Positions 1 through 5,400 of a stretch of 5,400 nucleotides of DNA are shown here, piece after piece. The position numbers and the translations under genes are program-made. Numbering within the stretch: position 1 is the stretch's first letter; each line of letters begins with the position of its first letter. The notes under the pieces were generated by a model, which was not told where the DNA came from, did no database searches, and saw only the letters and a list, made by a program, of their open reading frames with translations. The stretch comes from a virus. Lineage: Duplodnaviria; Heunggongvirae; Uroviricota; Caudoviricetes. The DNA lies in IMG/VR virus record IMGVR_UViG_2675903559_000004, positions 1 through 5,400 of that record. One strand, given 5' to 3'.

Positions 1-612
1 GGGGATTTACAACGATTTGGCCGCCGCATCGACCTTCGTGTGAAAACGGGGGCTGAAGCCATCCGGGCACTGGCCACACAGCTCCCGGCGTTTCGTCAGA
101 AACTGAGCGACGGCTGGTATCAGGTACGGATTTCCGGGCGGGACGTCAGCACGTCCGGATTGACGGCGCAGTTACATGAGGTTCTGCCTGACGGCGCTGT
201 GATTCATATTGTTCCCAGAGTCGCCGGGGCCAAGTCAGGGGGCGTATTCCAGATTGTCCTGGGAGCTGCCGCCATTGCCGGATCATTCTTTACTGCCGGA
301 GCCACCCTTGCAGCATGGGGGGCAGCCATTGGGGCCGGTGGTATGACCGGCATCCTGTTTTCTCTCGGTGCCAGTATGGTGCTCGGTGGTGTGGCGCAGA
401 TGCTGGCACCGAAAGCCAGAACTCCCCGTACACAGACAACGGATAACGGCAAACAGAACACCTATTTCTCCTCACTGGATAACATGGTTGCTCAGGGCAA
501 TGTTTTGCCTGTTCTGTACGGTGAAATGCGTGTGGGGTCACGGGTGGTTTCTCAGGAGATCAGCACGGCAGACGAAGGGGACGGTGGTCAGGTTGTGGTG
601 ATTGGTCGCTGA
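1..612 (+). CDS. I: Tail assembly protein I (lambda gpI-like), 5'-partial; frame is open from base 1, true start lies upstream of the window
   Basis: Frame +1 is open from nt 1 to TGA at 610..612. Translation (GDLQRFGRRIDLRVKTGAEAIRALATQLPAFRQKLSDGWYQVRISGRDV...GAAAIAGSFFTAGATLAAWGAAIGAGGMTGILFSLGASMVLGG...VLPVLYGEMRVGSRVVSQEISTADEGDGGQVVVIGR) matches my recollection of lambda gpI, including its Gly/Ala-rich hydrophobic segment. It sits immediately upstream of J, as in lambda. The ORF track begins at M40 only because the window truncates the gene. Confidence 0.85.
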   Translation, partial: GDLQRFGRRIDLRVKTGAEAIRALATQLPAFRQKLSDGWYQVRISGRDVSTSGLTAQLHEVLPDGAVIHIVPRVAGAKSGGVFQIVLGAAAIAGSFFTAGATLAAWGAAIGAGGMTGILFSLGASMVLGGVAQMLAPKARTPRTQTTDNGKQNTYFSSLDNMVAQGNVLPVLYGEMRVGSRVVSQEISTADEGDGGQVVVIGR

Positions 613-1580
613 TGCAAAATGTTTTATGTGAAACCGCCTGCGGGCGGTTTTGTCGTTTATGGAGCGTGAGGAATGGGTAAAGGCAGCAGTAAGGGGCATA
701 CCCCGCGCGAAGCGAAAGATAACCTGAAATCCACGCAGTTACTGAGTGTGATTGATGCCATCAGCGAAGGGCCGGTTGAAGGTCCGGTGGATGGATTAAA
801 AAGCGTGCTGCTGAACAGTACGCCGGTGCTGGACAGTGAGGGGAATACCAACATCTCCGGTGTCACGGTGGTGTTCCGGGCAGGTGAGCAGGAGCAGACA
901 CCGCCGGAAGGTTTTGAATCCTCCGGCTCCGAGACTGTGCTGGGTACGGAAGTGAAATATGACACGCCGATCACCCGCACCATCACGTCGGCAAACATCG
1001 ACCGTCTGCGCTTTACCTTCGGTGTGCAGGCACTGGTGGAAACCACCTCAAAGGGGGACAGGAATCCGTCGGAAGTCCGCCTGCTGGTTCAGATACAGCG
1101 TAACGGTGGCTGGGTGACGGAAAAAGACATCACCATTAAGGGCAAAACCACCTCGCAGTATCTGGCCTCGGTGGTGGTGGATAACCTGCCGCCGCGCCCG
1201 TTTAATATCCGGATGCGCAGGATGACGCCAGACAGCACCACAGACCAGCTGCAGAACAAAACGCTCTGGTCGTCATACACCGAAATCATCGATGTGAAAC
1301 AGTGCTACCCGAACACGGCACTGGTCGGCGTGCAGGTGGACTCGGAGCAGTTCGGCAGTCAGCAGGTGAGCCGTAATTATCATCTTCGCGGGCGCATTCT
1401 GCAGGTGCCGTCGAACTATAACCCGCAGACGCGGCAATACAGCGGTATCTGGGACGGAACGTTTAAGCCGGCATACAGCGACAACATGGCCTGGTGTCTG
1501 TGGGATATGCTGACCCACCCGCGCTACGGCATGGGGAAACGTCTTGGTGCGGCGGATGTGGATAAATGGGCGCTGTATGA
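584..1580. repeat. Tandem direct repeat, copy A (997 bp): I 3' end + I-J spacer + J 5' ~908 bp
   Basis: Hand alignment at a constant offset of 997 nt: 584..1151 is identical to 1581..2148, and 1152..1579 matches 2149..2576 with 17 substitutions. Base 1580 (a) matches neither the I-derived (g583) nor the J-derived (t2577) parental base. Confidence 0.9.
631..660 (+). promoter_or_regulatory. Intergenic stem-loop in the I-J spacer (stem aaaccgcc / ggcggttt, loop tgcg) followed by a T-rich tract ttgtcgtttat
   Basis: Perfect 8-bp inverted repeat at 631..638 / 643..650 with a 4-nt loop, read directly from the sequence. The T-tract is interrupted, so it is a weak intrinsic terminator at best; it could instead be an RNA processing or stability element between two co-transcribed late genes. 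Confidence 0.35.
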
Positions 1581-1677
1581 GTGGTCAGGTTGTGGTGATT
1601 GGTCGCTGATGCAAAATGTTTTATGTGAAACCGCCTGCGGGCGGTTTTGTCGTTTATGGAGCGTGAGGAATGGGTAA
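673..1677 (+). pseudogene. Truncated duplicate of the J 5' end (J'): first 302 codons of J fused to 32 out-of-frame codons read from the repeated I 3' end and spacer
   Basis: ATG at 673 has the same upstream context (ggagcgtgaggaATGGGTAAAGG) as the real J start at 1670. The protein is identical to the J N-terminus apart from D169G and S228N, up to …ADVDKWALY, then becomes [32 protein letters not shown] and stops at TAA 1675..1677. Confidence 0.75.
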
Positions 1678-2577
1678 AGGCAGCAGTAAGGGGCATACCC
1701 CGCGCGAAGCGAAAGATAACCTGAAATCCACGCAGTTACTGAGTGTGATTGATGCCATCAGCGAAGGGCCGGTTGAAGGTCCGGTGGATGGATTAAAAAG
1801 CGTGCTGCTGAACAGTACGCCGGTGCTGGACAGTGAGGGGAATACCAACATCTCCGGTGTCACGGTGGTGTTCCGGGCAGGTGAGCAGGAGCAGACACCG
1901 CCGGAAGGTTTTGAATCCTCCGGCTCCGAGACTGTGCTGGGTACGGAAGTGAAATATGACACGCCGATCACCCGCACCATCACGTCGGCAAACATCGACC
2001 GTCTGCGCTTTACCTTCGGTGTGCAGGCACTGGTGGAAACCACCTCAAAGGGGGACAGGAATCCGTCGGAAGTCCGCCTGCTGGTTCAGATACAGCGTAA
2101 CGGTGGCTGGGTGACGGAAAAAGACATCACCATTAAGGGCAAAACCACTTCGCAGTATCTGGCCTCGGTGGTGGTGGGTAACCTGCCGCCGCGCCCGTTT
2201 AATATCCGGATGCGCAGGATGACACCGGACAGCACCACAGACCAGCTGCAGAACAAAACGCTCTGGTCGTCGTACACCGAAATCATCGATGTGAAACAGT
2301 GCTACCCGAACACGGCGCTGGTCGGCGTGCAGGTGGATTCAGAGCAGTTCGGTAACCAGCAGGTGAGTCGCAATTATCATCTTCGCGGGCGCATTCTGCA
2401 GGTGCCGTCGAACTATAACCCGCAGACGCGGCAATACAGCGGTATCTGGGACGGAACGTTTAAGCCGGCATACAGCGACAACATGGCCTGGTGTCTGTGG
2501 GACATGCTCACTCATCCGCGCTACGGCATGGGGAAACGTCTTGGTGCGGCGGATGTGGATAAATGGGCGCTGTATGT
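1581..2577. repeat. Tandem direct repeat, copy B (997 bp), lying inside the intact I-spacer-J context
   Basis: Same alignment as copy A. Copy B continues in frame into the rest of J (…[13 protein letters not shown]…), whereas copy A is followed by the repeated I 3' end. Confidence 0.9.
1628..1657 (+). promoter_or_regulatory. Second copy of the I-J spacer stem-loop, duplicated with the repeat
   Basis: Identical to 631..660 at offset +997 (aaaccgcctgcgggcggtttt gtcgtttat). Confidence 0.35.
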
Positions 2578-5149
2578 CATCGGCCAGTACTGCGACCAGT
2601 CAGTGACGGACGGATTTGGCGGCACGGAGCCGCGCATCACCTGTAACTCTTACCTGACCACACAGCGTAAGGCGTGGGATGTTCTCAGTGATTTCTGCTC
2701 GGCGATGCGCTGTATGCCGGTATGGAACGGACAGATGCTGACGTTCGTGCAGGACCGACCGTCGGATAAGGTGTGGACCTATAACCGCAGTAATGTGGTG
2801 ATGCCGGATGATGGCGCGCCGTTCCGCTACAGCTTCAGCGCCCTGAAGGACCGCCATAATGCCGTTGAGGTGAACTGGATTGACCCGGATAACGGCTGGG
2901 AGACGGCGACAGAGCTTGTGGAGGATACGCAGGCCATTGCCCGTTACGGTCGTAATGTCACGAAGATGGATGCCTTTGGTTGTACCAGTCGGGGGCAGGC
3001 ACACCGCGCCGGGCTGTGGCTGATTAAAACGGAACTGCTGGAAACGCAGACCGTGGACTTCAGCGTGGGCGCAGAAGGGCTTCGCCATGTACCGGGTGAT
3101 GTCATTGAAATCTGCGATGATGATTATGCCGGTATCAGCACCGGTGGTCGCGTACTGGCGGTGAACAGCCAGACCCGGACGCTGACGCTCGACCGTGAAA
3201 TCACGCTGCTATCCTCCGGTACCACGCTGATAAGCCTGGTTGACGGAAGTGGCAATCCGGTCAGCGTGGAGGTCCAGTCCGTCACCGACGGCGTGAAGGT
3301 GAAAGTGAGCCGGGTTCCTGACGGCGTTGCAGAATACAGCGTGTGGGGGCTGAAGCTGCCGACGCTGCACCAGCGATTGTTCCGCTGCGTGAGTATCCGT
3401 GAGAACGACGACGGCACGTATGCCATCACCGCCGTGCAGCATGTACCGGAAAAAGAGGCCATCGTGGATAACGGGGCACACTTTGACGGTGACCGGCGCG
3501 GCACGGTGAATGGTGTCACGCCGCCAGCGGTGCAGCATCTGACCGCCGAAGTCACCGCAGACAGCGGGGAATATCAGGTGCTGGCGCGATGGGACACGCC
3601 GAAGGTGGTGAAGGGTGTGAGCTTCCTGCTTCGCCTGACCGTGGCAGCGGACGACGGCAGTGAGCGGCTGGTCAGCACAGCCAGGACGACGGAAACCACA
3701 TACCGCTTCAGGCAGCTGGCGCTGGGGAATTACAGTCTGACAGTCCGGGCGGTAAATGCCCGGGGGCAGCAGGGCGATCCGGCGTCGGTATCGTTCCGGA
3801 TTGCGGCACCGGCAGCGCCTGTCACTATTGAACTGATACCGGGGTATTTTCAGATAACGGCGGTCCCGAAACTGGCTGTATATGACCCGACGGTGCAGTT
3901 TGAGTTCTGGTTTTCGGAAAAGCGGATTGCGGATATCAGGCAGGTTGAAACCAGCGCGCGTTATCTTGGTACGGCACTGTACTGGATAGCCGCCAGTATC
4001 AATATCAAACCGGGCCATGATTATTATTTTTACGTTCGCAGTGTGAACACCGTTGGCAAATCGGCATTTGTGGAGGCCATCGGTCGGGCGAGCGATGATG
4101 CAGAAGGTTATCTGAATTTTTATAAAGGGTTGATCAATAAAACGCATCTCGGCAAGGAGTTGTGGACGCAGATTGATAACGGTCAGCTTGCGCCGGACCT
4201 GACTGAAATCAGGACGTCCATTACGAATGTCAGCAATGAAATCACGCAAACCGTCAATAAAAAACTGGAAAATCAGAGTGCTGCAATCCAGCAGATACAG
4301 AAAGTTCAGGTTGATACAAATAATAACCTGAACAGCATGTGGGCTGTGAAGCTGCAGCAGATGCAGGACGGACGCCTTTATATTGCGGGTATCGGTGCCG
4401 GTATTGAGAATACGCCAGCAGGAATGCAGAGTCAGGTGCTGCTGGCGGCAGACAGGATTGCGATGATTAATCCTGCGAATGGCAACACAAAGCCGATGTT
4501 TGTTGGTCAGGGCGATCAGATATTCATGAACGACGTGTTCCTGAAATGCCTGACGGCTCCGACCATTACCAGCGGCGGTAATCCTCCGGCATTTTCCCTG
4601 ACACCTGGCGGACGGCTGACGGCGAAAAATGCCGATATCAGCGGTAACGTGAACGCGAACTCCGGGACGCTCAACAACGTCACGATTAATAAGAACTGTC
4701 GGGTTCTGGGAAAATTGTCCGCGAACCAGATTGAAGGCGATCTCGTTAAAACAGTGGGCAAACCTTTCCCACGGGACTCCCGGGCACCGGAGAGGTGGCC
4801 ATCAGGGACCATTACCGTCAGGGTTTATGACGATCAGCCGTTTGATCGGCAAATTGTTATTCCCGCGGTGGCGTTTCGCGGTGCTAAACATGAGCGGAAG
4901 AATAACAATATTTATTCGTCATGCCGCCTGATAGTGAAGAAAAACGGTGCTGAAATTTATAACCGAACGACCCTGGATAATACGCTGATATATACGGGTG
5001 TTATTGATATGCCTGCCGGTCACGGTCACATGACGCTGGAGTTTTCTGTATCGGCATGGCTGGTAAATGGCTGGTATCCCACAGCAAGTATCAGCGATTT
5101 GCTGGTTGTGGTGATGAAGAAAGCCACTGCAGGCATCACGATTAGCTGA
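1670..5149 (+). CDS. J: Host specificity protein J (lambda gpJ-like tail tip / central tail fibre), 1159 aa
   Basis: Single 3480-nt ORF. N-terminus [54 protein letters not shown] matches my recollection of lambda J. Length is close to lambda J (about 1130 aa). A central stretch around nt 3530..3830 (…[32 protein letters not shown]…) looks like a fibronectin-III-type beta-sandwich. A GGAG Shine-Dalgarno at 1658..1661 lies 8 nt before the ATG. Position fits the order I, J, lom. Confidence 0.93.
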
Positions 5150-5168
5150 ATTTTATAACCCAGATACG

Positions 5169-5192
5169 GGCACCAGAAATGGTGCCTTTTTT
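5169..5192 (+). terminator. Rho-independent terminator downstream of J
   Basis: Perfect hairpin ggcacc (5169..5174) / ggtgcc (5181..5186) with loop agaaat, immediately followed by TTTTTT (5187..5192); begins 20 nt after the J stop codon. Confidence 0.7.
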
Positions 5193-5216
5193 ATTGCAGA
5201 AAAGCGAGAGGTAATT

Positions 5217-5400
5217 ATGCGTAAAGTTTGTGCAGCCATTTTGTCCACAGCCATCTGTCTGGCCGTATCCGGTGCGCCTGCATGGGCGTCTGAACATCAG
5301 TCCACGCTGAGCGCCGGGTATCTTCAGACCCATACTGATATGCCAGGCAGCGATGACCTGAAGGGCATTAACGTGAAATACCGTTATGAGTTTACGGACA
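5217..5400 (+). CDS. lom: Lom-like outer membrane protein precursor (Ail/Lom/OmpX family), 3'-partial; runs off the window end
   Basis: ATG at 5217 preceded by GAGAGG (5206..5211). Translation MRKVCAAILSTAICLAVSGAPAWA/SEHQSTLSAGYLQTHTDMPGSDDLKGINVKYRYEFTD has a typical Sec signal peptide (AxA cleavage motif) and the LKGINVKYRYE motif I recall from lambda Lom. It lies directly after J, as lom does in lambda. It is absent from the ORF track only because no stop codon falls inside the window. Confidence 0.85.
   Translation, partial: MRKVCAAILSTAICLAVSGAPAWASEHQSTLSAGYLQTHTDMPGSDDLKGINVKYRYEFTD

What the first reader, a model, noticed from the sequence alone, without database searches (positions are those of the whole stretch)
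584..2577. 997-bp tandem duplication across the I/J boundary creates a truncated J' ORF upstream of full-length J
The unit (last 29 bp of I, the 60-bp spacer with its hairpin and ribosome-binding site, and the first ~908 bp of J) occurs twice head to tail. The upstream copy encodes the first 302 residues of J and then reads out of frame through the repeated I end. Lambdoid tail modules normally carry a single J start, so this is either a real partial gene duplication at the tail tip or a chimeric or mis-assembled join.
Basis: seen in the sequence. Interest (0 to 1): 0.6.

Follow-up and report, generated by a model that had tools for sequence, protein, structure and literature searches.

The report
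Scaffold-join artefact, not J duplication
The apparent 997-bp tandem duplication at the phage tail genes I/J is two overlapping assembly contigs of a draft Shigella sonnei genome, joined end to end across one undetermined base (N in the public record, shown as A in the window), so it is an assembly artefact and not a biological feature.

Summary
The repeat is in the sequence. Positions 584-1579 and 1581-2576 align at a period of 997. The first 568 bp are identical and the rest carries 17 substitutions (98.3% identity overall). The window is the whole of CXBG01000225.1, a 5400-bp record of a draft S. sonnei assembly (GCA_001250655.1). The record and the window differ at one position only: 1580, the base between the two copies, which is N in the record and A in the window. 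The record is therefore a scaffold of two contigs (1-1579 and 1581-5400) whose ends overlap by 996 bp and were never merged. No sequence evidence crosses the join. Two sister assemblies of the same accession batch carry single n's in the same tail genes. One strings together three M-L-K-I modules and four J pieces. The join is absent from 5,426 complete E. coli genomes, 185,579 species-representative genomes, IMG/VR and JGI metagenomes. Each half on its own aligns collinearly to ordinary single-copy I-J loci. Fifteen of the 17 differences are at third codon positions, so the copies are two functional J alleles and not a decayed duplicate. The J' ORF is spurious, because its codon 303 contains the N. 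Verdict: not a real feature.

The parts
1..39 (+). 3' end of the tail assembly gene K (C40 peptidase), cut by the contig end
   Evidence: Matching E. coli loci annotate a 'C40 family peptidase' under this end.
40..612 (+). Tail assembly gene I (190 aa)
   Evidence: ORF; PF06805 Lambda_tail_I; the exact protein is on 701 contigs.
1..1579 (.). Left contig of the scaffold (K end, I, spacer, J nt 1-907)
   Evidence: Aligns as one collinear piece, at up to 98.8% identity, to single-copy I-J loci of E. coli. It ends at the N.
584..1579 (+). Overlap copy 1: the last 996 bp of the left contig
1580..1580 (.). Scaffold gap: 'N' in the public record CXBG01000225.1, shown as 'A' in the window
   Evidence: It is the only position where the window and the record differ.
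1581..2576 (+). Overlap copy 2: the first 996 bp of the right contig
   Evidence: At all 17 variable sites it carries the bases of the common S. sonnei J allele in L002.
1581..5400 (.). Right contig of the scaffold (last 29 bp of I, spacer, full J, start of lom)
   Evidence: Its first 1580 bp align as one collinear piece, at up to 97.3% identity, to single-copy loci of E. coli. Gene table.
673..1677 (+). Spurious J' ORF (J residues 1-302 plus 32 out-of-frame residues), produced by reading across the scaffold gap
   Evidence: Codon 303 spans the N. No protein with this tail is in the 15-billion-protein collection, and no homologue covers more than 93% of it (most cover 90%, the J part only).
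1670..5149 (+). Host-specificity / tail tip gene J (1159 aa)
   Evidence: Pfam families PF24801, PF13550, PF24421, PF24489, PF09327 and PF12421. It is 98-99% identical to other S. sonnei J proteins.
5217..5400 (+). 5' part of lom (Ail/Lom outer-membrane protein), cut by the contig end
   Evidence: PF06316; annotation of matching loci.
619..667 (+). Stem-loop in the I-J spacer (repeated at 1616-1664), followed by a U run just ahead of the J ribosome-binding site
   Evidence: RNA fold -21 kcal/mol, z = -3.2. The stem is kept with base changes in other S. sonnei loci.

Best explanation
The '997-bp tandem duplication' is an unmerged overlap at a scaffold join in a short-read draft assembly of Shigella sonnei. 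Two contigs were placed next to each other on read-pair evidence alone. One runs K'-I-J(nt 1-907). The other runs I(last 29 bp)-spacer-J-lom'. They were separated by a single N. The last 996 bp of the first contig and the first 996 bp of the second cover the same stretch of an I-J locus. The overlap was not recognised, so it was written out twice.

S. sonnei carries several lambdoid tail modules that share the I end and J 5' sequence and begin to differ at J nt 480. The two contigs carry different J alleles downstream of that point, and those 17 mismatches probably prevented the merge.

Shown: the N at the junction, the suffix-to-prefix overlap, the allele pattern, the same artefact in sister assemblies, and the absence of the junction elsewhere.

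Inferred: which program produced the join. The likeliest route is SSPACE scaffolding plus GapFiller extension from both gap edges without closure, as in the Sanger pipeline (PMC5320598, PMC3446322). It is also inferred, not shown, whether the two contigs come from one prophage or from two paralogous ones.

No gene J' exists, and nothing here has a biological mechanism.
For: (1) The window is record CXBG01000225.1 (5400 bp, GCA_001250655.1, S. sonnei). The record has N at 1580, exactly between the copies, and is otherwise identical to the window.
(2) The repeat is exactly the suffix of 1-1579 against the prefix of 1581-5400.
(3) Sister assembly CXEU01000085.1 (L003) has a single n at 6695, 10660 and 17731. 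Each sits at an implausible join (J'|TMP C-terminus, J'|TMP, lom start|inside J). The result is three M-L-K-I modules and four J pieces in a row.
(4) Sister assembly CXDK01000078.1 (L004) has a similar pile-up, and an n at J nt 480, the site homologous to the first mismatch between the window's copies.
(5) The junction is absent from 5,426 complete E. coli genomes, which all match the window over about 4,403 bp, i.e. a single copy. It is also absent from genome contigs, viral contigs and metagenome contigs.
(6) Each half alone is collinear with normal single-copy I-J loci.
(7) Fifteen of the 17 differences are at third codon positions of J (positions, frame). Copy 2 has the L002 S. sonnei allele at all 17 sites. 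So these are two functional alleles, not a duplicate decaying in place.
(8) Many other S. sonnei assemblies break their J contig between aa 87 and 148 of J (partial proteins of 1011-1073 aa on about 4.1-5.3 kb contigs). This shows that I and the J 5' end are an unresolved repeat in this species.
(9) The pipeline paper states that joins made by read pairs get Ns and that SSPACE and GapFiller 'can lead to false joins' (PMC5320598). GapFiller extends both gap edges and closes a gap only if the extensions merge and the length fits (PMC3446322).
Against: I could not see the reads, so the join has not been tested directly. I have no record stating that this particular assembly was made with Velvet, SSPACE and GapFiller; that is inferred from the accession batch and the single-n signature. 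Any true tandem duplication can also be cut into a suffix-to-prefix overlap, so the geometry alone does not discriminate. The 568 identical bases appearing twice need the assembler or gap filler to have used the same reads twice, which is plausible but not shown.
Confidence: 0.95

Rival explanations
1. A real tandem duplication of the I-end/J-5' segment exists in this isolate's prophage. It was made by illegitimate recombination, perhaps between two co-resident lambdoid prophages with different J alleles, and the assembler merely failed to call one base at the novel joint.
For: The repeat is present in the deposited record. There is no microhomology at the joint, as in some illegitimate recombination events. 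The two copies carry different natural alleles, which an intermolecular event could produce.
Against: A real joint would be covered by reads and would be assembled without an N. The only undetermined base in the record sits exactly at the joint. Short-read assemblers collapse rather than resolve a repeat with 568 identical bases. Sister assemblies show the same n-marked joins in biologically absurd arrangements. No other genome, virus or metagenome contig has the joint. A J N-terminal fragment would probably interfere with tail-tip assembly (inference from established knowledge that J nucleates lambda tail-tip assembly).
Confidence: 0.03
2. The record is one correctly ordered locus with a genuine short gap. 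The repeat reflects two adjacent, separately inherited partial I-J modules of a degraded prophage (an old duplication), not an overlap.
For: S. sonnei prophage remnants are rearranged. The copies differ at 17 sites, so they are not a trivial copy-paste of one contig.
Against: There are 568 identical bases followed by differences almost all at synonymous third positions, which does not look like an old decaying duplicate. Copy 1 stops and copy 2 starts exactly at the N, with a perfect register of 997. There is no such arrangement in thousands of related loci.
Confidence: 0.02

Closest known systems
False joins and unmerged contig overlaps from read-pair scaffolding and gap filling (SSPACE and GapFiller, as used in the Sanger high-throughput bacterial assembly pipeline, PMC5320598)
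   Same: There is a single undetermined base at the join. The sequence on the two sides overlaps suffix to prefix. The site is a multi-copy prophage region. The same signature recurs in sister assemblies of the same accession batch.
   Different: Nothing differs in kind. I could not confirm from a record which software produced this assembly. That SSPACE writes a single n for a suspected but unfound overlap is from my own memory, and I did not find it stated in the papers I read.
Lambda-type tail tip locus K-I-J-lom (single I, single J)
   Same: Each half of the window is an ordinary collinear piece of such a locus, 97-99% identical to E. coli prophages. The Pfam families are Lambda_tail_I, the TipJ/GpJ domains and Ail_Lom.
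   Different: Only the written-out overlap differs. Once 1580-2576 (or 584-1580) is removed, the window is a normal 4,403-bp locus, the length over which all E. coli genomes match it.

Membership tests
Scaffold-join artefact (unmerged contig overlap) | Undetermined base(s) at the junction in the source record | tested here: met
   N at 1580 of CXBG01000225.1. It is the only N in the record and the only difference from the window.
Scaffold-join artefact (unmerged contig overlap) | The repeat is exactly the suffix of the left piece against the prefix of the right piece, in register | tested here: met
   584-1579 against 1581-2576, ungapped, 98.3% identity.
Scaffold-join artefact (unmerged contig overlap) | The same signature recurs in other assemblies of the same batch, at the same repeat family | tested here: met
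   L003 has n at 6695, 10660 and 17731. L004 has n at 10480, which is J nt 480. Tail modules are concatenated in both.
Scaffold-join artefact (unmerged contig overlap) | No reads span the join, and depth and pair distances fit a single-copy layout | not testable with these tools
True tandem gene duplication | The novel joint is sequenced through | tested here: not met
   The joint base is N.
True tandem gene duplication | The joint or arrangement is seen in independent genomes of the lineage or in related phages | tested here: not met
   There are no contiguous matches in 5,426 E. coli genomes and no exact joint matches in genome, viral or metagenome collections. Closed S. sonnei genomes themselves could not be searched at the DNA level.
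True tandem gene duplication | Differences between the copies are those expected of post-duplication drift in a truncated, non-functional copy (spread over all codon positions) | tested here: not met
   Fifteen of 17 differences are at third codon positions, and all 17 copy-2 states equal a known S. sonnei allele.
Lambda-like tail tip genes I and J (TipJ family) | Pfam domain content and synteny K-I-J-lom | tested here: met
   Precomputed Pfam hits; annotated E. coli loci.

The most novel reading that the evidence does not exclude
The isolate truly carries a 997-bp partial duplication spanning the I/J boundary, formed by illegitimate recombination between two co-resident lambdoid prophages. 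It would express a 302-residue N-terminal J fragment upstream of full-length J, and the N would be a coincidental base-calling failure at the joint.
Probability: 0.03. Interest if true: 0.3.

Novelty: not a real feature. Interest (0 to 1): 0.03.

Why it matters
It has no biological importance, but it matters for the scan and for databases.

- **Hidden scaffold gaps.** The window preparation turned an N into an A. That hid the one character that identifies the join as a scaffold gap. Windows should keep or flag Ns.
- **Spurious genes in public collections.** Scaffolds of this batch produce spurious ORFs and fusion "proteins". Examples are the J' ORF here, P0120 (named "phage tail tape measure protein [Shigella sonnei]" but actually a J N-terminus plus a TMP C-terminus read across an n), and P0129. 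These can mislead searches for gene fusions, duplications and domain architectures.

Tried and rejected
- **Junction scans with A at the joint.** I scanned genome contigs with a 32-mer and a 22-mer and viral contigs with the 32-mer and found nothing. The A later turned out to be a stand-in for N. I repeated the scan with N at that position in viral contigs and metagenome contigs and again found nothing.
- **Tandem Repeats Finder.** It reported nothing because the period exceeds its 500-bp limit.
- **Contexts of S. sonnei J proteins P0009 and P0005.** These include a 4.9-Mb contig.
- **Loci L002-L004 in Python.** They were not available in the Python sandbox, so I read the junctions with get_sequence instead.
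- **SSPACE single-n convention.** A literature search for an explicit statement of it found none. That point stays marked as my own recollection.
- **Recent in-place duplication followed by drift.** I rejected this because of the third-codon-position bias and the match to a known allele.
- **Homology-driven misjoin by the assembler.** I rejected this for the joint itself, since J nt 907 and I nt -29 share no homology. A read-pair scaffold join explains the joint without needing any.

Full report
**Observation.**
A self-comparison of the window finds one long direct repeat: 584-1579 against 1581-2576, start-to-start spacing 997, ungapped. These are the last 29 bp of gene I (ORF 40-612), the 60-bp I-J spacer with its stem-loop, and the first 907 bp of J (ATG at 673 and again at 1670). 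ORF 673-1677 (334 aa) encodes J residues 1-302. It then reads the repeated I end and spacer out of frame and stops within the start of the second J.

Two details were missed. First, the copies are not identical. The first 568 bp are identical, then 17 substitutions fall between 1152 and 1518, giving 98.3% identity. Second, base 1580, which separates the copies, matches neither the I context (G583) nor the J context (T2577).

**Source of the window.**
An exact look-up of the 1159-aa J protein shows that the window is the entire record CXBG01000225.1. This is a 5400-bp record of the draft assembly GCA_001250655.1, and the sources name the organism as Shigella sonnei. Comparing the record with the window base by base gives a single difference: position 1580 is N in the record and A in the window. 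It is also the only N in the record.

The "contig" is therefore a scaffold of two contigs, 1-1579 and 1581-5400. The "tandem duplication" is the 996-bp overlap between the end of the first and the start of the second, written out twice on either side of a one-base gap. No sequence evidence crosses the junction. The J' ORF exists only if the N in its codon 303 (1579-1581) is read as a base.

**The same artefact in sister assemblies.**
Homologues of the J' ORF include odd fusion proteins from S. sonnei. Their contigs come from the same accession batch.

CXEU01000085.1 (L003) carries TMP-M-L-K-I-J'-(TMP end)-M-L-K-I-(small ORF)-J'/TMP-M-L-K-I-J-J-lom. That is three tail-tip modules and four J pieces in a row. 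Each implausible joint holds a single n:
- 6695, inside J joined to the TMP C-terminus;
- 10660, J nt 660 joined to TMP;
- 17731, the lom start joined to the inside of J.

CXDK01000078.1 (L004) shows a similar pile-up. It also has an n at 10480, which is J nt 480. That site is homologous to window 1152/2149, where the two copies of the window first differ. So J nt 480 is a branch point between paralogous J alleles in S. sonnei, and this batch of assemblies habitually joins tail-module contigs across single Ns.

In addition, many S. sonnei assemblies from other pipelines break the contig that carries this J allele between aa 87 and 148 of J (partial proteins of 1011-1073 aa on about 4.1-5.3 kb contigs). 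That is what one expects if I and the J 5' end form an unresolved multi-copy repeat.

**What the two halves are.**
Each half by itself aligns as one collinear piece to ordinary single-copy I-J loci in more than 4,000 complete E. coli genomes. The left half reaches 98.8% identity and the first 1580 bp of the right half reach 97.3%. The whole window matches those genomes over about 4,403 bp, which is 5,400 minus 997.

Fifteen of the 17 differences lie at third codon positions of J (positions, frame). At all 17 sites copy 2 carries the bases of the common S. sonnei J allele seen in FUCA01000236.1 (L002). Copy 1 carries the D170/S229 type also seen in other S. sonnei and E. coli J genes. The copies are therefore two alleles that diverged as functional genes. 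They are not a duplicate decaying in place.

The right contig's first 568 bp are of the copy-1 type rather than the type usually linked to its downstream allele. Five amino-acid differences from P0005 and P0009 fall within the first 160 residues. The exact 1159-aa protein is found on this contig only. Together these suggest that the start of the right contig was itself built from reads of the paralogous or collapsed repeat. This last step is inference.

**Absence elsewhere.**
A 301-bp query centred on the joint found no contiguous match in 5,426 complete E. coli genomes. The "80% covered" places there are two non-collinear pieces of a normal locus. Exact-pattern scans of the joint found nothing in one genome per species of GTDB, in IMG/VR or in JGI metagenomes. 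The genome scans used A at the joint.

**Mechanism of the artefact (inferred).**
The Sanger high-throughput pipeline paper describes Velvet assembly followed by SSPACE scaffolding and GapFiller. It says that contigs joined by read pairs get a gap of Ns, and that both tools are greedy and "can lead to false joins" (PMC5320598). GapFiller extends both edges of a gap and closes it only if the extensions merge and the length fits the estimate (PMC3446322).

Extension from both edges through a repeat whose two versions differ would leave exactly this picture: overlapping sequence on both sides of a residual N. I did not find a record tying this particular assembly to that pipeline. My recollection that SSPACE inserts a single n for a suspected but unfound overlap could not be confirmed in the papers I read.

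**Rivals.**
A real duplication whose joint base simply failed to be called cannot be excluded without reads, but it is unlikely, at about 3%. The reasons are these:
- A real joint would be covered by reads.
- A 568-bp identical stretch would normally be collapsed by a short-read assembler.
- The N sits exactly at the joint.
- The same signature produces absurd gene orders in sister assemblies.

An old duplication in a degraded prophage (about 2%) does not fit the perfect register, the 568 identical bases or the synonymous pattern of the differences.

**Comparison with known things and verdict.**
Once the overlap is removed, the window is a standard lambda-type K'-I-J-lom' segment (Pfam families). 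The "feature" belongs to the known class of scaffolding and gap-filling artefacts. It is not a real feature. Interest is 0.03. The practical lessons are that N-to-A substitution in window preparation hides scaffold gaps, and that fusion and duplicate ORFs from such scaffolds are present in public protein collections under misleading names.

Noticed in passing
window 1580: The window shows 'A' where the public record has 'N'. The window preparation evidently replaces undetermined bases, which hides scaffold gaps from a reader working on sequence alone.
   Followed up: yes
L003 6695, 10660, 17731; L004 10480: Sister S. sonnei assemblies (CXEU01000085.1, CXDK01000078.1) hold single-n joins that concatenate several paralogous tail modules. 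The resulting fusion ORFs are in nr and UniRef under misleading names, for example P0120 'phage tail tape measure protein' (actually a J N-terminus plus a TMP C-terminus) and P0129 (J' plus L).
   Followed up: partly
window 619-667 (and 1616-1664): The I-J spacer forms a strong stem-loop (-21 kcal/mol, z = -3.2; core GAAACCGCC/GGCGGTTTT) followed by a U run just ahead of the J Shine-Dalgarno sequence. Another S. sonnei locus keeps the stem with changed bases (GCCGCC/GGCGGC). It may be a terminator or attenuator-like element, or an mRNA-stability element, between I and J.
   Followed up: partly
L003 9530-9940: One S. sonnei prophage has an AT-rich insert between I and J. It encodes a 112-aa ORF with a lipoprotein-type signal peptide (MNKTILFCTIIALTGC...), and looks like a moron inserted at the I/J boundary.
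   Followed up: no
window 1670-2148 (J residues 1-160): The window's J differs from the common S. sonnei J (P0005, P0009) at five residues in the first 160 (E36, S49, N58, I61, F114), and all five equal the copy-1 allele. The exact protein is unique to this contig. So the start of the right contig is probably also chimeric. Four more differences lie downstream (L514, H567, K780, Q899).
   Followed up: partly
P0146 (E. coli, 385 aa, on a 1.06-Mb contig): This protein consists of about J residues 1-206 fused to most of an I protein (PF24801 plus PF06805). It could be a real rearrangement across the I/J region in a large contig or another assembly artefact.
   Followed up: no
window 3336-3369 and 4332-4365: A 34-nt direct repeat at 76% identity within J, spaced 996 bp apart. 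The spacing is close to the 997 period by coincidence. It is probably a chance match or weak similarity between J's internal domains.
   Followed up: no

Follow-up and report, generated by a model that had tools for sequence, protein, structure and literature searches.

An apparent tandem duplication in the host-specificity gene J of a Shigella sonnei contig brings together two lambdoid alleles, one of them a probable recombinant

How does a lambdoid host-specificity gene come to stand partly twice, head to tail, in copies that are identical over long blocks and differ elsewhere almost only at silent sites? The question is raised by the window analysed here, a stretch of 5400 bp corresponding to the whole of contig CXBG01000225.1 in a draft assembly of Shigella sonnei (GCA_001250655.1). 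It carries lambdoid tail genes, namely I, a truncated J', a full J and the start of lom, and lambda-like phages match most of it at 92-94% identity. Our reading, to which we give a probability of roughly three in four (0.75), is drawn from sequence comparison. The copies would be two J alleles from two lambdoid tail modules in one S. sonnei isolate, the resident one having been overwritten in tracts by recombination, and the tandem layout probably does not reflect a duplication in place. The features of the window are as follows:

40..612, + strand: gene I (tail assembly, 190 aa), PF06805, common E. coli 'A/C-type' allele
584..1579, + strand: repeat copy A, running from the I 3' end through the I-J spacer to J nt 907
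673..1677, + strand: J' ORF (334 aa), J residues 1-302 plus 32 read out of frame
1580, + strand: junction base A, matching neither flank (an intact J would have T, and 96 of 97 I alleles have G)
1581..2576, + strand: repeat copy B, the stretch equivalent to copy A, hybrid sequence
1670..5149, + strand: full-length J (host-specificity/tail-tip, 1159 aa), PF24801, PF13550, PF24421, PF24489, PF09327, PF12421
5217..5400, + strand: start of lom (Ail/Lom outer-membrane protein), PF06316, cut by the contig end

I, J and lom are all of ordinary lambda type, and nothing in the window falls outside known kinds. The surroundings of J follow the K-I-J-lom synteny, with I (PF06805) upstream and lom (PF06316) downstream in the same order as in annotated E. 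coli relatives; phage lambda shares both the order I-J-lom and all the gpJ Pfam domains. In the precomputed Pfam assignments, the gpJ domain set is complete in the 1159-aa product (FNIII-A_GpJ, Phage-tail_3, Ig_J, Phage_Tail_Tip, Ig_GpJ_C). NCBI holds this protein as an S. sonnei host specificity protein (CSO50645.1), and the exact protein is found on this contig only; the exact I protein is present in 1123 blocks of a public collection. Compared with lambda gpJ, the window differs in having an extra truncated ORF, J' (334 aa), ahead of J, and in a J allele of the EIEC/Shigella lineage, relatives of which carry ipaH genes downstream. Like its relatives among the protein matches, J' comprises solely the N-terminal PF24801 region. 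Its out-of-frame tail is encoded by the duplicated I 3' end and the spacer, and its stop codon overlaps the start of the full J.

Two inverted repeats lie between these genes. In the I-J spacer, at 631-650 and, duplicated along with the repeat, at 1628-1647, the arms AAACCGCC and GGCGGTTT form a perfect 8-bp hairpin around TGCG, with a T-rich run behind it. A consensus-based promoter and terminator scan of 560-1720 made no call, including at this hairpin. Between the J stop and lom, a GC-rich inverted repeat with a T-run at 5166-5191 (GGGCACCAGAAATGGTGCC TTTTTT) looks like a putative intrinsic terminator.

An ungapped comparison at offset 997 delimits a direct repeat of 996 nt, in which 584-1579 corresponds to 1581-2576 and which opens in copy A with the last 29 nt of I (584-612). 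The preliminary description had listed every site at which the copies differ (copy-B positions being those of copy A plus 997), and our comparison reproduced the list exactly: 1152, 1181, 1227, 1230, 1275, 1320, 1341, 1344, 1356, 1358, 1359, 1371, 1374, 1506, 1512, 1515 and 1518, or 17 sites in total. The copies are identical over 584-1151 (568 nt), 1375-1505 (131 nt) and 1519-1579 (61 nt), and the differences gather in two tracts:

1152-1374 in copy A, + strand: variable tract 1, 13 sites, copy-B partner 2149-2371
1506-1518 in copy A, + strand: variable tract 2, 4 sites, copy-B partner 2503-2515

By codon analysis, 15 of the 17 changes fall at third codon positions, and 16 are transitions. 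The earlier count of 15 silent and two protein-changing differences stands, while the residue numbers given with it (D169G and S228N) need correction to D170G and S229N, the affected codons being 170 (GAT/GGT, D/G) and 229 (AGT/AAC, S/N). Between the copies, pN/pS is 0.04; chance would make at least 15 of 17 changes synonymous with a probability of 3.5e-8 and would leave the first 568 of 996 nt free of differences with one of 5.8e-7. Against 86 other alleles, the 5' block (584-1151) shows 2-58 differences, mostly about 15-28, and against the resident S. sonnei allele it shows 20; it is therefore not a stretch that is merely conserved among alleles. The earlier picture of an identical 5' block followed by clustered changes thus holds for the identity of 584-1151 but is too simple as a division into two blocks: the mosaic inside the repeat has five alternating tracts, and one more donor-type tract lies outside it, at 2940-2989. 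That the copies of an old duplication drifted apart by random mutation, a possibility which the preliminary description had already discounted, is excluded. The changes are clustered and almost entirely silent, the first 568 nt are unchanged, and all 17 variant states are those of the resident S. sonnei allele.

From which allele, then, does each copy come? Over 1-1579, that is I and all of copy A, the window shows 3 mismatches in 1579 nt to a single natural locus (L103), one of them in 1-583 and two in copy A. Copy A is 99.4% identical to E. coli strain 3385, its variable block has its best matches in common E. coli alleles at 99.1% (strains 1943, 3385 and AH01), and 1400-1540 is matched exactly in four complete E. 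coli genomes. Within the last 100 nt of 1-583, the window departs from the resident S. sonnei I (L090) at 492, 505, 510, 531, 543 and 582. Copy A is a single natural allele throughout, colinear with the upstream I. The suggestion that copy A was the mosaic copy was consequently not borne out, 1-1579 being colinear with L103 and copy B being the hybrid.

One codon of J deserved closer attention. Codon 264 (1462-1464 and 2459-2461) reads TTT (Phe) and looks like a hybrid of TTA, the codon of three E. coli references, and resident-type CTT. A consensus chimera was considered for the haplotype at 1462-1480 and rejected, given the exact matches of 1400-1540 and the presence of the haplotype in L103 as well; TTT264 and D270 mark a less common sub-allele that both copies share. 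Two of the related records call for a comment of their own. In the nominally complete genome of E. coli strain 3385, M, K, I and J are annotated as frameshifted fragments (1638-8000 of the fetched locus), which suggests uncorrected long-read indel errors rather than biology. Among the closest copy-A-type alleles is also that of pAH01-1, a 46.9-kb circular record that is filed as a 'plasmid', contains a complete lambdoid tail module and probably represents a phage genome.

The variable block of copy B finds its best matches in a rare lineage of nine EIEC-like genomes (98.6-98.9%), all others reaching at most 96.6%, and among 86 alleles only EIEC-like loci have the copy-B state at all 17 sites. 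Downstream of the repeat, 2577-5400 is 97-98% identical to nine EIEC-like genomes and at most 93.4% identical to every other. The remainder of J and lom thus belong to the same rare lineage as the variable block of copy B, which supports the presence of two alleles. The preliminary description had proposed that the variable sub-blocks come from different, selectively constrained J alleles, and separate searches of the two agree with it: their best matches differ, being E. coli at 99.1% for one and EIEC/Shigella at 98.9% for the other. Each block is closer to a different existing allele than to the other copy, as expected of a recombination mosaic.

The hybrid nature of copy B emerges on comparison with the resident reference L090, a clean S. 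sonnei contig from another batch. Copy A and L090 differ at 42 sites of the repeat. At 25 of these copy B agrees with copy A and at 17 with the resident allele, and these 17 are exactly the differences between the two copies. Along the repeat, the state of copy B changes in runs of 20, 13, 3, 4 and 2 sites, and all 42 informative sites have either the copy-A or the L090 state, with zero private mutations in the tracts. Past the repeat, 2577-2800 is identical to L090; beyond 2800, the references for the resident allele are imperfect. Typical S. sonnei J proteins agree with the window's J at residues 170 and 229 and differ from it at residues 36, 49, 58, 61, 114, 264 and 270; being resident-type also in the 5' block and at 264/270, they support the view of copy B as a hybrid. 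In complete E. coli genomes, 2397-2537 of copy B has no exact match, the best reaching 97.9%. Copy B is, on these alignments, the mosaic copy, made of a resident S. sonnei backbone and of tracts identical to copy A. The donor tracts in the resident J are the following:

1714-2057 (J nt 45-388 at least): donor tract in the resident J
2459-2477 (J nt 790-808): donor tract in the resident J
2551-2560 (J nt 882-891): donor tract in the resident J
2940-2989 (J nt 1271-1320), + strand: donor (C-type) tract outside the repeat, with 4 of 4 fixed diagnostic sites

After the last of these, 29 resident-type sites extend up to 4135. Since this tract lies beyond the repeat, the donor J would have been longer than copy A, and we infer that the same genome holds a second, full-length J of donor type. 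Modelling the entire J with L103 and the S. sonnei contig L089 as parents took about 20 switches, some only 1-17 nt apart, and was judged an artefact of imperfect proxies; L089 is unsuited as a parental reference because it is itself a stacked contig. In two of the closest relatives of the resident J (L003 and L006), ipaH type III effector genes follow at 8470-8824 of each locus, some 3 kb past J and on the far side of lom and the tail-fibre genes. The resident-type prophage would be an EIEC/Shigella effector carrier, as the ipaH genes of these two relatives indicate.

The allele assignments and the tract structure can be read directly from these alignments: 1-1579 (I and J nt 1-907) belongs to a common E. 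coli-type allele, the donor, and copy B, the remaining J and lom to the J allele resident in S. sonnei. The events behind the mosaic would have run as follows. Another lambdoid prophage in the same host would have donated conversion tracts to this resident J, through homologous recombination or gene conversion between prophage genes about 4-5% diverged and with patchy heteroduplex repair. The copies would be identical where donor sequence was copied in and different where resident sequence survived, and nearly all differences would be silent because both parents were functional J genes under purifying selection. Some allele switches are only about 25-36 nt apart (1480/1506 and 1518/1554, that is 2477/2503 and 2515/2551 in copy B); for a single recombination event, switches spaced by about 25-35 nt are unusually patchy.

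Divergence-tolerant homologous recombination between lambdoid phages and prophage remnants is experimentally established (De Paepe et al. 2014, PMC3945230). As in that study of lambdoid mosaicism, sequences diverged by about 4-5% would here have exchanged tracts in a conserved tail gene, the borders of the exchanges fall in short stretches of identity, and one partner is the resident prophage of the host (PMC3945230). Unlike the single blocks described there, the window contains several short alternating tracts in about 1.3 kb. The earlier mosaics were moreover obtained by experiment, whereas the present one is known from its sequence, and either a Red-beta-like recombinase or RecA is conceivable.

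Could the repeat nevertheless have arisen as a tandem duplication within one prophage, the 3' part of copy A being replaced later from another J allele? The identity of the copies over 568, 131 and 61 nt would fit such a history, as would the match of the copy A variable block to alleles other than those of copy B. We consider it highly improbable. From the upstream I through the 5' block to its 3' end, copy A follows one natural allele, with 3 mismatches to L103 in 1579 nt, and the replacements at 1152-1374 and 1506-1518 would both have had to restore that allele exactly. Such a history also needs the hybrid copy B to be ancestral, yet the hybrid stretch 2397-2537 has no exact match in the E. 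coli genomes, and typical S. sonnei J proteins are resident-type throughout. Nor can a single parental sequence be recognised, as would be expected of a genuine duplication, copy A representing the donor allele and copy B a resident backbone.

The preliminary description had left a choice between recombination of two lambdoid prophages and the merging of two prophages by the assembler, and both options still stand. That the mosaic itself is an artefact, in which a pure donor J and a pure resident J had their shared pieces collapsed or re-used, seems improbable to us. A draft short-read assembly of multi-copy prophage genes is a setting in which this could occur, the sister contigs described below are clearly chimeric, and one of them has an N at the equivalent of 1152. 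Copy B, however, links donor G2477 to resident C2503 over 26 nt and resident T2515 to donor G2551 over 36 nt, and reads from pure parents would lack k-mers of at least 30 nt spanning 2477/2503. Velvet k values are usually above 30. GapFiller works with 30-mers (PMC3446322). The resident 5' block, with 20 differences in 344 nt, would moreover have assembled as a path of its own. De Bruijn bubble-popping was also considered as a source of the block pattern and rejected, the tracts being only 25-36 nt apart.

If, as we favour, the mosaic in copy B was made by recombination, the head-to-tail layout remains to be explained, and here the evidence centres on the junction. The window contains no N, and no overlap of at least 10 nt is found at 1580, where a lone A separates the copies. 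This A is unlikely to be a natural base of an I allele, being found in one of 97 alleles (L092), while G is the base in S. sonnei. The repeat begins at 584, just 2 nt beyond 582, the last site at which the resident I and the donor I differ, and from its right end, 1579, it is 29 nt to the nearest downstream site that distinguishes donor and resident (1609). If the I partner is of the resident type (..GGGGATG|GTGG..), ATG is common to both partners where they meet.

The junction is unique in the sequences searched. It was marked by the k-mer GGGCGCTGTATGAGTGGTCAGGTTGTGG, and searches for the junction 28-mer found it in none of 5426 complete E. coli genomes, nor in GTDB species representatives, IMG/VR or JGI metagenomes, collections without Shigella chromosomes. 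A 661-nt BLAST query over the junction was covered at 100% in thousands of genomes, which proved to be two permuted pieces joined; an 80-nt query found none. The tail of J' occurs in no protein of a large protein collection, and P0043, which has 92% query coverage, is without the junction tail. An exact look-up of the J' protein gave no match either, a weak negative since the contig's own gene list holds J'. The independent support that a genuine duplication would call for was thus found in neither the genome, the metagenome nor the protein collections.

Other contigs of S. sonnei put this junction into perspective. CXDK01000078.1 (L089) and CXEU01000085.1 (L097), which were reached by following up J-fusion proteins, consist of partial tail modules stacked in series, and from their neighbouring accession numbers they appear to belong to the same submission batch as the window. 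A single N stands at four of their stack junctions (6621 and 8847 in L089, 2695 and 6660 in L097), L089 has an additional N at the equivalent of window 1152, and its N-free join of J to L falls on a 10-nt shared string, CTGGTCGGCG. The stack-join sites noted in all are 6621, 8847, 10480 and 10649-10658 in L089, 2695 and 6660 in L097, and ten in the unrelated contig L088, whose stacked-repeat junctions carry ten single Ns. Stacks of this kind, in public draft contigs of S. sonnei and E. coli, give rise to deposited chimeras in which the N-terminus of J is fused to tail protein L, to the tape measure protein or to I, and the J-fusion proteins examined (3 of 3) lie on stacked contigs with single-N joins. 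Apart from these, many database entries consist of a J N-terminus followed by Ail/Lom or by a ParB-like nuclease domain (P0021, P0066, P0078, P0115; P0038, P0053-P0061). Some of them recur in NCBI as well as Logan assemblies, and either genuine deletions within J or additional artefacts could account for these fusions.

GapFiller closes a gap where two extensions overlap by at least 10 nt (Boetzer and Pirovano 2012, PMC3446322), and the 10-nt overlap in L089, which corresponds to this closing criterion, counts in favour of false joins. A pipeline of Velvet, SSPACE and GapFiller was applied to 299 S. sonnei genomes with a mean of 405 contigs, and its authors state that these greedy tools can produce false joins (Page et al. 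2016, PMC5320598). That pipeline would fit the window in species, draft state and neighbouring accessions (CXBG, CXDK, CXEU); the window's own accession is absent from the supplement of PMC5320598.

On balance, we lean slightly towards an assembly origin of the head-to-tail layout: in building the draft from Illumina reads, the scaffolder would have wrongly joined two contigs representing different alleles. The 5.4-kb window makes up a whole contig of the draft and, as in known cases of SSPACE/GapFiller false joins, this contig is short and made of multi-copy prophage genes alone. As in CXDK01000078.1 and CXEU01000085.1, a piece of a downstream gene is followed by a restart further upstream in the module. 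Stacked tail modules, single Ns and one join on a 10-nt overlap occur in the CXDK/CXEU assemblies, no other collection searched contains the junction, and 584 adjoins the diagnostic site 582, where a contig boundary would be expected. Under such a join, the copy-A haplotype (T1506, G1512, C1515, C1518) would continue as ...CTGTATGTCATCGG at a separate locus. Unlike the joins of those contigs, however, the junction of the window is a lone A with neither an N nor a 10-nt overlap, and hence does not bear the signature of the sister assemblies; we can name no assembler step that writes such an A at 1580. The sister assemblies were found through J-fusion proteins and are a biased sample, and with the accession absent from the supplement of PMC5320598, the pipeline used for this assembly is only presumed.

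The junction may alternatively be real, a possibility that we regard as worth keeping but somewhat doubtful. Two co-oriented lambdoid prophages, or an infecting phage and a resident prophage, would have been fused by an illegitimate join in which donor J nt 907 met a point 29 nt before the end of the resident I, by deletion or unequal exchange. The product would mimic a 997-bp tandem duplication, and the conversion tracts would date from the time when both phages were present. In keeping with such a fusion, the contig has no N and a single non-templated base at the join, both partners carry ATG at the breakpoint if I is of the resident type, and the donor on the left and the resident on the right show the colinearity that it predicts. 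The tract at 2940-2989, which needs a former full-length donor J, fits two complete prophages before the deletion, and 1579 lies 29 nt short of the next donor/resident difference. Against it stand the absence of the junction from every genome, virus, metagenome and protein collection searched and the confinement of the exact J protein to this contig. The tail module is also demonstrably mis-stacked in sister assemblies, and the left boundary of the repeat adjoins an allele-diagnostic site, as a contig end would.

Taken further, a real junction would yield a history that we consider rather unlikely, in which a new lambdoid prophage and the resident one exchanged J tracts and an illegitimate deletion then left a predicted-expressed J' ahead of the hybrid J. 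If true, the window would be a snapshot of prophage-prophage conversion and decay in one recent clone. The J' product, with 302 N-terminal residues of the tail tip, might then interfere with the tail-tip assembly of superinfecting lambdoid phages.

Mosaic J alleles, prophage-prophage recombination and false joins in draft assemblies are all already well known. The locus calls for caution, as what appears to be a diverging tandem duplication in a phage host-range gene proves to consist of two prophage alleles in a short draft contig. The well-supported part of our reading is a resident S. sonnei J that carries tracts identical to an E. coli-type allele. Without adding a new principle, it would offer a clean small case of lambdoid prophage recombination in a young clone.

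What the first reader, a model, noticed from the sequence alone, without database searches (positions are those of the whole stretch)
1574..1590. Duplication junction shows no microhomology and has one base matching neither parent
At the join (ctgtatg-a-gtggtcagg) the J-derived sequence ends at g1579 and the I-derived sequence begins at g1581. Base a1580 matches neither t2577 (J) nor g583 (I), and the flanking parental sequences share no obvious short homology. This points to an illegitimate, non-homologous join (template switch or end-joining with a 1-nt filler) or a non-biological chimera, not unequal crossing-over between pre-existing repeats.
Basis: seen in the sequence. Interest (0 to 1): 0.45.

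Follow-up and report, generated by a model that had tools for sequence, protein, structure and literature searches.

The report
Probable false duplication from draft assembly
The odd join is really in the sequence. It sits in a 5.4-kb scaffold of a short-read Shigella sonnei draft, where two different prophage copies of the tail genes I and J are stitched together, so it is most likely an assembly error rather than a recombination event.

Summary
**Observation:** confirmed. Bases 584-1580 and 1581-2577 form a 997-bp tandem repeat. Base a1580 matches neither parental base, and the breakpoints share no usable microhomology.

**Origin of the window:** it is the whole of contig CXBG01000225.1 (5,400 bp) from Shigella sonnei draft GCA_001250655.1. 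It carries lambda-like tail genes: I, a truncated J', a 29-nt I tail, full-length J and the start of lom.

**The two copies are different alleles:**
- They differ at 17 sites, 15 at third codon positions and 16 transitions, so they are two functional J alleles and not one sequence duplicated in place.
- Copy 1 is a pure "P1" allele, matching five other loci at 99.8%.
- Copy 2 is P1-type for 568 nt, then switches to the S. sonnei chromosomal "P2" allele.

**Where else the junction occurs:** nowhere I could search.
- It is absent from 5,426 complete E. coli genomes, 50,697 phage records and three contig collections.
- The roughly 35 related loci that span I into J (of about 40 fetched) read I-J without a duplication. 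These include a complete S. sonnei genome and a scaffold whose accession prefix suggests the same batch.

**Verdict:** the region is multi-copy, and other S. sonnei assemblies break there. The best reading (about 0.72) is a false tandem duplication made when two contigs from paralogous prophage copies were joined. No documented pipeline step explains the stray "a", so a real illegitimate join stays a rival (about 0.2). Only the raw reads can decide.

The parts
1..612 (+). 3' part of tail assembly gene I, P1-type allele. The called ORF is 40-612 with the stop at 610-612.
   Evidence: ORF list. PF06805 Lambda_tail_I on the called gene. The exact 190-aa product is widespread. No mismatch to L023 over window 1-140; one mismatch in the I region, at 505.
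584..1580 (+). Repeat copy 1 (997 nt): last 29 nt of I, the I-J spacer, and J codons 1-302. It is a pure P1-type allele.
   Evidence: Part A (1-1579) has 3 mismatches in 1,579 nt to L023, L034, L036, L042 and L043. Bases 1100-1579 are 100% identical to those loci.
673..1677 (+). J' ORF: 302 in-frame J codons, then 32 out-of-frame codons read across the junction, the I tail and the spacer. It ends 8 nt inside the second J.
   Evidence: This exact product is not in the 15-billion-protein collection.
1580..1580 (+). Stray base A at the join. It matches neither parent and no allele seen in related loci.
1581..2577 (+). Repeat copy 2 (997 nt). 1581-1609 is the I tail with its stop, 1610-1669 the spacer, and J starts at 1670. 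P1-type alleles run to about 2057. P2-type alleles occupy 2149-2371 and 2503-2515.
1152..1518 (+). Segment holding all 17 differences between the copies (copy 2 equivalent 2149-2515). 15 are at third codon positions, 16 are transitions, and 2 change an amino acid (D170G, S229N).
1670..5149 (+). Full-length host-specificity / tail-tip gene J (1,159 aa). P2-type backbone with short P1-type patches.
   Evidence: Pfam families on the called gene. The exact protein is seen on this one contig only and is named as Shigella sonnei. 42 of its 46 differences from the S. sonnei P2 allele are P1 alleles.
5217..5400 (+). Start of lom (Ail/Lom outer-membrane protein), cut off by the end of the contig.
   Evidence: PF06316; annotation.

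Best explanation
The junction is most likely an assembly artefact: a false tandem duplication.

**Shown**
- The isolate's reads contain at least two paralogous lambda-like tail modules. One is a P1-type module, the allele also found on roughly 46-kb phage-plasmid-like contigs and other prophages. The other is the resident S. sonnei chromosomal P2 prophage next to sitABCD.
- The two alleles are identical or nearly identical over stretches of tens to hundreds of bases in I and the 5' third of J.
- The scaffold is composite.

**Inferred**
- A short-read de Bruijn assembly followed by greedy scaffolding and gap closing produced one contig ending at J nt 907 (P1: I-J', window 1-1579).
- It produced another contig starting 29 nt before the end of I (window 1581-5400). 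That contig is itself a P1-to-P2 chimera, switching inside an identical stretch of about 83 nt.
- The two contigs really overlap by about 1 kb but were laid end to end, which writes the overlap twice.

**Not explained**
- The single A occupies the place of a gap placeholder or a wrongly called gap base. Its exact origin is unknown.

Nothing here acts biologically. J' would be a by-product of the misjoin.
For: 1. The window is the entire record CXBG01000225.1 (5,400 bp) of draft GCA_001250655.1, Shigella sonnei. Both ends fall inside prophage genes.
2. The region is multi-copy. E. coli genomes hold a median of 3-4 places, up to 14-16. Other S. sonnei drafts break their contigs inside the 5' part of J, at window-equivalent 1963-2097.
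3. The copies are two alleles, not a duplicated sequence. There are 17 differences, 15 at third codon positions and 16 transitions. Copy 1 matches five P1 loci at 99.8% (100% over 1100-1579), while the equivalent stretch of copy 2 has 17 mismatches to the same loci. The distal part of copy 2 is closest to the S. sonnei P2 loci (98.8-99.2%).
4. Part B is chimeric. Its first 568 nt carry P1 alleles at 21 of 23 discriminating sites and then it switches to P2. 42 of its 46 differences from clean P2 are P1 alleles. Clean P2 loci carry P2-type alleles in that stretch, with the other I allele upstream (T at 582).
5. The I-side breakpoint (584) lies 2 nt after that last I1/I2 difference. This is where sequence shared by both paralogues begins.
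6. The junction 24-mer, with N at the filler, is absent from genome contigs, viral contigs and metagenome contigs. No contiguous match exists in 5,426 complete E. coli genomes or 50,697 phage records.
7. Roughly 35 related loci that span I into J read I-J without duplication. They include a complete S. sonnei chromosome (L005) and L027, a scaffold whose accession prefix suggests the same batch. The six L028-L033 contigs begin inside J and say nothing on this point.
8. L027 contains a 251-N gap, so records of this kind are scaffolds.
9. The Sanger pipeline paper describes Velvet, then SSPACE, then 120 rounds of GapFiller, run on reads that are not proper pairs. It says these greedy tools "can lead to false joins" and lists 299 S. 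sonnei assemblies averaging 405 contigs (PMC5320598). Its supplement lists S. sonnei under prefixes CWW, CWZ and CXA, next to CXBG in the series.
10. Published criteria for false duplications fit: allele-specific differences between copies, and a gap or filled gap between copies on one scaffold (PMC9516828).
Against: - The record has a real base, not N, at the join. As published, GapFiller closes a gap only when its two read-derived extensions overlap by at least 10 nt (PMC3446322). A de Bruijn contig needs k-mers across every position. Taken literally, a gapless join therefore implies that some reads carry it.
- The A is neither parental base, so simple extension from either side does not produce it. 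I could not reconstruct a documented step that yields exactly this junction.
- That GCA_001250655.1 went through the Sanger pipeline is inferred from accession series. It was not found in the truncated stored supplement.
- Attempts to show that the contig ends fall on de Bruijn node boundaries were inconsistent. The A end is 61 nt past the last copy-specific SNP, but the left end of the contig fits no such rule.
- Real gene conversion between these paralogues does occur in S. sonnei: L005 differs from L007 by one P1-type patch of about 230 bp. The mosaic of part B alone therefore does not prove an artefact.
Confidence: 0.72

Rival explanations
1. The junction is real: an illegitimate, homology-independent recombination in this isolate. 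One route is a single crossover joining J nt 907 of the P1 module to the I 3' end of a P2-derived module, with one untemplated or mutated base. The other is a 997-bp in-place duplication followed by one gene-conversion tract of at least 367 nt that changed 1152-1518. I and a full J would stay intact, with an extra truncated J' between them.
For: The join is gapless, and the documented algorithms need read support for that. There is no microhomology and there is a 1-nt filler, as in homology-independent joins. Both I and full-length J remain intact ORFs. Gene conversion between these paralogues is real in S. sonnei. Real rearrangements inside J exist elsewhere: L018 and L019 have an inversion breakpoint at window-equivalent 837-839.
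Against: The copies were never identical, or else extra events are needed. The right-hand copy starts with P1-type sequence while its body is P2-type, so a further exchange is required. With kilobases of 95% or higher homology available, homologous exchange would be far more likely than a non-homologous join offset by 997 nt. Enterobacteria lack Ku/LigD end-joining (established knowledge). The event falls exactly in the stretch most confusing to assemblers, which a real event has no reason to prefer. It is unique among all loci and collections searched. A 568-bp perfect direct repeat would also be lost readily by RecA recombination.
Confidence: 0.2
2. The junction exists only in a few library molecules or in a minor subpopulation, for example a chimeric fragment or a rare rearranged copy of a multi-copy phage-plasmid. 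The gap-closing step promoted it to consensus because it works only on reads that are not proper pairs, a set enriched in such molecules.
For: The pipeline discards proper pairs before scaffolding and gap closing, and lowers its evidence threshold step by step (for scaffolding links, down to five read pairs) (PMC5320598). GapFiller by default accepts a base from as few as 2 reads (PMC3446322). This would account for a gapless join with a non-parental base. The P1 module also occurs on roughly 46-kb contigs with ParA/SopB genes, which suggests a possibly multi-copy replicon.
Against: A random chimera that happens to link exactly the two contig ends already placed next to each other is very unlikely. 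There is no direct evidence for any such reads, and the copy number of P1 in this isolate is unknown.
Confidence: 0.06
3. Unequal homologous crossing-over, or replication slippage between short pre-existing repeats at the two breakpoints.
For: None beyond the presence of a tandem repeat.
Against: The breakpoints share no string in register. The only shared 4-mer (GTCA) would give a different junction. A base foreign to both parents sits at the join.
Confidence: 0.01

Closest known systems
False 'heterotype' duplications in genome assemblies (Kelley & Salzberg 2010, from memory; Ko et al. 2022, PMC9516828)
   Same: Two diverged versions of one locus are both kept and placed next to each other on one scaffold. 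The copies differ by allele-specific variants, and a gap or a wrongly filled gap lies between them. The result is a spurious partial gene copy, here J'.
   Different: In those studies the two versions are haplotypes of a diploid. Here they are paralogous prophage modules of a haploid bacterium. Here the join is a single base and not a run of N. Read depth and pair discordance, the diagnostic measures, could not be checked.
False joins by greedy scaffolding and gap closing (SSPACE / GapFiller in the Sanger prokaryote pipeline, PMC5320598; PMC3446322)
   Same: A short scaffold of repeat sequence from a batch of S. sonnei drafts averaging 405 contigs. The authors themselves state that false joins are a risk. 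A scaffold likely from the same batch (by accession prefix) still holds an N gap in the same prophage.
   Different: Published GapFiller rules require a 10-nt overlap of read-derived extensions to close a gap. That does not predict a join with a non-parental base. Use of this pipeline for this assembly is inferred, not shown.
RecA-independent short-junction tandem duplications and illegitimate recombination in enterobacteria and phage lambda (own knowledge: Reams & Roth; Ikeda; Emmons)
   Same: A head-to-tail repeat of about 1 kb with a junction of 0-1 nt homology inside a lambda-like genome.
   Different: Such duplications are born with identical copies. Here the copies are two alleles with a selection-shaped substitution pattern, and the right copy is a chimera of two paralogues. 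Nothing shows that the junction exists in DNA.

Membership tests
False duplication from mis-assembly | The duplicated copies carry variants that belong to two different source alleles (haplotypes or paralogues) | tested here: met
   17 differences between the copies. Copy 1 matches five P1 loci at 99.8-100%. Copy 2 carries S. sonnei P2 alleles at 2149-2371 and 2503-2515.
False duplication from mis-assembly | The copies sit on one scaffold, separated by a gap or a wrongly filled gap at contig ends | tested here: inconclusive
   The copies are separated by a single base foreign to both parents. The record is a whole small scaffold-type entry, and a record likely from the same batch has an N gap. 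No scaffold (AGP) or evidence file is available to show that 1579/1581 are contig ends.
False duplication from mis-assembly | Read depth is not doubled, and read pairs across the join are discordant or absent | not testable with these tools
False duplication from mis-assembly | The structure is absent from better or independent assemblies of the same locus | tested here: met
   Roughly 35 related loci that span I into J lack it, including complete S. sonnei CP180280.1. The junction is absent from 5,426 E. coli genomes, 50,697 phage records and three contig collections. No independent assembly of this same isolate was available.
Genuine tandem duplication by illegitimate (RecA-independent) recombination | The junction joins non-homologous or microhomologous sequence | tested here: met
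   0-1 nt of overlap, plus one foreign base.
Genuine tandem duplication by illegitimate (RecA-independent) recombination | The copies are identical at birth, and later differences are random with respect to codon position | tested here: not met
   17 differences, 15 at third codon positions and 16 transitions, all matching pre-existing alleles.
Genuine tandem duplication by illegitimate (RecA-independent) recombination | The junction is present in the DNA (reads, PCR) | not testable with these tools
   No reads are available.
Unequal homologous crossing-over between pre-existing repeats | The junction lies inside a sequence shared by both breakpoints | tested here: not met
   No shared string in register.
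Lambda-like tail tip module (I, J, lom) | Pfam families and gene order K-I-J-lom | tested here: met
   PF06805 on I. PF24801, PF13550, PF24421, PF24489, PF09327 and PF12421 on J. PF06316 on lom. RefSeq annotation of homologous loci agrees.

The most novel reading that the evidence does not exclude
The junction is real. In this S. sonnei isolate a homology-independent join, with one untemplated base, linked J nt 907 of a P1-type (possibly phage-plasmid-borne) tail module to the I 3' end of the chromosomal P2 prophage. That would create a truncated J' in front of an intact hybrid J. It would be a caught-in-the-act example of illegitimate recombination between co-resident lambdoid elements that share kilobases of homology.
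Probability: 0.2. Interest if true: 0.3.

Novelty: not a real feature. Interest (0 to 1): 0.1.

Why it matters
**If it is an artefact, as judged.** It is a caution rather than a discovery.
- Thousands of public drafts from scaffold-and-gap-fill pipelines may hold gapless false duplications in prophage tail genes.
- These create spurious truncated genes, here a 334-aa J'.
- They also create chimeric host-range proteins. The 1,159-aa J here is unique in a 15-billion-protein collection.
- Such proteins would contaminate studies of phage host-range evolution, recombination breakpoints and pangenomes.

**If it is real.** It would be a single, probably unstable, homology-independent rearrangement between lambdoid elements. 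That is of modest interest and of a known kind.

Tried and rejected
1. **Exact junction searches.** I searched with N at the filler in GTDB representative genomes, IMG/VR and JGI metagenomes and found nothing. S. sonnei is probably folded into E. coli in GTDB (not checked), so these sets hold few or no S. sonnei drafts. The negatives are therefore weak for sibling isolates.
2. **Megablast of 301 nt across the junction.** Against E. coli genomes and phages it gave only split hits from the normal I-J arrangement. One 381-bp hit (H2) turned out to be an unrelated Qin prophage deletion.
3. **Exact-protein look-up of J'.** It is not on record, even though the gene is called on the contig. Siblings therefore cannot be found this way.
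4. **A natural allele for the A.** None exists in 27 and 33 occurrences.
5. **Alternative alignments of the junction.** Options were I-derived "ga" with a 2-nt deletion, the GTCA 4-mer, and ATG microhomology with the P2-type I allele. All need an extra event and none removes the foreign base.
6. **The 10-mer GCGCTGTATG.** It ends at the J breakpoint, recurs 141 nt downstream in J, and equals GapFiller's default 10-nt overlap. I could not build a closure path from it that gives the observed sequence, so I treat it as coincidence.
7. **De Bruijn node-boundary arithmetic.** The A end is 61 nt after the last copy-specific SNP, and B starts 2 nt after the last I1/I2 SNP. That is suggestive. The left contig end (SNPs at -69 and +21) fits no k, so this is inconclusive.
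8. **Part B's fine mosaic as proof of an artefact.** Rejected. Some allele switches are 1-12 nt apart, so the proxies are not the exact parents, and a real conversion patch exists in L005.
9. **Finding the assembly in the supplement of PMC5320598.** The stored file is truncated. Only neighbouring prefixes were found.
10. **Literature search for the accession.** No hits.
11. **Memory-based leads, untested.** SSPACE writes a single 'n' for negative gaps without overlap, and Velvet stores N as A.
12. **Junction-peptide search of the big protein database.** Not run. k=31 unitigs across a junction flanked by repeats would be too short to yield a called gene, so a negative result would say nothing.

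Full report
**What is in the window**

The window carries lambda-like tail genes. They are the 3' part of I (ORF 40-612), an ORF of 334 codons (673-1677), a full-length J of 1,159 codons (1670-5149) and the start of lom (5217-5400). The repeat finder reports a 100% direct repeat 584-883 / 1581-1880 at spacing 997. Comparing every base with its partner 997 nt away defines the repeat unit as 584-1580 / 1581-2577.

The order is therefore I, then J' (J codons 1-302), then one base, then the last 29 nt of I with its stop, then the I-J spacer, then a complete J, then lom. J' reads out of frame across the join for 32 codons and stops 8 nt inside the second J.

**Checking the observation**

The junction reads GGGCGCTGTATG-A-GTGGTCAGG.

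- Base a1580 differs from t2577 and from g583, and the next bases outward also mismatch.
- In 27 related loci the base before GTGGTCAGG is always G. In 33 occurrences the base after GCGCTGTATG at this J position is always T. The A is therefore not a known allele of either parent.
- Within 12 nt either side of the breakpoints, the only shared string of 4 nt or more is GTCA. It is out of register and would give a different junction.
- If the A is read as an insertion, g1579 could come from either parent (1 nt).
- With the I allele carried by all S. sonnei P2 loci (T at 582), the shared string would be ATG (3 nt), still interrupted by the A.

The copies are identical over 584-1151. They differ at 17 sites in 1152-1518, then match again for 61 nt up to the join. 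Fifteen of the 17 differences are at third codon positions, 16 are transitions, and only two change an amino acid. That pattern belongs to two functional J alleles that diverged under selection. It does not fit decay of a duplicate.

**Where the window comes from**

An exact look-up of the J protein returns a single record, CXBG01000225.1 of assembly GCA_001250655.1. The contig length is 5,400, so the window is the whole contig. The sources name the organism Shigella sonnei.

L027 is a scaffold of the same prophage from GCA_001256735.1 (prefix CWTY01). I take it to be from the same submission batch on accession prefix alone. It holds a run of 251 N, so such records are scaffolds.

The Sanger high-throughput pipeline paper describes Velvet, then SSPACE, then 120 rounds of GapFiller. 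These improvement steps use only reads that do not map as proper pairs, with evidence thresholds lowered step by step. The paper says these greedy tools can make false joins. It lists 299 S. sonnei assemblies with a mean of 405 contigs (PMC5320598).

The stored part of its supplement lists S. sonnei assemblies under prefixes CWW, CWZ and CXA. CXBG itself is not in the stored, truncated part. That this assembly came from the same pipeline is therefore an inference.

**Two paralogous modules**

*Part A (1-1579).*
- Its best match among complete E. coli genomes is 98.8%.
- It matches five loci (L023/L039, L034, L036, L042, L043) with only 3 mismatches. Bases 1100-1579 are 100% identical to them.
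- I call this allele P1.
- The K protein next to it in those loci is annotated in many S. sonnei assemblies with Sanger-style accessions.
- Several carriers are contigs of about 46-47 kb with ParA/SopB genes.
- In every P1 locus, J continues normally with TCATCGG after CTGTATG.

*Part B (1581-5400).*
- Its closest relatives are the S. sonnei prophage that sits next to sitABCD: 98.8-99.2% to L007-L016 and L027-L033, and 98.1% to L005 from complete genome CP180280.1.
- I call this allele P2.

*Part B is not a clean P2.*
- Its first 568 nt carry P1 alleles at 21 of 23 discriminating sites and are identical to copy 1.
- It then carries P2 alleles at 2149-2371 and 2503-2515, and P2 alleles over most of the rest of J.
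- Of its 46 differences from the clean P2 allele, 42 are P1 alleles. They fall in the first block and in eight or more short patches.
- Clean P2 loci have P2-type sequence in that first block and a different I allele upstream. The last I1/I2 difference is at 582, 2 nt before the point where part B begins.

**Does the junction recur?**

No.
- The 24-mer across it, with N at the filler, is absent from GTDB representative genomes, IMG/VR and JGI metagenomes.
- No contiguous match exists in 5,426 complete E. coli genomes or 50,697 phage records.
- All full-window matches span about 4,403 bp, which is the window length without the duplication.
- Roughly 35 related loci that span I into J read I-J without duplication. 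The six L028-L033 contigs begin inside J and cannot speak to this.
- The exact J protein is seen on this one contig only, and J' is not in the protein collection at all.

**Why I favour an artefact**

1. The junction lies in the stretch where co-resident prophage copies are near-identical and where other S. sonnei drafts break their contigs, at window-equivalent 1963-2097. A real non-homologous join has no reason to prefer that stretch. A misjoin can only happen there.
2. The two copies come from two source alleles, and the right-hand piece is itself a P1-to-P2 chimera. It switches inside an identical stretch of about 83 nt, which is the classic repeat-induced error.
3. A real event would need a non-homologous join offset by 997 nt between partners that share kilobases of 95% or higher homology, plus at least one more exchange.
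4. The record type and the likely pipeline are known to give false joins.
5. The pattern matches the published description of false duplications: allele-specific differences between the copies, and a gap or filled gap between copies on one scaffold (PMC9516828).

The mechanism I infer is as follows. A P1 contig ending at J nt 907 and a contig beginning at the start of sequence shared by both paralogues truly overlap by about 1 kb. They were laid end to end, which writes the overlap twice.

**What speaks against it**

- The join is a base, not N.
- As published, GapFiller closes a gap only when two read-derived extensions overlap by at least 10 nt (PMC3446322). De Bruijn contigs need k-mers across every position.
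- Extending from either side would give T or G, not A.
- I could not derive the A from any documented step. My recollections that SSPACE writes a single 'n' for negative gaps, and that Velvet stores N as A, are untested leads.
- Node-boundary arithmetic was inconsistent.
- The mosaic of part B could be real. Some allele switches are only 1-12 nt apart, and L005 shows one genuine P1-type conversion patch of about 230 bp.

I therefore keep a real illegitimate join at about 0.2. I give about 0.06 to a junction present only in a few molecules and promoted by gap closing on improper pairs. Unequal homologous crossing-over is excluded by exact alignment.

**Comparison with known things**

The finding behaves like a false "heterotype" duplication, with paralogous prophage modules taking the place of haplotypes. 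Two of that category's defining features were met here: allele-specific copies, and absence from independent assemblies of the locus. One was inconclusive: contig ends at the join. The read-depth and pair criteria could not be tested.

As a genuine short-junction tandem duplication, it meets the junction criterion. It fails the expectation that the copies are identical at birth.

**Verdict**

It is not a new biological feature.

Interest is low. The practical lesson is that the 334-aa J' and the unique 1,159-aa J of this record should not be used as evidence of gene truncation or recombination until the reads are checked.

Noticed in passing
L035, L037, L040, L041, L042 (contigs of 46.0-47.0 kb; genes at locus coordinates about 19,200-20,744): The P1-type K-I-J-lom tail module sits on roughly 46-47-kb contigs. 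These carry ParA (CbiA) and SopB-type partition genes just after the tail-fibre genes, which suggests phage-plasmids. Several also have a Macro-domain gene between the tail fibre and its chaperone.
   Followed up: no
L005 / L006 versus L007-L016, window-equivalent 3730-3958: Within S. sonnei, the P2 J gene of complete genome CP180280.1 differs from the common draft allele by one contiguous patch of about 230 bp. Nearly all of its sites carry P1-type alleles. An independent draft (L006) is identical across the patch, so this looks like real gene conversion between co-resident J paralogues.
   Followed up: partly
L018 and L019, locus 9,064-10,800 (window-equivalent 837-839): In two long contigs, I and the first 166 nt or so of J are on one strand, and the rest of J continues on the opposite strand upstream. 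This is an inversion breakpoint inside J, presumably from homologous exchange between two inverted prophages.
   Followed up: no
L027 6179-6429: This S. sonnei scaffold (CWTY01000170.1), probably from the same batch as the window, has a 251-N gap across the J 3' end and lom 5' end. That is close to where the window's contig stops (lom nt 184), so this stretch is a second assembly trouble spot in the prophage.
   Followed up: partly
window 631-650 and 1628-1647: A perfect GC-rich hairpin (AAACCGCCTGCGGGCGGTTT) followed by a T-rich run lies in the I-J spacer and is duplicated with it. The simple terminator scan did not flag it.
   Followed up: partly
window 2567-2576 and 2708-2717: The 10-mer GCGCTGTATG that ends exactly at the J-side breakpoint recurs 141 nt downstream in J. 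It is conserved in all 33 related J genes fetched.
   Followed up: partly
window 3369, 3376, 3377, 5247: Four bases in J and lom match neither the P1-type nor the P2-type alleles in any fetched locus. They could be private variants of this isolate or consensus errors.
   Followed up: no
L001 (E. coli CFSAN061772, Qin prophage), locus 5586-7355: The Qin remnant keeps an I fragment and a J fragment, both annotated as partial, with an internal J deletion. This produced a misleading 92%-coverage hit to the junction query.
   Followed up: partly
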